A stretch of 64,000 nucleotides of DNA from IMG/VR virus record IMGVR_UViG_3300025909_000005, one strand, 5' to 3'. The notes below the pieces were generated by a model that searched no databases, was not told the DNA's origin, and saw only the letters and a program-made list of their open reading frames with translations. A program made the position numbers and the translations under genes. Shown piece after piece: positions 1 through 64,000 of the stretch (positions are counted from its first letter, which is position 1; each line of letters starts with the position of its first letter). The stretch comes from a virus. Lineage: Duplodnaviria; Caudoviricetes.

Positions 1-2
1 AC

Positions 3-164
3 CAGCTTGGCATCGACTACATCATCAAGACCCTCAAGGAAAAGTCACGCGATGAGGAGCTTTCAGTCTTCATCATCTCGCATCACCCATCCGTCCAGGG
101 CCGCCTCGATCGCGATCTAAAGATCAGAAAAGAGAACGGATTTAGTTCTGTCGTTTTCGACTAA
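3..164 (+). CDS. C-terminal fragment of SbcC/Rad50-like recombination exonuclease subunit (T4 gp46-like), truncated by window start
   Basis: Frame from nt 3 reads QLGIDYIIKTLKEK...SVFIISHHPSVQGRLDRDLKIRKENGFS, typical of the ABC-ATPase H-loop (ISH) C-terminus of gp46/SbcC; stop TAA 162-164. Confidence 0.7.
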   Translation, partial: QLGIDYIIKTLKEKSRDEELSVFIISHHPSVQGRLDRDLKIRKENGFSSVVFD

Positions 165-167
165 ATA
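162..167 (+). promoter_or_regulatory. T4-like late promoter TAAATA; ATG 5 nt downstream
   Basis: CGACTAAATAGTCGCATG; the upstream gene's TAA is the first half of the motif. Confidence 0.7.
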
Positions 168-172
168 GTCGC

Positions 173-952
173 ATGAAAATTACTGAGCTTCTGGATTCTG
201 ATGTCGACCTGCGTGTCAAGATGGATACTGACCGGGTCTTCCGTGCCTACACTACTGTGAATGGCAGAAAGATCAACATCGACATTGAGAACAACCGGAA
301 GTACGGTTGGTCAGTCATGTTTGGTGAAGATGGCAACATCAGCAACGCCCCAACTGGAAACGGCGGCGCCCTTCAGGTCTACAGCGCAGTTGTCAAGGCC
401 ATTCAGCACGTCATTCAGAAGCATCACCCTGAGAAGATTACCTTCCATGGAATGAACGATACGGGCCAGGCCGCTGTCTACAAACGAATTGCGAGTCGAA
501 TCAAGGGCTACACCATCAAGTCGACTGAGATTACGGGTAGCACAAAGTTCGAGCTCGACAGAATTAGCGAGGGCCTTGGAGATCTGGCGAAGGCAACTGA
601 CGAGGCGCCGAAGGCTGAGCAAATGTTCAGCCACGTTGTCAGCATGATGAAGAAGTTTACGGCGAAAGGTGCCCATGTCGAAGTCGTAGACTTCAAACGT
701 CCCTTCATTGAGTTCTTCGTGATCACAGGCGAGGACTTCGATCACGCCAAAGACAAGGACAGGCGTAAGATGTTTCCAACGGTAGCTGAAGTAGAAGCTG
801 AGATGGGCCCGTTCTTTCGCAAGGTGATTCGACTGGCCGATAGCGGCAACTTTGACTACTCTGTCTACTACGCCGATCCGCGCCCATATGGGGAAGATGT
901 TGACGAACTCAAGGCGCTCTTCGCCCATAAATACCCAGACATCCTCATCTGA
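173..952 (+). CDS. Putative internal head protein, two modules
   Basis: MKITELLD N-terminal tag; domain shared with 28410..29540; internal ISE/GLGDLAK. Confidence 0.6.
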   Translation: MKITELLDSDVDLRVKMDTDRVFRAYTTVNGRKINIDIENNRKYGWSVMFGEDGNISNAPTGNGGALQVYSAVVKAIQHVIQKHHPEKITFHGMNDTGQAAVYKRIASRIKGYTIKSTEITGSTKFELDRISEGLGDLAKATDEAPKAEQMFSHVVSMMKKFTAKGAHVEVVDFKRPFIEFFVITGEDFDHAKDKDRRKMFPTVAEVEAEMGPFFRKVIRLADSGNFDYSVYYADPRPYGEDVDELKALFAHKYPDILI

Positions 953-958
953 GACATC

Positions 959-1438
959 ATGAAACTCTCTGAAATCAAGCTCTTTGAAGAGCCCATCGAA
1001 ACCAAGAACGCGGAAGACGTGTGGGCTGAGGGCGAGGGCGACGCTGCTTCGTACATCACTTCTACAGTCTACTACGTCAAGCCAGCTGCCAAGGCAGGCT
1101 ACTTTGATGTCACGTACGATGATGACAACGATCAACGCAAGACGTACGGCACCATGACCAAGCAGGACTTGGATTCTGCCTTCACGCCTCTGCGTGGCAA
1201 TCAAAAGGCCGACGCGGAGGGCTACCTCCAGTACCGGTCAGGCGACGTCTACGACGCGTTCAAATACCAAGGCGACCCAGTTCGCGTGAACCTCGGCGCT
1301 GCTGGCAAGGACAAGGACATCGTCGTGCTAATGAACAAGGGTGACTACCTGCTTCGCCAGACGTCAGGTGACAACTTCATCTACACCGTCGAGAAGGCCA
1401 ACTACTTCGACAACGGCTACGTAAAGAAGACATCATGA
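959..1438 (+). CDS. Hypothetical protein with MKLSEIKLFEE tag
   Basis: 159 aa ORF; TAAATA at 928-933 upstream; KGDYLLR motif loosely like PGDYG-family proteins. Confidence 0.55.
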   Translation: MKLSEIKLFEEPIETKNAEDVWAEGEGDAASYITSTVYYVKPAAKAGYFDVTYDDDNDQRKTYGTMTKQDLDSAFTPLRGNQKADAEGYLQYRSGDVYDAFKYQGDPVRVNLGAAGKDKDIVVLMNKGDYLLRQTSGDNFIYTVEKANYFDNGYVKKTS

Positions 1439-1764
1439 AAATCTCTGAACTCTTAGAAAGCCGCCGTGGTCGTCCGGATCCTGACAACGTCATGATGGCA
1501 AACATGTCGTCTGCACGACTAAAGTGGAAACAATCCGAGAAGCATGGTCCAAAATGGACTTTTATTGATCTTGCTGGTAGGTTTGGCGTCTCAGTGCAAA
1601 ACCTTAAGGCTCTGGTTAGGTCACATCCAGGATTTCCTGAAACAGCAATGAAAACAAGCGGCAACACCACCTCTAATCCCGCGCGCTATTATGATCTTCG
1701 AGATGCGGTGAAGTGGTGGAATTCAATCAAAGATCAAGTTGATCCAAAAATGCTTGAGGATTGA
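1435..1764 (+). CDS. Excisionase/AlpA-like helix-turn-helix protein with MKISELLES tag
   Basis: DLAGRFGVSVQNLKALVRSHPGFPE...ARYYDLRDAVKWW resembles a MerR/Xis-type winged HTH. Confidence 0.55.
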   Translation: MKISELLESRRGRPDPDNVMMANMSSARLKWKQSEKHGPKWTFIDLAGRFGVSVQNLKALVRSHPGFPETAMKTSGNTTSNPARYYDLRDAVKWWNSIKDQVDPKMLED

Positions 1765-1766
1765 AT

Positions 1767-1793
1767 TAAATAGAGGATCCACAGAAAGGATCC
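1767..1793 (+). promoter_or_regulatory. Late promoter TAAATA plus GGATCC/GGATCC hairpin over the SD
   Basis: TAAATA 1767-1772; GGATCC 1775-1780 pairs with 1788-1793; ATG 1796. Confidence 0.6.
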
Positions 1794-1795
1794 CC

Positions 1796-2359
1796 ATGTC
1801 AGAAGAAAAGACCGTCATCAAGTCCAAGCGCAAGATGCGCCCTGGTGGTGGCAAGGCCAAGGGCAATGGCTTCGAAGGCACGGTCGCCAAGAAGCTCTCG
1901 GCGGCCCTCCCAATCAACTTCATTCGTTCTCCAGGTTCTGGTGCCCGCATCGGTGGCAAGAACTTCGCAACCGTCGGCGCCCTCATGGGCGAAGAGGTCA
2001 TGAAGCTCTTCAACGCAGACGTCGTGCCAATCAACGAGAAGGAAGCGGGCTACACGTTCCGCTACTCCATCGAGTGCAAGTTCTACGCCACGCAGGATCA
2101 CTTCACGTCCCTCGTGGCCCACACAGCAAACGTCTTCAAGTGGTTTGAGGAGTCTGTTGTTGATGCCCAGAAGATTGGTCGAAAGCCGATCCTGATCTTC
2201 AAGTGGAACCATACTCCCATCTTTGTTGCCACCCTCTCAGAGGAAGCGCGCTGGAAGATACCACGGATGGTGATCGGCGAACCATGTGGTCGTATACTTG
2301 ACATCTACGAGCTCGACGACCTTCTCAATGTCCCAGACTTCTGGGTCACCAAAACGTAA
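1796..2359 (+). CDS. Phage Holliday junction resolvase-like PD-(D/E)XK nuclease
   Basis: KAKGNGFE, RSPGSGA, ADVVP, SIECKFY, KPILIFK motifs. Confidence 0.75.
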   Translation: MSEEKTVIKSKRKMRPGGGKAKGNGFEGTVAKKLSAALPINFIRSPGSGARIGGKNFATVGALMGEEVMKLFNADVVPINEKEAGYTFRYSIECKFYATQDHFTSLVAHTANVFKWFEESVVDAQKIGRKPILIFKWNHTPIFVATLSEEARWKIPRMVIGEPCGRILDIYELDDLLNVPDFWVTKT

Positions 2360-2365
2360 CCTCCC

Positions 2366-2959
2366 ATGACAGATAGCACTCTGCCACGCTGGAGCGTGCG
2401 GCTCGATGCCACGCGCCCCACGACTGGCTTCTCCGACCTTCTTCCGATCGTCAACTCCCACTTCCGCGCCCATGAGGCCGTCGACAAGTTCCTAGGCCCG
2501 TACAACGCGAAGCAGCGCAACTCGCGCTACCCGTATCAACCACCTGATCGTGAGACCCTCCGCCAGCTCGTGAAGCAGGGCGGCATGAACGACTTCTCGT
2601 ATTCAGCGATGCTAAATAGCATCATCCGGTTCTGTGAGCAGCACAAGGGCCTCCGTGCTCCTCCTGCTCCGCACCCATCGACCATCCACTCGATTCAACT
2701 TCCACTCCCAGCCTTTGAGCTGAAGACAAAGAAGCCTGGAGAGACCGAGGTTCACATCATGGGTGCAGACGAACCGCTGATCGTCAAGGGGCTACGGGAC
2801 CCAGACACGGTCAAGTTCATCATCGTCAGACCGAAGTTGAGCCAGCTTGGCACGGCATCGGCAAAGAACTGGGAAATCCTGTTCTACCGCACGCCGCTCG
2901 GCTACATTCCAGACTGGGCGGATTCACATCTCAATCCCCGTTACAGTGGAGTTTTCTGA
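2366..2959 (+). CDS. Hypothetical protein
   Basis: 197 aa ORF directly after the resolvase, genome-typical codon usage. Confidence 0.6.
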   Translation: MTDSTLPRWSVRLDATRPTTGFSDLLPIVNSHFRAHEAVDKFLGPYNAKQRNSRYPYQPPDRETLRQLVKQGGMNDFSYSAMLNSIIRFCEQHKGLRAPPAPHPSTIHSIQLPLPAFELKTKKPGETEVHIMGADEPLIVKGLRDPDTVKFIIVRPKLSQLGTASAKNWEILFYRTPLGYIPDWADSHLNPRYSGVF

Positions 2960-3174
2960 TGCTAGTTGAATACACCCCAATCTCTTCCCTCAATGCAGGC
3001 GAACTTGCAGCTCTCAAGGCTGCCGTGAAGCACCAGGTCCTCGAAGGCCGTGGTACCCACTTCGTCTTCCAAGGCAAGACCTTCTCGATGAATGAACTCC
3101 GCGCAGCACAATCGCGCTGGTTGGCTGAAGATCGGGGCCCTGGCAAGCAGCTTCTGAATGAGTCGACTCTGTAA
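2959..3174 (+). CDS. Hypothetical protein
   Basis: 71 aa; start overlaps the upstream stop; its TAA forms part of the next late promoter. Confidence 0.55.
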   Translation: MLVEYTPISSLNAGELAALKAAVKHQVLEGRGTHFVFQGKTFSMNELRAAQSRWLAEDRGPGKQLLNESTL

Positions 3175-3197
3175 ATATCGGATCTAACAATCCGATA
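3172..3197 (+). promoter_or_regulatory. Late promoter TAAATA plus 8-bp hairpin
   Basis: TAAATA 3172-3177; TATCGGAT 3176-3183 pairs with ATCCGATA 3190-3197; AGGA SD, ATG 3207. Confidence 0.65.
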
Positions 3198-3206
3198 GGA
3201 CCCCAC

Positions 3207-3818
3207 ATGTCACAGACCTTCAAGGAGTTTCTGGCTGAAGCCCGAGACCCGAAGCGTACCTACACCGAGAAATCCGTCAAGGGTGTCGTTGAGCGCGTTA
3301 CCGCTCAGCTCAAGGGGTCCGACTCTGGCAATTGGACGAAGCTTGCACGTCGTTACGCCCGCCTTGAGGCCAGCCTCGTTGCGCTGAAGGAACAGCGCGA
3401 CCGCCTGAACCTGACGCTCAAGGACCAAGTTGCTGACGTCTTCGATCCTGCTGACGTCGTCCTGACCCGTGTGGTTGAGACGGCTCAGTTCACGATCACG
3501 CTGAACAAGCAGACCAAGAAGCCAGACACGACTGAGACTCGCATCGACTTCGAGAAGATTGCTGGTGCCCTTGCTGAGTTGATCAGCGATGACCTGCAGC
3601 CGAAGGTCGATGAGATCGTCAAGCAGTACACGACCGTTGAGGTTGTCCCAGGCAAGACAAATGCAGCTTCGCTGAAGGTCTCCAAGGAAGAGCTCAAGGA
3701 GGCCATGTCCTTTGGTCAGGTCACGGCTTGGGTCAAGCGCATGGTCAAATCGATCACTGACTGGGCTTCGCGCTACGATCGTAAGCTTGATGGACTTCGT
3801 GCACGGGCCGGCAAGTGA
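3207..3818 (+). CDS. Putative internal head protein (coiled coil), MSQTFKEFLAE tag
   Basis: CTS-like N-terminus; late promoter. Confidence 0.6.
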   Translation: MSQTFKEFLAEARDPKRTYTEKSVKGVVERVTAQLKGSDSGNWTKLARRYARLEASLVALKEQRDRLNLTLKDQVADVFDPADVVLTRVVETAQFTITLNKQTKKPDTTETRIDFEKIAGALAELISDDLQPKVDEIVKQYTTVEVVPGKTNAASLKVSKEELKEAMSFGQVTAWVKRMVKSITDWASRYDRKLDGLRARAGK

Positions 3819-4210
3819 TCACCTTCAAGCAGTTTCTCGAGGCTGACCTCTCAAAGCTGGCCAAGGACGTCGACAGTGAGAAGGGAAACCTCAAGCTCAC
3901 GTACGATGAGTTTCGCCAGTTTCAAGACGTCATCCCCTTCGTAGAGAAACCGGACAGCTGGGATCACATCGACGAGCATACGGTTCCAAGGTCGACGATC
4001 GAGAAGATTGAGAAGTCACTGGGCTTCAAGCTTGAGACCTTCACCGTGAAGGAGCTGTTCGGTAAGTCAAGCTTGCCAAATGGTCCGCTGGCTGATGCGC
4101 ATTGGCCTGAGAATACCTACATGGGCATCCTCGAAACAGACCGTGGCTCCTACATCTTCAACACTACAGGCGCTCGCTCGTACGTTCGTTTCTGGGCAAA
4201 GATCAAATGA
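3815..4210 (+). CDS. Putative internal head protein, MITFKQFLE tag
   Basis: GTG start overlapping the upstream TGA; CTS-like N-terminus. Confidence 0.6.
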   Translation: MITFKQFLEADLSKLAKDVDSEKGNLKLTYDEFRQFQDVIPFVEKPDSWDHIDEHTVPRSTIEKIEKSLGFKLETFTVKELFGKSSLPNGPLADAHWPENTYMGILETDRGSYIFNTTGARSYVRFWAKIK

Positions 4211-4608
4211 AGCTCGGCCAACTCCACGAAGCGAGTGCGCTGTCACGAATCAAGGACAGTGTGCCTCATGATACGGTAGTTGCGCATCAGACATTCTGGG
4301 CAACGGCGCGCGCCGACTACATGAACCTGCTTGTCAAGATGATTGAGAGTGCCGGCTTTACAGATGCAGAGTCTGACTTCAAAGACGATGCAGCAACCTT
4401 CAGCGGTGATACCATCGAAGCCAAGCTGCATGGTACGTATCCCGTTTATTTCCATCTCTCAGAGTCAGGTGCAAGTTTTGTTGAGGTAGAAGCAGTCCTG
4501 TTTGGTGGTGAACACGTGTTCAGACAGAGGAATGTCAAGGACCTGAAGAAGTGCTTCGCTGAAATCGAGAGCTATGCTCGAGTGAATGGACCCGACGAGG
4601 ACGACTGA
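4207..4608 (+). CDS. Hypothetical protein, MKLGQLHEAS tag
   Basis: ATGA overlap; tag similar to 14559 and 44469. Confidence 0.55.
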   Translation: MKLGQLHEASALSRIKDSVPHDTVVAHQTFWATARADYMNLLVKMIESAGFTDAESDFKDDAATFSGDTIEAKLHGTYPVYFHLSESGASFVEVEAVLFGGEHVFRQRNVKDLKKCFAEIESYARVNGPDEDD

Positions 4609-5294
4609 TGATCCTAAGTGAAGTTGTCGACATTCACGATGTCAACTCCTCTGCTGAAAAGTGGGGCGACCTCATCGTCAAGAACTGCAAGCCGTTCCTT
4701 GCACTGGCTGGTGGCAAGCCGCTCTACCGTGGCATCCACCGCAGCAACATTGGTGGCCTGGCAACAATCACACCTCGCACTGATCGCAAGCCAATGGACA
4801 CAAAGCCCGAGGTTCAAAAGGGACTTGACAGGTACTTCGAGAAGAAGTATGGCGTCAAGCCCCGCACAGAAGGTCTGTTCACGACAGGTGACAGTCACAA
4901 CGCTGCCTCCTTCGGCCAGGTCTGCTACCTCTTCCCGCTTGGGGAGTTCAAGTACTTCTGGTTCTACGACAAGCGGTTCAAGGAAGTTCTTCGTGACACG
5001 GTCCGACTGACGCGCCACATTCGCCTTCGTGGTGATGCGCGCATCTACGACCGCGAGGACAGTGAGGAAGAACAGGAAGACCTGGCCGACTTCATTAGCC
5101 ACACGTTCAGCAAGGACGGCCCGTTTGAGATTCGTACAGACAACTTCAAGCAGGCACTGCAGTCTGGCGCGGAAATCATCGTTGTCTGCCGGCGCGCCTA
5201 TGCCGTTCCTCGCTACATTGGTGGCGACAATGGACAGGGCTTCTTTGAAGTTCACTACGACACGCTGATCCACCCTGAGGATTACCAAGAGTAA
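4608..5294 (+). CDS. Member of a five-gene paralog family, ADP-ribosyltransferase-like
   Basis: CKPFL..LYRG, TEGLFTTG, ASFGQVCYLFP, SGAEIIVVC shared with 37069, 37737, 48814, 52310. Confidence 0.5.
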   Translation: MILSEVVDIHDVNSSAEKWGDLIVKNCKPFLALAGGKPLYRGIHRSNIGGLATITPRTDRKPMDTKPEVQKGLDRYFEKKYGVKPRTEGLFTTGDSHNAASFGQVCYLFPLGEFKYFWFYDKRFKEVLRDTVRLTRHIRLRGDARIYDREDSEEEQEDLADFISHTFSKDGPFEIRTDNFKQALQSGAEIIVVCRRAYAVPRYIGGDNGQGFFEVHYDTLIHPEDYQE

Positions 5295-5301
5295 ATCGGT
5301 G

Positions 5302-5310
5302 TGTTACAAT
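5302..5310 (+). promoter_or_regulatory. Extended -10 sigma70-type promoter (TGtTACAAT)
   Basis: TG 5302-5303, TACAAT 5305-5310; AGGAG at 5322. Confidence 0.5.
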
Positions 5311-5331
5311 AGCTCTTTAGCAGGAGCGTAT

Positions 5332-5622
5332 GTGAACGGAAAACAAGCAAAGCGACTTCGTCGTGCGGCCCTCGGTCTGGCTGCAACCCTCGACCAGAAC
5401 GGCAAGAAGATCCACAAGGACGGTCACGTCGTGCAAGAGCACCGCGTGTACAGCCCTTCCTCAATCTCGGCGCAGTTCAGCTCTGACCCGGCGGCTCAAC
5501 GAGATGTAGAGCCACCAACCATCTCCTACACCGTTCACAATCGTCCTGACTCCCTTCGCGCGCTCTATCGCACGATCAAGAAGGGTGTCGTCACCGGCAA
5601 GATCAAGAACCCGCCGAAGTGA
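5332..5622 (+). CDS. Hypothetical basic protein
   Basis: GTG start after AGGAG; MNGKQAKRLRRAA. Confidence 0.55.
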   Translation: MNGKQAKRLRRAALGLAATLDQNGKKIHKDGHVVQEHRVYSPSSISAQFSSDPAAQRDVEPPTISYTVHNRPDSLRALYRTIKKGVVTGKIKNPPK

Positions 5623-6857
5623 TTTACAAGGTCTCCTCGACCAAGCAGCTGCACTTCTCTGATCCGCTCCATGTGGGGCGGTTCTACCCACATGCGCAGC
5701 GTGTGCACCAAGGGAAGATGCAGGAACGCCAAGACCTGATCCTCTACCTCGCGAGCATTCACGAGGCGGCGATCAAGTCTGGCATGCCTCGTGGTTTCTG
5801 TCGGATTCCGATGCGGCTCACGAGTCTGAAGGAATGGGTGCACGACTACAAGGGTGCGTTCAATCACTTCTTCACGATCGTCGAGTCAGGCTACCACATC
5901 GGCGATGATTGGCAGTACAGCGTCATCATCCCGAACGAGCTGCCACGGGATCCTGACTTCGAGCACACCGAGCGGAAACTCGTGTACGTTCCACCTCCAG
6001 TCCCCGCTCAGGGTGTCGTGTCGAAGGTGTTCGTGCAGGTGCAGAAGAAGGAGCCCATCCTCAAGAAGCTGGCCACGAACAACCGCCTGGACCTCTACGC
6101 TCCAGTCGAGTGGCTCCTGTCCCAGCCAACCAACGAGTTCAACTTCTACTTCATCCCATCTGGGAAGCTGCAGATGCGGGATACCTCGATCTGGCCAATC
6201 GCGGCCATCGAGACCTGGCCCTCGTGGCTGCGTGAGGATCTCTTTGGCCCTGGCATTGACATCGAGGCCGCGTACACCCAGTTCCTGATCGAGGGAGTTC
6301 GCAAGGCATACGAGAAGGAACCGGACATGGTTCGGATTCTCTACCCAGACCTGCTGCGTTCACTCGAGGACAAGACGCAGTGGCGCCGAGAGATCTGTGA
6401 AGATGTGCTCGGCATGGAGTGGAATGACCACAGCGTGGGCGTGGTGAAGAAGATCTGCATGAGCCTGGCCAACGGTTCAAAGATCTCACCTGGGATCCTG
6501 CTCTCGGAGATGGGTCACTCAATGACTCGCAACATTATCCTCGAAGAGTCGGCAGACGTGACTGCAAGCAAACTGATCCACATCGGTCAACGGCTCCTCA
6601 CCATTTCACGACAGTACTCCGCAGCAAAGAAGGTGGTGTGCAGGTGGGAGCTCGGCTTGGCACCAACCAGGGCCAACCAGAAGAAGGTCTTCGCTGGCTA
6701 CTTCGAGTGGGAACGTGAGGCGCGCTACAAGATCTGGGAAAGTGTTGGGAGACACGGGATCATGGTGCACGATGGGATCGACGGCATTCCTGAAGAGGAG
6801 CTCAGCCGAATCCCTGAGATCATTTCGAGCTTGAACTTGAAGCTGACCCGCTCTTAG
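5619..6857 (+). CDS. Family-A polymerase-like protein (palm/fingers only)
   Basis: SGKLQMR..., IDIEAAYTQFL (motif A-like), KKICMSLANG (motif B-like), MVHDGID (motif C-like). Confidence 0.45.
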   Translation: MIYKVSSTKQLHFSDPLHVGRFYPHAQRVHQGKMQERQDLILYLASIHEAAIKSGMPRGFCRIPMRLTSLKEWVHDYKGAFNHFFTIVESGYHIGDDWQYSVIIPNELPRDPDFEHTERKLVYVPPPVPAQGVVSKVFVQVQKKEPILKKLATNNRLDLYAPVEWLLSQPTNEFNFYFIPSGKLQMRDTSIWPIAAIETWPSWLREDLFGPGIDIEAAYTQFLIEGVRKAYEKEPDMVRILYPDLLRSLEDKTQWRREICEDVLGMEWNDHSVGVVKKICMSLANGSKISPGILLSEMGHSMTRNIILEESADVTASKLIHIGQRLLTISRQYSAAKKVVCRWELGLAPTRANQKKVFAGYFEWEREARYKIWESVGRHGIMVHDGIDGIPEEELSRIPEIISSLNLKLTRS

Positions 6858-7215
6858 ACGGGAAGATCATCACGAAGCGGTACCGGTCGGAGTGCGTGAA
6901 CTTCTGACCGGTTACCTTCACGTCTGAGTTCTGCTTCTTGATGAGATCGAGGTACTGCTTCATGCGCACGTCGGCGATCGGCGGGCTCTTTGGCGTGATT
7001 AGAGTTACCACAGCCTCGTAGTGAAACTTGTCAGGGCTACGAGGATCCTCAACCTTGACCCTCACATAGGACTGGAATGACAAACCCTTAATCTGCCTTG
7101 CGAGCATGCGAAGGGTGTACTCGGCCTTGTGCGGGTCTGACAGTGACGTGGTGACGTCATCGTAGTGGCCCTTAAGCTTGTCAAGGGCTTCGAGGAATTG
7201 GCGGAAGGTTTGCAT
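6820..7215 (-). CDS. Putative internal head protein, MQTFRQFLE tag
   Basis: CTS-like N-terminus; TAAATA on minus strand (7222-7227) 6 nt before ATG. Confidence 0.6.
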   Translation of the reverse strand: MQTFRQFLEALDKLKGHYDDVTTSLSDPHKAEYTLRMLARQIKGLSFQSYVRVKVEDPRSPDKFHYEAVVTLITPKSPPIADVRMKQYLDLIKKQNSDVKVTGQKFTHSDRYRFVMIFPSKSGSASSSSSK

Positions 7216-7219
7216 TGGT

Positions 7220-7243
7220 GCTATTTAGCCACTAATGCTATTA
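7220..7243. repeat. 24-bp dispersed repeat, copy 1 (contains a minus-strand late promoter)
   Basis: GCTATTTAGCCACTAATGCTATTA, 23/24 identical to 32363-32386. Confidence 0.85.
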
Positions 7244-7252
7244 CCCGTGCGC

Positions 7253-7576
7253 TCACCACTGCTGCGGGTCTTCAATCTCAACCCAGTGCTTCGCGTCTTT
7301 TTTGTAGATGAAGTGAGTTGAACTAGTTCGATCAACCTCAGTTCCGTCGGGTTTGTATGTCTCGTCGTTTCCGAAGCCCTTACGCTGCCCGATCCAGCCC
7401 TCGAGATGATAGAGGGAGTTCCATTGGTCGTACCACGCATGGATCGTGAATTGAGAAGGCTCGTACTTGCCGACCGCCAAGCACCATTCAGCCATGCGTT
7501 TGCGGAACTTCGCAGCCATCCCGGCTGGAAGCTTGGTCGGTGGCTCTACAGTCTTGGCAAGGTCTTTGAGTTTCAT
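7253..7576 (-). CDS. Hypothetical late protein, MKLKDLAK start
   Basis: Minus-strand TAAATA at 7582-7587, 5 nt before ATG. Confidence 0.6.
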   Translation of the reverse strand: MKLKDLAKTVEPPTKLPAGMAAKFRKRMAEWCLAVGKYEPSQFTIHAWYDQWNSLYHLEGWIGQRKGFGNDETYKPDGTEVDRTSSTHFIYKKDAKHWVEIEDPQQW

Positions 7577-7590
7577 GCCGGTATTTAGGA

Positions 7591-7815
7591 TCAGTAGACC
7601 GGGAACGTTGCCTTTGACGCCGCCTCAAGGCGTTTGTTGACGAAGGCAACAGCCAGGTCTCTCTCCAGCGGCGTCATCTCAAGAACGGTCTCATACGGCC
7701 AGGCACCGCGAGAGAAGTAGGAGACCTCCAGCGCGGTCTGGAGCAGGTTGCGTGTGTCGATACCCAGAGTCGTGATCATTTCGGCGATCCTGCTCTCATC
7801 GCCGGACATGATCAT
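7591..7815 (-). CDS. Baseplate hub assembly protein (T4 gp51-like)
   Basis: EVSYFSRGAWPYETVLEMTPLERDLAVAFVNKRLE; ATG 7815 overlaps the stop of the gp26-like gene. Confidence 0.6.
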   Translation of the reverse strand: MIMSGDESRIAEMITTLGIDTRNLLQTALEVSYFSRGAWPYETVLEMTPLERDLAVAFVNKRLEAASKATFPVY

Positions 7816-8657
7816 TCTGTGAAAAAAGAGATCGGGTTGACCGGGAGGTCGACCTTCATGTCCTTCTTGCAGTCCTTGCAACAGAGCGTGACAGTCTGTG
7901 ATGGACCCCAGGTGTTTGTCTTCTCGATGGTCTCTGTGATCCGGTTCTGCCAAGGAGTCGTGATGCCGGAAACCCACTCACGAATCTGCTTCTTGTCTTC
8001 GATCCCGTCCACTGACTTGATCAGTGAGGTCAGGGTTACGACGACGTTCTCCTTGATGTCTTCAGTCTCAAACTTCTTCTTGCCTGCGTTCAGGTGGAAG
8101 AGCTTGATCATGTGAGCGAACTTCACAGGTTCGACCTTTACAACCTGTCCGTTGGGAAGCGTGCAGGTGTACTCCTCTTCGATCGTGGTTGGGTCCAGCA
8201 TCGGCATGTTCATGACGAGCTGCTCGATGTTCACGGAGTAGCCGTGCTCGGTGTGCTTGACCTTCTCAGAGCCATCTGGGAGGGTGAGCGTCTTCTTGGA
8301 CTCCTCGCAGTCGTGCGTGACTTGAATGTCGAAGTTCGGTCCATACGTCACCAACCTGAGGAAGTACATGATCGCGTCGATGTCGCGGCCGTAGAGCTCC
8401 GTTGCCTTCTTGATCTGCGGGATGCACTCAGCGAAGACACGCTCGATCGCCTTGCCGTTGAACAGGGTGTCTGGGTTCTTCAGGTCAATCTCAGCGAGAG
8501 CTGAGAGGGCGTGAACGTGGATCTCACCCTCCGACGCGTCGATCTCACCGTTCTTGTACAGAGCACCACGGGATGGGAGCTGAAACGTCTTGCCAGGAAG
8601 CTTGATCTTGGCAAGAAGCGGGTTTGTTGTGTCCATCTGGGGTTTCTCCAATGTCAT
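7812..8657 (-). CDS. gp26: Baseplate hub subunit (T4 gp26-like)
   Basis: KLPGKTFQLPSRG.LY, DIDAIMYFLRLVTYGP, C-terminal CKDC; start uncertain (8657 or 8636). Confidence 0.75.
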   Translation of the reverse strand: MTLEKPQMDTTNPLLAKIKLPGKTFQLPSRGALYKNGEIDASEGEIHVHALSALAEIDLKNPDTLFNGKAIERVFAECIPQIKKATELYGRDIDAIMYFLRLVTYGPNFDIQVTHDCEESKKTLTLPDGSEKVKHTEHGYSVNIEQLVMNMPMLDPTTIEEEYTCTLPNGQVVKVEPVKFAHMIKLFHLNAGKKKFETEDIKENVVVTLTSLIKSVDGIEDKKQIREWVSGITTPWQNRITETIEKTNTWGPSQTVTLCCKDCKKDMKVDLPVNPISFFTE

Positions 8658-8686
8658 AAATATGTCTCTCAGGATCATGATATTTA
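8657..8686. promoter_or_regulatory. Two face-to-face late promoters
   Basis: TAAATA on + at 8657-8662 and on - at 8681-8686, between divergent genes. Confidence 0.6.
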
Positions 8687-8723
8687 CGCACTGGGCCAAA
8701 CGCCCGCCGGGACACCCATCAGG

Positions 8724-11522
8724 ATGGCAGTAGAAGACGACATTCTCAAGGTTCTACAACGAATCGAGAAGGCCTTTGGTAACTCAAGCGCTACCATTGG
8801 TGGGGGTGGCGGCGTCAATCGTCGCGTGCTTCCAACCGGCCAAAGTGTAGGCGCTGATTCAGCGAAGGCGCAGCAGCTTTCCAAGAAGGATCAAGCCGAC
8901 CAGAGCAAGCACTTCAAGGCCACAACCAAGTCGTTGACCGACCTTGGAGACGTAGCTGACGCCCTCGGCAAGCAGTTCAACGGCCTCGGTAAGACGGTTT
9001 TCAACACTCGCGCGAACTTCGTGCAGATGAACCGCTCGATGCGCGCCTACGTCAAGGGCGTCGCGGGTGGAGCAAGTGGTGGCGGTGGTGAGACCATTAG
9101 CCAAGCCGATGTCAAGAAGGCAGCAGCTGGTCCAGCGCGGACAGGTGGTCGCACTGGCGGGGGCGGTGGTGGCGGTGGTGTACTTGACCTGCTTCACGCT
9201 GACGCGGGTGGCAGCGGTGTAAAGCGCATTCTCGGCTCGGTCATTCAGCAGACGTTCAAGCCTGCTGGTCAAATGGTTAAGACTGCCGAAGGCGACACTG
9301 TTGAACAGATCCTGTCTTTCGGTAAGAAGTACGAAGTCACAGCTGCATCCATCGTAGGTGTTGGCACCGCACTCGTCAAGGCAGTAAAGCCGCTCGCTGA
9401 GGACTTCCTCTTCCTTCAGAGCCAGTCGTTCAACGCTGGCTCGTCAATGATTGACCTCTACAAGAACGCTGCTGCAGCGGGTATGTCACTGAAGGACTAC
9501 ACCAAGCTCCTTCAAGAGAACAACTCGCTGCTGACCCGTTCAGCTTCGATTGACGACTTCAACAAGAAGATTCAGGGAACAGTTCAAAGCCTGAACAGCT
9601 TCGGCATCTTTGGTGAGCAGGCCACGGCTCTCGCGGCAACGTTCGCCAACTCTGCCACGATGGTCGGTGTTGCTCAAGGCAACCTCGATCAAGTCAGCCG
9701 TCCTCTTGAGAAGATGTTTGAGACCCTGGCGACGAACGTCGGTCTCACAGCTGATCAATTCAGGGAGATGACGAAGACGCTCGCTGACAACGAGGACATT
9801 CAAGACTCCCTCATCGGCCTTGCAAAGAAGGACCGTGCGGCGCGCTTCGTTGAGTACGTTCAGACGCAGACTCTCGGTCTTGCAATGGGCGGCACCGTCA
9901 AGCAGTCGAATGCACTTGCTCAGGCCCTGCTTGACCAGCGCAAGGCCTCCGTTCAAGACACGTTCCAGCAGTCAGGCACCCTCAGCCAAGCTGGCGCCAT
10001 CTTCGGTATGGACCCCGGCCAAATCGAAGCCGCTCGCCGCATCTCATTGAAGTCAGAGGCAACTCAGACTGAACAAGAAAAGACACTGCTCGCCAACGTT
10101 ACTGGTGAGCTCGATCAGCGCCTCTCAGCTGCTGAGAACAGCAACGACCTGAACACTCGTAACATCGCCCAGTCGCTGCGGGCCGGTCTTGGCAACCTTG
10201 GTAAGATTGGTCAGGCACGAGCTCGCATCGGCCTTGCTGCTGACTCTGGCGACAACCAAGGCGTGAACAAGGACTTCACACGTGGAGTTGACAAGTTCGG
10301 TGAGTTCGTAGGTCAGCTGACGACATGGGGCAAGGGCCTCGCGGCCAATCCAATCGCTGAGGCCATCATTGGTGGCGTCACCTCCGGTCTGACGACGCTC
10401 ATTGGCACGAAGGTTGGCGCCAACATCTTTGGTCGCATCTTCGGCAAGGGCACGGCCGCAGCTACTGGCGATGCAGCCAATGTCGGTAAGTTCTTCACTG
10501 AATCCGAGAAGGCAGCTCAGGCAGCGACCACTGCTGGAGCAGAAGCCACTGCGGCTGCCGAAGGTGCGGCTGCAACGGGTGAAGCTGCCGTCGCAGTTGA
10601 CGCGGCTGCTGTTACGGCTTCGACTGGAATTGGAACTGCTCTTGGCACGTTTGGCAAGATCCTGGCAAAGGGACCAATCATTGCTGCCTTCGTGGACGGC
10701 ATTGAAGAGGCGTTCACCGGCGCCCTTGCAAATGCACTCGACCCAAATGGCGGCCTTTTCGGGCGCATTGAAGGCGTCGCGATCGCAGCCTTCTCAGCCA
10801 TTCCGCAGATGCTCATTGATGCCTTGTCCTGGGCGATCGGCCCAGATGCGCTCAAGCCAATCCAGCACTACTTTGACATGTTCAAGACCGGCCTCGCCTT
10901 CGGCATCAACACGCTCATCTTCGGTTTGCTTCACGCCATCTCGTTCGTCACCGACCTCTTGCCAAAGGATTCTGGTCTTCGCAAGATGGTTGAGAATGGT
11001 CAAGAGACGTTTGCAGCCGCGATGTCCGCGAATGAAGAGACGATGGCGAAGCTGCAGGACGGCAACGACAAAACTCTCAAGGAAGTTGGTGATGCCAACA
11101 AGGCAGCAGCAAAGGTTGCAACTACCACTGCGAGCGCCGCCACGGCAAACATCCAGCAGGCGGCAGGCGTTCTCACGAGTACAAACAATCTCGCCGGCTC
11201 TGTGCTTACAACGGCTCAAGGTATCGCTGCTTCACCAGCTGCACAAACTCGCCCAAGTGTCAATTCGGGAGCTGTAAATACGCCAGCAAATGGAACCAAC
11301 CCAGATGGAACTCCAGCGATTGCGACCGCTCCTGGTACGACAACCACAGGAGCGCCTGCTGCTCCTGACATGCCAACTCAACTGGCTCAGGTGATCCAGC
11401 TTCTTACGAAGATGTTGGACAGCGAACAAGCACAGGCAAGTGGTCTTACGTCTCTGGCTTCTGCTCTTGGTCGCCCAACGTTCACGGACAACACCGCTGT
11501 TGCCGCGAACCTCATCATGTAA
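8724..11522 (+). CDS. Tape-measure-like tail/baseplate hub protein
   Basis: About 930 aa, Ala/Gly-rich and helical, with hydrophobic segments in the C-terminal half; between hub genes and portal; ATG after AGG. Confidence 0.6.
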   Translation: MAVEDDILKVLQRIEKAFGNSSATIGGGGGVNRRVLPTGQSVGADSAKAQQLSKKDQADQSKHFKATTKSLTDLGDVADALGKQFNGLGKTVFNTRANFVQMNRSMRAYVKGVAGGASGGGGETISQADVKKAAAGPARTGGRTGGGGGGGGVLDLLHADAGGSGVKRILGSVIQQTFKPAGQMVKTAEGDTVEQILSFGKKYEVTAASIVGVGTALVKAVKPLAEDFLFLQSQSFNAGSSMIDLYKNAAAAGMSLKDYTKLLQENNSLLTRSASIDDFNKKIQGTVQSLNSFGIFGEQATALAATFANSATMVGVAQGNLDQVSRPLEKMFETLATNVGLTADQFREMTKTLADNEDIQDSLIGLAKKDRAARFVEYVQTQTLGLAMGGTVKQSNALAQALLDQRKASVQDTFQQSGTLSQAGAIFGMDPGQIEAARRISLKSEATQTEQEKTLLANVTGELDQRLSAAENSNDLNTRNIAQSLRAGLGNLGKIGQARARIGLAADSGDNQGVNKDFTRGVDKFGEFVGQLTTWGKGLAANPIAEAIIGGVTSGLTTLIGTKVGANIFGRIFGKGTAAATGDAANVGKFFTESEKAAQAATTAGAEATAAAEGAAATGEAAVAVDAAAVTASTGIGTALGTFGKILAKGPIIAAFVDGIEEAFTGALANALDPNGGLFGRIEGVAIAAFSAIPQMLIDALSWAIGPDALKPIQHYFDMFKTGLAFGINTLIFGLLHAISFVTDLLPKDSGLRKMVENGQETFAAAMSANEETMAKLQDGNDKTLKEVGDANKAAAKVATTTASAATANIQQAAGVLTSTNNLAGSVLTTAQGIAASPAAQTRPSVNSGAVNTPANGTNPDGTPAIATAPGTTTTGAPAAPDMPTQLAQVIQLLTKMLDSEQAQASGLTSLASALGRPTFTDNTAVAANLIM

Positions 11523-11531
11523 GGAACGCCC

Positions 11532-13268
11532 TTGGCACAGCTCCAAAACTACTGGCGCATTATTACGCCAGCATCACGTAAGCAGTTGTATACGACACTG
11601 TCGGTAGACGCCTACGATCCGCGCACCACTGACAACTCGTCGATGACGTCCGTGCAGTGGTACTCACAGGTTCTTCGTGGTCTAGGTACTCGTCAAGCGA
11701 ACTACAAGCAGTACGATGCCATGGACATGGACATCGACATCAACCGCTCTCTCGACATCATCGCTGAGGAAATGTCTGGCAAGGACGAGAAGACCGGTTT
11801 GCCGTTCGAGATCGAGTACCAGAAGGAAGACAACCAAGACATCAGCGACACGACTGCTGTCACCCTTCGCCAGGCTGTCCGCCAGTGGTCGTCCACGCAG
11901 GACCTGAACAAGCGCATCTTCTCGATCGCCCGTCAGATGGTCAAGTACGGTGACTGCTTCTTCCGCAAGGTCTCTGACACTCAGAAGTGGGCGGCCGTTG
12001 ATCCATCTCTGGTGCACGGCATTGAGATCGACATGCTCGGCAACAAGATCGCCTATCACTTGAAGAAGCCAACGAACAACACGTTCTACGGTTCCAAGAA
12101 CGAGCAGATGGAAGTGGTGCCAGCCTCGGCCATGATTCACTTCACGCTGTCTGACGACATGGGCGACTCAGCACCGTTCGGTAACTCCGTGCTCCGCCCA
12201 ATTCACCGCGTCTACCGCCAGCTCTCCATGCTGGAAGACGCCGTCATCATCTACCGCATCGTTCGCGCACCTGAGCGTCGCCTGTTCTACATCGACGTCG
12301 GCAACATGCCACCTCAGCGCGTGAAGCAGTACCTCGAACAGATCAAGAACGAGATGCGACAGAAGCGGATCCCGGGTGTGAACGGTGGCAAGGACACCGT
12401 CGACGGTCAGCTTGACCCAATGTCCATTCAGGAAGACATGTTCTTCCCTGTCACCGCAGGTGGCCGTGGCTCACGCGTTGAGACCCTGCCTGGCGGCACT
12501 GAGGACTTCGGTACGAACCTGATCAAGCTGTTCCAAGACAAGATCTTCCGCGGTCTCCGCATCCCAACCTCGTACATGACTGGTACGGATGGTCAGGGTG
12601 CGCAGTACAACGACGGCAAGGTCGGTATTGCCTACATCGAGGAACTGCGCTTCGCTCAGTTCATTCGTCGTATGCAGGACCGCCTCGATGAGATCTTCGA
12701 CGAAGAGTTCAAGATCTACCTGAAGGTTCTCGGTCTGAAGGTCGATGATGAGATCTTCCGCATCAAGCTCCCAGATCCAGCCAATTTCGCCCTGTACCGT
12801 CAGGCCGCCCTTGACGCTGACCTGATTGGTTCGTTCAACAACATTGCCGCTGAGAAGACCTTGAGCCGCCGCTTCATCCTGAAGCGCTACCTCGGCCTGA
12901 CCGACGACGAGATCCAGATGAACGAAGTGATGCTCAAGGAAGAGCGTGGCATCCTCGAGAACGCCAACATCCCATCGATCCAGCAGATGTACGACCCAGC
13001 CGTCTACGACAACCGTGAAGCTCTCACGGTCGAGGCTGCGTCTCCTGATGCTCCTCAAGGTTCTGGCCCATCGGCCGGTGGAGATGAGGGCGGTGGTGGC
13101 GGTGGAGGAGGCGGGGAGACCGGCTTCTTCGATGAGACCGGTGGCGGTGGAGGTGAAGAAGGTGGTGGAGGTGGAGGTGGAGGTGAAGAAGCCGCTCCTG
13201 AAACTGGAGGCGCCCCAACTCCTGCACCTGCTCCGGCCCCAGCAACAGCACCTGGCCCATCGGCATGA
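11532..13268 (+). CDS. gp20: Portal protein (T4 gp20-like) with Gly/Glu/Pro low-complexity tail
   Basis: LSMLEDAVIIYRIVRAPERRLFYIDVGNMPPQRVKQYL, GRGSRVETLPGG, RGLRIPTSY, YIEELRFAQFIRRMQ. Confidence 0.95.
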   Translation: MAQLQNYWRIITPASRKQLYTTLSVDAYDPRTTDNSSMTSVQWYSQVLRGLGTRQANYKQYDAMDMDIDINRSLDIIAEEMSGKDEKTGLPFEIEYQKEDNQDISDTTAVTLRQAVRQWSSTQDLNKRIFSIARQMVKYGDCFFRKVSDTQKWAAVDPSLVHGIEIDMLGNKIAYHLKKPTNNTFYGSKNEQMEVVPASAMIHFTLSDDMGDSAPFGNSVLRPIHRVYRQLSMLEDAVIIYRIVRAPERRLFYIDVGNMPPQRVKQYLEQIKNEMRQKRIPGVNGGKDTVDGQLDPMSIQEDMFFPVTAGGRGSRVETLPGGTEDFGTNLIKLFQDKIFRGLRIPTSYMTGTDGQGAQYNDGKVGIAYIEELRFAQFIRRMQDRLDEIFDEEFKIYLKVLGLKVDDEIFRIKLPDPANFALYRQAALDADLIGSFNNIAAEKTLSRRFILKRYLGLTDDEIQMNEVMLKEERGILENANIPSIQQMYDPAVYDNREALTVEAASPDAPQGSGPSAGGDEGGGGGGGGGETGFFDETGGGGGEEGGGGGGGGEEAAPETGGAPTPAPAPAPATAPGPSA

Positions 13269-13702
13269 CCCTTCTTCTTGAAGTAACCTCAGGTTTCACC
13301 TACAAGATGGTGCGTGGGCCTGAGCTCTACGAGAAGCTCTGGCACCTGCCGGAGAATGAGGAGCTGCACAAGCGGATCAAGTACCTGTCAAGTGGTTACA
13401 GCGACTACAAGGAAGAGATTGACTGGCTCTGTCTTGAGGGTAGGAAGATTGTCGGCGTAGCCGGATTCAAGAACAACCCGTACGACAAGAACGACATGTG
13501 GATCACCTTCATCTCAGTCGATCCTGACTATCGGGAGAAGGGAATTGGCCAAGAGCTCGCCCGAAAGGTCATTCAGTTCGCAGCCAAGCACAAGCTCTCT
13601 GTCACACCATCTAGCTACACGGCCATGGGCCAGAAGTCTCTCAAGAAAATCATCGATTCTGAGGCTGAAAAGCTCGGTGTAACAGTGAACAAAGAAGGCT
13701 GA
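13265..13702 (+). CDS. GNAT-family acetyltransferase
   Basis: WITFISVDPDYREKGIGQELARKV (acetyl-CoA motif A). Confidence 0.85.
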   Translation: MTLLLEVTSGFTYKMVRGPELYEKLWHLPENEELHKRIKYLSSGYSDYKEEIDWLCLEGRKIVGVAGFKNNPYDKNDMWITFISVDPDYREKGIGQELARKVIQFAAKHKLSVTPSSYTAMGQKSLKKIIDSEAEKLGVTVNKEG

Positions 13703-13706
13703 TCCA

Positions 13707-13712
13707 TAAATA
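13707..13712 (+). promoter_or_regulatory. Late promoter TAAATA
   Basis: CCATAAATAC upstream of the protease gene. Confidence 0.65.
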
Positions 13713-13738
13713 CGGGATCTAACCCAGAAGGAATAAGC

Positions 13739-14359
13739 ATGAAGTCCATCCTCCTCGTTGAAGACCTGACCCCAGTTCAGACCGCTCTTCGCGAACAACG
13801 TACCGCCTCTGGCGAGCTCTTCCTGAACGGCATCATGATGCAGTCTGAGCTCAAGAACGGCAACGGCCGTGTCTACCCATTGGCTGAGATCTCCCGTGCG
13901 GTGGACGAAGCTGCAAAGCGAATCGCCGAAGGCAACCCGATCATGGGCGAGCTGAACCACCCTGACGTTCTCTCGATCAACCTGGACCGCGTCTCGCACA
14001 TCATCACCGAGGTCCGCATGGACGGCAACAACGCCATCGGCAAGATGAAGCTCCTGAACACCCCAACTGGCCAGATCGCCCGCGGTCTGATCGAAGGTGG
14101 TGCACGTCTAGGTGTCTCTTCCCGTGGTACCGGCAACGTGAACGAATCTGGCGCGGTCTCTGACTTTGCCTTCGTAACTGTCGACATCGTTTCCCAGCCA
14201 TCGGCACCTGACGCCTACCCGAACGTGGTTCGTGAGGCCATGGAGAACAAGAAGATCCTGAGCCTGGCAGAAGCCGTCGTTCACGATCCGAAGGCACAGG
14301 CCTACTTCAAGAAGGAAATGTCCCTGTTCCTCGAGGCCATCACCAAGGGTAAGAAGTGA
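13739..14359 (+). CDS. gp21: Prohead core protease (T4 gp21-like)
   Basis: NGNGRVYP, GELNHP, GVSSRGTG, TVDIVSQPSAPDAY. Confidence 0.95.
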   Translation: MKSILLVEDLTPVQTALREQRTASGELFLNGIMMQSELKNGNGRVYPLAEISRAVDEAAKRIAEGNPIMGELNHPDVLSINLDRVSHIITEVRMDGNNAIGKMKLLNTPTGQIARGLIEGGARLGVSSRGTGNVNESGAVSDFAFVTVDIVSQPSAPDAYPNVVREAMENKKILSLAEAVVHDPKAQAYFKKEMSLFLEAITKGKK

Positions 14360-14562
14360 ACCTCCAAGAAGCACGCAAGTTGGCTGGTCTCCAGGAAGCC
14401 AAGAACATGAAGAACCCAAAGGTCGATGCAATGGTCGAGAAGCTCATGGGTTCCTGGAAGAAGATGTCCGAGCCAGAGTGCCAGACAGAGGTTGCCAAGC
14501 AGCTTCGTGCGGCCTACTCTGAAGGCTACAAGGACGGCTACAACGATTCCCCGAAGAAATGA
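14356..14562 (+). CDS. Small hypothetical head-region protein
   Basis: MNLQEARKLAGLQEA; GTGA overlap. Confidence 0.5.
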   Translation: MNLQEARKLAGLQEAKNMKNPKVDAMVEKLMGSWKKMSEPECQTEVAKQLRAAYSEGYKDGYNDSPKK

Positions 14563-14888
14563 AGCTGCGTGAGCTGCACGAGAGCGCCCTCTCCAACATG
14601 AAGGCAGCTCACGCCGATCTCGTCGAGGCCGCGGAGAAGATCAAGAAGTGGATGCTTCAGTCCATGGAGAAGAAGGACTGGGATCTTGAGGGCATCAAGG
14701 ACAAGGAAGTCCATGTCTACCATGATGTCGATTACGGTTTCCTTATAGGACACGTCACTTGGCGCGGTAAGGACGATCCTGAACACATTGAACATTCCTA
14801 CACGGCAGTTTTCAACCTTGACGGCACCCTCTCAGCTGACACCAGCCACGGCTATGATCCGCCTCACGGGCTTGAAAAAGTCATATGA
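14559..14888 (+). CDS. Hypothetical protein, MKLRELHES tag
   Basis: Tag plus head-cluster position. Confidence 0.55.
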   Translation: MKLRELHESALSNMKAAHADLVEAAEKIKKWMLQSMEKKDWDLEGIKDKEVHVYHDVDYGFLIGHVTWRGKDDPEHIEHSYTAVFNLDGTLSADTSHGYDPPHGLEKVI

Positions 14889-15691
14889 AATTTACCGATC
14901 TCCTTGAAGCTTCCGAACCGAAGCAGAAAGTTGGCACTTCTAACTTTGCCAAGATGTCACGTGAGCAGAAGAAGGAGTACAAGGCCATCTATTCCATGCC
15001 TGACGACACCAAGGAAGACGAGGAGGCTCACTACGCCGCGCTGGCTGCCTACGAGGAAAAGTGGCAGATCGGCAAACACGCTAAGCCGACACCTCCCAAG
15101 TTCAAGATCGGTGACTTTGTTGAAGCCAAGGGGGAGCTCGGTGTCATCACGGGCATTGACCACCAGCCGCCAGACGAGCACAACGACTACGAGCAACCTG
15201 AGATTGGCTATGACATCAAGTCGTTCGATGGTGACATTTACGCCGATGAGTCTGCCGTAAAGAAGGCAGCACGTCCAAAGCTTGATGTACATCGCTTCAA
15301 CGGCACTTCACGTGGTGCACTGGACATTCTTCAGCGCGCCATCACTAGTGGTCTATCCTACCATCTTGGCGGAACCCCAAAGAAGAAAAGCAAAGGCACT
15401 TCTGCTCTGTCACGAATGCTTGACGACTACCACCACCTGCTAGGCAACTGGACTTTCCAGGTTGACAGGGATCCCGAACATAGCCATGCCTGGCTTATCA
15501 CTGTCGCAAACACCAAAACAAAGAAGTATTTCGTTGGAATCTTCTACACGAAGGACCACCCAGACTTTGATGAAGACGAGTTTGTGGACGGCTTTGGCTC
15601 CAGTGAGAAGCAAATTTTTAAGGCGCTCGAGCATGCAGGCAGCCGTGACATTGCCCGTGAGCTCTGGGAGTGCGGCTACACTCCGGAATGA
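14885..15691 (+). CDS. Hypothetical protein, MKFTDLLEAS tag, central SH3/KOW-like segment
   Basis: PKFKIGDFVEAKGELGVITGID. Confidence 0.55.
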   Translation: MKFTDLLEASEPKQKVGTSNFAKMSREQKKEYKAIYSMPDDTKEDEEAHYAALAAYEEKWQIGKHAKPTPPKFKIGDFVEAKGELGVITGIDHQPPDEHNDYEQPEIGYDIKSFDGDIYADESAVKKAARPKLDVHRFNGTSRGALDILQRAITSGLSYHLGGTPKKKSKGTSALSRMLDDYHHLLGNWTFQVDRDPEHSHAWLITVANTKTKKYFVGIFYTKDHPDFDEDEFVDGFGSSEKQIFKALEHAGSRDIARELWECGYTPE

Positions 15692-15705
15692 GCCCGCGCA
15701 ATCGA

Positions 15706-15711
15706 TAAATA
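15706..15711 (+). promoter_or_regulatory. Late promoter TAAATA
   Basis: GATAAATAG; AAGGA SD; ATG 15742. Confidence 0.65.
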
Positions 15712-15741
15712 GTTGCATCCCAACCTAACAAAGGATACACC

Positions 15742-15942
15742 ATGGCAGATCATGCTGAAAACCTGAAGTCGATGCTTCAAGACCTGATCAACGATCGTCA
15801 CGAACAAGCCATCGTCACGGTCCATGACTACGTCGTTGCAAAGACCCGCGAGATCACTGGCCTTGGCCAACCTGCGGTTCAAGTTGAGGATGACGACGTC
15901 GACCTCTCGGCTCTGGAAACTGACGGCTCGGACGACGAGTAA
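15742..15942 (+). CDS. Small acidic prohead-core-like protein
   Basis: 66 aa, acidic tail, late promoter, just before the scaffold gene. Confidence 0.5.
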   Translation: MADHAENLKSMLQDLINDRHEQAIVTVHDYVVAKTREITGLGQPAVQVEDDDVDLSALETDGSDDE

Positions 15943-15956
15943 CTCCCCCGCTATAG

Positions 15957-15996
15957 AAAATAGGCGAAAACGCACCGTTTTTACGCCTATTTTTTT
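15957..15996 (+). terminator. Intrinsic terminator-like hairpin
   Basis: AAAATAGGCG-AAAACG-cac-CGTTTT-ta-CGCCTATTTT followed by a T run. Confidence 0.6.
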
Positions 15997-16101
15997 GCAC
16001 GGTCCTATATAGAAAATGCAAACAATTTCAGGTTGTGAAACCTGTGTTGTCCAAGACGCGGCAGTGAAAGCTGTCCAACATCAACCACAGGAGAAAAGCA
16101 C

Positions 16102-17007
16102 ATGGACGAAATTCTGAACAAACTGCTTCAGTCCGAGCTTCTCAGCGAAGAAACAAAGGCTGAAATCTCCGAGCAATGGACCGCATCGGTCGAAGCCTTC
16201 AAGACCCAGGTCCGTGAAGAAGTTTCGGGTGAAGTGCGTGCAGAGCTCGCCAGCCAGTGGATTACCGAACGCGACGAGCTCATCAGCAAGGTTGATGAAT
16301 TCGTGGCCGAGGCGCTGACCAACGAAATCGAAGAACTCAAGGGTGACATCGAACGCTTCCGCGATCTGGAAGCCGAGTACGCTCTCAAGCTCGTCGAAGA
16401 AAAGCACAAGATGGCCGGCGAAGTCGCCCAGGAGCTTGACGCTCTTGTCGACAAGATCGACCAGTTCTTTGAGATGCGTCTCGCAGCCGAGATGGAAGAG
16501 CTCAAGGAAGACATCGAAGTAGTCAAGCAGAATGACTTCGGTCGCAAGATCTTTGAAGCATACGCTCAGACCTACGCAACCAACTATGTTGACGACGACT
16601 CGGTTCAGTCCAAGCTCGTTGTTGCTGAATCGAAGCTTGAAGAAGCCGAAGCTCAGCTTGCAGCTCTCGAAGAAGAGCGCAACAAGATGATTCGCGAAGC
16701 GAAGATGGAACAAGTTCTGTCGCCGCTGACTGGCAAGAAGCGCGAACAAATGGCCATGGTCCTCAAGAATGTGGACACTGGTCGTCTGGAAGAATCCTAC
16801 AAGTTCTTCATCAGCCGCATCCTCAAGGAAGACGACTCGTCGGCACCAGCCGCCAAGCCGCTGACCGAGGCTGCTAAGCCGGTTCAAACCACCGTTGCAA
16901 CGGGCGATAAGCCAGTTGCTCCAGCGCCTACTGACAGCGCTCCAACCGCTCTTCAAGAGCACCTGGCTCGCGTCCGCAGCCTCGCAGGTCTCACCAAGAC
17001 TGCCTAA
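16102..17007 (+). CDS. gp22: Prohead core scaffold protein (T4 gp22-like)
   Basis: Acidic coiled coil, FGRKIFEAY, directly upstream of the major capsid gene. Confidence 0.85.
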   Translation: MDEILNKLLQSELLSEETKAEISEQWTASVEAFKTQVREEVSGEVRAELASQWITERDELISKVDEFVAEALTNEIEELKGDIERFRDLEAEYALKLVEEKHKMAGEVAQELDALVDKIDQFFEMRLAAEMEELKEDIEVVKQNDFGRKIFEAYAQTYATNYVDDDSVQSKLVVAESKLEEAEAQLAALEEERNKMIREAKMEQVLSPLTGKKREQMAMVLKNVDTGRLEESYKFFISRILKEDDSSAPAAKPLTEAAKPVQTTVATGDKPVAPAPTDSAPTALQEHLARVRSLAGLTKTA

Positions 17008-17024
17008 CAAGGAGAAGTTCCAAA

Positions 17025-18293
17025 ATGACACTTATCGAAAACTGGTCTGAGACCAAAGAGGCCCTGCTCGAAGGACTCTCCGGCTCGAAGCGCACCATCG
17101 TCGCGACTCTGATGGAAAATCAGAAGAAGATCTTCGAAACGGCACCGGCTAACGCTGTCGTTTCTGCGGACGTAGCAACGTTCCAGAAGATCATGATTCC
17201 GATGATCCGCCGTATCATCCCTGGCACGATCGGCGGCGAGCTCGTCGGCGTTCAGCCAATGACCGGCCCAACGGGTCTGATCTACACGCTGCGTTTCGCA
17301 TTCGCAGAACCAGTTGATGCCCCAGGCACGCTGCACGACATCACGCCAGGTGACGAAGCTTTCGTCTACAACGGCAAGATGAAGCGCTTCTACTCGGCTG
17401 CCAATGTCGGCACCGCTGGCTACCCACCAAGCCTCACGGCCAACACGTCTGACGGTTTCGCCGCCAAGACTGAGGACTACGAAGGTTACGGCGGTCGTCA
17501 GATGCGCCTCTCCGTTCTGAAGCAAGCTGTCAACGTTGGCACCCGCAAGCTGCAAGCTCGCTGGACCATGGAAGCTGCGCAGGACATGAACGCACAGCAC
17601 GGCATCGACATCGAAAGCGAACTGACTGCAGCTCTCGCCGCTGAAATCGCCCACGAAATCGACAACGAAATCCTGACCGACCTGCTCGCTCTGGCTTCGA
17701 CGACGGCTACGTACGACTTCGCAAACCCAGCTCCAGGCTTCTCGCCGAACTACATCGGCGACCGTTACGCTGAACTCGGTATCCTGATCAACCAGATGGC
17801 CAACGAAATTGGTGCACGCACCAAGCGCGGTCCTGGTAACTGGATCGTCGGCGGTCACCTGATCACCTCCATCCTCCAATCCGGTTCGCGCTCGGTCTTC
17901 GCACCAGCAATCTCCGGTACGTTCGATGCTCCAACCGGCAACCGCCTGGTTGGTACCCTCAACGGTGGTATCAAGGTCTACACCTACAACTGGGGTCTGA
18001 ACGACAACTACGACTGGATGTCCGGTGGCGTGAACACTGCATCCGGCTCGACCGGTGAAGACGTTCTGATCGGTTACAAGGGCGGCAACTCGGAGCTCGA
18101 CTCCGGTTACTTCTACTGCCCATACGTGCCGCTCATGAGCACCGGCCAGGTCATGGACGCCAACACGTTCATGCCAGCAGTTTCGCTCTCGACTCGTTAC
18201 GGCAAGGCAACGTTCACGAACGCTGCAACGTCGTTCGGTAACTCCGCTGATTACTACGCTCGCGTACTGGTCCGCAACGTCGCTTTCTCGTAA
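17025..18293 (+). CDS. gp23: Major capsid protein (T4 gp23-like)
   Basis: ELVGVQPMTGPTGLIYTLRF, RKLQARWTMEAAQD, EIDNEIL, GYFYCPYVPL, TRYG. Confidence 0.97.
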   Translation: MTLIENWSETKEALLEGLSGSKRTIVATLMENQKKIFETAPANAVVSADVATFQKIMIPMIRRIIPGTIGGELVGVQPMTGPTGLIYTLRFAFAEPVDAPGTLHDITPGDEAFVYNGKMKRFYSAANVGTAGYPPSLTANTSDGFAAKTEDYEGYGGRQMRLSVLKQAVNVGTRKLQARWTMEAAQDMNAQHGIDIESELTAALAAEIAHEIDNEILTDLLALASTTATYDFANPAPGFSPNYIGDRYAELGILINQMANEIGARTKRGPGNWIVGGHLITSILQSGSRSVFAPAISGTFDAPTGNRLVGTLNGGIKVYTYNWGLNDNYDWMSGGVNTASGSTGEDVLIGYKGGNSELDSGYFYCPYVPLMSTGQVMDANTFMPAVSLSTRYGKATFTNAATSFGNSADYYARVLVRNVAFS

Positions 18294-18340
18294 AGCCTCG
18301 CACACAGATAAGAGCCCTCCTTCAGAGGGCCACCCTTCCA

Positions 18341-18366
18341 AAAGGACCTTCGGGTCCTTTTGTTTT
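18341..18366 (+). terminator. Intrinsic terminator (cUUCGg loop)
   Basis: AAAGGACC-TTCG-GGTCCTTT-TGTTTT after the capsid gene. Confidence 0.85.
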
Positions 18367-18376
18367 GCCCGGGCCT

Positions 18377-18405
18377 GTGTACATCTTGGTGGCCCTTGAT
18401 ATAAT
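18377..18405 (+). promoter_or_regulatory. Early sigma70-type promoter GTGTAC-N17-TATAAT
   Basis: GTGTAC 18377-18382, TATAAT 18400-18405. Confidence 0.75.
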
Positions 18406-18428
18406 GGTCTCAACAACTGGAGAACATC

Positions 18429-18707
18429 ATGAGCCGCGGCAAGTACTCCCCCTCCCTCCCGAAGCACACCGACTTCTCGTTCAACTGCTACGGCCAGCCG
18501 GCTGTCGAGTGGAACAAGGACTCCACCGGCGAGTACGACGAGAAGACGATGTTCGGCAACTACGATCACGAAGGCTTCGACAGCTACGGCTACTCCTGCT
18601 TCGACGCTGAAGGCAACTACGTCGGTATCGGCGATGGAGTCGACCGCCTCGGCTACACCGAGATGGACTACCTCTGCATGTCGGACGAAGACTTCCTCTC
18701 CATCTGA
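18429..18707 (+). CDS. Hypothetical early acidic protein
   Basis: GGAG SD; YDHEGFDSYGYS. Confidence 0.65.
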   Translation: MSRGKYSPSLPKHTDFSFNCYGQPAVEWNKDSTGEYDEKTMFGNYDHEGFDSYGYSCFDAEGNYVGIGDGVDRLGYTEMDYLCMSDEDFLSI

Positions 18708-18737
18708 GTGTACATTCCGCCGCAAACTTGCTATAAT
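18708..18737 (+). promoter_or_regulatory. Early promoter GTGTAC-N18-TGcTATAAT
   Basis: GTGTAC 18708-18713, TATAAT 18732-18737; ATG 6 nt later. Confidence 0.7.
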
Positions 18738-18743
18738 CGTCCT

Positions 18744-19115
18744 ATGTCATCCTACACCACTCTCCCCCTCACGAACTCGCTGGCTGTCCTGAAGGTGCTT
18801 CAGGACAAGAAGCTCTCGCTGACGGACTGCTACAAGCAGGTTCCTCGCCTGATGTTCGTGAAGTACGAAACGTACGTGACGCTTCACGACGTCAACGGCA
18901 TCGTCGGTGAAGCCGGCGGTCAGATCTTCGAAGGCGGCACAGGCGACGACTGGGCTCAGGTCGGCCTCGACGAGGAACACTGGTTCTTCGGCGAAGCAGA
19001 CCTCGACAAGCCCGGAATGTTCCGTGACAACAGCGGCGGCCAGTACCTCACGCGCGACAACATGATTCGCATCGTGAAGGGCCACATCGACACCATCAAG
19101 AAGGCCAAGAAGTGA
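18744..19115 (+). CDS. Hypothetical early protein (probably leaderless)
   Basis: ATG 6 nt after TATAAT; the ORF-track GTG start lies inside the promoter. Confidence 0.6.
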   Translation: MSSYTTLPLTNSLAVLKVLQDKKLSLTDCYKQVPRLMFVKYETYVTLHDVNGIVGEAGGQIFEGGTGDDWAQVGLDEEHWFFGEADLDKPGMFRDNSGGQYLTRDNMIRIVKGHIDTIKKAKK

Positions 19116-19402
19116 GCGCGTTCAATCACGCCTTCAAGCAGACGCTGCTTGACCAACTCACCGCGTATCAGGAGCTGCTCGACGAGCTGATCGGCCGGTT
19201 GCCGCGCTCGTCGGAAGAGAGCGTCTACCTTATGCGAATCACGTTCATCATGCCGAACGGCTTGTTCGAAGAAGCCACTGTGGAAGCGGTTCCGCGCATC
19301 GGCGAAGATGTCTACCTGAAGGATGATAACTTCACCGTAGTGCACGTCCGGCACTTCATCAACTCGTCGGCCGGAATCCGCGTGTTCCTGGGTCCTGCAT
19401 GA
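19112..19402 (+). CDS. Hypothetical protein
   Basis: Overlapping start/stop chain. Confidence 0.55.
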   Translation: MSAFNHAFKQTLLDQLTAYQELLDELIGRLPRSSEESVYLMRITFIMPNGLFEEATVEAVPRIGEDVYLKDDNFTVVHVRHFINSSAGIRVFLGPA

Positions 19403-19647
19403 CCAATCCGATCTGGATCGTCGTCGAAGGTGGCGACCTCTTCGAGGGGCACCAAGGCCACTGGGCCGACTGCTTCTTCTCCAACGCAACGAAGGAGCAG
19501 ATCGTCTACGCCTGCTCTGAAGAAGGTGGGCTGTTCGGTGAAGATGCCGGCCTGCTCATCCGTGAGATGACTGATGAAGAAGTCGCACAGTACCCCGAGG
19601 CTGTCGAGTTCCGTGACCAACTGATTCGGGAGTATGGAGAAGCATGA
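19399..19647 (+). CDS. Hypothetical protein
   Basis: Overlapping start/stop chain. Confidence 0.55.
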   Translation: MTNPIWIVVEGGDLFEGHQGHWADCFFSNATKEQIVYACSEEGGLFGEDAGLLIREMTDEEVAQYPEAVEFRDQLIREYGEA

Positions 19648-19922
19648 CACCGGAAGAGAACCTGACCCTCTCGAAGGGCATCGAAAAGGCGATCAAGCTC
19701 GCCATCACCGACTGCCCGCGCAAGAGCGTGCCGGCTGAAGTCGTGGCCTGCGTCAGCGGCACGATGACCACGCTGATGTGCGTCGGCGTCGTGAAGAGCT
19801 CGATGATCGAGGTCGGCCCTGGTGGCCTCGACAAGCACCGCATGAGCGGCTACTCCATCGTCGTGCGCTACTCGATCGAGAAGATCGAGTACAAGCACGT
19901 CGAACCTGTCTTCGACCTCTAA
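19644..19922 (+). CDS. Hypothetical protein
   Basis: GGAG SD; ATGA overlap. Confidence 0.55.
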   Translation: MTPEENLTLSKGIEKAIKLAITDCPRKSVPAEVVACVSGTMTTLMCVGVVKSSMIEVGPGGLDKHRMSGYSIVVRYSIEKIEYKHVEPVFDL

Positions 19923-19931
19923 GGAGCACGC

Positions 19932-20363
19932 ATGTCTTTCCTGAAAGCCGGCACGTATTACCTCGGCGATCCGTGTTACGCCATCGCCAACAAGCAGTGG
20001 GACACGTTCACCGACAAGACCATCGGTGAACGCAAGATGGGCGTGACCTTCGAGATCACGATAAAGGGCAAGACTGGTCAGTGCTGGGCAGACTACACCG
20101 CCTATGGAGATGGCGGCTACGATGGGTCTGATGGCGTCGTCTATGGCGTCGACTCCGGTTCGATCGGCCTGGTGCCCGTCGAGCTCATGGAGAATCCTGA
20201 GGACTTCGAAGACGGCAGCAAGGTCGAAGCTCCCTACGGCCTTACCGCGTGGTCGATCGACGGCTGCTTCTGCATCGACATTCTCGGTGAGAACGGGATC
20301 GCAGCGTCCCGCATCGAGATCGAGACGGGCGATGGACAGAACTTCGAGGACAGCGAATGGTGA
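19932..20363 (+). CDS. Conserved phage hypothetical protein (GDPCY / VDSG type)
   Basis: YYLGDPCY, TAYGDGGY, GVDSGSIGL; AAGGAG SD. Confidence 0.65.
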   Translation: MSFLKAGTYYLGDPCYAIANKQWDTFTDKTIGERKMGVTFEITIKGKTGQCWADYTAYGDGGYDGSDGVVYGVDSGSIGLVPVELMENPEDFEDGSKVEAPYGLTAWSIDGCFCIDILGENGIAASRIEIETGDGQNFEDSEW

Positions 20364-20629
20364 ACGTGCGTGCGCTGAAGAGGCGCAGCTACTCCACCCT
20401 GACCCATCGAAACCGTGCGCGGCTGGCTGAGCGCATGAGAAGCGCCCGTCCTGCGCCGTACTTCGCGGTGCCACCCTACAAGGCCGAGCTGTTCTCACCA
20501 AGGACTGGATGGTCAGGCGTGATGAACGCCAACAAGATCAACTGTCTGACCTTTGCAGATCGGCCAGGCCACGTGATCACCGACATCAACACGGCAAGGG
20601 CTCTTGCTGAGAAGTGGAACCGAGCATGA
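20357..20629 (+). CDS. Hypothetical protein
   Basis: ORF in the operon chain. Confidence 0.5.
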   Translation: MVNVRALKRRSYSTLTHRNRARLAERMRSARPAPYFAVPPYKAELFSPRTGWSGVMNANKINCLTFADRPGHVITDINTARALAEKWNRA

Positions 20630-20850
20630 AGATCATGGACAGAGAGTACAGCTGGGAAGAGCTGGCTGACCTCGAGCGGGATGTCTCGGAGGCCATCTCC
20701 GATGCGCCGATTCCTGGTGAGTACGAGGGAACCATTCGCGTTGCGATTGTCTACATCCCTCCATATCCTGAAGGAGATGTACCCGGGCCCTGTATCTGTG
20801 GAAGCTGGCCAGGCGGCAAATGCCTGCGCTGTGAGGTGCAAGCGCCATAA
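20626..20850 (+). CDS. Hypothetical protein with C-terminal CxC/CxxC
   Basis: ATGA overlap; CICGSWPGGKCLRC. Confidence 0.5.
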   Translation: MKIMDREYSWEELADLERDVSEAISDAPIPGEYEGTIRVAIVYIPPYPEGDVPGPCICGSWPGGKCLRCEVQAP

Positions 20851-20866
20851 ATAGATTCTCAATCTA
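20848..20866 (+). promoter_or_regulatory. Late promoter TAAATA plus TAGATT/AATCTA hairpin
   Basis: TAAATA 20848-20853; stem 20852-20857/20861-20866; GGAGG SD. Confidence 0.65.
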
Positions 20867-20875
20867 GGAGGATCT

Positions 20876-21484
20876 GTGGAAAAACTATTCGAACGCCGCT
20901 TCACGAAGAAGAAAATCTCAGACGGCCACTGGGTCGTTGCTGATCCAGAAGGTGGTGAACTGCGTGGCTTCGGTGTCTTCACTGATGAAGACAAGATCGA
21001 TGACAAGCTCGACCAACTGAACGGCACGAGCAAGTCTCGCAAGAACGGTGGTCAAGGCGCGCAAGCAGGTATCGGCCTCGGCACAGGTGCTGGTCGCAGC
21101 GAGCGGGGAGATCGTCGAATGGCGACAACCGAGAGCGAACAGCAGACCTTCCCAATGCTGAAGGAACTGGGGCTTTTTGAGGACGTTGCTCCTGCAAAGG
21201 AGCAGATTTGGCAGTCAGAAATGCCGTTCGCTTTTGACGACAGCCGTTCTTCAAGCAGTCCGGCAGCTGAAGCTGCCAAGTTCGCAAAGCGCTTCAAGGT
21301 TCATCACAAGATGACGGTCGCAAATGGCCCTTCAGGTGGCTGGCCAGAGTTCCTTTTCTGGGGCCCACGCTCGAACATGGAAAAGCTGCTCAAGGTTTAC
21401 AACAAGGGCGCTGGTCTTTCCAAGGAAGAAGAACACCAAGGATTGGTGAAATCGAAGCGCAAGTACGACCCGAGCGCGTTCTAA
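20876..21484 (+). CDS. Late hypothetical protein inside the early region
   Basis: Own late promoter and terminator; MEKLFE and GLFED. Confidence 0.6.
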   Translation: MEKLFERRFTKKKISDGHWVVADPEGGELRGFGVFTDEDKIDDKLDQLNGTSKSRKNGGQGAQAGIGLGTGAGRSERGDRRMATTESEQQTFPMLKELGLFEDVAPAKEQIWQSEMPFAFDDSRSSSSPAAEAAKFAKRFKVHHKMTVANGPSGGWPEFLFWGPRSNMEKLLKVYNKGAGLSKEEEHQGLVKSKRKYDPSAF

Positions 21485-21489
21485 ACTCT

Positions 21490-21517
21490 ATGGGTCCTGA
21501 AAGCAGGACCCATTTTT
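21490..21517 (+). terminator. Intrinsic terminator
   Basis: ATGGGTCCTG-AAAG-CAGGACCCAT-TTTT. Confidence 0.85.
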
Positions 21518-21561
21518 CTGCCTCCAGTTTACAATGATCGTATGTGTAACTAGGAGGCGTT

Positions 21562-21942
21562 GTGGCATTTGAACCCGACAACCAAGAAGAGCCGAAGCCG
21601 TACCACCACTCTCGGCCAATTCTGCGCCCAGATGGGACGGTAGACGAGGGCCAACTGACTCGTCGAAATCTCGCTCACCTCGAGAAGATTCGCTTGGAGC
21701 GGCAGAAGTATCTTGGCTGCGCTGAGATCATTCGAGAAGCCAAGGTCATCTACCTCCTCGCAGAGACCATCCGTCGTGCGGCGAACCGAGATGCGTTCGC
21801 CTACGACGACTACCCAGGCGTCTATCACGCGCAGTGGCGCCTCATGAACTACCTCGCAACAGGTGAACTTCGCTTTCCGACAAATGAAGAGGTGGAGCGC
21901 CAGCGCGAGCTCGACCTAACCCCAGGAGATTCAACCGTATGA
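21562..21942 (+). CDS. Hypothetical protein
   Basis: GTG after GGAGG; TACAAT at 21530-21535. Confidence 0.55.
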   Translation: MAFEPDNQEEPKPYHHSRPILRPDGTVDEGQLTRRNLAHLEKIRLERQKYLGCAEIIREAKVIYLLAETIRRAANRDAFAYDDYPGVYHAQWRLMNYLATGELRFPTNEEVERQRELDLTPGDSTV

Positions 21943-22265
21943 TGACAATCAAGACACGAAACACCGGTAGCGGTCAGAAGGCCGCAGCTGTGAACCCGAT
22001 CCCATCAACCTTCCAGATCGGTGACATCGTGACGTTTGCCCCATGTGCAACGTGGCCCCGTCCCGGTGGTGTCTACGTTTCTTGGGTTGGGCTAGATGCC
22101 CTCGTCGTCGGCGTGAAGTTCGAGAAGAGCAAGGTGCTGTACGACCTTGCCATGAAGGACGACAGTGGGGGCTTCTACATAGAGCGACCTCTCAAGGAGG
22201 TCGACTCGATCTTTATTGAGCACACCATTCCAACTACCCCTGGCCTGCAGTACCTCCAGCCATGA
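21939..22265 (+). CDS. Hypothetical protein with KOW/SH3-like motif
   Basis: FQIGDIVTF...VVGVKFEKSKVLYDL. Confidence 0.55.
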   Translation: MMTIKTRNTGSGQKAAAVNPIPSTFQIGDIVTFAPCATWPRPGGVYVSWVGLDALVVGVKFEKSKVLYDLAMKDDSGGFYIERPLKEVDSIFIEHTIPTTPGLQYLQP

Positions 22266-22597
22266 TGAAGACCGCTGACATCCAACTCGTGATCGAAACC
22301 CTCGAGGACGCGCTGCGCTCCTACGAAGGCGGCACCCTCTGGAACCCAGAGAAGCACATCGAGAACCTTCACAAGACGATCAACATCATGAAGCGTGAGC
22401 TGCGTGCGTCGAAGAGCCGCGACAAACTGGATACGCTGATCGCCGCACGCCACAACTCGGTGGCGCTCGACGCGAATGGTCGCGCCTTCGGTACAGTCAG
22501 CGACGAGCAGATCGAGGCAGTTCTGATGGGCGCGTTGAAGGACGTGCAGGAAAGAAGTGGTCTCAATGACCACGAAGCACCTTGGTCCTGGGACTAA
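22262..22597 (+). CDS. Hypothetical protein
   Basis: ATGA overlap. Confidence 0.55.
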   Translation: MMKTADIQLVIETLEDALRSYEGGTLWNPEKHIENLHKTINIMKRELRASKSRDKLDTLIAARHNSVALDANGRAFGTVSDEQIEAVLMGALKDVQERSGLNDHEAPWSWD

Positions 22598-22620
22598 TCT
22601 CGAACTGTTACACTTGAACT

Positions 22621-22649
22621 GTGTACTTTCCCCATCAAGTCGCTATAAT
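22621..22649 (+). promoter_or_regulatory. Early promoter GTGTAC-N17-TATAAT
   Basis: GTGTAC 22621-22626, TATAAT 22644-22649. Confidence 0.75.
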
Positions 22650-22687
22650 GAATCTATCGACTAACCAACCTGATGAAGGAAACGATC

Positions 22688-22969
22688 ATGACCCAAGTTC
22701 AAGACCAAGCCGTCCAATCGACCACCGCTCAGGTGGCCACCGTCAAGCCGCTCGCCGGCTACCTCGTCGAACGCCAGGCCCGCAAGCGCTGCACGTTCGG
22801 CCCGGTCTGGATTCAGTCGGTGCTCGCCGGCACCGTGACCGACCAGGTCAAGCTCGTCGAACACGCCGTCGCCCTCAAGGTCGGCGCCCGTTCGGACATG
22901 AAGCGCCTGAAGCCGGAAACCCTGCTCCGCAAGGTGCAGGAAGCGCTGGTCCCGGGCTACACGGCCTGA
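22688..22969 (+). CDS. Hypothetical early protein (monocistronic)
   Basis: AAGGA SD; own promoter and terminator; high-GC codon usage. Confidence 0.65.
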   Translation: MTQVQDQAVQSTTAQVATVKPLAGYLVERQARKRCTFGPVWIQSVLAGTVTDQVKLVEHAVALKVGARSDMKRLKPETLLRKVQEALVPGYTA

Positions 22970-22989
22970 GCAACCGCTCATTCAACTCA

Positions 22990-23009
22990 AAAGGGGCTTC
23001 GGCCCCTTT
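22990..23009 (+). terminator. Intrinsic terminator (cUUCGg loop)
   Basis: AAAGGGGC-TTCG-GCCCCTTT. Confidence 0.8.
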
Positions 23010-23030
23010 GTTGCGTGTTAAAATGACCAT

Positions 23031-23390
23031 ATGGCAAGCGCAAAGAAACGTGTACAAGAGCTCTTCGACAGGATGGATCTGACCGTCAATCCTGAAATGG
23101 GAATCTGGTCGCGCCAGTATCATGAAGTGGAGAGCTACGTCGAAGAATCTCCAAGGCTCGTAGTTAAGGCCTTCACAGAGCTCTTTGGCGCACCTGAGCT
23201 CCTTCTTCAATGGGACAAGACTGTTCGCTACGTCTTCACCATCTGCGATGGTGGAAAGCCGACGTGCGAGGTGCTTGTCGACCAGTACCATGAAGAAGGC
23301 GTCTACATCTGCTTCATTGACTTGGAAGCTGGTTTTCACGTCAATCGAGCTCAGTATGTCGATGATGAGTGTGAATGCGACTACGAATGA
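23031..23390 (+). CDS. Hypothetical protein (probably leaderless)
   Basis: TGtTAAAAT ends at 23024, 6 nt before ATG. Confidence 0.55.
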   Translation: MASAKKRVQELFDRMDLTVNPEMGIWSRQYHEVESYVEESPRLVVKAFTELFGAPELLLQWDKTVRYVFTICDGGKPTCEVLVDQYHEEGVYICFIDLEAGFHVNRAQYVDDECECDYE

Positions 23391-23818
23391 AGGCCGGCAA
23401 CTTCCCCCGCGTCAACATCATTGGCTGCAACCTCCCCTTCGAGGTGACTGAGGATGACTGGCTCGTCTCCATCGCAGATGCGAAGACCCCACCTGCACTT
23501 ACGATGCTACCGTTCGGTCGCATTCTCTACATGCACTTTGACGACGTCGGCGATGAGCGCGAGAGAAACGCCATCACAGACGAGCAGGCGAAGGAGATTG
23601 CTGACTTTATCAAGGAGGCTCGTGCCCAAGGCAAGAACCTCTGGGCAAACTGCCACGCTGGTATCTGTCGCTCAGGCGCTGTAGTCTCCCTTGCGATCGA
23701 CCTGGGTTGGGAAGATGCAAAGCACTGGAACTCTCCAGGCCGAATTCCGAACCACCTCGTCTTCAACAAGGTGCGCAAGCACTTCCCTGAACTCACCTAC
23801 TCTTGGGAAACCCAATGA
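23387..23818 (+). CDS. Protein-tyrosine/dual-specificity phosphatase-like protein
   Basis: MHFDDV; ANCHAGICRSGAV (Cx5R P-loop). Confidence 0.8.
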   Translation: MKAGNFPRVNIIGCNLPFEVTEDDWLVSIADAKTPPALTMLPFGRILYMHFDDVGDERERNAITDEQAKEIADFIKEARAQGKNLWANCHAGICRSGAVVSLAIDLGWEDAKHWNSPGRIPNHLVFNKVRKHFPELTYSWETQ

Positions 23819-24096
23819 GAACCTCAATCCTCCTTCTGGCTCTGCTCGCCCTCGCGGGTTGTAAGCAGGACACTTCCACGCAGGCCGTGATCACAGCGAC
23901 CGATGCGTGCCGTCACTTCGGCGGTCTCAAGTCAATCTCTGTCAACAACGACAACACCGACGGACCAATTCAGGAGGTCGTTGCCTCGTGCAATGGAAAG
24001 CCTGACTCGTACGGCACGGACATTGTCGTAACTCAGCACATCGACACCCGTCCTGCCCTTGCGGCCTCCGCTCCTGCTTCAGGCGCCTCACAATGA
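23815..24096 (+). CDS. Putative lipoprotein
   Basis: MRTSILLLALLALAG/C lipobox. Confidence 0.7.
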   Translation: MRTSILLLALLALAGCKQDTSTQAVITATDACRHFGGLKSISVNNDNTDGPIQEVVASCNGKPDSYGTDIVVTQHIDTRPALAASAPASGASQ

Positions 24097-24443
24097 AGAG
24101 GCTCACCGTCGTGGTGAGCCTGCTTTGTATCTCTGCCTGCGCCACCCCACCAGAACCTAAGCTCGAGCTGAAGCTCGATATGAGCGACGTGGGGCTTGAA
24201 GGCATTCCCAAGTCAATGCGTACCCGCGAGAATGACATCGCGTGCGCAAGGGTGGCCAAGTACGCTGACGGCGTGAACATGCTTCGCATCGCAGGCGTGC
24301 TCAAGGAAGACCTACCCCATCCAGTTCTTGACTTCGATGCAGAAGTAGTGAAGAACGCCGTCTACAAAAACAGAGGAATCTACGACATCCTCTGGAACTG
24401 CTACACGCTTGGACCTGAGAACCTGTCTGTCACGCTCAAATGA
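24093..24443 (+). CDS. Putative lipoprotein
   Basis: MKRLTVVVSLLCISA/C lipobox-like. Confidence 0.6.
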   Translation: MKRLTVVVSLLCISACATPPEPKLELKLDMSDVGLEGIPKSMRTRENDIACARVAKYADGVNMLRIAGVLKEDLPHPVLDFDAEVVKNAVYKNRGIYDILWNCYTLGPENLSVTLK

Positions 24444-24472
24444 GTGTACATCCTGCACCGACGTGCTATAAT
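24444..24472 (+). promoter_or_regulatory. Early promoter GTGTAC-N17-TGcTATAAT
   Basis: GTGTAC 24444-24449, TATAAT 24467-24472. Confidence 0.75.
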
Positions 24473-24498
24473 GGTTCTATCAACTCAAAGGACACACC

Positions 24499-24708
24499 TT
24501 GGCCAAAATGAAGTCGTGGTATATCGTCGTGATGCTGGGTGCGACCCAGGTCTCTGCCCGTGAATGCAGTTCCGTGGGCCAGTCCCGCGAGCTTTTCGAT
24601 GAAGTCAAGAAGAAGTACGCCGAGATCGACGAGCAGCGTCTCGCCGAGGCGAAGGCAAAGGGCGTCGATGCCCCGCGTCTGCACCAAGTTTCCCGCGAGT
24701 GGTACTGA
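24499..24708 (+). CDS. Hypothetical early protein
   Basis: TTG start after AAAGGA. Confidence 0.6.
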   Translation: MAKMKSWYIVVMLGATQVSARECSSVGQSRELFDEVKKKYAEIDEQRLAEAKAKGVDAPRLHQVSREWY

Positions 24709-24863
24709 TGCGCATCATTCTGTACACGCTCGCTGCCATCATCGGTTGGCTGGTGTCCACGATCCTGTGCTACCAGCACGGATCACCGCTGATCGCAGGC
24801 GCGGGGCTGACGCTGATGATCTACAGCATCTTCACGCTCGGCCGCCTCACCATCAACCGCTGA
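24708..24863 (+). CDS. Small two-TM membrane protein (51 aa, absent from ORF track)
   Basis: MRIILYTLAAIIGWLVSTILCYQHGSPLIAGAGLTLMIYSIFTLGRLTINR; TGATG overlap. Confidence 0.6.
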   Translation: MRIILYTLAAIIGWLVSTILCYQHGSPLIAGAGLTLMIYSIFTLGRLTINR

Positions 24864-24895
24864 CCTCTTTCGTTCAACACCTGGAGAACCGTCCC

Positions 24896-25594
24896 ATGTT
24901 CCGTTCCGTCACTCTTCTCGCTGTCGCGTCCGCGATGGCCCTTGCCGCCTGCGGCCCATCCCAACCGCAGGTCGTGTACCAAGCGCCGCCGCAACAGCCG
25001 CAGGTCGTGGTCGAACAGCAGCAACCGCAGTACGTTCCGCAACCGCAGATCCAGTACGTGCCGCAACCTGTCTTCGTGCAACCGACCTACAACAACGGCT
25101 ACATGGACGTCGTCGCCGGCGCAGTGCTCTCGGCCGCCGTCATCAGCGCGCTCCGCCCGGACCAATACACCTACCGCAACGGCCAGTACTACTCGACCAC
25201 GGTCATCCACAACCACGTCGACCGCTCCACCTACGACCGTATCGCAGCGAAGAACGCCACCATCAACGCGCAGCGTGACACGATCAACGCTCAGCGCCAG
25301 GCGGCCGTCGCCAAGGAGAACCAGCACCGCCAAGAGCTCGCTGCCCAGCAGCAGAAGCACGACGCCGCCATGGCGCAGCAGAAGGCGCAGATGCAGGCCA
25401 GCCAGGACCGCATGAAGCAGCAGATGGCACAGCAACAGCAGGTTCAACAGCAGCGTGCCCAACAGCGCCAGCAGGCCGCGCAGCCCTCCACGTCCGGCGG
25501 CTTCAACGCCATGAGCCGCAGTGCCGCAGCCCAACCGACCCGCTCGGCCGCGCCGGCCGCCGCTCCTGCCCGCAGCTGGAACAAGAAGCGCTAA
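24896..25594 (+). CDS. Gln/Pro-rich putative lipoprotein
   Basis: GGAG SD; LLAVASAMALAA/C lipobox; QPQ repeats and coiled-coil tail. Confidence 0.7.
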   Translation: MFRSVTLLAVASAMALAACGPSQPQVVYQAPPQQPQVVVEQQQPQYVPQPQIQYVPQPVFVQPTYNNGYMDVVAGAVLSAAVISALRPDQYTYRNGQYYSTTVIHNHVDRSTYDRIAAKNATINAQRDTINAQRQAAVAKENQHRQELAAQQQKHDAAMAQQKAQMQASQDRMKQQMAQQQQVQQQRAQQRQQAAQPSTSGGFNAMSRSAAAQPTRSAAPAAAPARSWNKKR

Positions 25595-25612
25595 GCTTCT
25601 CTTCCTTCTTCA

Positions 25613-25635
25613 AAGGCCCCCCTCGTGAGGGCCTT
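25613..25635 (+). terminator. Probable terminator hairpin
   Basis: AAGGCCC...GGGCCTT then TGTTG. Confidence 0.5.
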
Positions 25636-25732
25636 GTTGCACTTGGACCTCAACATAGGACGAGTCCGACGCTCCCAGTGTTACAATACTCTATCGCCTC
25701 TCAACCCTGGTTACACGCTTGGAGGCGCATAA

Positions 25733-26215
25733 ATGGACAAGACAAAATCAAACGCACACTGGGTCGGTGACATCGCCGACATGCACACCAAGTTCGGTGT
25801 CAACCCCGTCATCAACAACCTGGACTACAACCAGCTCATGACGTTCCTGCAGTTTCGCATCGACTTCCTCCAAGAGGAGCTCGACGAGATGCAGGCAGCG
25901 AAGCAGAAGCTGAACTCGATGTCCTTCGCCGAGGTCACCTACGACATCGCGAAGGCAGAAGCCCACAAGGCAGCTGACGACATCGTCGACGCCCTCATCG
26001 ACCTCTGCGTCGTTGCGATTGGCACCCTCAACGCCTTCGAGGTAGACGCCTACGAAGCATGGAGCCGCGTGCACGACAAGAACATGCAGAAGAACGCAGG
26101 CGTCAACAAGAACCGCCCGAACCCGCTCGGCCTGCCTGACCTCATCAAGCCAGAAGGCTGGACCCCGCCAACTCACTCCGACAACATTGGCCTCCTCGCC
26201 AAGCTCGTGCCATGA
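25733..26215 (+). CDS. MazG-like / PRA-PH family nucleotide pyrophosphohydrolase
   Basis: DIADMHTKFG, FLQEELDE, DALIDLCVVA, VHDKNMQK, DLIKPEGWTPP. Confidence 0.85.
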   Translation: MDKTKSNAHWVGDIADMHTKFGVNPVINNLDYNQLMTFLQFRIDFLQEELDEMQAAKQKLNSMSFAEVTYDIAKAEAHKAADDIVDALIDLCVVAIGTLNAFEVDAYEAWSRVHDKNMQKNAGVNKNRPNPLGLPDLIKPEGWTPPTHSDNIGLLAKLVP

Positions 26216-26400
26216 CCATCGACATTCTGCGGAACGCGTGCACCTCCCTCTACAAGCTGACTGGAAAGGTGGCTGAGGTAGAGGCGCTTCTGCTGAATGA
26301 GATGTTGACAGGTCGAATCGAGGACTACACGATCCTCGATCCGCTAACAGTCGCTGTGAAGATAAACCACTTCCAGAACTTCTACGTTTTCCCCCTCTAA
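26212..26400 (+). CDS. Hypothetical protein
   Basis: ATGA overlap. Confidence 0.5.
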   Translation: MTIDILRNACTSLYKLTGKVAEVEALLLNEMLTGRIEDYTILDPLTVAVKINHFQNFYVFPL

Positions 26401-26411
26401 GGAATCCAACC

Positions 26412-26822
26412 ATGATGAATATCCGCCAACGTTCGGTGAACGTTTCCCGTACCGAGCTCCTCGAGAAGCTGAAGGAAAACCGGAAGATCCACGCGAAGGA
26501 GTACGCCGACCTGCTGCTCGAGTTCCGTGCACGTCTTGAGTCTGACCTGAAGGCAGCGCTCGAGAAGGTGAGCAAGGCCAAGAACAACGAAAAGCTGAAG
26601 CAGTTCCGCTTCAACGTCGTGCCACCGCAGAACTACACGTCGCAGTACGACGAAGTCATCGAGATGCTGGAGATGTCGGTTGATGAGGTCATCAACCTCG
26701 ACGCCGAATCGTTCAAGGCCTACATCAAGAACGAGTGGTCGTGGTCCAACCAACTGATCACGTCGAAGGCCCTGTACGCCGCCGCCGGTTCGTTCCTCGG
26801 CAACTCCAACGAAGACTTCTAA
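26412..26822 (+). CDS. Conserved phage hypothetical protein
   Basis: AAGGA SD; PQNYTSQYDEVIEMLEMSVDEVINLD...YIKNEWSW. Confidence 0.65.
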   Translation: MMNIRQRSVNVSRTELLEKLKENRKIHAKEYADLLLEFRARLESDLKAALEKVSKAKNNEKLKQFRFNVVPPQNYTSQYDEVIEMLEMSVDEVINLDAESFKAYIKNEWSWSNQLITSKALYAAAGSFLGNSNEDF

Positions 26823-26829
26823 GGCAACC

Positions 26830-27129
26830 ATGAAGATCGTTACGCGTAAGCCAGTTGTTGCGCGCGGTCCGAAGGTGATGAAGGACACCGACATTCAGGC
26901 GCTCTTCGACACGATCTGTCATGCTGCCAACGTAGTGGCCTCGACAAGTGACGAGCGCATGCAGATTGCTCGAACAGGCATTGAAGGCGCGGTGCTGGCC
27001 TTCTATTCCGCTGAGATCATCGACGCGCCTGCGTGCACGCTGCTAGCTCCCGACCGGCTGGTCGTTTCCTTCATGATGAGGAATGAGCCAGAACCCCGCG
27101 ACTTCGTTGAGATCGTTGTCGGCCTGTGA
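26830..27129 (+). CDS. Hypothetical protein
   Basis: ORF in the operon chain. Confidence 0.5.
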   Translation: MKIVTRKPVVARGPKVMKDTDIQALFDTICHAANVVASTSDERMQIARTGIEGAVLAFYSAEIIDAPACTLLAPDRLVVSFMMRNEPEPRDFVEIVVGL

Positions 27130-27515
27130 AGACGTCCTACTTCTCAAACATCCGCAACCTCAAGAAGGTGCTGTCGATCAGTCAGTACCCTCCGAAGTGG
27201 TACGCGGGCCCGCAGTTCAAGGTGCTGGCTCCTCCATGGGACCTCGTGAACCTGGCTCAAAAGGGCCTGTCCGATGTCCTGTATGAGAAGGAGTTCCACC
27301 GCCAAGTGCTTGCTGACCTTGACCCCCGTGAGGTCTACGACGCCATCGTAGCTGAGTACGGAGAGGATGTGGTGCTCCTTTGCTTTGAGAAGTTGGAGTC
27401 ACCGGGTGACTACTGCCACCGACGAATCGTGGCGCGTTGGTTCGAGAAGAACCTAGGTGTTGAGGTGCCTGAGTGGGAGAAACCTGCTCGGGTTCGCAAC
27501 ACAATGGAGTTCTAA
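27126..27515 (+). CDS. DUF488-like protein
   Basis: TSYFS, ISQYPPKWY, LAPPW, LLCFEK, YCHRRIVA. Confidence 0.75.
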   Translation: MKTSYFSNIRNLKKVLSISQYPPKWYAGPQFKVLAPPWDLVNLAQKGLSDVLYEKEFHRQVLADLDPREVYDAIVAEYGEDVVLLCFEKLESPGDYCHRRIVARWFEKNLGVEVPEWEKPARVRNTMEF

Positions 27516-27522
27516 TCTCCCA

Positions 27523-27548
27523 TAAATACCTGACTAGCAATCAGGTAT
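27523..27548 (+). promoter_or_regulatory. Late promoter TAAATA plus perfect 8-bp hairpin
   Basis: TAAATA 27523-27528; ATACCTGA 27526-27533 / TCAGGTAT 27541-27548; ATG 27553. Confidence 0.7.
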
Positions 27549-27552
27549 CTTC

Positions 27553-28413
27553 ATGCGCACAATCAAGATCATCTCGGTCAACCCAAACGTTGGTGGCACA
27601 CCAGGCTCCATCGTCGTTGCCGGTGACTTCACGGCCATCTTCAATGGCAAGTTCTATCGGGATCCGACAACTGGAGCCACTCTTCCAGCCTACACGGTCA
27701 ACCCAGGCTCCAACTACGACCTGATCGATGCGACGCAGTTCGACGTCTCAGACAACGCGAAGTACTCAGGCCGCTACACCGTCTACACACCAACTGGCTC
27801 AGGCGACCTGCCACCAAGCAGCCTGGGTGGTGGCAACACGACCATCTACGTCAACGAGGTCGTTCCTCCTCTGGTTTCTGGTGATGCACCAAGCGTCGCG
27901 TCAGATGGCAACGTCGACAACATCTCGACGTACCTGCTCCAGGCTGGCGGCACGACAATCATCGTGCCGCCTGGCGTCGACCTCACGACGTATCCGCTCG
28001 AGTTCCAAGGCCGCAACTCCATCGGTTGGGGTGAGGTGTTCGCGCAGAACTTCCTGAACCTGGCCAGCAACTTCTCAAGCCCTACTCCTCCAGCCAACCC
28101 ATTTGTCGGTCAGATCTACTACGATACCGACGACAGTCAAGTGCGCGTCTGGAACGGCACGAGCTGGGGGCTGCTGAACCAGGCTTCTTTCGGCACGACG
28201 GCTCGCTTCACGCAGTCAACTCCTGCTACCACCTGGACAGTCAACCACGGGCTGAACCTCCAGTCACCGTACATCGCCTTCGTTCAGTTCTTCGTTGATC
28301 GTGGAGCCGGCCCGAAGCTGATCATTCCCTCTGACGTCTCCTTCGTTTCTGCTAACCAGTTGACGGTCACGTTCTCCAACCCAGAGCAGGGCTACGTCCT
28401 GGTTCGTCCATGA
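27553..28413 (+). CDS. Virion structural protein (fibre/whisker-type motif)
   Basis: WGEVFAQNFLNLASNFSSPTPPANPFVGQIYYDT...WNGTSW; TWTVNHGL. Confidence 0.7.
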   Translation: MRTIKIISVNPNVGGTPGSIVVAGDFTAIFNGKFYRDPTTGATLPAYTVNPGSNYDLIDATQFDVSDNAKYSGRYTVYTPTGSGDLPPSSLGGGNTTIYVNEVVPPLVSGDAPSVASDGNVDNISTYLLQAGGTTIIVPPGVDLTTYPLEFQGRNSIGWGEVFAQNFLNLASNFSSPTPPANPFVGQIYYDTDDSQVRVWNGTSWGLLNQASFGTTARFTQSTPATTWTVNHGLNLQSPYIAFVQFFVDRGAGPKLIIPSDVSFVSANQLTVTFSNPEQGYVLVRP

Positions 28414-29540
28414 AGATCAATGAGCTCTTCGATCAGGAGGACCATGATGGCGACTCGACGTCTTCGAGCTTCGGCTACCATGTGACCAAAAAGATTGGTG
28501 ATCGCCTTCTTCAGTTTGAGGCTGCTCGCAGTGGTGAAACATGGGAGGTTTCATTTGGTCAGAAGATGCCGAATGGCGCGTTGAAGTACCAGCTCACCAA
28601 GACTGGTGATGAAATTCAAGTCTTCAGCTTCATCGTCTCTGCAATGCGGAGCTTCGTGAAGAAGTACCAGCCAAAGCGCATTCAGTTCAGCGTACGCAAG
28701 ATTGAGGGCTCACGCGCCTCGCTCTACCGCAAGCTCGTTGACCGCTTCCTGAAGGACTCTTACTGGAAGCAGGAGTACGAGATCGGTCTGGGATCTGCGG
28801 AAAAGTACGTACAGTTTGACCTCATCAAGAAGCCGACATCAGAGAGCCTTGATGAAGCGTTCGACAAGGCGACGAAGTACAAGGTAGTGACCCACAACAA
28901 CCACGAGTTCTGCGCCGAGTTTGAGTCTAATGGCAGGACCATTCGCGTCGACATCGAAGAGATGGGCGGCAACTTTGGCTGGGACATTGGCTTCATCGAG
29001 AAGTCAGGTAAGAACGGTGGTATGGGGGACTGGGCCGCGACTGGCAGCGGCGGTGAGTTGGAGGTCTTCGCGACTGTTAAGGCCATTGTGCATCAGTTCC
29101 TCCAGGAGTACAAGCCAAAGAAGATCGGCTTCGCGTCAGATCGAAGCGAGCTTAGCCGTGGTAAGCTCTACGATCGGTTCGTGAAACGTGGCATGTTTCC
29201 TGGCTATCGCCTGATCAAGAGGACTGATGACCCACGACAGATCTACGACAAGTGGGTTTTGGTTCGTGATGATTTGGATGAAGGCATGATGAAGCGGTCA
29301 AACCCCTTCGTCAGCGGAGAGCTTGAGCTGCCGAAGACGAGGGAGCGAAGCGTCGCTCCTACACCGGTCTCAACGAACGTTCGCGTTGAGAAGATGCTGA
29401 AGAATCTGGCTCAGCGTGCCAATGTCGACGTCTCTGTCGTTCGCAAGGCGCGTGACGAGATCATGAAGGACGTCGACTCGAAGCACCCAAACCGCTGGAA
29501 CATCATCATGTCCCGGCTGAACCGTCGCCTCGGCCTGTAA
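28410..29540 (+). CDS. Putative internal head polyprotein with a tandem-duplicated domain
   Basis: MKINELFD tag; two copies of the domain in 173..952, separated by LDE/A; further LDE/G. Confidence 0.6.
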   Translation: MKINELFDQEDHDGDSTSSSFGYHVTKKIGDRLLQFEAARSGETWEVSFGQKMPNGALKYQLTKTGDEIQVFSFIVSAMRSFVKKYQPKRIQFSVRKIEGSRASLYRKLVDRFLKDSYWKQEYEIGLGSAEKYVQFDLIKKPTSESLDEAFDKATKYKVVTHNNHEFCAEFESNGRTIRVDIEEMGGNFGWDIGFIEKSGKNGGMGDWAATGSGGELEVFATVKAIVHQFLQEYKPKKIGFASDRSELSRGKLYDRFVKRGMFPGYRLIKRTDDPRQIYDKWVLVRDDLDEGMMKRSNPFVSGELELPKTRERSVAPTPVSTNVRVEKMLKNLAQRANVDVSVVRKARDEIMKDVDSKHPNRWNIIMSRLNRRLGL

Positions 29541-29565
29541 CGTCGAACACGTGGACCGGCGCCCA

Positions 29566-29574
29566 TGTTATAAT
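29566..29574 (+). promoter_or_regulatory. Extended -10 promoter TGtTATAAT
   Basis: ATG 29580 lies 5 nt downstream. Confidence 0.6.
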
Positions 29575-29579
29575 GGGCT

Positions 29580-30269
29580 ATGAACATCTTTCGGCTGGAC
29601 AACGACCCGCGTGTAGCTGCGCGAATGCACTGCGACAAGCACGTCGTCAAGATGATCCTGGAGTATGCGCAGCTCCTGAGCACCGCCCACCGTCTCCTCG
29701 ATGGTCGACGTGCTGAGGCGTTGAACATGCACCGAGTCAAGGGCCAGCGGTACAAGCAGGTCTTCTGGCTCTTCGATGGTGAGAACGTCATCACCGAGAA
29801 CCGCATCAAGGTTGTCGACGGTGTCGAGATGTCGAAGCATGTCTTCGTGATCGAGAACCCGCAGTGCTACAACATCGCGCACGCGAACCACCCCTCGAAC
29901 ATCTGGGCCCGCACCAGCTCCGAGAACTACTCATGGCTCTTCGCCCTGTGGCACGAGCTCATGATCGAATATCATCTCCGTTATGGCAAGATTCATGCAT
30001 GCCGCCGCTACATGAAAAAGCTCATCGAGCAGCCTGTAAATATCAGACCAGGAGCGGAGACTCCCCTCCCGTTGGCGATGCCGGACGAATACAAGGTCGA
30101 CGATGCCGTCACTTCTTACCAAAATTATTACGTGGGCAGCAAGGCGTCGTTCGCCAAATGGACGGCACGGAAGCCACCCGAGTGGTTCACAACAAGGATT
30201 CCCGAATATGACGAAGCCGATTTCTATCGAGCGCGCGAACTGGCTGAGCGAGCGTCTCAAGGTAGTTGA
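29580..30269 (+). CDS. Pyrimidine-dimer DNA glycosylase (DenV)-related protein
   Basis: MNIFRLDNDP..AARMHCDKHVVKMILEYAQLLSTAH; HANHPSNIW; LAMPDEYK. Confidence 0.8.
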   Translation: MNIFRLDNDPRVAARMHCDKHVVKMILEYAQLLSTAHRLLDGRRAEALNMHRVKGQRYKQVFWLFDGENVITENRIKVVDGVEMSKHVFVIENPQCYNIAHANHPSNIWARTSSENYSWLFALWHELMIEYHLRYGKIHACRRYMKKLIEQPVNIRPGAETPLPLAMPDEYKVDDAVTSYQNYYVGSKASFAKWTARKPPEWFTTRIPEYDEADFYRARELAERASQGS

Positions 30270-30426
30270 GGAGTGCATCAAGATTGCACAATCGCAGATG
30301 TACCAAATGCAAGGTGGAGGCGTAGCTCGTGATGAGATGCAGCGCGCCCTCATGGAGTTCAACAGTGAGCGCGTCATGATCAGCATCGAGCTGCACGTGC
30401 TCAGCAGATTTGATGTGAAGGCATAA
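30208..30426 (+). CDS. Hypothetical protein overlapping the 3' end of the DenV-like gene
   Basis: AAGGA SD at 30193; its stop overlaps the next ATG. Confidence 0.45.
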   Translation: MTKPISIERANWLSERLKVVEECIKIAQSQMYQMQGGGVARDEMQRALMEFNSERVMISIELHVLSRFDVKA

Positions 30427-31028
30427 TGGCAGCAGATCTATCTGAGATTCTGGTGGTGGACGTTGAGTCCACGTGCTGGAACGGCGACTATGACCTCTAT
30501 CCTGAGGAGCGGGAACTCAAGCCCGCTGAGATGGTGAACGAGGTGATTGAGATCGGCGTAGCCGCGCTCAACATCAAGACGCGAGGCGTCACGCAGCGGG
30601 CCAGCATCGTGATCAAGCCACAGTTCAGCAAGGTCTCTCGGTTCTGCACCGAGCTGACGGGCTGGACGCAGGAGCAGGTTGATGAAGAGGGCCTCACCAT
30701 CGAGCAGGCCCTCGACGAATTCGAGAAGATGTTCCAGCCGAAGGGCAAGGTCTGGTGCTCGTACGGTGAGTACGACCGCTGGATGCTGAGCTCGACGACC
30801 AGGCAGGGTCTGAAAATGTACGGCATCAAGCCCGAGTCGAACCCCTTCGACCAGATGCGTGGTCACTTCAACATCAAGACCCTCATGGCGCTGAAGCACA
30901 AGCTGAATCGCGAGATGGGGATGGCAAAGGCGCTGAACTACTACGGCCTCAAGCTTGAGGGTCGACACCACAATGGCGCAGACGACGCCTGGAACATCGC
31001 ACAAATTGCGAGCAAGGTGTTATCTTGA
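30426..31028 (+). CDS. DEDDh 3'-5' exonuclease (ERI-1/KapD-like)
   Basis: VVDVESTC, EVIEIG, FCTELTG, YGEYD, GRHHNGADDA. Confidence 0.9.
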   Translation: MAADLSEILVVDVESTCWNGDYDLYPEERELKPAEMVNEVIEIGVAALNIKTRGVTQRASIVIKPQFSKVSRFCTELTGWTQEQVDEEGLTIEQALDEFEKMFQPKGKVWCSYGEYDRWMLSSTTRQGLKMYGIKPESNPFDQMRGHFNIKTLMALKHKLNREMGMAKALNYYGLKLEGRHHNGADDAWNIAQIASKVLS

Positions 31029-31037
31029 TCCTGTTTG

Positions 31038-31046
31038 TGGTATAAT
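31038..31046 (+). promoter_or_regulatory. Extended -10 promoter TGgTATAAT
   Basis: ATG 31053 lies 6 nt downstream; GTATAATGGATTCAT also at 62790. Confidence 0.6.
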
Positions 31047-31052
31047 GGATTC

Positions 31053-31283
31053 ATGCACCACACCATCACCTCCGTCGCCAGGACCCAACGTCTCGATGTC
31101 GAGAAGCTCGTTGAGTTCGCCAAGACCAACCGCAACGCGTTCGTCGACACGAGTGGCGAGCTGATCACCACGACGTTCTTCGTCGATGGCCTGATCAATG
31201 ACTTCCTCGCGGCCGGCAACGAACGCCTCGCCTGGGTTCGCGATCCGAAAGGTGGCCTGATCCAACCGGGACTCCTGAAATGA
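31053..31283 (+). CDS. Hypothetical protein
   Basis: Probable leaderless start. Confidence 0.55.
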   Translation: MHHTITSVARTQRLDVEKLVEFAKTNRNAFVDTSGELITTTFFVDGLINDFLAAGNERLAWVRDPKGGLIQPGLLK

Positions 31284-31492
31284 GCAAGAACAAAGTCTAC
31301 AAGGGCTGCGAAGTGGCCCCGAACTCCAAGCTGTACGAGCTGATGGAGACCGCTGAGAAGACCAAGAAGGTCGAGGATCAGCGGGCAGTCATCGACCACT
31401 ACGACGCCGTGCACGCGAAGTTCATCGAGCAATGCGGACTGCCGAAGGGATACGTTTCCCGTCACTGGTCCATCGGACGGGCAGATGCGTGA
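31280..31492 (+). CDS. Hypothetical protein
   Basis: ATGA overlap. Confidence 0.55.
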   Translation: MSKNKVYKGCEVAPNSKLYELMETAEKTKKVEDQRAVIDHYDAVHAKFIEQCGLPKGYVSRHWSIGRADA

Positions 31493-31752
31493 TCATTTCG
31501 AAGGTTCACTACTGGTCGATTGAGTGCCTCACCTGGCTGTTCACTCGGATCTGGGGCCACCTCCTGATCCCAGTGCTGCTGGGTAGCATCTTTTGGCTGC
31601 TCACCGTCTATTGGATGGGCTGGGTGTTTGCACACTGGCTGGCCTGGGTAGGCGGCATGCTCGTTCTTGGGTGGCTGTTGACCATCTGGAACTGGGTCCT
31701 CTTCTACTGGGACCTCATGTACACCCCGAACGAGGATGATGAGATCGTCTGA
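31489..31752 (+). CDS. Trp-rich membrane protein
   Basis: Two hydrophobic segments with many Trp; GTGA overlap. Confidence 0.6.
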   Translation: MIISKVHYWSIECLTWLFTRIWGHLLIPVLLGSIFWLLTVYWMGWVFAHWLAWVGGMLVLGWLLTIWNWVLFYWDLMYTPNEDDEIV

Positions 31753-32378
31753 TGCTGAACTACATCGCAACACCGACCATCGATGGCCGAGTCCATGCTG
31801 GCTACGCGAAGTCGCTGGCTTGTCTGAATGAGGGCCGGCTGACGGTCGACTTCGAGGTGGGCAACAGCCTGATCGCAGATGCACGGAACAAGCTCGTCGA
31901 GCGGTTCCTGCGGAGCCAGTACGACCAGCTCGTGTTCATCGACTCAGACATTTCATGGTACGGTGTCGACTTCGCACGCCTGACCCAGCAGCGAGAGGAC
32001 CTGATCGCTGGCTGCTACCAAAAGAAGAAGGACGTGCTTGACTTCGCTGTTGTCTTCGGCCCAAAGATGGAACGCAATGAGAAGGGGCTGATCGAGGCGG
32101 AGCGGGTGGGCACCGGCTTCATGTGCATCTCACGACGCTGCATCCTTCAGATGATCAAGGCGTACCCAGAAACGTATCTCGGGAGAGAGAACTTCTACGC
32201 CCTGTTCGACACGAAGGTTGAGAAGCAGCAGCTGATCAGCGAAGACTACACGTTCTGCGATCGCTGGCGTGCCATCGGTGGGAAGGTTATGATCGACCCA
32301 GAGATTCACCTCGGCCATCACGGCACGAAGCTGTTCGATGCCAAGTTCAGCAGGCACCTACCGCTATCTAGCCACTAA
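31752..32378 (+). CDS. GT-A fold glycosyltransferase-like protein
   Basis: SLIADARN, FIDSDISW (DxD), GTGFMCISR, SEDYTFC, LGHHG. Confidence 0.75.
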   Translation: MLNYIATPTIDGRVHAGYAKSLACLNEGRLTVDFEVGNSLIADARNKLVERFLRSQYDQLVFIDSDISWYGVDFARLTQQREDLIAGCYQKKKDVLDFAVVFGPKMERNEKGLIEAERVGTGFMCISRRCILQMIKAYPETYLGRENFYALFDTKVEKQQLISEDYTFCDRWRAIGGKVMIDPEIHLGHHGTKLFDAKFSRHLPLSSH

Positions 32379-32386
32379 TGCTATTA
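32363..32386. repeat. 24-bp dispersed repeat, copy 2
   Basis: GCTATCTAGCCACTAATGCTATTA; supplies the stops of two convergent genes. Confidence 0.85.
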
Positions 32387-32575
32387 TTCTTCGCGCAGTG
32401 GTAGCAGCGGAATTTTAAAGGTCTCCCCGGGATGGGGCACCTGAGTTCCATTCAACTCGTTGAACATGCGACGAAGGACGATCAAGTCGTCCTGCGTGTA
32501 GTCATGCCTGCCCTTCAGTCGAAGGACAGCATCGATGGTCTCTGTGGGCCGGAACTTGTGCTCGATGTACTTCAT
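32384..32575 (-). CDS. Small LysM-like late protein
   Basis: HKFRPTETIDAVL...ELNGTQVPHPGETFKIP; minus-strand TAAATA 32581-32586, 5 nt before ATG. Confidence 0.55.
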   Translation of the reverse strand: MKYIEHKFRPTETIDAVLRLKGRHDYTQDDLIVLRRMFNELNGTQVPHPGETFKIPLLPLREE

Positions 32576-32589
32576 CGAGCTATTTACGC

Positions 32590-32817
32590 TTACCAGCGGC
32601 CCCAGTCAGGGGCACGTTCGTCTTCCTTGCCGTTGCTGTAGCGATCATCACCGTGCTCGATGATGTAGTCGGACAGGGTCTTGACCGACAAGTCCTTGTC
32701 CTTGGCAGCGACTTCCTCGGCTGTGGCCTTGTTCGTGTACACCTCATCACCGAACATGTTGATGTTGTTGTCGATGTAGTACGTGATGACGAACAGGCTG
32801 TCTTTGGCGTAGATCAT
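32590..32817 (-). CDS. Hypothetical protein, paralog of 32870..33124
   Basis: AAGGAG SD before ATG 32817; MFGDEVYT. Confidence 0.55.
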   Translation of the reverse strand: MIYAKDSLFVITYYIDNNINMFGDEVYTNKATAEEVAAKDKDLSVKTLSDYIIEHGDDRYSNGKEDERAPDWGRW

Positions 32818-32869
32818 GATGGGCTCCTTGGAATAGATCCATTGTACAACAGATCTAGGCTCTTGTACA

Positions 32870-33124
32870 TCACCAAGAAGCGTCTTGCACACCTCGATCG
32901 AACGAGTATTCCTTGGTCTTGGCAAGGAGGTCTTCCAACATGCAGGCTTCTACTGGCGTCCTGTAGCGGCCGTCGTCGTTGATGCCCTTGTTTGCGACGA
33001 CGGCCGCTGCTTGGGCTTCTTCCTTGGCGTTCTCGCCGGTGAAGACGTCATCGCCGAAAATGAAAATGTCATCACCGACGTCTACGACAAGCAGGTAGAT
33101 CTCGTGGGCTGCTACTTTTGCCAT
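32870..33124 (-). CDS. Hypothetical protein
   Basis: Minus-strand TATAAT at 33153-33158; AAGGAG SD; IFGDDVFT. Confidence 0.55.
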   Translation of the reverse strand: MAKVAAHEIYLLVVDVGDDIFIFGDDVFTGENAKEEAQAAAVVANKGINDDGRYRTPVEACMLEDLLAKTKEYSFDRGVQDASW

Positions 33125-33170
33125 GCTGGCTCCTTCTGTTACAGTTGATCCGATTATACATCAGAGCCCA

Positions 33171-33198
33171 TAAATAGTCGATCGAAAAGTGGATCGAC
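33171..33198 (+). promoter_or_regulatory. Late promoter TAAATA plus perfect 7-bp hairpin
   Basis: TAAATA 33171-33176; GTCGATC 33177-33183 / GATCGAC 33192-33198; ATG 33201. Confidence 0.7.
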
Positions 33199-33200
33199 AC

Positions 33201-35132
33201 ATGACAGCAACAGACATCTCCCAGAAGTCAACACACGACCTGTGGATTGACGCGCGCCAGTTCAGCATCAGCATCTCTCGTCCTTCCCCAACGACGATCC
33301 AGCTTACCATCACTCGACCAACGACGATGGCAGTGGCTGATGGCGCTCTGATCCTGCTCTCTGACCTGCCGATCAACGCGATCAACTACCCAGAAGATGG
33401 CACGATCTACAACCCATCAACTGACTGGCTGGCTCCGTCACCAACGAATGGTCAGATTCCAGCGCTCGATGGTGCGCACGTAGTCGGCTTCTACTCGAAC
33501 ATCCAGGAACTGCCGTTCCCAACTCCAACGGCAACCTCGACAAGCCTCAATGAGTCAGGAACGGCTGAGGCCTACCAGTCGTTCACCATCACAGTCACGA
33601 ACACAAACCCGAACACGATCTACTACGCGTCGGTTCACGCCTCCTCGAACGTCCTCCAGTACTACCCGATCGGTGTCTCGTCCTACCCACTTCAAGGTGA
33701 GCTGACTGAAGGGCGCAACACGAACCTGGCAAGCGCGTTCACGGGTAACATTCCCGTTTATGACTCGGCACCTCTCTCGCCAGCTCCTGGCTCTGTCTAC
33801 TTCGATAAGCAGCTGAACCTTGTTCAGTACTTCGACGGCGTCTCGGGCTCTTGGATTCCAACCCGCTCTGACTCGATTGTCTCGGGTGCCTACAATCCAG
33901 GTGTGCTTGGACAAGTCTACCTTTACGGTGGTGGACAGCTGAAGGTCTTCAATGGCAAGAAGTGGGTGGACATGACCCCCTCGAACACGCAGCTCCGTCA
34001 AGGCGTGACGTGGGTACCGCTTACGCGCTTCTCTGCTACCACGACGCCGCCTCAGCTGCCAGTTCTGGGTGAGATGTACTACGACTACACGCTGCAGCGC
34101 ATCCAGTACTGGGATGGCGCAATGTGGGTCTTCCCAAACTCCACGAACACGCTTTTCAATACAGGTGCCCAGGTAGTTCCTGCCTTTGTGACGCCGCTCA
34201 CCATTGAACCGCAGCTGCTCTCGGATCCTTACATCGGTCAGCTCTTCTACAACCTGACCACCCGCACGCTCAATGCCTGGAACGGCGTCTCCTGGAACCA
34301 GGTCAACACTGACCAGCAGGGCTCGCCGTCCTACGACAAGATCGCGATTGGCGATGATGGCTCCTACGCCGCCCGCCTGCAGATGATAAAGGTCTGTCAG
34401 TCCCAGCTTGGCTGGCCGCAGCAGTGCGTCGAGCTCAAGGAGGAGCAGTTCAACATCGCCCTTGACAATGCACTTGCTAACTACCGCCAGCTCTCGTCGG
34501 GCGCCTACACGCGTCGCTTCATCATCTACAAGCTGATCCCTGGTCAGCAGCAGTACTACCTCAACAACAAGGCCGACCGTACAGACTCGATCGTCGACAT
34601 CCACAAGATCCACCGCATGGGCCCACTTGGCATCTACGGCGGTGGACCGAATGACGTTTGGGCTCAGGCCTTCGCACAGCGCTACTACGACATGGCTGCT
34701 GGGGGCGGTGACCTGCTTTCCACGCAGCTCGTTGCCATGTACAGCGAGGAGCTGCAGCGCATGTTTGCTGGTGAGCTCATGTTCCAGTGGGACGAGCCAA
34801 CCCGTGAACTCTACATCACGCGCGCCGTTCGTGGCTACGAGACGGTCATCATCGAGGCAATGCTCGAGCGCTCTGAACAGGAAATCATCAACGACCGCTG
34901 GTCCAACCAGTACATCCAAAACTGGGCGATGGCTGAGCTGAAGTACATGCTTGGCATGATCCGCTCGAAGTTCACGTCTGGTACTCCAGGCGCGGCTGGT
35001 TCCATCAACTTGAACGGTGAACTCCTTATTTCTGAGGCTCGTCAAGACATGACTGAGCTGAAGGAAGAGCTCCTTAACTACGAGTACGGCGGTCAAGTCG
35101 GTCTCGGCAACACGGCGTTCCTCATCGGATAA
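33201..35132 (+). CDS. gp13: Neck protein (T4 gp13-like) with long N-terminal extension
   Basis: C-terminal LGWP..CVELKEEQFNIALDNAL, SNQYIQNWAMAELK, INLNGELLISEA. Confidence 0.8.
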   Translation: MTATDISQKSTHDLWIDARQFSISISRPSPTTIQLTITRPTTMAVADGALILLSDLPINAINYPEDGTIYNPSTDWLAPSPTNGQIPALDGAHVVGFYSNIQELPFPTPTATSTSLNESGTAEAYQSFTITVTNTNPNTIYYASVHASSNVLQYYPIGVSSYPLQGELTEGRNTNLASAFTGNIPVYDSAPLSPAPGSVYFDKQLNLVQYFDGVSGSWIPTRSDSIVSGAYNPGVLGQVYLYGGGQLKVFNGKKWVDMTPSNTQLRQGVTWVPLTRFSATTTPPQLPVLGEMYYDYTLQRIQYWDGAMWVFPNSTNTLFNTGAQVVPAFVTPLTIEPQLLSDPYIGQLFYNLTTRTLNAWNGVSWNQVNTDQQGSPSYDKIAIGDDGSYAARLQMIKVCQSQLGWPQQCVELKEEQFNIALDNALANYRQLSSGAYTRRFIIYKLIPGQQQYYLNNKADRTDSIVDIHKIHRMGPLGIYGGGPNDVWAQAFAQRYYDMAAGGGDLLSTQLVAMYSEELQRMFAGELMFQWDEPTRELYITRAVRGYETVIIEAMLERSEQEIINDRWSNQYIQNWAMAELKYMLGMIRSKFTSGTPGAAGSINLNGELLISEARQDMTELKEELLNYEYGGQVGLGNTAFLIG

Positions 35133-37072
35133 TGGCTGATCCAAATAAGTCACTGTACGAACCAACGGAACATCGAACCACTCTCGATGAGTGCGCAGAT
35201 GCGGCCGGCTCGTTCAACAACCCGAACACACCAAACTCGGGCCTGCCACCGATTCCAGCTGGCACTATTCCAAGCCCAGGTGGTGGTGTTGTCACGCCTC
35301 CAAACGTCTACGTTCCACCTGACATCTGCATTGGTGACTTCACCATCTCGCAGAACGAGTGTGCGATCAACGATAGCAACTACCAGCAGTCACTCGCTGC
35401 TCAGCAGTTGGCCATCTCTGGTGCACCGCTGAACGTTTTCAAGCTGCTCGGCAATCATGAACAGGGAAAGCTGATTGACCTCGTTGGTCACGGCCACGCA
35501 ATTGGCTCTGACGATACCTCAATGGCCTTCGACGAGCTTGCTGGTGAGTGGACCTCCTCAGTCACCGGCCTCGCTGTCACGCAGACGCCTGCCTATGTTG
35601 GCTACGATTTCGGCTACCGCCTCACGTCTTACGGCCAGCTTGAGAACGCCAAGGGACAGCCGGCAGACCAGCACATCACCTCGATCCGAATCACACAGGG
35701 TCCAGACGCCAACACCCGCGCCCTTCAAGTTCGTGTCGATCGCTCTGACGGTGACTTCATCATGGGCACGCCGATCTACACCGCGACTGGTAACGGCACG
35801 GTCACTCGCTTCAGCCAAGGCATTGACACCAAGCCAGGCGCGTTCATGCTCTTCGCGACGTCGCCTACCAAGTTCAGCGTCATGTGGACCGGAAATGGCA
35901 CCTACATTCTAGGTGACGCCACAGTCGGTCAGATGTTTGACTCCAAGCACGGCTCGTTCGTCATCGCTCCTGGCACCATTCCATTTGCTGCAGGCGACGC
36001 CATCTCGGTGCCCATCCAGCTCGAGTGGAAGCGCGTTGACGTAGTGAACCTTCCGAACGTTGCAACTCCTGCCCTGATTCGTATCAAGCAGTCGGCACCA
36101 TCTCGCTTCTGGCGCATCGTCCCGACCTCATTTGCTGGTGTAACCACGAACTCTCCTTGGGTCGTTGAGAAGCTCGAGCTCTTTGACTACCAAGCCACGA
36201 TGCTCACGGACATCCAGGACCCGCTGTTCATGGAGAACCGAGACCGCGACTACGCGAAGACCTCCATCCAGCTGAAGGTTGCCTACACTCCATTTGACGC
36301 GGTCTCTGACCTCACGAAGTTCGGCTTCCAGGTCGCAGACATCTACAGCTTCACGACGACCTTCGCCACCATGGTTGAAGCTCTAGGCCGCCCAATTGTT
36401 GTTGGTGACGTGCTTGAGCTTCCATCCGAGATGCAGTGGGACCAGAACATGCGTCCCGTTCGCAAGTTCCTCGAGGTCACTGACGGTGGCTGGGCAGCGG
36501 ACGGCTACACCACAGGCTGGCAGCCAATCATCTACCGCTTCCAGGCGCAGCAGCTCATCCCAGGTCAGGAGCACCGTGACCTGCTTGGCACCCTTGACAC
36601 GCAGAAGTACGTCGTCGATGACGGCCGCTTCTTTGATGGCATCGAACAGATCTCCACTGGCTACCTCACGGCCATGGAGAACAACGAAGCTGAAGCTCGC
36701 AAGGCAGTTCCAGAAACGGGCACGAACGTTCGTGAAGCCGCCTCTGGTACGAATCGCTTTAACCAGCCCGGCTCCTACGACGGCGTTGGCGTCTACGTCG
36801 AGGACGGTCTGCCACCAGATGGCCATGAATACAAGACAGGCTTCGACAAGCTGCCGGATGTCGCTGAGGCCAACGACGGCGACTACTTCCGCCTGGAGTA
36901 CTCACCTGAGCGCAACCTTCCAGCTCGCCTCTACAAGTTCAGTGGAGTCAAGAACCGCTGGATCTTTGTTGAGACTGACCGTCGCAACCAGCGTTCGTCG
37001 CACACCCCATCACAGCGCGAAATCTTTGCTCTTGACAAGCAGTTCTCGCCAACAGCCAAGAAGATCTCATGA
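35132..37072 (+). CDS. gp14: Neck protein (T4 gp14-like) with inserted beta-sandwich domains
   Basis: ISGAPLNVFKL, ENRDRDY, DLTKFG, GRPIVVGDVLELP; follows gp13. Confidence 0.7.
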   Translation: MADPNKSLYEPTEHRTTLDECADAAGSFNNPNTPNSGLPPIPAGTIPSPGGGVVTPPNVYVPPDICIGDFTISQNECAINDSNYQQSLAAQQLAISGAPLNVFKLLGNHEQGKLIDLVGHGHAIGSDDTSMAFDELAGEWTSSVTGLAVTQTPAYVGYDFGYRLTSYGQLENAKGQPADQHITSIRITQGPDANTRALQVRVDRSDGDFIMGTPIYTATGNGTVTRFSQGIDTKPGAFMLFATSPTKFSVMWTGNGTYILGDATVGQMFDSKHGSFVIAPGTIPFAAGDAISVPIQLEWKRVDVVNLPNVATPALIRIKQSAPSRFWRIVPTSFAGVTTNSPWVVEKLELFDYQATMLTDIQDPLFMENRDRDYAKTSIQLKVAYTPFDAVSDLTKFGFQVADIYSFTTTFATMVEALGRPIVVGDVLELPSEMQWDQNMRPVRKFLEVTDGGWAADGYTTGWQPIIYRFQAQQLIPGQEHRDLLGTLDTQKYVVDDGRFFDGIEQISTGYLTAMENNEAEARKAVPETGTNVREAASGTNRFNQPGSYDGVGVYVEDGLPPDGHEYKTGFDKLPDVAEANDGDYFRLEYSPERNLPARLYKFSGVKNRWIFVETDRRNQRSSHTPSQREIFALDKQFSPTAKKIS

Positions 37073-37740
37073 TCACCTTCAAGCAATTTCTACTTGAGCA
37101 GGACGACCCTGATCTCTTCCAAGTCCTTGAGCGCGATTGCGCTGACTTCCTGCATCAGTCGCAGCGGGTAGGACTGATCTATCGTGGCATTCAAGAGACG
37201 TCTCTTGCCAACCACCATGACTACGCTATCCACGATGCTGGGCACCATGGCCCCATTGAGATGTGGGAAAAGCTCGTCAAGGGTCAGGGTGGTCGATCAA
37301 GTCGCCGGCCTCGTGATTCAAGCTCGTCACAGCACGATGCAGCTGATGCTTGGTTCGAACAGAAGTTTGGTGTCTACGCCCGCTCAAAGTCACTGTTCGC
37401 TAGTGGAAACAAGCACGCCCTCTCTGACTACGGTGACACCTACATCGTGTTGCCAAAGGGCCACATGAACGTCATCTGGTCCCCGAAGGTTGATGACATG
37501 TACGGCCACTTTGAGACTGGAGAATGGGGCAAGATTCGTCAGGGACTCCGGATGGGTTCCGTTTCTGAAGAGGAATTTTGGCACCAAATTGGCATGGACC
37601 TCGACGATCAGGACTACCGTGAAGGTGACCTTCCAGCAGGTATCAAGTCAGGCAACGAGCTCATGATTCAGTGCAACTCGTACTACATCATTCCAGTCGC
37701 TGATGAAGCAGCGATAAAGCGCGGGCTCAAGATCGAATGA
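37069..37740 (+). CDS. ART-like paralog with MITFKQFLLE tag
   Basis: IYRG, RSKSLFASG, YGDTYIVLP, SGNELMIQC. Confidence 0.5.
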   Translation: MITFKQFLLEQDDPDLFQVLERDCADFLHQSQRVGLIYRGIQETSLANHHDYAIHDAGHHGPIEMWEKLVKGQGGRSSRRPRDSSSSQHDAADAWFEQKFGVYARSKSLFASGNKHALSDYGDTYIVLPKGHMNVIWSPKVDDMYGHFETGEWGKIRQGLRMGSVSEEEFWHQIGMDLDDQDYREGDLPAGIKSGNELMIQCNSYYIIPVADEAAIKRGLKIE

Positions 37741-38366
37741 AGACGTTCAAGCAGTTCATTTCTGAGGCGCAGTTCGATGACATCGATGCGGCCGTAGATG
37801 AGATCCTCCACCACTGTGGACCATTTCTTCATGAGTCTCGTCGCAAGGGTTTCCTGCAGCGTGGCATGCAGGGACTTGACCTTACGCCGTGGGATGACAA
37901 GTCGGTCCCATACGTTATCAAGAAGGTGAACAAAGAACGCGTACCACGTCGAGGTGCCGGCCTGAACGCCATCGAGCACAAGGTCGTTGACGACTTCCTC
38001 CACGACAAGCTCGGCATTCGTGGTCGTTCTCAGGCGATGTTCTGCATTGGCCAGTCTGAGAAGGGAACGCAGAAGGCCAGCCAGTTTGGTACGCCGTACA
38101 TCGTCTTCCCGATCGGTGACTTCAAGTACGTGTGGTCGCCTGAGGTCTTTGACATCTTTGGCCAGCTTCACTACAAGAGTGAGGACCCTGAAGAGCAGAA
38201 GAAAGAGATTGAGACCTGGCTGGAGGGCAAGAAGTACCGCACGACGGGCCTTGATCAGGCGGTGAAGTCTGCGAATGAGATCATGATCGACTGCGAGACG
38301 TACTACGTCTTCAGTAAATACATGTGGGCCCACAAATTCCGAACAAAACTAGGCATCGGCCTCTGA
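37737..38366 (+). CDS. ART-like paralog with MKTFKQFISE tag
   Basis: LQRG, RSQAMFCIG, FGTPYIVFP, SANEIMIDC. Confidence 0.5.
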   Translation: MKTFKQFISEAQFDDIDAAVDEILHHCGPFLHESRRKGFLQRGMQGLDLTPWDDKSVPYVIKKVNKERVPRRGAGLNAIEHKVVDDFLHDKLGIRGRSQAMFCIGQSEKGTQKASQFGTPYIVFPIGDFKYVWSPEVFDIFGQLHYKSEDPEEQKKEIETWLEGKKYRTTGLDQAVKSANEIMIDCETYYVFSKYMWAHKFRTKLGIGL

Positions 38367-38367
38367 C

Positions 38368-39171
38368 ATGGCAATCCAAAACTACTGGTACGACGGGCAG
38401 GTACGACAGTTCCTGCTTCAATTTGTGGCAATCTTCCATGGTCTGCAGGTGCAGACGGGCAAGGGAGAGTGTGACGTTCCTGAGATGATCTCGGTACCAG
38501 TCGTTGTCGGCAACAAGGACCGCGTCGTCGCAGCCATTCTCCAAGGCAACACGCACAACCGCATGTTCTCGTTGCCAACGATGGCTGTCCACATCAACGG
38601 TCTCGAAATGGCTGATGATCGTCGACGCGCTCCAGGTATGGTAGACCAGCGCACCCACCTTGAGGTTGGCGGAATCTTCCCGAACGACCTGACAGTTGTA
38701 AAGCGCGTCATGCCAGTTCCATACAACATGGTAATGGAGCTCTCCATCTACGCCTCGAACTCTGACCAGCTTTGGCAGATCCTCGAGCAGATCCTGGTGC
38801 TCTTCAATCCAGACATCCAGATCCAAAAGTCGGATGGTGAGTTCGACTGGACCAAGATTACTCGCGTCATCCTCACGGACATCAACAACGAAGAGAACTA
38901 CCCAACAGGAACGGACCGTCGCCTGACCGTCTGGACCCTGAACTTCCTCATGCCGATCTGGCTGAGCATCCCGATGGGTGCGCGTGACGACCTCGTCCGT
39001 AAGATCATCATCCAGATTGGTGAGCTCGACACGATCACCCTAGATGAGGTCGATGATGAAGGTAACATCACGCCGTTCGGTTCACCGCTCGCCCGCATCG
39101 AGCTCGACGGTCACCCAGTAGAAGGGGTCCCTGGCGATCCAGAACAGGTGGATCGTGAAGAAAACCTTTAA
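38368..39171 (+). CDS. gp15: Tail sheath stabiliser/terminator (T4 gp15-like)
   Basis: YWYDGQVRQFLLQFVAIF, MPVPYN, QILEQILVLFNP, VWTLNF. Confidence 0.9.
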   Translation: MAIQNYWYDGQVRQFLLQFVAIFHGLQVQTGKGECDVPEMISVPVVVGNKDRVVAAILQGNTHNRMFSLPTMAVHINGLEMADDRRRAPGMVDQRTHLEVGGIFPNDLTVVKRVMPVPYNMVMELSIYASNSDQLWQILEQILVLFNPDIQIQKSDGEFDWTKITRVILTDINNEENYPTGTDRRLTVWTLNFLMPIWLSIPMGARDDLVRKIIIQIGELDTITLDEVDDEGNITPFGSPLARIELDGHPVEGVPGDPEQVDREENL

Positions 39172-40603
39172 GCAGTTCCTTGAGGCGCGTATGACGCCGA
39201 CCTCATTTGCCTCTGCCCTTGAGCGCATCGGCAAGGACGCCAAGATGGGCTTCGAGTTTGAGTGCTTCGTCGGTGAGAAGTCAGACCTCTTCCGCGGTGA
39301 GCCATCTCCTGCTGTCCCAGTCCTGAACCTTGACCGCATCGGTACACTCGCCGACTTCCTCGACGTCTTCTACATGTCGATGGCCGAGCATGACAAGCTG
39401 CGCAAGGACCTGGCAAAGTGGAAGGTCGACAACCCTGGCAAGATGTGGATCGACTACATCAAAGACGAGTACGACTCTGTCGAGCGCTTCGTTCAGCTCA
39501 ATGATCTCAAGCCGATCTACGGCTGGACTGATCACAAGGAAGACACCGTCTACACAGAACACCCAGCAACATCTGACCATGTCGTGCCATATCAAGATGT
39601 GGCCGACGCCGCCATCGCTGCCCTTAAGGAGTGGCTTGGCAAGAACGTCGTTGACGGTGTCAGCAAGTCTGAGTGGGCCATCACTGATGACGGCTCGATC
39701 AACAGCCATGGCAACGGTCCAGGCGTAGGCATCGAGATTGTCTCGCCTCCTCTGCCAACCGAGGAGGCGCTTGACGGACTGCAGTCAATCTTCCGCTTCA
39801 TCAAGAAGTACGACCTCGTCACGAACGAGTCGACTGGCCTGCACATCAACATCTCTATCCCACACCTACGTGAACGCCTTGACCCGCTCAAGCTAATCCT
39901 GTTCATGGGTGAGGAACACATCCTTGAGAAGTGGGCTCGCACGAACAATGAGTACACGAAGTCGCACGCCAAGGAGATTGTCGATGACATCAAGAACCAC
40001 GGCGTGCCAAAGGAAACTGGCATCTTCGAGGTCTTGAACCGTTTTCTGAGCAAGCACAAGTACCACACCGTCAACCTCAGCAAGCTTGCTGCTGGCTACC
40101 TTGAGTTCCGTGTGGCAGGTGGAGACAACTACCACGAAGAGATTCAGAAGGTGAACCAGACGATTGGTCGCTTCCTGTCCGCCCTTGAAATTGCCTGCAG
40201 CGCCGACCTTGAACGTCAGCAGTACCTGAAGAAGGCGAGCAAGCTCTTTGGCGCGGCCATCTCGGCAGCTAAGTCAGGCGAACCGATGGAAACCGCAGAG
40301 GAGTTCCTCCAGGCCGGTGGCGGCTACTCTAAGACGGAGCAGCTCCTAGGTCTTGTCAAGGACGATGCCGATGAAAACACCGCGGCCTACGTCGTGTCCT
40401 CTCTGATTGTTCGCGTCATCGGCTTCATGCAGCGTCGCAATCTCGATCCAAGCACACGCGTCAAGATCCAGGTGCGTCAGATCTTCCGCAAGCTGCTCGC
40501 AAAGTACCCTGACCTGTGGGAAAAGGTCAAGGACAAGCTCGTTATGCATGAGCACCAAGACCTAGAAGACTTCATCCGGATCTTCGGTTTGAGTGGAAAG
40601 TAG
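39155..40603 (+). CDS. Putative amidoligase (COOH-NH2 ligase type 2) with MKKTFKQFLE tag
   Basis: GFEFE, ITDDGSI, GIEIVSPPL, TNESTGLHINIS, KYHTVN, YLEFRVAGG. Confidence 0.8.
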   Translation: MKKTFKQFLEARMTPTSFASALERIGKDAKMGFEFECFVGEKSDLFRGEPSPAVPVLNLDRIGTLADFLDVFYMSMAEHDKLRKDLAKWKVDNPGKMWIDYIKDEYDSVERFVQLNDLKPIYGWTDHKEDTVYTEHPATSDHVVPYQDVADAAIAALKEWLGKNVVDGVSKSEWAITDDGSINSHGNGPGVGIEIVSPPLPTEEALDGLQSIFRFIKKYDLVTNESTGLHINISIPHLRERLDPLKLILFMGEEHILEKWARTNNEYTKSHAKEIVDDIKNHGVPKETGIFEVLNRFLSKHKYHTVNLSKLAAGYLEFRVAGGDNYHEEIQKVNQTIGRFLSALEIACSADLERQQYLKKASKLFGAAISAAKSGEPMETAEEFLQAGGGYSKTEQLLGLVKDDADENTAAYVVSSLIVRVIGFMQRRNLDPSTRVKIQVRQIFRKLLAKYPDLWEKVKDKLVMHEHQDLEDFIRIFGLSGK

Positions 40604-40635
40604 TGACGTTCTGGACCGGATTCCTGACCTAGGAA

Positions 40636-40641
40636 TAAATA
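40636..40641 (+). promoter_or_regulatory. Late promoter TAAATA
   Basis: GGAATAAATAC upstream of the sheath gene. Confidence 0.7.
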
Positions 40642-40692
40642 CCCGCATGAACAACCAGAGCAGGTCTATCTGCCCACAATAGGAGAACAACA

Positions 40693-42537
40693 ATGGCAAC
40701 ACTGGTTTCACCAGGTACGTCGGTCACTGTTACTGATCAGAGCTATTTCATCCCTGCAACGGCAACGACAGTACCACTGATCTTCATTGCCACGGCAGCA
40801 GGAAAGACCCAGACTGACGGAGTTACGCCAGCAGCAGGTACCCTCGAGCACTCTGTCGTCCGTACCGTCACGTCTCTCAACCAATCGCTTCAGCTTTACG
40901 GCGTTCCAAAGTTCCGCGCAGACACATCTGGCAACCAATTCCACGGTGATGCACGCAACGAACAGGGCCTGTACGCGCTCAATCACTTCCTTGGCGTCGG
41001 CAACGTCGCCTACGTCGTTCGCGCCAACATTGACCTGACCGACGAGCCACAGACCTTCATCAGCCTTGGCACTCCAGTTATTTCTGGTGAACCAACGTTC
41101 TACGGCATTGGCAACGGTACCCTCTCGAACTTCGCTACGCAAGGTTCGACTGTCAAACCACAGCTCATCACTGTTACGTTCAGCTCGCCTTCGACCTTCT
41201 CGGTAACGGGCTCGGTCGCTGGCTACATCGGCGCTGGTTCTGTTGGTCTGCCGTTCGCATCGAACGTGATCAACTTCAACTCGGCTGCTGGCTCCGTCGC
41301 ATTCGCAGCTGGTGACAAGTTCACCTTCGCTCTCGTGTACATGGCGCAAGCCGGGTCAGGTAACGTCGGTAATGGTTCCCTCGTCAATCTCGTGACTGAC
41401 ACCCTCGCCGTTCCTGAAACTCTCACCGTCTCGTTCACCTCGCCAACAGCCTTCACGGTCACTGGCACGGTCTCGGGCTCTGCTGGTTCTGGCGTGATCA
41501 ACACGCCGTTCGACAACAACCGCGTCAACTTCACGGTCATTCCTGGCACCGTCGCCTTCGCAACTGGCGATGAGTTCACGATCGACGTTTCCTCGGTCAC
41601 CGTCTCGGCTCCTCTCGGTGCCAACGACGCAGCCAAGCGCGTTGCAATCGTTACCGCTCTCCAAGCTGAAATCAACAGCAACGTTGACGTTCGCTCTGAG
41701 ACGTACGAGTACAACCTCGTCCTCTGCCCAGGTTTCCCTGAGGTCGTCGACGAACTGCTCGCCCTCTCGGCTGACGTCAAGGACGAAGTGTTCGTCATCG
41801 CTGACACGCCTTCGTACCTGTCGCCTGAACAGACCGCTCAATGGGGTCTCACGTCGGAGCGCTTCAACTCCACGTCGGCTGCGTACTACTACCCATGGGC
41901 TCTCGCCTCAAACCTCGATGGTACCAACGTTCTCGTTGCTCCGTCGGCCGTGGCGCTGCGCACCTTCGGTGTGAGCGACAACGCAGGCTACGTCTGGAAC
42001 GCACCAGCTGGTGTCTCGCGCGGTCTCGTTACTGGCGTCTCGCAAGTTGGTTACATCACTGGCACACCAGGCACGGCAACGACCTTCGTTCCTGTGAACC
42101 TGAACCAGGGCCAGCGCGACATCCTCTACGAGTACGACACCAACATCAACCCGATCACGTTCTTCCCAGGTCGTGGTCTCCTGGTTTGGGGTGCCAAGAC
42201 TTCGGCTCCAGCTGCATCGTCGCTTGACCGCGTCGGTCCAGTTCGCCTCGTCATGTACCTGCGCCGCTCGCTGCGTAAGGGTTCGTTCCCATTCACGTTC
42301 GAACCAAACGACAAGATCACTCGCGACAACTTGAAGGCAGCTGCTGACGCAATCCTGCATGACATCCTTGTCAAGCGCGGTCTGTCTGACTTCGCAACGT
42401 ACTGCGATACGTCGAACAACTTCGGTTCACGCATCGACAACAACGAGCTGTGGCTTGACGTCGCGATCAAGATCGTCCACGATGCTGAATTCATCTACAT
42501 CCCAATCCGCGTCCTGACAGCTGACGCAACACTCTAA
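40693..42537 (+). CDS. gp18: Tail sheath protein (T4 gp18-like)
   Basis: LVSPGTSVTVTDQS, AYYYPW, VAPS, WNAPAG..RG, INPITFFPGRG..VWG.KT, RGLSDF. Confidence 0.93.
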   Translation: MATLVSPGTSVTVTDQSYFIPATATTVPLIFIATAAGKTQTDGVTPAAGTLEHSVVRTVTSLNQSLQLYGVPKFRADTSGNQFHGDARNEQGLYALNHFLGVGNVAYVVRANIDLTDEPQTFISLGTPVISGEPTFYGIGNGTLSNFATQGSTVKPQLITVTFSSPSTFSVTGSVAGYIGAGSVGLPFASNVINFNSAAGSVAFAAGDKFTFALVYMAQAGSGNVGNGSLVNLVTDTLAVPETLTVSFTSPTAFTVTGTVSGSAGSGVINTPFDNNRVNFTVIPGTVAFATGDEFTIDVSSVTVSAPLGANDAAKRVAIVTALQAEINSNVDVRSETYEYNLVLCPGFPEVVDELLALSADVKDEVFVIADTPSYLSPEQTAQWGLTSERFNSTSAAYYYPWALASNLDGTNVLVAPSAVALRTFGVSDNAGYVWNAPAGVSRGLVTGVSQVGYITGTPGTATTFVPVNLNQGQRDILYEYDTNINPITFFPGRGLLVWGAKTSAPAASSLDRVGPVRLVMYLRRSLRKGSFPFTFEPNDKITRDNLKAAADAILHDILVKRGLSDFATYCDTSNNFGSRIDNNELWLDVAIKIVHDAEFIYIPIRVLTADATL

Positions 42538-42548
42538 AGGACACCCTC

Positions 42549-43064
42549 ATGTCTACAAACACCCAGTCCCAAGGCCGCAGCTACGAATCGGAAAAGGACT
42601 TCACGTACGTTCCGGTTTCCAGCGACACCCCTCAGCGCGAGCTAAACCGCTGGATTCTCCAGTACGACCGCGCGCTGAACGTTGGCGACGTCACAAAGGA
42701 CGCTGCTGCAAAGCAGGCCGCCATGCTCTACGGCCCAGTCATGGCGCACGGCACTGCAGCTCCAACGCTCTCTCTGACCCAAGGCACCGCCGCAACGGTT
42801 ACTCTCTCGACGATCTCGAGCGGTACACCAGCATCGGTCTCGGCAACCGCCGGTTCCGTTCCTGCTGGCATGGCCCTCGCTGTCTCTGGTCAGACCGTCA
42901 CGCTCGCGGGTACGCCATCGGCTGCTGGCGCAGTTAGCTTCACCGCTACTGTTGTCACCGACCACGGCTCTGTTAACGTTGCAGTCACTGGATCGGTTGC
43001 CGCTTCGGCACCAGCTCCTGCTCCATCGCCAGCTCCTGCTCCATCGCCAGCTCCTGGCCCTTAA
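42549..43064 (+). CDS. Virion protein with Ig-like domain and Pro/Ala tail
   Basis: GSVPAGMALA..GQTVTLAGTPSAAG; 18-bp tandem repeat encoding PAPAPS near the end. Confidence 0.6.
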   Translation: MSTNTQSQGRSYESEKDFTYVPVSSDTPQRELNRWILQYDRALNVGDVTKDAAAKQAAMLYGPVMAHGTAAPTLSLTQGTAATVTLSTISSGTPASVSATAGSVPAGMALAVSGQTVTLAGTPSAAGAVSFTATVVTDHGSVNVAVTGSVAASAPAPAPSPAPAPSPAPGP

Positions 43065-43085
43065 GGTCTAACGCTCAAGCAATTG

Positions 43086-43110
43086 AAGCCGAGGTTCGCC
43101 TCGGCTTTTT
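43086..43110 (+). terminator. Intrinsic terminator
   Basis: AAGCCGAGG-TTCG-CCTCGGCTT-TTT. Confidence 0.85.
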
Positions 43111-43151
43111 CATTTCCGGCCCGTTTGATGCTGGAAAACATGACCTACGCA

Positions 43152-43157
43152 TAAATA
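43152..43157 (+). promoter_or_regulatory. Late promoter TAAATA
   Basis: GCATAAATAG; AAGGAG SD before TTG 43204. Confidence 0.7.
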
Positions 43158-43203
43158 GGTTCATCTTGAGAAACACAGGTCATTAGACCCAAAGGAGAAA
43201 AGC

Positions 43204-43812
43204 TTGGCAACTCTTAGCAACTTCGGTATTCCTGGAGCAGGCGCCGGCATTCTACACCCACGTCTGAAGTACAAGTTCCGCGTCACGTTCAGCGGTATCG
43301 GACAACTGGTGCCAGGTGCAAACTCCCGCAATCTGACCATGCAGATTGTCACGACGACCCTCCCGAACCTGACCTGGGAAATGGTTACCCTGAACCGCTA
43401 CAACTCGACCGCATACGTCGCAGGCAAGCACACGTGGGAAGCCATCAACATGACGTTCGAAGACGACATCACAGGTCTCGCCACGAAGGTCATCGAAGCT
43501 CAGATGGAAACCCAACAGCGCATCATCGGTGCCGACCTTGACGGTCGTTGGCTGAACACTGCAGCAACTGGTTCTGACTACAAGTTCGGCGTTCGCATCG
43601 ACCAACTGGACGGTGACGAAGGCGTTGTAGCTACCTGGATCCTTGAAGGCGCGCAGTTCGAAAGCGTTGACTTCGGCGACCGTGACTACGCAGCCAACGA
43701 AGCTGCCACGATCACAGTTGGCATCCGCTACGACCACGCACGCAAGATCGAGTCTGGTACCGGTTACGGTACGGCTCTTGGCGGTAACGTCGTTGGCAAC
43801 TCCAACACCTAA
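43204..43812 (+). CDS. gp19: Tail tube protein (T4 gp19-like)
   Basis: KYKFRVTF, TLPNLTWE, YVAGKHTWEAINMTFEDD, ITVGIRYD. Confidence 0.85.
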   Translation: MATLSNFGIPGAGAGILHPRLKYKFRVTFSGIGQLVPGANSRNLTMQIVTTTLPNLTWEMVTLNRYNSTAYVAGKHTWEAINMTFEDDITGLATKVIEAQMETQQRIIGADLDGRWLNTAATGSDYKFGVRIDQLDGDEGVVATWILEGAQFESVDFGDRDYAANEAATITVGIRYDHARKIESGTGYGTALGGNVVGNSNT

Positions 43813-43831
43813 GCTCGAAAGAGCTTCTGAG

Positions 43832-43853
43832 AAGGGATCCCGTGGGATCCCTT
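43832..43853 (+). terminator. Hairpin terminator
   Basis: AAGGGATCC-CGTG-GGATCCCTT then TGTTG. Confidence 0.7.
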
Positions 43854-43881
43854 TGTTGTATAATGGGCTGTAAATATGACC

Positions 43882-44472
43882 ATGAACCTTACCTTCAAAG
43901 AATACCTGCAAGAAGAAGCCGTTGGCAACTTCAACGAGAACGAGCCACGCCACGTCTCTGACGAGTTCGTTCGTGGCGGTCGACCGCTCAACAAGGCGGC
44001 GATCAAGGAGCTGAAGGGTAAGGGGATCCAAACGGTCATCTGCCTGCTTCGCGCAGACAAGAAGTACCCAGCTGAGATCTCAGGCGTCGAAGCCGAGAAG
44101 GAAGCTGTCGAAGCTGCAGGCATGAAGTTCGTTTCCATCGATATGGACGAACGTAAGAACCCATCTGAAGCGGACATCAACAAGTTCCTGGCCGCCGTGA
44201 AGAGCGGCGGTAAGTCGTACGCGCACTGCTCCGCAGGTCGAGACCGAGTCGGCCTGATGAACGCGATCTACGACATGAAGGTCCTGCACATGTCCTACAA
44301 GGACGCGTACACCCGCTACCTCAAGGGTGGCCATGACTACGCAACCTGGACCAACCTCGACAAGTTCTTCTACAAGTACGCGCACGGCACACCTGAAGCC
44401 GCGAAGGACGCGATCGAAGCAGGCGCCCACCCAGCCGACGCGAAGTGGCTGTACCAATACATCACAGAATGA
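43882..44472 (+). CDS. Dual-specificity/tyrosine phosphatase-like protein with MNLTFKEYLQEE tag
   Basis: FVRGGRP, GIQTVICL, AHCSAGRDRVG (Cx5R); TAAATA 43871-43876, 5 nt before ATG. Confidence 0.85.
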   Translation: MNLTFKEYLQEEAVGNFNENEPRHVSDEFVRGGRPLNKAAIKELKGKGIQTVICLLRADKKYPAEISGVEAEKEAVEAAGMKFVSIDMDERKNPSEADINKFLAAVKSGGKSYAHCSAGRDRVGLMNAIYDMKVLHMSYKDAYTRYLKGGHDYATWTNLDKFFYKYAHGTPEAAKDAIEAGAHPADAKWLYQYITE

Positions 44473-45374
44473 AAGTCTCAGAACTTCTTGAGGCAAGCGC
44501 CCTTGGTCGTCTCAAGGTCGACATCGACAAGCACAAGCCAGAATTCGCTGACTTCTTCGAGGATCCAACAGATGAGTCGGCTGTGGGCAAGGGCATTCGT
44601 GCAATTGCCAAGAAGTATGGTCTCACAGTCACGCTGTTCATTCGCCGAAACAAAGCTGCAATTGTCTACTCGATCAAGCTAACCTTAACCGCGGCCGCAG
44701 AAAAGGCACTGCTTGCCAAGACAGGTGCAGAGTATGGTGTGTACAGCTTGCCAGACGGTTCACCTGAGCGCGAGGAGCAGGACGCTGCTTGGGTCCGATA
44801 CGCCGCTGAATCTAACGAGATGAAGGACAAGTTCTGGAACGAGCTGCCACGTCATGCAGGTGTTTCCACGAAGCCGGACGTTTTCTTGAAGTATGAAGGA
44901 TCAAACACAGAGGGTGAGATGCGCTTCGACACAGGAGAGGTAGAGGCTGCTGCGTTTGCCGCACAGGCTGGCGGTGGTATCCTTCTCAAGGACACGGATA
45001 AGAAGATCAGCCTGGACCACATAGAGTACCACAGGCAATATGGGAATGAACCATTCCACTTGGTCTACGTTTCTGGTGACGCCTCGCAATTGAAGAAGGT
45101 CAACAAGGTGCTGAAGCGACTGAGCGAGGAAGGTCACAATGGTGATATCGCGCTGTCACCTGCAAATCAAGAGAAGGTCGCAGAGCTTGCAGGCATCACA
45201 GAGAAGACGAAGCGCTACTACCAGAACTACATGGATCACGACAACTATAACAAGCTTGTTCCCTCGGGCGTCATGATACGCGTCTTCAAGAACGGTCAGA
45301 TCCCTAAGATGTACAAGACTGGCAAGACGCTGAAGATCACAGCAGAAGACTTTCTCAAGGTATTCCCTACCTGA
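44469..45374 (+). CDS. Hypothetical protein, MKVSELLEAS tag
   Basis: ATGA overlap; tag. Confidence 0.6.
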   Translation: MKVSELLEASALGRLKVDIDKHKPEFADFFEDPTDESAVGKGIRAIAKKYGLTVTLFIRRNKAAIVYSIKLTLTAAAEKALLAKTGAEYGVYSLPDGSPEREEQDAAWVRYAAESNEMKDKFWNELPRHAGVSTKPDVFLKYEGSNTEGEMRFDTGEVEAAAFAAQAGGGILLKDTDKKISLDHIEYHRQYGNEPFHLVYVSGDASQLKKVNKVLKRLSEEGHNGDIALSPANQEKVAELAGITEKTKRYYQNYMDHDNYNKLVPSGVMIRVFKNGQIPKMYKTGKTLKITAEDFLKVFPT

Positions 45375-45383
45375 CCGGCCACA

Positions 45384-45412
45384 TAAATAGAGGATACCTA
45401 TGGGACCTCTAT
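45384..45412 (+). promoter_or_regulatory. Late promoter TAAATA plus hairpin covering the start codon
   Basis: TAAATA 45384-45389; ATAGAGG 45387-45393 / CCTCTAT 45406-45412. Confidence 0.65.
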
Positions 45413-46784
45413 GGCCGACATTACACCAATTCTCAACAGCACGGGCATCTCGCTAGAGCGCGCAGCCGCCGACAAGTTCGGTGCAGCTGTTGAAACGTTC
45501 GCTACGCAGAACCTTGGTGCTGGTTTAGCTGCCAACGCAACAGGATCCACGAACGTTCCTGTGAACCGTGGCGATGGTTCGTTCTACGCGAGCTCTTACG
45601 CCGCGTCGATCACTGCAGGCCACGACTACCGTCCAAAGCAGAAGTTCCTCTTCAAGGTCGAGTTCGTCTTCACGGCTGCTGCCATGGCAGCCTACCCTGA
45701 GGTCTTCGCAGGTGCTAAGTCAAACGACTTCACCTTCATGATCAAGGCCGTTGACCGTCCCAAGATCACGTTCGAGTACTCAGACGACCTGAACTACTAC
45801 AACTTCCGTTCCAAGGCCATCACGCGCGTTCGTCACCAAGAGCTGACGATGACGTTCATCGATGACGTTGGCAACCGCGTGCTGAACTTCTTCCGTGCGC
45901 TCATGATGATCTACCAGCCAATCACGAAGCGCCAGCTGACTCGTGAAGGCCTGACATATCAGGACCGCATCAAGGCACCGACTGGTGTCAACCTCGGTTC
46001 GGGCATGGAGTTCTCCTCGCCTGGTGATCTTGACCAGCTCGACTACTCCCACCGCGGCGTGCTTCAGCCTGGCATCTCTACCAATGACATCGGCGCGGTC
46101 ATTCAAACCATTCGCATCCACCAGATCTACACTGATCCAGGTGTGCCACTTGGTCAGACCGTCAAGGACGTCGTCTTCGACTTCATCAATGCTCGCCTTG
46201 TCTCGTTCGACCTTGAGGATCTCTCTCACGAGTCCAGCGACTTCGGCCAGATGAACATGCAGTTCGACTACGACTGGATGGAGATCGTGAACCTCGGCTC
46301 AATCAACGCGACAGCAGATGTCGGTGCCAAGGCCTCGCTGCCATCCATCGGCGGAGCACCAACCGACTTCTCACCGAACACCGGTGGTGGAGCCAGCCCA
46401 GGCAACTCGAACCCCTTCGCCAGCATCATCACGAACCAGCTTGGACGTGCTGGGCAGCAGGTCACATCCACTGCTGTTGGCAAGGCGATCACCACGATCG
46501 CAGGCAATGGCCAGTTTGCATCGCTCATCAACTCACAAGTGTCGAACCTTGCCGGTGGCATCGTCGGCCAGGCAGGTCGCAACCTTGGCACGGCCTACTC
46601 AGGCTCTGTCCTGCAGCAGGTCAGCGCAGCAGGCTCTTCTGTCTTGAACATCATTCGACCAGCCGCCTCTACTTCTAGCTCGACTCAGCAGGTCGTAGAC
46701 TCAGCAATCGTGGGACCGCAGCAGGTTGACAAGGTCGTCATCGCCGAGAGTGACGTTCTCAACACACTACCAGGATCCATCTAA
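45411..46784 (+). CDS. Tail-tube-like baseplate/tube initiator protein with low-complexity C-terminus
   Basis: PKQKFLFKVEF, IKAVDRPKI, NYYNFR, LTMTFIDDVGN, MQFDYDW. Confidence 0.7.
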   Translation: MADITPILNSTGISLERAAADKFGAAVETFATQNLGAGLAANATGSTNVPVNRGDGSFYASSYAASITAGHDYRPKQKFLFKVEFVFTAAAMAAYPEVFAGAKSNDFTFMIKAVDRPKITFEYSDDLNYYNFRSKAITRVRHQELTMTFIDDVGNRVLNFFRALMMIYQPITKRQLTREGLTYQDRIKAPTGVNLGSGMEFSSPGDLDQLDYSHRGVLQPGISTNDIGAVIQTIRIHQIYTDPGVPLGQTVKDVVFDFINARLVSFDLEDLSHESSDFGQMNMQFDYDWMEIVNLGSINATADVGAKASLPSIGGAPTDFSPNTGGGASPGNSNPFASIITNQLGRAGQQVTSTAVGKAITTIAGNGQFASLINSQVSNLAGGIVGQAGRNLGTAYSGSVLQQVSAAGSSVLNIIRPAASTSSSTQQVVDSAIVGPQQVDKVVIAESDVLNTLPGSI

Positions 46785-47245
46785 TGGCAGCAGTTCGCGG
46801 CGCAATGCGAGGACGGTTCTCACCAAAGAACCCAGGTAAGTACGTTGGCAACGTCAACAACATCCTTTTTAGAAGTTCCTGGGAACTTCGCTTCATGATC
46901 TGGCTCGACACGACTCCAGCTATTCTGCGCTGGGGCTCTGAAGAGATGGCCATCCCGTACGTGAACCCGATCAAGAGCGCCGAACGCGGCAAGGTCGTGG
47001 TCTCACAGTACTACCCTGACTTCGTCGTCATGTACAAGGACCGCCTCAACCAGATTCAGAAGGAGATCGTTGAGGTCAAGCCGTTCAAGGAATCCGTCAT
47101 GACTCCTGGCATGTCAGAGCGTGACAAGATGGCCTATGCCGTCAATCAAGCCAAGTGGAAGGCCGCAGCCACCTTCGCCGAATCTCAGGGCGCAAAGTTC
47201 CGCGTCATCACTGAGAAGACGATGTTCAAGCAAGGACGCATGTGA
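46784..47245 (+). CDS. gp4: Head completion nuclease (T4 gp4-like)
   Basis: PKNPGKYVG, FRSSWELRFM, WGSEE..IPY, YYPDF, EVKP, NQAKWKAA. Confidence 0.9.
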   Translation: MAAVRGAMRGRFSPKNPGKYVGNVNNILFRSSWELRFMIWLDTTPAILRWGSEEMAIPYVNPIKSAERGKVVVSQYYPDFVVMYKDRLNQIQKEIVEVKPFKESVMTPGMSERDKMAYAVNQAKWKAAATFAESQGAKFRVITEKTMFKQGRM

Positions 47246-47598
47246 AAATCAATGAATTGATTGAGGGACTTGCCAAGCTGCAATCCTCCTACCGAGAACT
47301 GTTCAAATTCAGCCCAGATATGTCCGATGAAAAGATTGCAGACCACCTTGATCGTGTGGGCCATCAATTTGATTTGAAGGTGTATCCGATTGAGACTTGG
47401 CGTAGCACATATGTAGCTGATGAACTTACCATTGGTGCAGCTTCTTCAGACATCGAATCAGCTGAATTCAAGAAAAAGCTGACGGACTTCGTTCGCGACG
47501 CCAATGAGGGCGCCAAGCTTTCTAAGGCAGGATTTAGTTTGCATGTAAGCGGCGTACATGCTTGGCGCCAGGCCACTGTCACAATTGAGAGGTCATGA
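47242..47598 (+). CDS. Hypothetical protein, MKINELIEG tag, lower GC
   Basis: GTGA overlap; tag. Confidence 0.55.
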   Translation: MKINELIEGLAKLQSSYRELFKFSPDMSDEKIADHLDRVGHQFDLKVYPIETWRSTYVADELTIGAASSDIESAEFKKKLTDFVRDANEGAKLSKAGFSLHVSGVHAWRQATVTIERS

Positions 47599-48086
47599 TG
47601 AACCCAAAGCCAAAGTCAGACAACCCGATGCTCAGCAACGACAAGAAGCTGACGAACCCTCTGGACGAGCTCTTCAACACAGCCCAGTCTGAGGAGGTCG
47701 TTGAGTACGAACAGGTCACTGAAGGTGAGCTCGCCGAGATGGCAGAGCCAGAGAAGCCAACGAAGGACGAGGAAGACGTTGAGATCGATGCCAAGATCGA
47801 CACTGTCTACACCGCGGCCATCGATGCCTTCAACCAGCAGACGGCCTACACCGAGATCATCGAGCCTCGCTACGCAGCTCGCAATGCTGAAGTCGCCGCA
47901 AACTACCTGAACATCGCCCTCAACGCCGCCGCCACCCGTGCCCGCGTCAAGGGAGACCGTGCTCGCACGGCGAACTTCGTACCATACGCCAACGGCGGTC
48001 GAAACACCAACAACGTCGTCGTTGCCTCTCGTGAAGAAATCATGAAGATGATCAGCGTGGATGCGGACGTGAAAGAGATCAAGTGA
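47595..48086 (+). CDS. Probable terminase small subunit (T4 gp16-like)
   Basis: Helical core ARNAEVAANYLNIALNAA; C-terminal NNVVVASREEIMKMI. Confidence 0.6.
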   Translation: MMNPKPKSDNPMLSNDKKLTNPLDELFNTAQSEEVVEYEQVTEGELAEMAEPEKPTKDEEDVEIDAKIDTVYTAAIDAFNQQTAYTEIIEPRYAARNAEVAANYLNIALNAAATRARVKGDRARTANFVPYANGGRNTNNVVVASREEIMKMISVDADVKEIK

Positions 48087-48817
48087 TCACCTTCAAGCAG
48101 TTCCTTGCTGAGGCTGAAGTTGCTGGCGTCTATGTCAAGGGCCCACTGAACGTTATCTCCTCATTGATCAAGGACAAATTCAGCCTGGACTGGAGCAAGA
48201 TCTCAATGACCTGCTTGGCAGCTCAATTCGTCTTCGCGCTTGAAGCTGCTACGGATCTTCCAGCGCAGCAGCTCGTGTGGGCTGGTGAGAGAAACTTCCC
48301 TCGCATGTCAACGAGCTCGGCCACATTTGAGCAGCTCTTCAATGCGTTCAACAACAAGCCGCTCAAGCTTCGCGATGGGCGAGTTGTTACGTTCAAGCTC
48401 TCCTCACACAGCTTCACTACTCAGCAGGCAATTGAGCACGTCAAGCAGGGCATTCCTTCTGTGATGGTTGTTAACTCTGACATGGGTGATTGGGGCGGAT
48501 ACAACTACCTGACAGGTAAGGATGAGAATCCCGACTTTGAGAAGACTGGTCAGGTTTCGACAAAACACGTTCGAAAGCATAAGATCGAGGGCGGCGGGTA
48601 CTTCCACGCCCTTCTCCTTGTAGGCTATGATGAAGAATCAAAGGAGTTAATCCTTCGAGAATCACGTAGCTCGTATGGTTTCAAGGGCTACCTCAAAATT
48701 CCGGCGAAGGCCGCTACCTTCAAGCACACGCGCTTCATTGCGACGATCGTTGATTCCTACAAGATCAAGGATCCAAAGCCATCTAAGAACGACGACCACT
48801 TTGCGCAAGCCGCATGA
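48083..48817 (+). CDS. Papain-like (C1-type) cysteine peptidase with MITFKQFLAE tag
   Basis: SMTCLAAQFVFALE, FHALLLVGYD, LILRESRSSYGFKGYLKIP. Confidence 0.65.
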   Translation: MITFKQFLAEAEVAGVYVKGPLNVISSLIKDKFSLDWSKISMTCLAAQFVFALEAATDLPAQQLVWAGERNFPRMSTSSATFEQLFNAFNNKPLKLRDGRVVTFKLSSHSFTTQQAIEHVKQGIPSVMVVNSDMGDWGGYNYLTGKDENPDFEKTGQVSTKHVRKHKIEGGGYFHALLLVGYDEESKELILRESRSSYGFKGYLKIPAKAATFKHTRFIATIVDSYKIKDPKPSKNDDHFAQAA

Positions 48818-49626
48818 TCACCTTCAAACAATACCTTCAAGAGGCGCGCTACCGGACCGACATCAGCGAGGAGCGAGCCATCGACCTCCTCAAGGCAAAC
48901 TGCAGCGACGCCTTGAAGCACATCGATACGCCTCTCATTCGTGCTTCCAAGCGAAGCAGCGAACAGGCGTACATCATGCATGGCGAGCTTGGCGAACGGC
49001 AGTCTGCGTGGTCTCGAAGCAACTTCTACACCATCACTCTGGATGAGGTCAATGGCCCACAGGGTTACCCATTGCGTTCCAAGTCGGTCATCTTCGGCAA
49101 CTGGGCAAATTGGGAGAGCATGGATCATTACGCAAAGGCAGGCGGCATGTACGCGCTGTTCCCCTACGACGGCGTCAAGATTGGTGTTACGCCTAAGTGG
49201 GACCTTTGGGAAGGGCCCGCTTTTAAAATCGGTCATGGAACTCGCAGGCGCCAATTGAACGGTTGGAACAACTTCTTCCGTGCCTTGCACCTCGATGATT
49301 CCTCATATGAGGCGTTTGTTTCATCCATTGAAACTGCCATCAAGAACGAGGATGAATGGGCTGATGAACATGAGATCAAGGACGAGGACAAGGACGAGCT
49401 TGACGAACTTGTTGAGATGTTCGACAATGGTAAGGTTGATGAACAGCTTCACCGAGCATACGACGCCAAAAACCAGGACTTTGATCTTGTTGACACGCAC
49501 CTAATTTACGACATCTCCGGCACTCATGAGTGCTGGACAAGTGGGAAGTGTATTGCGTGGCGTCTAGGAAATAGCCGTGATGATGCAGAGAGCTCCCTTG
49601 CAAACCTGAAGGAGATGCTGAAGTGA
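48814..49626 (+). CDS. Divergent ART-like paralog with MITFKQYLQE tag
   Basis: PLIRA, RSKSVIF, YALFP, SGTHECW. Confidence 0.45.
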   Translation: MITFKQYLQEARYRTDISEERAIDLLKANCSDALKHIDTPLIRASKRSSEQAYIMHGELGERQSAWSRSNFYTITLDEVNGPQGYPLRSKSVIFGNWANWESMDHYAKAGGMYALFPYDGVKIGVTPKWDLWEGPAFKIGHGTRRRQLNGWNNFFRALHLDDSSYEAFVSSIETAIKNEDEWADEHEIKDEDKDELDELVEMFDNGKVDEQLHRAYDAKNQDFDLVDTHLIYDISGTHECWTSGKCIAWRLGNSRDDAESSLANLKEMLK

Positions 49627-50000
49627 TTACCTTCAAGCAGTTTCTAGAAGGGCTGAAGGACCTGGCGAAAGATGCTGATGAGAACCCACCCATTGTGCCT
49701 GTCGTTATGCTTGACGTTCTCAAGTCTCAGGCCGAGAAAAGCAAGTACAAAATGCAGATCACCAATGCCGATCCTAAGAAGGCCGAGCTGCACTTTGAGT
49801 ATCGAGATGAGAATCACATCACTCTGATGACAAGCGTGTTCTTCTACCCTGATAGAACGTCCATGCAATGGGGACGCTGGGGCGGCGGGCACTCAGGAAA
49901 CCAGTCCTTCGATCACAGCGAGTACGGCACGCCTACCGAACTGGCGCGTGTCATCCTTCATCGACTTCACTACGTGGCAGATCTTCTGTACGGACAATGA
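49623..50000 (+). CDS. Putative internal head protein, MITFKQFLE tag
   Basis: GTGA overlap; EGLKDLAK. Confidence 0.6.
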   Translation: MITFKQFLEGLKDLAKDADENPPIVPVVMLDVLKSQAEKSKYKMQITNADPKKAELHFEYRDENHITLMTSVFFYPDRTSMQWGRWGGGHSGNQSFDHSEYGTPTELARVILHRLHYVADLLYGQ

Positions 50001-50737
50001 TCACCTTCAAACAATTCATCGATGAGAGCACCAACGACAAGGGCGTCCTCAAGGCCATCTTCGTCGTGGGTATTCCTGGTGCAGGCAAGACCTACACCAT
50101 TTCCCAAATCAACGGCCGCATCGCACCAAAGCTGGTCACGATGGACACAGCTGCTGAGTACCTGATCAAGAAGCTGGGCATCCCATCGACTGACGAGACC
50201 TGGCCAAAGATCGTCGACACAGCTCGCAAGATGACACTTGGATCCCTCTACTCCTACGTGAATGGCGTGCTGCCCCTTTTCGTCGACGGAACCCTCAACG
50301 ACATCTCAAACGTTCAGTCGCGCATCAATATTCTTGAGGACATTGGCTACGACATCGGCATGGTCTACGTGCACGCTGACCTGTACACTGCGAAGTCCCG
50401 GGCTGTAGCGCGGGCAAAGGTGAATGGTCGCCACGTCTCCGACGACTTCATTGAGAAGACGCACGCTGTCTCCGAGAAGAACAAGGAGCTGTTCATGAAC
50501 CGCTTCTCGTTCTACAAGGAGGTTGACAACAGCTCGGGCGCCATGGACAATGAGGCGCTGCTGAAGATCTACCGGGCCGCTCAGGGTTTCTACAGTGAGC
50601 CAGTAAAGAACGAACGTGGTCAAGGAGTCCTTGAGAAGCTTAAGAGCGAGAAGCAGGGCTACCTCGTACCGACGATCTATCAGAAGGAAGACCTTGCCGA
50701 AAAATTGGCTGGCTGGTACAAGGGCGGACGTAAATAA
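49997..50737 (+). CDS. Zeta-toxin/AAA_33-like P-loop kinase with MITFKQFIDE tag
   Basis: FVVGIPGAGKT, LFVDGT, GYDIGMVYV, ARAKVNGRHV. Confidence 0.75.
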   Translation: MITFKQFIDESTNDKGVLKAIFVVGIPGAGKTYTISQINGRIAPKLVTMDTAAEYLIKKLGIPSTDETWPKIVDTARKMTLGSLYSYVNGVLPLFVDGTLNDISNVQSRINILEDIGYDIGMVYVHADLYTAKSRAVARAKVNGRHVSDDFIEKTHAVSEKNKELFMNRFSFYKEVDNSSGAMDNEALLKIYRAAQGFYSEPVKNERGQGVLEKLKSEKQGYLVPTIYQKEDLAEKLAGWYKGGRK

Positions 50738-50741
50738 CACC

Positions 50742-51548
50742 ATGAAAATTGATGAACTCCTGAACCCTTTGGTTCCACAGCCCCTCCTCGAGGGCCTCAC
50801 CCTGTCCATCTATGAGGACCTGATCCAGGACCTCATGCTTGAGGACGACGCGGCTGCACCTCCTGCTGACAGTAGCCCGCCTGCTGCAACTGGTGGCACG
50901 CTTGGAACGACTGCAACCACGCCGGTCGTGGACGGCAGTGGTTCACACAGCTGCGGCCCATACGAGATTGGGCACTGGGGTGGCGGTCCAATCGGTGTTG
51001 GTCCAGTCTTCGGTGGCATGTGGTTCAATCAACTCTACGCATCTGTCAAGCAGCTCATCACCGCAAAGCGTATCAAGACACGCATGAAGCAGATTGGCAT
51101 CTCAACGAAGGGTGCTGCTCGAGTTGAGAAGGCCGCAAAGGCGGCTGCAAAGAACGTGAAGGACCTGCTGTCCAACCCACGCAGCGTTGCCTACCAGACT
51201 CCGGTTTGGACGACGCAGAAGATGCCGAAGCCGATGCTTAAGAAGTGGAATGAACACTTCGGAGAAGAGTTCCAGAAGGAGCTTGCGAAGCTGACGGTAG
51301 ACGACCTCTTTGAAGGAGTGAACGCAAACGACCTAGCCACGCAGTGGCTAGGTGTCAAGTCACTCGGTGCTGCTCAACCGGCCCTGCGTAGCGAAGAGGA
51401 GCAGTTCCTCGACCGTGGCCGTCAGGTTAAGCGCCAGGTCATTGACACGCCGATGGGAAAGACAGTCGTCATTCTCTACCAGCTCGGTGACAAGAAGATG
51501 GTCCGTCTGGAAACTGCCGATCGAAAGATGAAGTCCTACGTGGCGTAA
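50742..51548 (+). CDS. Putative internal head protein, MKIDELL tag, multiple LxE sites
   Basis: TAAATA 50731-50736, 5 nt before ATG; LLE, IYE, MLE, LFE. Confidence 0.6.
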   Translation: MKIDELLNPLVPQPLLEGLTLSIYEDLIQDLMLEDDAAAPPADSSPPAATGGTLGTTATTPVVDGSGSHSCGPYEIGHWGGGPIGVGPVFGGMWFNQLYASVKQLITAKRIKTRMKQIGISTKGAARVEKAAKAAAKNVKDLLSNPRSVAYQTPVWTTQKMPKPMLKKWNEHFGEEFQKELAKLTVDDLFEGVNANDLATQWLGVKSLGAAQPALRSEEEQFLDRGRQVKRQVIDTPMGKTVVILYQLGDKKMVRLETADRKMKSYVA

Positions 51549-51559
51549 CGAAAGCAATC

Positions 51560-51925
51560 ATGAGTTTCACTGACCTGATGTCCTACCTTCTTTACGCGGA
51601 GGTGGCGACGCAAAAGATGCACTGGAAGTCAAAGTCGTTCGCTCGCCACGTTGCGCTGGGTGACATGTACGAGGCCATGGTTGACATCGTTGACGAGCTC
51701 AATGAGATCTGGATGGGCAAGTACGGAAATGAAACTCCCATTCCTACTAAGGACTGGAACGCAGATATGACCTCCGAAAAGAGCTACATAGATCAGATGT
51801 TCGCGACCCTTGAGGCCTTCCACGGATTGGTCTTTCAGGATGGCGATGACTATATCAAGAACAAGTTCGAGGAACTACAGGCGGTCGTCGCCCGAGCGAA
51901 ATACAAGATTGATAACCTGGTGTAA
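51560..51925 (+). CDS. Ferritin/Dps-like four-helix protein (DUF5856-like)
   Basis: KMHWKSKSFARHVALGDMYE..DELNEIWMGKYG; NKFEEL..KYK. Confidence 0.65.
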   Translation: MSFTDLMSYLLYAEVATQKMHWKSKSFARHVALGDMYEAMVDIVDELNEIWMGKYGNETPIPTKDWNADMTSEKSYIDQMFATLEAFHGLVFQDGDDYIKNKFEELQAVVARAKYKIDNLV

Positions 51926-51942
51926 ATTCCACGAAAGGAACG

Positions 51943-52197
51943 ATGATGGGTATTCTGAAGAAAGTGTTGATTGCCGGTGCAGGTGCAGCGGCATCCTATT
52001 ACGCAACCAAGTGGGTCGCGCAGCTGCTTGAAGAGAAGCCGCTCGACCAACGCCTGGCCGACCTGCAAAAGATGGCGGAGGTCTACACGACCGCTGCCAA
52101 GGACGCAGGTACTGATGCAGTTGAAAAGACGATGGGCAAGAAGGACGAGCTTATCGAGGGTCTGCAAAAGTACCTGGACAGTCTGAAGAGCCAGTGA
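51943..52197 (+). CDS. Small membrane-anchored protein
   Basis: AAAGGA SD; ILKKVLIAGAGAAASYY. Confidence 0.55.
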   Translation: MMGILKKVLIAGAGAAASYYATKWVAQLLEEKPLDQRLADLQKMAEVYTTAAKDAGTDAVEKTMGKKDELIEGLQKYLDSLKSQ

Positions 52198-52313
52198 TGC
52201 TCCGCACGATCGGCAAGGTAATCGCCGGTGTGGCTGCTACGGCAGCTACGACCTACCTGGGGAAGCGCTTTCTCCAGTGGGCCGGCGTCATCAAGAAACC
52301 TCCGCAAAAGTGA
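52197..52313 (+). CDS. 38-aa amphipathic peptide (absent from ORF track)
   Basis: MLRTIGKVIAGVAATAATTYLGKRFLQWAGVIKKPPQK; overlaps both neighbours' stop/start. Confidence 0.55.
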   Translation: MLRTIGKVIAGVAATAATTYLGKRFLQWAGVIKKPPQK

Positions 52314-52990
52314 TCACCTTCAAGCAGTTCCTGAACGAAACGACGGTCGAAAAGTACTCCACGGATCTAGAAGAAATTGTGGACCTCATTCAGCAGGACT
52401 GCCAGCCATTCCTGCGCGAGGCCGGCGACTACGCGCTCTTCCGCGGGTTCAGGGGCCGACGAGGCTTGACTGATGATCACGGCCACCACATTGGGCCCAT
52501 CTACTGGCTCAAGGCAACTCCACGCACTGACCGTCGGCCACTTGACTCGTATAAGCTGGCTCATGACCTCATGGACGACTGGTTCGAGAAGAACTACGGT
52601 GTGCGCGCTCGGTCTGAGGGCGTCTTTTGCGCTCCTCGTCAGGCTCAGGCTGCTTCGTATGGGCGCGCCTTCTACGTCTTTCCAATTGGCAACTTCAAGG
52701 TTCTCTGGGCCAGCCACGATGTGGCTGGAACGAGCGGCGTCAAGGACACTGCAAGCCTCTCAGATTCCATCTACAGGTTTGCTGAGACCGTGGAGCCGGA
52801 CAAGCAGGCCGACGTTGCTGACCGCGTCATGACGAACCACAATCACTGGCATGAAGGCAACGTGAAGAAGGCAGTCCAGTCTGATGCCGAGATCACGCTC
52901 ATCTGCGACAAGTACTACGCCGTGGCCTGTGGGCCAAATGTACACTACACTGACCTCATTTCTGGAAAACAGTTGCCCCGTGAAGAGTAA
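52310..52990 (+). CDS. ART-like paralog with MITFKQFLNE tag
   Basis: LFRG, RSEGVFCAP, ASYGRAFYVFP, SDAEITLIC; GTG start. Confidence 0.5.
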   Translation: MITFKQFLNETTVEKYSTDLEEIVDLIQQDCQPFLREAGDYALFRGFRGRRGLTDDHGHHIGPIYWLKATPRTDRRPLDSYKLAHDLMDDWFEKNYGVRARSEGVFCAPRQAQAASYGRAFYVFPIGNFKVLWASHDVAGTSGVKDTASLSDSIYRFAETVEPDKQADVADRVMTNHNHWHEGNVKKAVQSDAEITLICDKYYAVACGPNVHYTDLISGKQLPREE

Positions 52991-53013
52991 ATAAGAGATC
53001 TACCGGATCTCTT
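52988..53013 (+). promoter_or_regulatory. Late promoter TAAATA plus perfect 8-bp hairpin
   Basis: TAAATA 52988-52993; AAGAGATC 52993-53000 / GATCTCTT 53006-53013; ATG 53015. Confidence 0.7.
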
Positions 53014-53014
53014 C

Positions 53015-53599
53015 ATGACGCACATCGCCTACATTCACGGACTGAATTCTAGTCACACGTCGTTCAAGTACATTCATGAGATGCTACCTGAACACAAGGC
53101 CACGTTCCTTGACTACGAGAGTCACCAGGACCTCGGCACCTCGATCGCGCAGGTGCTTCGGAAGTTCCCTAAGAGTGAGCCTGTTGTCATCGTCGGTCAC
53201 TCCCTAGGTGGCGTCATCGGCACGCTAATCGCGGCTGAGTACCCTGACCGCGTCCTCAAGCTCGTCACGATGTCCTCGCCCTTCAGTGGTTCCCGCGCGG
53301 CTTCAACCCTTCGCTGGATCCCTGGCTCCCTGAAGATCCTGAACGACATCACGCCAGCCTCCTCATACATCAAGAAGGTGAAGTCGCTGAAGTTGGACGT
53401 TCCAACTATCTCGATCATCTCCACGGGCGGTCACCTGCCTACATCACCAGAGCCAAATGACAGCGTCGTCTCACTGTCCTCTCAGCGCGCCTTGAAGTTC
53501 GGAAAGAAGATCGAGGTCAACGTATCCCACTTTGAAGTCCTCATGCATGACAAGACCGTCAAGACGATCAAGGACTTCGTCTTCGGAGACACCGAATGA
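53015..53599 (+). CDS. Alpha/beta hydrolase
   Basis: YIHGLNS, VGHSLGG (GxSxG), NDSVV, SHFE. Confidence 0.9.
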   Translation: MTHIAYIHGLNSSHTSFKYIHEMLPEHKATFLDYESHQDLGTSIAQVLRKFPKSEPVVIVGHSLGGVIGTLIAAEYPDRVLKLVTMSSPFSGSRAASTLRWIPGSLKILNDITPASSYIKKVKSLKLDVPTISIISTGGHLPTSPEPNDSVVSLSSQRALKFGKKIEVNVSHFEVLMHDKTVKTIKDFVFGDTE

Positions 53600-54396
53600 A
53601 GATCCACTCAAAGCGCCACCGCGACGCTCACGCAATCCATCCGTACACGTCTCACCAGGTTCAAATGATGATGGACCCCGTGAAGTTCATCAACGCGTAC
53701 ATGCACACTCCCTACGCCATCGGTGGCACAAAGCAGATCAGGCTCCATCCCTTCCAGGAGGACTTCATCAACTGCATCAAGCAGAACAAAAACGTCATCG
53801 CTGTCATGCCACGTCAGTCAGGCCAGACGATGACTGCTTTGGCCTTCTGCCTCTGGGAAAGCATGTTTGTTGTTGGCGCTGACGACACCATGATCCTTAC
53901 AACGGATCAAATGAACGTGCAACCGCTCGCAGACATCCTGAAGACGATGCTCAACTCTGTTCCAGCGTTCATGCGACCATCTGTTCTACAGCAGAATCGA
54001 ACAGCTATCTCGTTCGCGAAGGGTTCGCGCATTGAAGTTGCTCACATCAACCCATCTACTGTCTGTGGCCGATCACCAACTAGAGTTCACCTCGACTCGT
54101 TTGCAGCCGCGTCTGACCAGCGACAGAAGGACGCGTGGTACACCCTCATCGGTACTCTCGTCACGTCCAACAACATCTCCATGACCGGTACTCCTCGCGG
54201 TACCACTTCAACGTTTGCCCACATCTGGCGCGAGGCCAACCTCCAGATTGCCAATGGCAAGACGTTTAACGACTTCACGCCGTTCTTCAAGAACGTGCAT
54301 GACATGACTCACTTGGACCCACTCTGGCTCCAGTCAACTCGCAAGGCGATTGGCGAGTCAGCGTGGAAGTCAGAATTTGAGTGCCAGTTCCTATGA
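53596..54396 (+). CDS. Terminase-large-subunit ATPase paralog with degenerate Walker motifs and no nuclease domain
   Basis: LHPFQ, PRQSGQT (vs RQCGKT), VHLDSFA (vs IYLDELA), TGTPRG, WKSEFECQFL. Confidence 0.75.
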   Translation: MKIHSKRHRDAHAIHPYTSHQVQMMMDPVKFINAYMHTPYAIGGTKQIRLHPFQEDFINCIKQNKNVIAVMPRQSGQTMTALAFCLWESMFVVGADDTMILTTDQMNVQPLADILKTMLNSVPAFMRPSVLQQNRTAISFAKGSRIEVAHINPSTVCGRSPTRVHLDSFAAASDQRQKDAWYTLIGTLVTSNNISMTGTPRGTTSTFAHIWREANLQIANGKTFNDFTPFFKNVHDMTHLDPLWLQSTRKAIGESAWKSEFECQFL

Positions 54397-55937
54397 AGAA
54401 TCCCCAGCTAAAGCGCGCCTACTCCACAGACGAGTATACCCCTCAAATGATTGGTGAGCTTGCCAAGTGCAAGAAGGATCCCGTCTACTTCATCCGTACC
54501 TACGTGAAGGTCCAACACCCGGTCCGTGGTACGGTTCCGTTTGACCTGTACGAGTACCAAGAGCGGTTCATCCGTCACATGCAGGACAACCGCTTCACGA
54601 TCACGCTTCAGCCACGCCAGTGCGGCAAGACCCTGACGGTGGCCATGTTCCTGTTGTGGTACGCGATGTTCAATGAAGACGCGCTGCTCCTGATCGCCTC
54701 GAAGAACCAGGGCCACGCCCTTGAGATCGCCGCGCGCGTTCGCTTCGCCTACGAGGAACTTCCAAACTGGATCAAGTGCGGTCTCAAGTACTACAACCGC
54801 CACAACATCGAGTTCGACAACGGTTCGCGCATCATCTCGGAAGCCACGACCGAAAAGACAGGTCGTGGTCTCGCTATCACGAAGATCTACCTCGACGAGT
54901 TGGCCTTCATTAACCCACGCATCCAACAGGAGCTGTGGAAGTCTCTGACCCCTACCCTTTCGACTGGTGGTTCGGCTATCATCTCGTCGACGCCAAACGG
55001 TGACACCGAGCTCTTCGCCAGCCTGTGGCGCGAGGCCAACACCGAGGGAGATGGCAAGCCAGGCCGTAACGGCTACGCACCTTTCCAGGTTGACTGGCGC
55101 GAACACCCTGAACGCAGCGACGACTACTGGGACACGATGGTTTCTCAGCTTGGTCTTCTTGCCTGCCGTCAGGAAGTTGGCTGCGAGTTCCTCTCGTCTG
55201 ACGCCCTGCTCATCAACTCCCTTCGCCTGCATGAGCTTCACGAATCCATGGTCCACCACACGGACATGGGCTTCAAGTTCTGGAAGGCGGACGAGGACAT
55301 TGGTGGAAGTGGCAAGACCTACCTCGTCGGTGTCGACCCTGCAACCGGTGGCGGTAACGACTACTCGGTCATCGAGGTGTTTGAGTTCCCGAGCCTGGAG
55401 CAGGTTGCTGAGTGGCGATCCAACGAGATCAAGATCCCGATGCTGTACGCCAAGCTCAAGTGGATCTTGAACAAGCTCTCTGCTCCGATCAACCGTGGAC
55501 GTGCTGAGGTGCTATGGACCTTCGAACGGAACGGCATCGGTGAAGCTGTCTCGACGCTCTACTACAACGACGAACGACAGCCAGAAGCTGAACTCTTCAA
55601 TGACAACCCTGCCAAGCTGGGCGTCTTTACCTCGGGCAAGACGAAGGTCCTGACCTGTCTGCAGCTCAAGGCGGCAGTCGAGCGCGTCAAGGGCGGCCTG
55701 AAGATCAACTCAGCCCAGCTCCTGAACGAGCTCAAGAACTTCGTGGCCAAGGGTGGATCGTACGAGGCCAAGTCTGGTGCCACAGACGACTGTGTCATGG
55801 CGCTGGTGCTCGTCATGCGACTGCTCAAGCGTATCGGCGACTACGACGACCGGGCCTTCAGAATGGTGAACGAATACGTAGAACCTGACGTGGATGATCA
55901 GTGGGGAGATGAGCCAGTCCCGTTCTCGATCTCTTAA
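54381..55937 (+). CDS. gp17: Terminase large subunit (T4 gp17-like)
   Basis: LYEYQ, PRQCGKT, YLDELAF, SSTPNG, VGVDPATG..DYS, FERNGIG, ATDDCVMAL. Confidence 0.95.
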   Translation: MPVPMKNPQLKRAYSTDEYTPQMIGELAKCKKDPVYFIRTYVKVQHPVRGTVPFDLYEYQERFIRHMQDNRFTITLQPRQCGKTLTVAMFLLWYAMFNEDALLLIASKNQGHALEIAARVRFAYEELPNWIKCGLKYYNRHNIEFDNGSRIISEATTEKTGRGLAITKIYLDELAFINPRIQQELWKSLTPTLSTGGSAIISSTPNGDTELFASLWREANTEGDGKPGRNGYAPFQVDWREHPERSDDYWDTMVSQLGLLACRQEVGCEFLSSDALLINSLRLHELHESMVHHTDMGFKFWKADEDIGGSGKTYLVGVDPATGGGNDYSVIEVFEFPSLEQVAEWRSNEIKIPMLYAKLKWILNKLSAPINRGRAEVLWTFERNGIGEAVSTLYYNDERQPEAELFNDNPAKLGVFTSGKTKVLTCLQLKAAVERVKGGLKINSAQLLNELKNFVAKGGSYEAKSGATDDCVMALVLVMRLLKRIGDYDDRAFRMVNEYVEPDVDDQWGDEPVPFSIS

Positions 55938-55947
55938 GGTCTGCCCA

Positions 55948-55978
55948 TAAATAGCCCTGTAATTTCTAACACAGGGCT
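55948..55978 (+). promoter_or_regulatory. Late promoter TAAATA plus perfect 8-bp hairpin
   Basis: TAAATA 55948-55953; AGCCCTGT 55953-55960 / ACAGGGCT 55971-55978; ATG 55984. Confidence 0.7.
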
Positions 55979-55983
55979 ACACC

Positions 55984-58900
55984 ATGCTTACAGACGGTAT
56001 TCAGCTGCTCGGCTCTTCAACTGCGACGAACCTGTCGATCACGAGCGGCACCACCCTTCCTTCTACCGGCCTGAACGTCGGTGAACTCTTCTACCAGATT
56101 GGAACTGGTCTGTATGTCTCGGATGGCTCCGCGTGGAACCAAGTCGGTTCAGCATACGTCCTGACCGCTGCCAAGATCACGACCGCGCTTGGCGCAACTC
56201 CTGCAACTCTCGACGGCACCGGCAAGCTGAGCACCTCCCAGCTGCCAGCGATCGCCATCACTGACACCTTCCCTGTCGCATCTCAAGCTGAGATGCTGGC
56301 GCTCACCGCTCAGACAGGCGACGTTGCAGTTCGCAGCGACTCGAACACCTCCTGGATTCTGAAGGGAACCGATCCTTCTCAGCTCTCCAACTGGACGCAG
56401 CTGCTCACACCAACTTCGGCAGTCACCTCAGTCAACACTCAGACCGGTGCAGTCACGCTCACCACCACGAACATCTCGGAAGGTACGAACAAGTACTACA
56501 CAGACGCCCGTGCTCGTGCAGCAATCTCGGCAACTGGCTCTGGCGGCTCGTATGACTCCTCGACTGGTGTCATCACGTTCTCCTCCGGAACGGCAGGCAC
56601 GCTCTCGGCAGCCACCACGATTGGTGACGGCACAGGCGCTTCTTCGATCACCTCGACAGGTGGTACGAACGCCAACCTCACGATTGCAGCGGGTCAAGGC
56701 GGTGCGAACTCCTCGCTGTACCTCCAGGCTGGTCCATCTGGTTCCGGTTCCCAGACTGGCGGCTCGGTCTACATCTCTCCAGGTGCCAATGGTGCAACCT
56801 CTGGTTCCGGCATCGGCAACGTCGTTATTCAAGGCAACCCAGCTTCTGCCTACGTTGGCGCGACGGGTGGCAACAGCAACGGCGCAATCGTCTTCCAGAC
56901 GGGTGCAGCGCAGTCCACAAACAACACAGTCAACACACTCGTCAACCGCCTCGTCATCCAGGCAGGCGGTGCATGGATCGTCAGCGGCTCAGCAGGCTCA
57001 AGCGGCCAGGTTCTGACGTCTGCTGGTGCCGGTGCGACACCGACCTGGACAACCATTGCGACAACTTCGCTGTCGGCAACTGGCGGTACTCCACGCTCAA
57101 GCACGACAGGTGTCTACGCCGGTCTCGATGCGACGAACCAGCCGGTCATCACGCTGAACAACGCCGGTCTGACCACTGGCAACCGTGCCTCTGACATCTA
57201 CATTGCTTCCGACGGCATCCTGCGTTGGGACTTTGCGAACGACTCGTACACGGTCGGTACAGCGTGGCTGCAGGTTGCACGTTCTAGCAACACCGCAACC
57301 AACATCACGCTCACAGGCACGGCAATCACGCTTACGGGCGCCGTATCTGGCACGTCCTTCAGCGGTGATGGTTCTGCTCTTACGGCCCTCAATGCATCGA
57401 ACCTTTCTACCGGCACGGTTGGTACGGCCCGTCTTGGTTCAGGTACGGCTTCCTCTACGACCTTCCTTCGTGGTGACGGCACCTGGGCAACCCCATCGGG
57501 TGGCAGCGGCACAGTCACTTCTGTTGCAGTTTCGGGTGGTACAACGGGTCTTACGACTTCCGGCGGTCCGATCACTGGCTCTGGAACGATCACGCTTGCC
57601 GGTACTCTCGCGCTGGCAAACGGCGGTACAGGTGCAACTACCCAGGCTGGCGCTGCGAATGCAGTTCTTCCAACGCAGACAAGCAACTCTGGCAAGTTCC
57701 TCACAACTGACGGCTCGAATGTTTCTTGGGCTACGGTCTCTGGTGGCACTGGTTCTCCAGGTGGCTCTGACACGCAAGTTCAGTACAACGCGTCTGGCGC
57801 CTTTGCAGGCAGCTCGACCTTCACGTTCAACTCTGGCACCGGCACCGTCACTGCAACGACCTTCTCTGGTGCCCACACGGGTAACGGTTCGGGTCTGACG
57901 AGCCTGACACCAACGAACATCACTGCAACTGGAACACCATCTTCCACGACGTACCTGCGCGGTGACGGCACTTGGTCAACCCCTTCTTCCTCAGCCACCT
58001 CAGCTCTGACAAGCGGCTTCGTTGCCTACGGTATCTCTGGTACGATGAGCGGCTCTACCGCGCTCACCTTCTCGGGCTCTCCAACAAACGGCTCTGGAGC
58101 TCCAACACTCGTCATCGGCGCCTCGACAAACACACAGGCCGCCACCCTCCAACAGAACGACAACCCAGGCTCAACCTTCACGGTTCGCGCTGGTGATTCT
58201 AGCGGCGGTGGTTCCGGTGGTACCCTCGTTGTTCGAGCTGGTCACGGCACGACCAACACTGGCGGTCAAAACGGCGGTAACGTCACGATCATCGCTGGTT
58301 CGTCGGTCGCTGGTTCTAAGGGTTACGTCAGCGTTACAACTGGTGGTACGACAGTCGGTGGTGGCGGTGGTACTGAACGCCTGCGCATCGACCAAAACGG
58401 TACATGGACGCTTAATGGTGCGGCAGGTACCACTGGTCAGGTTCTGACTAGCCAAGGTTCCTCTGCTGCACCAATCTGGGCGGCTGTCAGCCTCACCTCG
58501 CTGCAGGCCACGGCTAGCGCCTCAGTCAACACCTCCACGACTGGATCGTATGTGGGTCTTGACGGTAACACTCAGCCAATCTTGGCGATGGTGAACACCG
58601 CCGCCGGCACGAATAACAAGTACAGCGAATGGGCCGTGACCTCGGCCGGCAGCACTGTTCTGTCGCTCGTGAATGACGCCAACACCGGGAGCTCAAATGT
58701 CATCACTGTTGCGCGCTCAGGAAACACCGCGACGCTGATCACGCTGGCATCGACAGCGGTGAATCTCTCTGGCCTCACGTCTGGTCTTCAGCTGAATGCA
58801 AGCGCGGGCACGACTGGTCAGGTTCTCACGAGCCAAGGTGCTTCATCTGCACCAACATGGACGACACTGGCAGCCCCGACAACCCTCAGCGCAACTGGCA

Positions 58901-59751
58901 CCCAGCCAATCGCGAACTCCGGTGGTACTCAGCCAGGCTCAGCATCAACTGGTGTCTTCATTGGTAAGGACAGCTCAAGCCGTCCGAACTTGACGTTCGT
59001 CAACAGCAGCGGCGGTACCGACTCGAAGGCAACCTACCTGATCAGCACAGGCACTACCTTCGAAGGTCGATTCGCCAATGACATTGACGCTGCCGACGCA
59101 GCATGGATGGCAGTCACGCGCTCTGGCACAACGGCAACTGCGATCTCGTTCACGACGACCGCGATGTCGACCAACACGTCGTTCTCGTCTCCGCTGCTCA
59201 CGTCTGCAAGCACGCTGACGATTACGGCCGGTGCGAACATGGTCATTCAGACGACAGGCGCGAACGGCATCGCCATGAAGACGCCGAACGGCTCGACTGT
59301 CGGCTCAATTGCAATCACGGCTGGTACCGCATCTGCCGGTGCCGGTGGTCCTGTCTCACTGACAGCCGGCAACGGCTCCACCACCGGCGGCAACGCCACG
59401 CTCCAGGCCGGTAACGGCGCTGCAGGTGTTGGTGGTTCTGTCACCATTGCTGGTGGCTCTGGTGGTAACGCAATCGGCGGTGACATCACGATCACTCCAG
59501 GCGCGGGCTCCGGTGGTTCACAGGCAGGTGCTCTCACCCTCGGTGTTGGCTCTCCAGCAACGGCAGCCTTCGGTGGTTTCCCTTACATGCCTGCCATGGC
59601 AGGCGCTCCTTCTGGCGCGCCGACAGCAAAGTCTGGCTTTGTTCCATTCGTGTACGACACGACGAACAACAAGCTTTGGATCTACACAGGCTCCGCCTGG
59701 AAGTGCGTTCCTCTCGGCACAGCTGGTGCTGCGATGGCAACCACGTACTAA
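55984..59751 (+). CDS. Long tail fibre protein with internal repeats
   Basis: 1255 aa, G/S/T-rich; VTSVNTQTGAVTL, TTFLRGDGTW, GSDTQVQYN; three GQVLTSQG modules. Confidence 0.85.
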   Translation: MLTDGIQLLGSSTATNLSITSGTTLPSTGLNVGELFYQIGTGLYVSDGSAWNQVGSAYVLTAAKITTALGATPATLDGTGKLSTSQLPAIAITDTFPVASQAEMLALTAQTGDVAVRSDSNTSWILKGTDPSQLSNWTQLLTPTSAVTSVNTQTGAVTLTTTNISEGTNKYYTDARARAAISATGSGGSYDSSTGVITFSSGTAGTLSAATTIGDGTGASSITSTGGTNANLTIAAGQGGANSSLYLQAGPSGSGSQTGGSVYISPGANGATSGSGIGNVVIQGNPASAYVGATGGNSNGAIVFQTGAAQSTNNTVNTLVNRLVIQAGGAWIVSGSAGSSGQVLTSAGAGATPTWTTIATTSLSATGGTPRSSTTGVYAGLDATNQPVITLNNAGLTTGNRASDIYIASDGILRWDFANDSYTVGTAWLQVARSSNTATNITLTGTAITLTGAVSGTSFSGDGSALTALNASNLSTGTVGTARLGSGTASSTTFLRGDGTWATPSGGSGTVTSVAVSGGTTGLTTSGGPITGSGTITLAGTLALANGGTGATTQAGAANAVLPTQTSNSGKFLTTDGSNVSWATVSGGTGSPGGSDTQVQYNASGAFAGSSTFTFNSGTGTVTATTFSGAHTGNGSGLTSLTPTNITATGTPSSTTYLRGDGTWSTPSSSATSALTSGFVAYGISGTMSGSTALTFSGSPTNGSGAPTLVIGASTNTQAATLQQNDNPGSTFTVRAGDSSGGGSGGTLVVRAGHGTTNTGGQNGGNVTIIAGSSVAGSKGYVSVTTGGTTVGGGGGTERLRIDQNGTWTLNGAAGTTGQVLTSQGSSAAPIWAAVSLTSLQATASASVNTSTTGSYVGLDGNTQPILAMVNTAAGTNNKYSEWAVTSAGSTVLSLVNDANTGSSNVITVARSGNTATLITLASTAVNLSGLTSGLQLNASAGTTGQVLTSQGASSAPTWTTLAAPTTLSATGTQPIANSGGTQPGSASTGVFIGKDSSSRPNLTFVNSSGGTDSKATYLISTGTTFEGRFANDIDAADAAWMAVTRSGTTATAISFTTTAMSTNTSFSSPLLTSASTLTITAGANMVIQTTGANGIAMKTPNGSTVGSIAITAGTASAGAGGPVSLTAGNGSTTGGNATLQAGNGAAGVGGSVTIAGGSGGNAIGGDITITPGAGSGGSQAGALTLGVGSPATAAFGGFPYMPAMAGAPSGAPTAKSGFVPFVYDTTNNKLWIYTGSAWKCVPLGTAGAAMATTY

Positions 59752-59763
59752 GGACTTTGGACA

Positions 59764-60792
59764 ATGCTCACAGACGGTATTCAACTTCTTGGCACCTCAG
59801 CCGCCACCAATTTCACGATTGCAAGCGGCTCGACACTGCCTTCTGCAAGCGTTGCTGGCGAACTCTTCTACAAGACAGGCGTTGGCCTGAATGTCTTCGA
59901 TGGCACTGCTTGGGGTACCGTTGGTACGGGAGGTGTCACGAACCTTACGGTGAACGGAAGCAACGGTATCGGCACGTCTGTCGATATCTCAGATCCTACG
60001 TCACCCATCATCTCGCTGTCTCTTGGCACGATCACGCCAACTGCGGTTAGCACTGGAAACCTGACCCTCACTGGCACCATCTCGGTGAACAGCTCAGTCG
60101 GCGTCTCGGGCTACGTGCTCACGTCGCAAGGTCCTGGTCTTGTTCCACACTGGGTCGCGCCTGCATCTGCTGACCTCTCGAACCTGAACGCAACGAACCT
60201 GACGAGCGGCACAGTTCCGCTTGCGCGTCTTGCTTCCTCTGGCACCGCCTCAACGACTACGTTCCTCCGTGGTGACAACACGTGGGCAGCTCCTCCAGGC
60301 GGTGTCTCGTCTGTTGCAGTTGTAACAGCGAACGGCATCTCTGGTACCGTTGCCTCGGCCACGACCAATCCATCGATCACGCTGACGCTTGGTGACATCA
60401 CACCAACGTCTGTTGCATCGACAGGCGCAGTGAGCGGCACGACAATCACGGGTACCTCTGTCAAGGCGCGCCTCCTGCCAAAGGCAACGACGGCCACGAA
60501 TCAGGCAACGATCACGCCACCGGGCGACACGTCTGACTTCTACGCCGTGACGGGTCAGGCACAGAACTTCACGATCGCCGCACCATCAGGCACGCCAATT
60601 CTTGGTCAGAAGATGATGCTTCTGATCTCGGACAACGGCACCTCACGCACGATCACGTGGAACGCAATCTACCGCGCAGTTGGTGGTCTCACCCTTCCAA
60701 CTGCAACAAGCGCTGGCAAGGGCCTCTACGTCGGCATGATCTACAATTCATTCGCATCTCTCTGGGACATCATCGCGACTGCCCAGGTCTAA
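59764..60792 (+). CDS. Second tail fibre-like protein
   Basis: MLTDGIQLLG N-terminus shared with 55984; TTFLRGDNTW; C-terminal GQKMMLLISDNGTSRTITWN. Confidence 0.75.
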   Translation: MLTDGIQLLGTSAATNFTIASGSTLPSASVAGELFYKTGVGLNVFDGTAWGTVGTGGVTNLTVNGSNGIGTSVDISDPTSPIISLSLGTITPTAVSTGNLTLTGTISVNSSVGVSGYVLTSQGPGLVPHWVAPASADLSNLNATNLTSGTVPLARLASSGTASTTTFLRGDNTWAAPPGGVSSVAVVTANGISGTVASATTNPSITLTLGDITPTSVASTGAVSGTTITGTSVKARLLPKATTATNQATITPPGDTSDFYAVTGQAQNFTIAAPSGTPILGQKMMLLISDNGTSRTITWNAIYRAVGGLTLPTATSAGKGLYVGMIYNSFASLWDIIATAQV

Positions 60793-60798
60793 ACCCAT

Positions 60799-61764
60799 AT
60801 GACTACAATCGTTCTTACCTCAGGATCTTCTTGGACGGTACCGTCCGACTTTGACCCGAACAATAACACCGTCGAGCTCATCGGTGGCGGTGGCGGTGGT
60901 GCAGGTAGCTGGGGCAAGACAGCCCTTCCTCACTTTGCTGGTGGCGGTGGTGGCGGTGGTGGTTACACTAAGATCACGAACTTCGACCCAGGTGCAAGCA
61001 CAACGATCTCTTACTCGATCGGTGGCGCTGGTTCTGCAGGTGTCAACCAAAACAACACCGCTTCTTCCACACTCGTTCAAGCAGGCAACGGCGGCACGAC
61101 AACTTTCTCGACGTATTCTGCAGGCGGTGGCACTGGCGCCACACAATCTAGCACTGGTGGTAGCCCAGGTTCTGGTGGCACTGGTACAACAGCGAATGGT
61201 GGTAGCGGTGGCGCAGGCAGTCTTGGCCAATCGGGCTCAACCGCTCTTGTAACTGGCGGTGGTGGCGGTGGTGGCGCCGGTTCTAGTAACGGCAATGGTG
61301 GCGTGGGTGGTTCTGGTGGCGGTAACACTACCAACGGTGGTGGCGGTGGTGGCGGCGGCGCTGGTGGCACCACTGTCGGCGGCAACGGCGGCAACGGCGT
61401 CTCAGGCCAGGGCGGTAACGGTGGTGCAATCTCTGGCCAAACGGCCGGTGCAGGCGGCACGAACGCAGCTGGTGGTGCCGGTTCCAACGGTGGTGGTGGT
61501 GGTGGTGCAGGTGGTCAGGGTTTCAACGGCGGCGCCGGCTCAGGTGGTAACAATCCTGGTGGCGGTGGCGGTGGTGCCGTAGGCGGTTCAACCGCAACTG
61601 GCGGTGCTGGTGGTGGCTTCGGTGGCGGTGGCGGTGGTAACGCAACTGGCACCGGCGGCACATCACAGGCCATCTCAGCGGGTGCAGGTCGCCAAGGCGG
61701 CATCATCATCACGTACACACCGACGGCCATCTATCGGCCTGACATGTTCGCAATGTTTGCTTAA
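60799..61764 (+). CDS. Glycine-rich virion/tail protein
   Basis: TSGSSWTVP, VELIGGGGGG, GGGGGGGYT, GRQGGIIITY. Confidence 0.75.
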   Translation: MTTIVLTSGSSWTVPSDFDPNNNTVELIGGGGGGAGSWGKTALPHFAGGGGGGGGYTKITNFDPGASTTISYSIGGAGSAGVNQNNTASSTLVQAGNGGTTTFSTYSAGGGTGATQSSTGGSPGSGGTGTTANGGSGGAGSLGQSGSTALVTGGGGGGGAGSSNGNGGVGGSGGGNTTNGGGGGGGGAGGTTVGGNGGNGVSGQGGNGGAISGQTAGAGGTNAAGGAGSNGGGGGGAGGQGFNGGAGSGGNNPGGGGGGAVGGSTATGGAGGGFGGGGGGNATGTGGTSQAISAGAGRQGGIIITYTPTAIYRPDMFAMFA

Positions 61765-61781
61765 CCTGTTTGCGGGTTCCA

Positions 61782-61790
61782 TGTTATAAT
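61782..61790 (+). promoter_or_regulatory. Extended -10 promoter TGtTATAAT
   Basis: ATG 61798 lies 7 nt downstream. Confidence 0.6.
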
Positions 61791-61797
61791 GGGACCT

Positions 61798-62091
61798 ATG
61801 AGCATCATTGTTTACCACATCAGCTGCGAGACGGGTGAACCGTACGCAACGCCCTTCAACGACAACGAGCTGACGACGGCCCTCAAGTTCATGGAGGGCA
61901 TGCGGAAGATCGGTCACCATCACGTCACGTACTCCTCGGAGCACGGCGACCACGTCGGAAAGCCTGGTGTCGACGCAGTCGTTGACGGCAAGACGCCTGA
62001 CGGCAGCACCTACGACTGGTCAAAGGCCGGTCGAGCTGGCAAGATTCGCCAGTCAGAACGCGACCGCTGGGCTGAGGAGGCGAAGAAGTGA
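61798..62091 (+). CDS. Hypothetical early protein
   Basis: Probable leaderless start; VGKPGVDAVVDGKTPDGSTYDW. Confidence 0.6.
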   Translation: MSIIVYHISCETGEPYATPFNDNELTTALKFMEGMRKIGHHHVTYSSEHGDHVGKPGVDAVVDGKTPDGSTYDWSKAGRAGKIRQSERDRWAEEAKK

Positions 62092-62444
62092 AGAAGCAAA
62101 ATCGCCTCGAGCTGCAGAACCTCTGCAGAATCAAGAAGGAGCAGCTCGCCACGCTAATCCAGCTCTACAACACCTGCTTCGAGCCTTATCAGGATCAAGC
62201 CCGTGAGTTAGCCCTCAAGCTGATGAACACGGACATCACCATCCTCGAGCGCATCATGACGGTCGCGTTCGACCCCGAGGAAAAGTCTGGTGACTCCATC
62301 GTGTGGAGCGACGCTCGCTTTCACAACTGGCACAACTACATTTCGAAGGACGTTCGCGCCATCTGGGACACGTTCACAGAGAAGCAGCAGCTCGTTCTCG
62401 AGAAACAGGCCCGACGCGAGGCCATGGCTGAGGAATGGGAGTGA
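62088..62444 (+). CDS. Hypothetical protein
   Basis: GTGA overlap; HNWHNYI..VRAIWDTF. Confidence 0.55.
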   Translation: MKKQNRLELQNLCRIKKEQLATLIQLYNTCFEPYQDQARELALKLMNTDITILERIMTVAFDPEEKSGDSIVWSDARFHNWHNYISKDVRAIWDTFTEKQQLVLEKQARREAMAEEWE

Positions 62445-62620
62445 CACCTAAGGAGACTCTTCAAGTCATTCTTGATACGAAGCTGAAGAAGTACAAGGAG
62501 CTGAACACCGCCGTTCGGCTCTCAATTGGCCTGCGCCACTTCGGTTTTCTCTTCGAGCTCATGACAGCTGAGGCACAGGAGATTGGAGCTCTGCGCGATG
62601 TCATTGCCAACATGGACTAA
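62441..62620 (+). CDS. Hypothetical protein
   Basis: GTGA overlap. Confidence 0.45.
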   Translation: MTPKETLQVILDTKLKKYKELNTAVRLSIGLRHFGFLFELMTAEAQEIGALRDVIANMD

Positions 62621-62762
62621 AATCTGGGAGACACTCAAGTCGTGGTTCCACTACACTCCTTCGATGCAGTGGGACATGGCCGCCAACACAATGTGGGTTG
62701 AAGGCTACACGGAGTTTGAGATCGAGCTGGAGCTAGGCCCACGCCCGAAGGACGAAGTGTAA
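62598..62762 (+). CDS. Small hypothetical protein (54 aa, absent from ORF track)
   Basis: MSLPTWTKIWETLKSWFHY...RPKDEV; GGAG upstream; fills the gap. Confidence 0.4.
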   Translation: MSLPTWTKIWETLKSWFHYTPSMQWDMAANTMWVEGYTEFEIELELGPRPKDEV

Positions 62763-62826
62763 CAGTTGAGCACCTCCGCTCAGGTTGGTGTATAATGGAT
62801 TCATACCAACCCACACGGACCCTCTC

Positions 62827-63267
62827 ATGCTGCACATTCGACTCGAAGCTGGTTTCCCCGTCGAAGTCACGTCCGAATTCCCCAAGGACGGCACCTGGTG
62901 CCCGAAGGGCGGCGTCGACGGCTGGATCAATCGCAACGACATCAAGTCTTTCGCGTACGCCCAGACCCTCGCACAGATCCTGACCGAGAAGTTCGGCACG
63001 ATCTACCTGGCCACTGACGCCGGTGAGAGCACCTCCCCGCGCTACGACGTGCAGGAAGCCCCGAAGGTCGGCGACAAGGTCTCCAAGTCCTTCAACGGCG
63101 ACTCCTACCCCTGCGGCACGATCGTGAAGATCACTCCGACGTGGCAGATCACGACCGACACCGGCGCCAAGTTCCGCCGCTACAAGGAATCCGGCGCCTG
63201 GCGCCAAACCGGCCGCGGCTTCTGGATGATCAGCGGCCACCACGACGAACGCAACCCGAGCTTCTAA
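62827..63267 (+). CDS. Hypothetical early protein
   Basis: TATAAT 62791-62796 upstream; PKVGDKVSKSFNGDSYPCG; high-GC codons. Confidence 0.65.
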   Translation: MLHIRLEAGFPVEVTSEFPKDGTWCPKGGVDGWINRNDIKSFAYAQTLAQILTEKFGTIYLATDAGESTSPRYDVQEAPKVGDKVSKSFNGDSYPCGTIVKITPTWQITTDTGAKFRRYKESGAWRQTGRGFWMISGHHDERNPSF

Positions 63268-63268
63268 C

Positions 63269-63463
63269 ATGCTGACCCAAATCATCATCAAGCACCAGGA
63301 CACCGTCCTGGTGAACTCGACGATTTTGCCGGGCGGCTTCGCTCCGGTGCCTGACATCGGCGACACAATCAAGATCGGTGACACGTTCGGCATCGTCGAG
63401 AAGCGCACCTTCGAGTACGCCAACGACTACACGCGAGTCACGATCCAGACTGCGAGGCTCTGA
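63269..63463 (+). CDS. Hypothetical protein
   Basis: VPDIGDTIKI...VEKRTF. Confidence 0.5.
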   Translation: MLTQIIIKHQDTVLVNSTILPGGFAPVPDIGDTIKIGDTFGIVEKRTFEYANDYTRVTIQTARL

Positions 63464-63726
63464 TGGCACGCGCACTCAAGTTTACCATCGGCTCGATCGG
63501 CTTCGTCGACTGGGCTGCTGGCCAAAAGGAAGAGGACGCCGAGGTTCGCGGCACGTTCGTGATCGCGCAGCGACTCCTGAAGATCGGCCATCCCGACCAG
63601 ATGACGCGTGACCAGTTCGCGGCGCACTTGGTCGATGCCTTCGAACGAGAGCTCGGCAGCTTCGAGGCCTACCTCGACGAAATGCGTGGTTCGCACCTCG
63701 ACCTGCCCGTCGCAATAAGGAAGTGA
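63463..63726 (+). CDS. Hypothetical protein
   Basis: TGATG overlap. Confidence 0.5.
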   Translation: MARALKFTIGSIGFVDWAAGQKEEDAEVRGTFVIAQRLLKIGHPDQMTRDQFAAHLVDAFERELGSFEAYLDEMRGSHLDLPVAIRK

Positions 63727-63727
63727 C

Positions 63728-64000
63728 ATGATCTCTCTGGAAGAAGCGCTGCAGCTGAAGCAGCGCACCCCCACCGACGTGGAGAAGGACATCGAGAACG
63801 GTTTCCAACGCTGGCTCCACGCAAAGCTTCCTGAAGACATCGCTGCTGCGGCGCGGTACGCGTACAGCACGATGGTGGACTACGGGCCTGAGGGCATGAA
63901 CCCGCGCGAGCACTGGACACAGCGCGAGGAGTACGTGAAGCGGCTGAACGACATCATCGGCCCGCACGGCCACGAGGCCCGTTTCATGCAGGCTTCCCGT
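63728..64000 (+). CDS. Hypothetical protein, truncated by window end
   Basis: AAGGA SD; open frame MISLEEALQLK... to the end. Confidence 0.5.
   Translation, partial: MISLEEALQLKQRTPTDVEKDIENGFQRWLHAKLPEDIAAAARYAYSTMVDYGPEGMNPREHWTQREEYVKRLNDIIGPHGHEARFMQASR

What the first reader, a model, noticed from the sequence alone, without database searches (positions are those of the whole stretch)
53596..54396. Pseudo-ATPase paralog of the large terminase immediately upstream of the real one
Seen: this 266-aa ORF parallels the gp17 ATPase domain (LHPFQ vs LYEYQ; PRQSGQT vs PRQCGKT; VHLDSFA vs IYLDELA; TGTPRG vs SSTPNG; SEFECQFL vs QEVGCEFL). The Walker A Lys is Gln, the catalytic Glu is Ser, and there is no nuclease domain. 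It is intact and overlaps the gp17 start by 16 nt, so it looks maintained, not decaying. Known: several bacterial defences (e.g. Avs/STAND NTPases) sense the terminase ATPase domain. Inference: a decoy for such sensors, or a regulatory/non-catalytic subunit of the packaging motor.
Basis: partly seen in the sequence, partly recalled or inferred. Interest (0 to 1): 0.75.

Follow-up and report, generated by a model that had tools for sequence, protein, structure and literature searches.

The report
Dead terminase-ATPase paralogue beside real terminase
A jumbo phage carries, directly in front of its DNA-packaging enzyme, a well-preserved extra copy of that enzyme's motor domain that has lost the residues needed to burn ATP; it belongs to a previously undescribed, widespread family whose job is unknown but probably involves binding rather than catalysis.

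Summary
ORF 53596-54396 (+, 266 aa) is a true paralogue of the ATPase domain of the adjacent T4-type large terminase (28% identity, E 3e-35). Its AF2 model (pLDDT 93) matches the T4 gp17 ATPase domain (TM 0.81). It has no nuclease domain, Walker A Lys is Gln and the catalytic Glu is Ser.

It is not a decaying copy. dN/dS against a natural variant is 0.03 (17 synonymous, 2 nonsynonymous changes, p = 7e-10).

It belongs to a family of at least 39 protein clusters of about 250-270 aa. These lack the Lys (38/39) and Glu (35/39) but all keep the P-loop Arg. In every context that could be read, the gene abuts a full TerL, usually with ATGA overlaps.

One cultured phage, Xanthomonas phage Xoo-sp13, has a member, mis-annotated as "terminase small subunit". 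Close relatives (three IMG/VR contigs, XacN1) lack it, so it is accessory. At least one lineage (L025) made its own copy independently.

Function is untested. I favour a non-hydrolysing partner or modulator of TerL (0.4) over an immune decoy (0.28).

I found no description in the searchable literature. The scan has already noted analogous dead terminase paralogues in P1/D6-type phage-plasmids, on other DNA.

The parts
53596..54396 (+). Gene for the standalone, catalytically dead TerL-ATPase paralogue (266 aa, P0001)
   Evidence: ORF. 28% identity, E 3e-35 to own TerL. PHROG TerL families, E 3e-19. AF2 pLDDT 93.3, best PDB match T4 gp17 ATPase domain, TM 0.81. dN/dS 0.031.
53809..53829 (+). Degenerate Walker A / P-loop, P72-R-Q-S-G-Q-T78 (Lys replaced by Gln77; Arg73 and Gly76 kept)
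   Evidence: Alignment with TerL. In a 26-member clade the Lys is kept in 0%, Arg and Gly in 100%.
54085..54105 (+). Degenerate Walker B, V164-H-L-D-S-F-A170 (Asp167 kept, catalytic Glu replaced by Ser168)
   Evidence: Glu kept in 4% of the clade, Asp in 73%.
54393..55937 (+). Genuine large terminase (TerL, T4 gp17 type), probable ATG start overlapping the paralogue's stop as ATGA
   Evidence: Pfam Terminase_6N and Terminase_6C. 80% identical to IMG/VR relatives and 46% to RsoM2USA. Start supported.
53015..53599 (+). Alpha/beta-hydrolase (lipase-like) gene, conserved upstream neighbour, stop overlaps the paralogue's start as ATGA
   Evidence: Pfam Abhydrolase_1 and Lipase_3. Same hydrolase-paralogue-TerL order in contexts of P0004, P0010, P0011, P0012, L002, L004.
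47595..48086 (+). Probable conventional small terminase (T4 gp16-like), about 6 kb upstream; context only
   Evidence: No Pfam or PHROG hit. Protein-atlas features score 0.94 to PF11053 DNA_Packaging clusters, 66 of 100 hits. A lead, not proof.

Best explanation
Shown: the ORF is a functional gene for a standalone copy of the TerL ATPase domain. It keeps the fold and most of the nucleotide-pocket scaffold (P-loop Arg and Gly, adenine-contacting Gln, Walker B Asp). It has lost the Walker A Lys, the catalytic Glu and the whole nuclease domain, so it cannot power packaging or cut DNA. Also shown: it sits in one overlapping gene chain (hydrolase, paralogue, TerL, joined by ATGA overlaps), consistent with co-expression with TerL, and it belongs to an old, widespread family that always lies next to a full TerL. 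Inferred: it acts by binding, most likely to TerL or the assembling packaging motor. There it would serve as a non-hydrolysing accessory subunit or modulator, for example by tuning assembly or restraining free TerL. It is dispensable, because close relatives lack it.
For: Homology and fold. Selective loss of K79 (0% kept) and E169 (4% kept), with R75, G78 and G159 kept in 100% and Q56 in 92% of a 26-member clade. Family of at least 39 clusters at 50% identity among the top 150 hits. Purifying selection, 17 synonymous versus 2 nonsynonymous differences, omega 0.031, p = 7e-10. Native composition. Adjacency to a full TerL in every readable context (window, L002, L004, L006, L025-27, L028, L031, P0004, P0010, P0011, P0012, Xoo-sp13 upstream; P0046 downstream), usually with ATGA overlap. 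A short form that keeps K and E (P0087) also sits directly upstream of a TerL. A natural fusion of two dead domains (P0026) suggests the domain works in multiples.
Against: No direct evidence of binding to TerL. The gene is absent from close relatives: L001/L003/L007, and XacN1 versus Xoo-sp13. It diverges far faster than TerL (about 30% versus 76-90% identity between the same genomes). Partner paralogues of near-identical TerLs fall in different subclades. These patterns are unusual for a core motor part and fit a conflict gene equally well. The Arg equivalent to the P74-26 R139 finger is Cys in the window's copy and is kept in only 58% of the clade.
Confidence: 0.4

Rival explanations
1. Immune decoy or shield. 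The protein mimics the TerL ATPase domain, which Avs-type STAND sensors recognise. It either soaks up the sensors without activating them or covers TerL. It is made together with TerL so that it is present exactly when the trigger is.
For: TerL is an established Avs1-3 trigger (PMC13581612; Avs3-terminase structure 8DGC among the fold hits). Presence or absence differs between close relatives, long-term divergence is fast, and several allelic subclades pair with near-identical TerLs. Independent duplication in the L025 lineage. Unchecked scan notes report analogous dead terminase paralogues in P1/D6-type phage-plasmids.
Against: Nothing was tested. A decoy has no need to stay glued to terL over deep divergence and in both gene orders. 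From memory of the Avs3 structure paper, the sensor reads both the ATPase and the nuclease active sites; this protein lacks the nuclease and the key ATPase residues. Neighbouring accessory genes diverge as fast (orf52277 about 31%), so fast evolution is not specific to this gene.
Confidence: 0.28
2. Weapon in phage-phage or phage-satellite competition. A dominant-negative terminase look-alike poisons the packaging motors of co-infecting rivals while sparing its own.
For: It is a dead subunit of an oligomeric motor. It is accessory and fast-evolving with several allelic lineages.
Against: No evidence of specificity for foreign TerLs. It would have to spare its own co-translated TerL. Nothing was tested.
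Confidence: 0.08
3. Functional replacement for, or addition to, the small terminase. It would be a DNA-recognition or TerL-activating subunit occupying the gp16 position.
For: It lies immediately upstream of and overlapping terL, where T4 has gp16. The Xoo-sp13 homologue was annotated as the small subunit. The window's copy is basic, pI 9.2.
Against: The fold is an ASCE ATPase, not a TerS fold. A gp16-like candidate exists at 47595-48086. Close relatives do without it. Family median pI (8.0) barely differs from TerL N-domains (7.6).
Confidence: 0.07
4. Still an active ATPase that uses non-canonical residues.
For: P-loop Arg and Gly, the adenine-contacting Gln and Walker B Asp are retained.
Against: Lys and Glu are both lost across the clade and replaced by chemically unrelated residues: T, S, A, M, L, I, G, N, Q at the Lys; N, S, D, G, Q, C at the Glu. 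That spread is incompatible with a conserved alternative catalytic residue.
Confidence: 0.05
5. Neutral remnant of a tandem duplication on its way to decay.
For: Catalytic residues and half of the parent gene are gone.
Against: Omega 0.03. Intact ORFs of constant length persist across members only about 25-35% identical to the window's copy. Confident compact fold.
Confidence: 0.01

Closest known systems
T4 gp17 large terminase, N-terminal ATPase domain (Pfam PF03237 Terminase_6N; PDB 2O0H, 3CPE)
   Same: Homologous sequence (family profile E 2e-54) and same fold (TM 0.81, rmsd 2.7 A). Same motif positions, and the same domain boundary at the end of the ATPase domain.
   Different: Walker A Lys, catalytic Glu and the motif-III Ser are substituted. 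There is no RNase H-like nuclease domain. It is a separate gene next to a complete TerL.
Xanthomonas phage Xoo-sp13 gene Xoosp13_242 (QDJ96428.1), annotated 'terminase small subunit'
   Same: Member of the same broad family (A1 profile E 1e-39, 123 bits). 231 aa, directly upstream of TerL, Walker A Lys replaced by Thr.
   Different: Very divergent (long branch, groups with P0149). No hydrolase gene upstream. The annotation as small subunit is not supported by its fold family.
T4 gp16-type small terminase (PF11053)
   Same: Genomic position immediately upstream of, and overlapping, terL.
   Different: Unrelated fold. The window has a separate gp16-like candidate at 47595-48086.
ATPase-dead PacB (TerL) paralogues of P1/D6-type phage-plasmids
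   Same: Standalone TerL-ATPase copy without catalytic residues or nuclease; optional, under selection, function unknown.
   Different: Different TerL lineage (Sf6 gp2/PacB type). Not adjacent to the real terminase, coupled to isaA, and fused to a small extra domain. Not compared by sequence here.
Non-catalytic subunits of oligomeric P-loop ATPases (e.g. clamp-loader delta and delta-prime subunits; general knowledge, analogy only)
   Same: A paralogue that keeps the fold but not hydrolysis, next to catalytic paralogues.
   Different: No evidence yet that this protein enters a complex with TerL.

Membership tests
Large terminase, T4 gp17 type (Terminase_6N + Terminase_6C) | Homology of the N-terminal ASCE ATPase domain | tested here: met
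   BLASTP E 3e-35 to own TerL. PHROG TerL families. gp17 by profile E 2e-54 and by fold TM 0.81. Pfam's own model gave no hit for this copy, though relatives P0004 and P0012 carry PF03237 hits.
Large terminase, T4 gp17 type (Terminase_6N + Terminase_6C) | Walker A G-K-T/S lysine | tested here: not met
   Gln77. The Lys is kept in 0% of the 26-member clade, against 98% of the 83 TerL ATPase domains in the same alignment.
Large terminase, T4 gp17 type (Terminase_6N + Terminase_6C) | Walker B Asp followed by catalytic Glu | tested here: not met
   Asp167 is present but the Glu is Ser168. The Glu is kept in 4% of the clade, against 100% of TerLs.
Large terminase, T4 gp17 type (Terminase_6N + Terminase_6C) | C-terminal RNase H-like nuclease domain | tested here: not met
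   The protein ends at the ATPase-domain boundary and has no Terminase_6C.
Large terminase, T4 gp17 type (Terminase_6N + Terminase_6C) | Arg equivalent to P74-26 R139 (residue identified through the R139A mutant entry 4ZNJ; its role as trans-acting finger is from memory of the P74-26 work) | tested here: not met
   Cys157 in the window's copy. The Arg is kept in 58% of the clade, against 94% of TerLs.
Small terminase (T4 gp16, PF11053) | TerS sequence or fold | tested here: not met
   No PF11053 hit. The fold is the gp17 ATPase domain.
Small terminase (T4 gp16, PF11053) | Gene immediately upstream of terL | tested here: met
   But a separate gp16-like candidate lies at 47595-48086.
Standalone TerL-derived pseudo-ATPase family (defined here, alignment A1) | About 230-300 aa, ATPase domain only, full-length alignment | tested here: met
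Standalone TerL-derived pseudo-ATPase family (defined here, alignment A1) | Loss of Walker A Lys and/or catalytic Glu with retained P-loop Arg | tested here: met
   38/39 lack Lys, 35/39 lack Glu, 39/39 keep Arg.
Standalone TerL-derived pseudo-ATPase family (defined here, alignment A1) | Adjacent to a complete terL gene | tested here: met
   Every context with readable flanks. P0054 and P0026 lie on contigs too short to tell.
Phage anti-defence decoy of Avs sensors | Binds an Avs sensor, or blocks its activation by TerL | not testable with these tools
   No host or sensor is known for this metagenomic phage.

The most novel reading that the evidence does not exclude
Jumbo phages, and independently P1-type phage-plasmids, have repeatedly evolved catalytically dead copies of their terminase motor domain as molecular mimics. 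Made together with TerL, these would blunt host pattern-recognition immunity (Avs-type sensors) that targets the terminase. This would be a phage-encoded decoy of a conserved viral 'PAMP'.
Probability: 0.25. Interest if true: 0.85.

Novelty: new variant of a known kind. Interest (0 to 1): 0.64.

Why it matters
The tailed-phage packaging motor is generally treated as a ring of identical TerL subunits helped by TerS. Here a conserved, selected, ATPase-dead TerL paralogue is co-encoded with TerL in many jumbo phages, and it has arisen more than once. That points to one of two things: an unrecognised accessory component or regulator of packaging, or a mimic used in conflict with hosts or rivals that sense or target the terminase.

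Either outcome would be new biology for one of the most studied viral machines. The cultured phage Xoo-sp13 makes it testable.

There is also a practical point. Such genes are being mis-annotated as small or large terminase subunits, and they could confound TerL-based phylogenies and marker-gene counts.

Tried and rejected
- **Complex prediction.** TerL (alignment A2) plus the paralogue (A1) returned no verdict, score 0.02. It is not evidence either way.
- **RNA runs.** None was listed for the locus, so there is no evidence on expression.
- **Word-indexed protein search.** It found only a 99% identical copy, and a pattern scan of viral contigs with P0001 found nothing. The family appeared only through the exhaustive HMMER search and by fetching TerL loci.
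- **Pfam on P0001.** No terminase hit.
- **Second copies in named phages.** RsoM2USA, XacN1 and PA5oct have none, and XacN1 ORF256, in the same position, is not a member.
- **Single origin.** A quick tree gave an all-pseudo clade of 27 rows including the window's copy (SH-aLRT 99). The careful tree left the backbone unresolved, so I do not claim monophyly.
- **Rosetta-stone fusions of paralogue with TerL.** None found. Long two-stretch hits are intein-split TerLs, and the one true tandem (P0026) is two dead domains.
- **Literature.** No description of an inactive TerL paralogue or terminase decoy was found.
- **TerS candidate at 47595-48086.** Pfam, PHROGs and PDB sequence searches found nothing.

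Full report
**Observation.** The window is part of a jumbo phage. No host genome is held. The same protein occurs on a 376 kb contig. The nearest named TerLs are Ralstonia phage RsoM2USA (46%), XacN1 (42%) and PA5oct (39%). ORF 53596-54396 (+) encodes 266 aa. Immediately downstream lies a complete T4-type large terminase with Terminase_6N and Terminase_6C. The paralogue stops exactly at the end of the ATPase domain. Its Walker A reads P-R-Q-S-G-Q-T (Gln77 for Lys) and its Walker B reads L-D-S (Ser168 for the catalytic Glu).

The TerL start is more probably ATG 54393 than GTG 54381. That start gives the N-terminus MKNPQLKRA shared with relatives and is the one called on variant contigs. So the overlap is ATGA, not 16 nt. 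The upstream alpha/beta-hydrolase gene overlaps the paralogue's start in the same way, which gives a chain of three overlapping genes.

**Structure.** With a 37-member family alignment, AlphaFold2 gives pLDDT 93.3 and pTM 0.89. The best matches in the PDB are the T4 gp17 ATPase domain (2O0H/2O0J, TM 0.81, rmsd 2.7 A, E 1e-18), followed by other large terminases. The family profile finds gp17 at E 2e-54.

**A family, not a one-off.**
- An exhaustive HMMER search of 1.84 billion representatives gave 2039 hits.
- Among the best 150, full-length TerLs (480 aa or more) almost all keep G-K-T/S and D-E (77 of 80).
- Of the 58 proteins of 220-320 aa, 34 lack both Lys and Glu, 4 lack only Lys and 1 lacks only Glu.
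- In these 39 proteins the Lys is replaced by T, S, A, M, L, I, G, N or Q, and the Glu by N, S, D, G, Q or C. All 39 keep the preceding P-loop Arg and 30 keep the Walker B Asp.
- In a 26-member clade around the window's protein, positions that are at least 80% conserved in TerLs split cleanly. Kept: C26, F33, Q56, R75, G78, W89, F93, P124, G159, F208 and W212 (92-100%). Lost: K79 (0%), E169 (4%), T152 (8%), W235 (4%) and R241 (0%).
- The Arg that aligns with P74-26 R139 is kept in 58% and is Cys in the window's copy. I identified this residue through the R139A mutant entry 4ZNJ.
- This is the signature of a pseudo-enzyme that keeps the fold and probably a nucleotide pocket, but not hydrolysis.

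**Selection.** Three metagenomic contigs (L044-L046) carry a variant 97.6% identical in DNA. The paralogue differs by 17 synonymous and 2 nonsynonymous changes: dS 0.10, dN 0.003, omega 0.031. The binomial p against neutrality is 7e-10. This is one independent comparison, since the three contigs share the same sequence. Neighbouring genes give omega 0-0.14. GC and GC3 match the neighbours. Intact ORFs of constant length persist across members only about 25-35% identical to the window's copy. The "decaying duplicate" reading is therefore excluded.

**Genomic context.**
- *Upstream of TerL, same chain.* In every case where flanks could be read, the gene abuts a complete terL. The order hydrolase-paralogue-TerL, with ATGA overlaps, is seen in the window, L002, P0004, P0010 (L049), P0011 (L051) and P0012 (on a 349 kb contig). 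L004 has the same order with an HNH-endonuclease ORF inserted before TerL.
- *Upstream of TerL, other contexts.* L006, L025-27, L028 and L031.
- *Downstream of TerL.* The marine member P0046.
- *Catalytic residues kept.* P0087, a short form that still has Lys and Glu, also sits directly in front of a TerL.
- *Double domain.* P0026 is a single polypeptide made of two dead domains.

**Cultured example.** In Xanthomonas phage Xoo-sp13 the gene annotated "terminase small subunit" (Xoosp13_242, 231 aa, directly upstream of TerL) matches the family profile at E 1e-39 and has G-T-S in place of G-K-T. It is the only cultured example I found among 50,697 phage records with this query.

**Distribution and history.**
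- The gene is accessory. L001, L003 and L007 (TerL 80% identical to the window's) have the hydrolase gene abutting terL with no paralogue. The 251 kb contig behind L001 has no second copy anywhere.
- XacN1, whose TerL is sister to that of Xoo-sp13, has an unrelated ORF in that position.
- Between the same pairs of genomes, the TerL N-domain is 76-90% identical, the hydrolase 53-59%, a kinase-like gene about 50%, orf52277 about 31% and the paralogue about 30%. So it evolves like the fastest accessory genes, not like TerL.
- In a careful IQ-TREE analysis (127 rows) the deep backbone is unresolved, so I do not claim a single origin.
- Two things are robust in that tree. The window's paralogue never groups with its own TerL clade, so the duplication is not recent. 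The L025 paralogue groups with its own TerL lineage (100/90), which makes it an independent duplication.
- The TerLs of the window, L002, L006, L049, L051 and L004 form one tight clade, while their partner paralogues sit in different well-supported subclades. That fits either very fast divergence or exchange of alleles by recombination.
- The variant contigs are themselves mosaic: dS is 0.06-0.10 across orf52310-hydrolase-paralogue but 0.43-0.49 in TerL and the kinase-like gene.

**Is it the small terminase?** Probably not. The fold is an ASCE ATPase. An ORF at 47595-48086, just after a gp4-like TnsA-type head-completion gene, scores 0.94 by protein-language features to PF11053 (gp16) clusters. 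That is a lead rather than proof.

**Mechanism.**
- *Shown.* It is a selected, folded, catalytically disabled, nuclease-less TerL ATPase-domain paralogue, encoded in an overlapping gene chain with TerL.
- *Inferred.* It acts by binding. I favour a non-hydrolysing partner or modulator of TerL or the motor (0.4), because the linkage to terL is the one invariant feature across deep divergence and both gene orders, and because forms with intact catalytic residues and double-domain fusions exist.
- *Main rival.* An immune decoy or shield against TerL-sensing Avs proteins (0.28). This fits the patchy distribution, fast divergence and repeated origin, including analogous dead PacB paralogues that this scan noted in P1/D6-type phage-plasmids (unchecked by me).
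- *Minor rivals.* Competition weapon, TerS substitute, residual ATPase and neutral remnant. The last is refuted.
- A complex prediction gave no verdict and no RNA run was listed. Neither counts as evidence.

**Novelty.** Searches of about 8.4 million papers and preprints found no description of an inactive TerL paralogue or terminase decoy, and the Iyer et al. 2021 jumbo-phage survey does not mention one. Public sources give family members no functional name. I class it as a new variant of a known kind: a TerL-derived pseudo-ATPase family.

Noticed in passing
window 49623-50000, 49994-50737, 52310-52990; also L001 3507-4244, L020 4291-5923: Several consecutive genes begin with nearly the same N-terminal peptide (MITFKQF...). 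From memory this resembles the T4 capsid-targeting sequences of head-packaged proteins. It is conserved in relatives.
   Followed up: no
window 49994-55937 versus L044/L045/L046: Mosaic divergence between natural variants. dS is 0.06-0.10 across orf52310, the hydrolase and the paralogue, but 0.43-0.49 in the kinase-like gene, orf50736 and TerL. This implies recent recombination with a breakpoint near the paralogue/TerL junction.
   Followed up: partly
L020/L021 6001-8970; L022/L024; L028 2327-6762; L029/L030; L031 6752-9861; L033; L004 3968-4636: TerL genes of relatives are often interrupted by intein-like inserts and homing-endonuclease ORFs. In L004 an HNH-endonuclease ORF lies between the paralogue and TerL.
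   Followed up: no
L052 2280-2975 (Xanthomonas phage Xoo-sp13, Xoosp13_242): The gene annotated 'terminase small subunit' is in fact a TerL-ATPase-domain pseudo-enzyme (A1 profile E 1e-39). This is probably a mis-annotation that could propagate.
   Followed up: yes
window 47595-48086: Probable gp16-like small terminase lying about 6 kb from TerL and separated from it by cargo-like genes. Pfam and PHROGs miss it; atlas features score 0.94 to PF11053 clusters.
   Followed up: partly
L053 436-2274 (P0026, 612 aa): A single protein made of two tandem TerL-ATPase-like domains, both lacking the Walker A Lys. The contig is too short to show whether a real TerL is adjacent.
   Followed up: partly
L048 1621-2709 (P0087): An ATPase-only tandem paralogue that still has Walker A Lys and the catalytic Glu lies directly upstream of a real TerL. 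It could be an active intermediate form of the family.
   Followed up: partly
window 55984-59751: A 1255-aa ORF rich in Gly, Ser, Thr and Ala with repetitive segments lies directly downstream of TerL. Relatives have fibre-like ORFs with a similar N-terminus in the same place.
   Followed up: no
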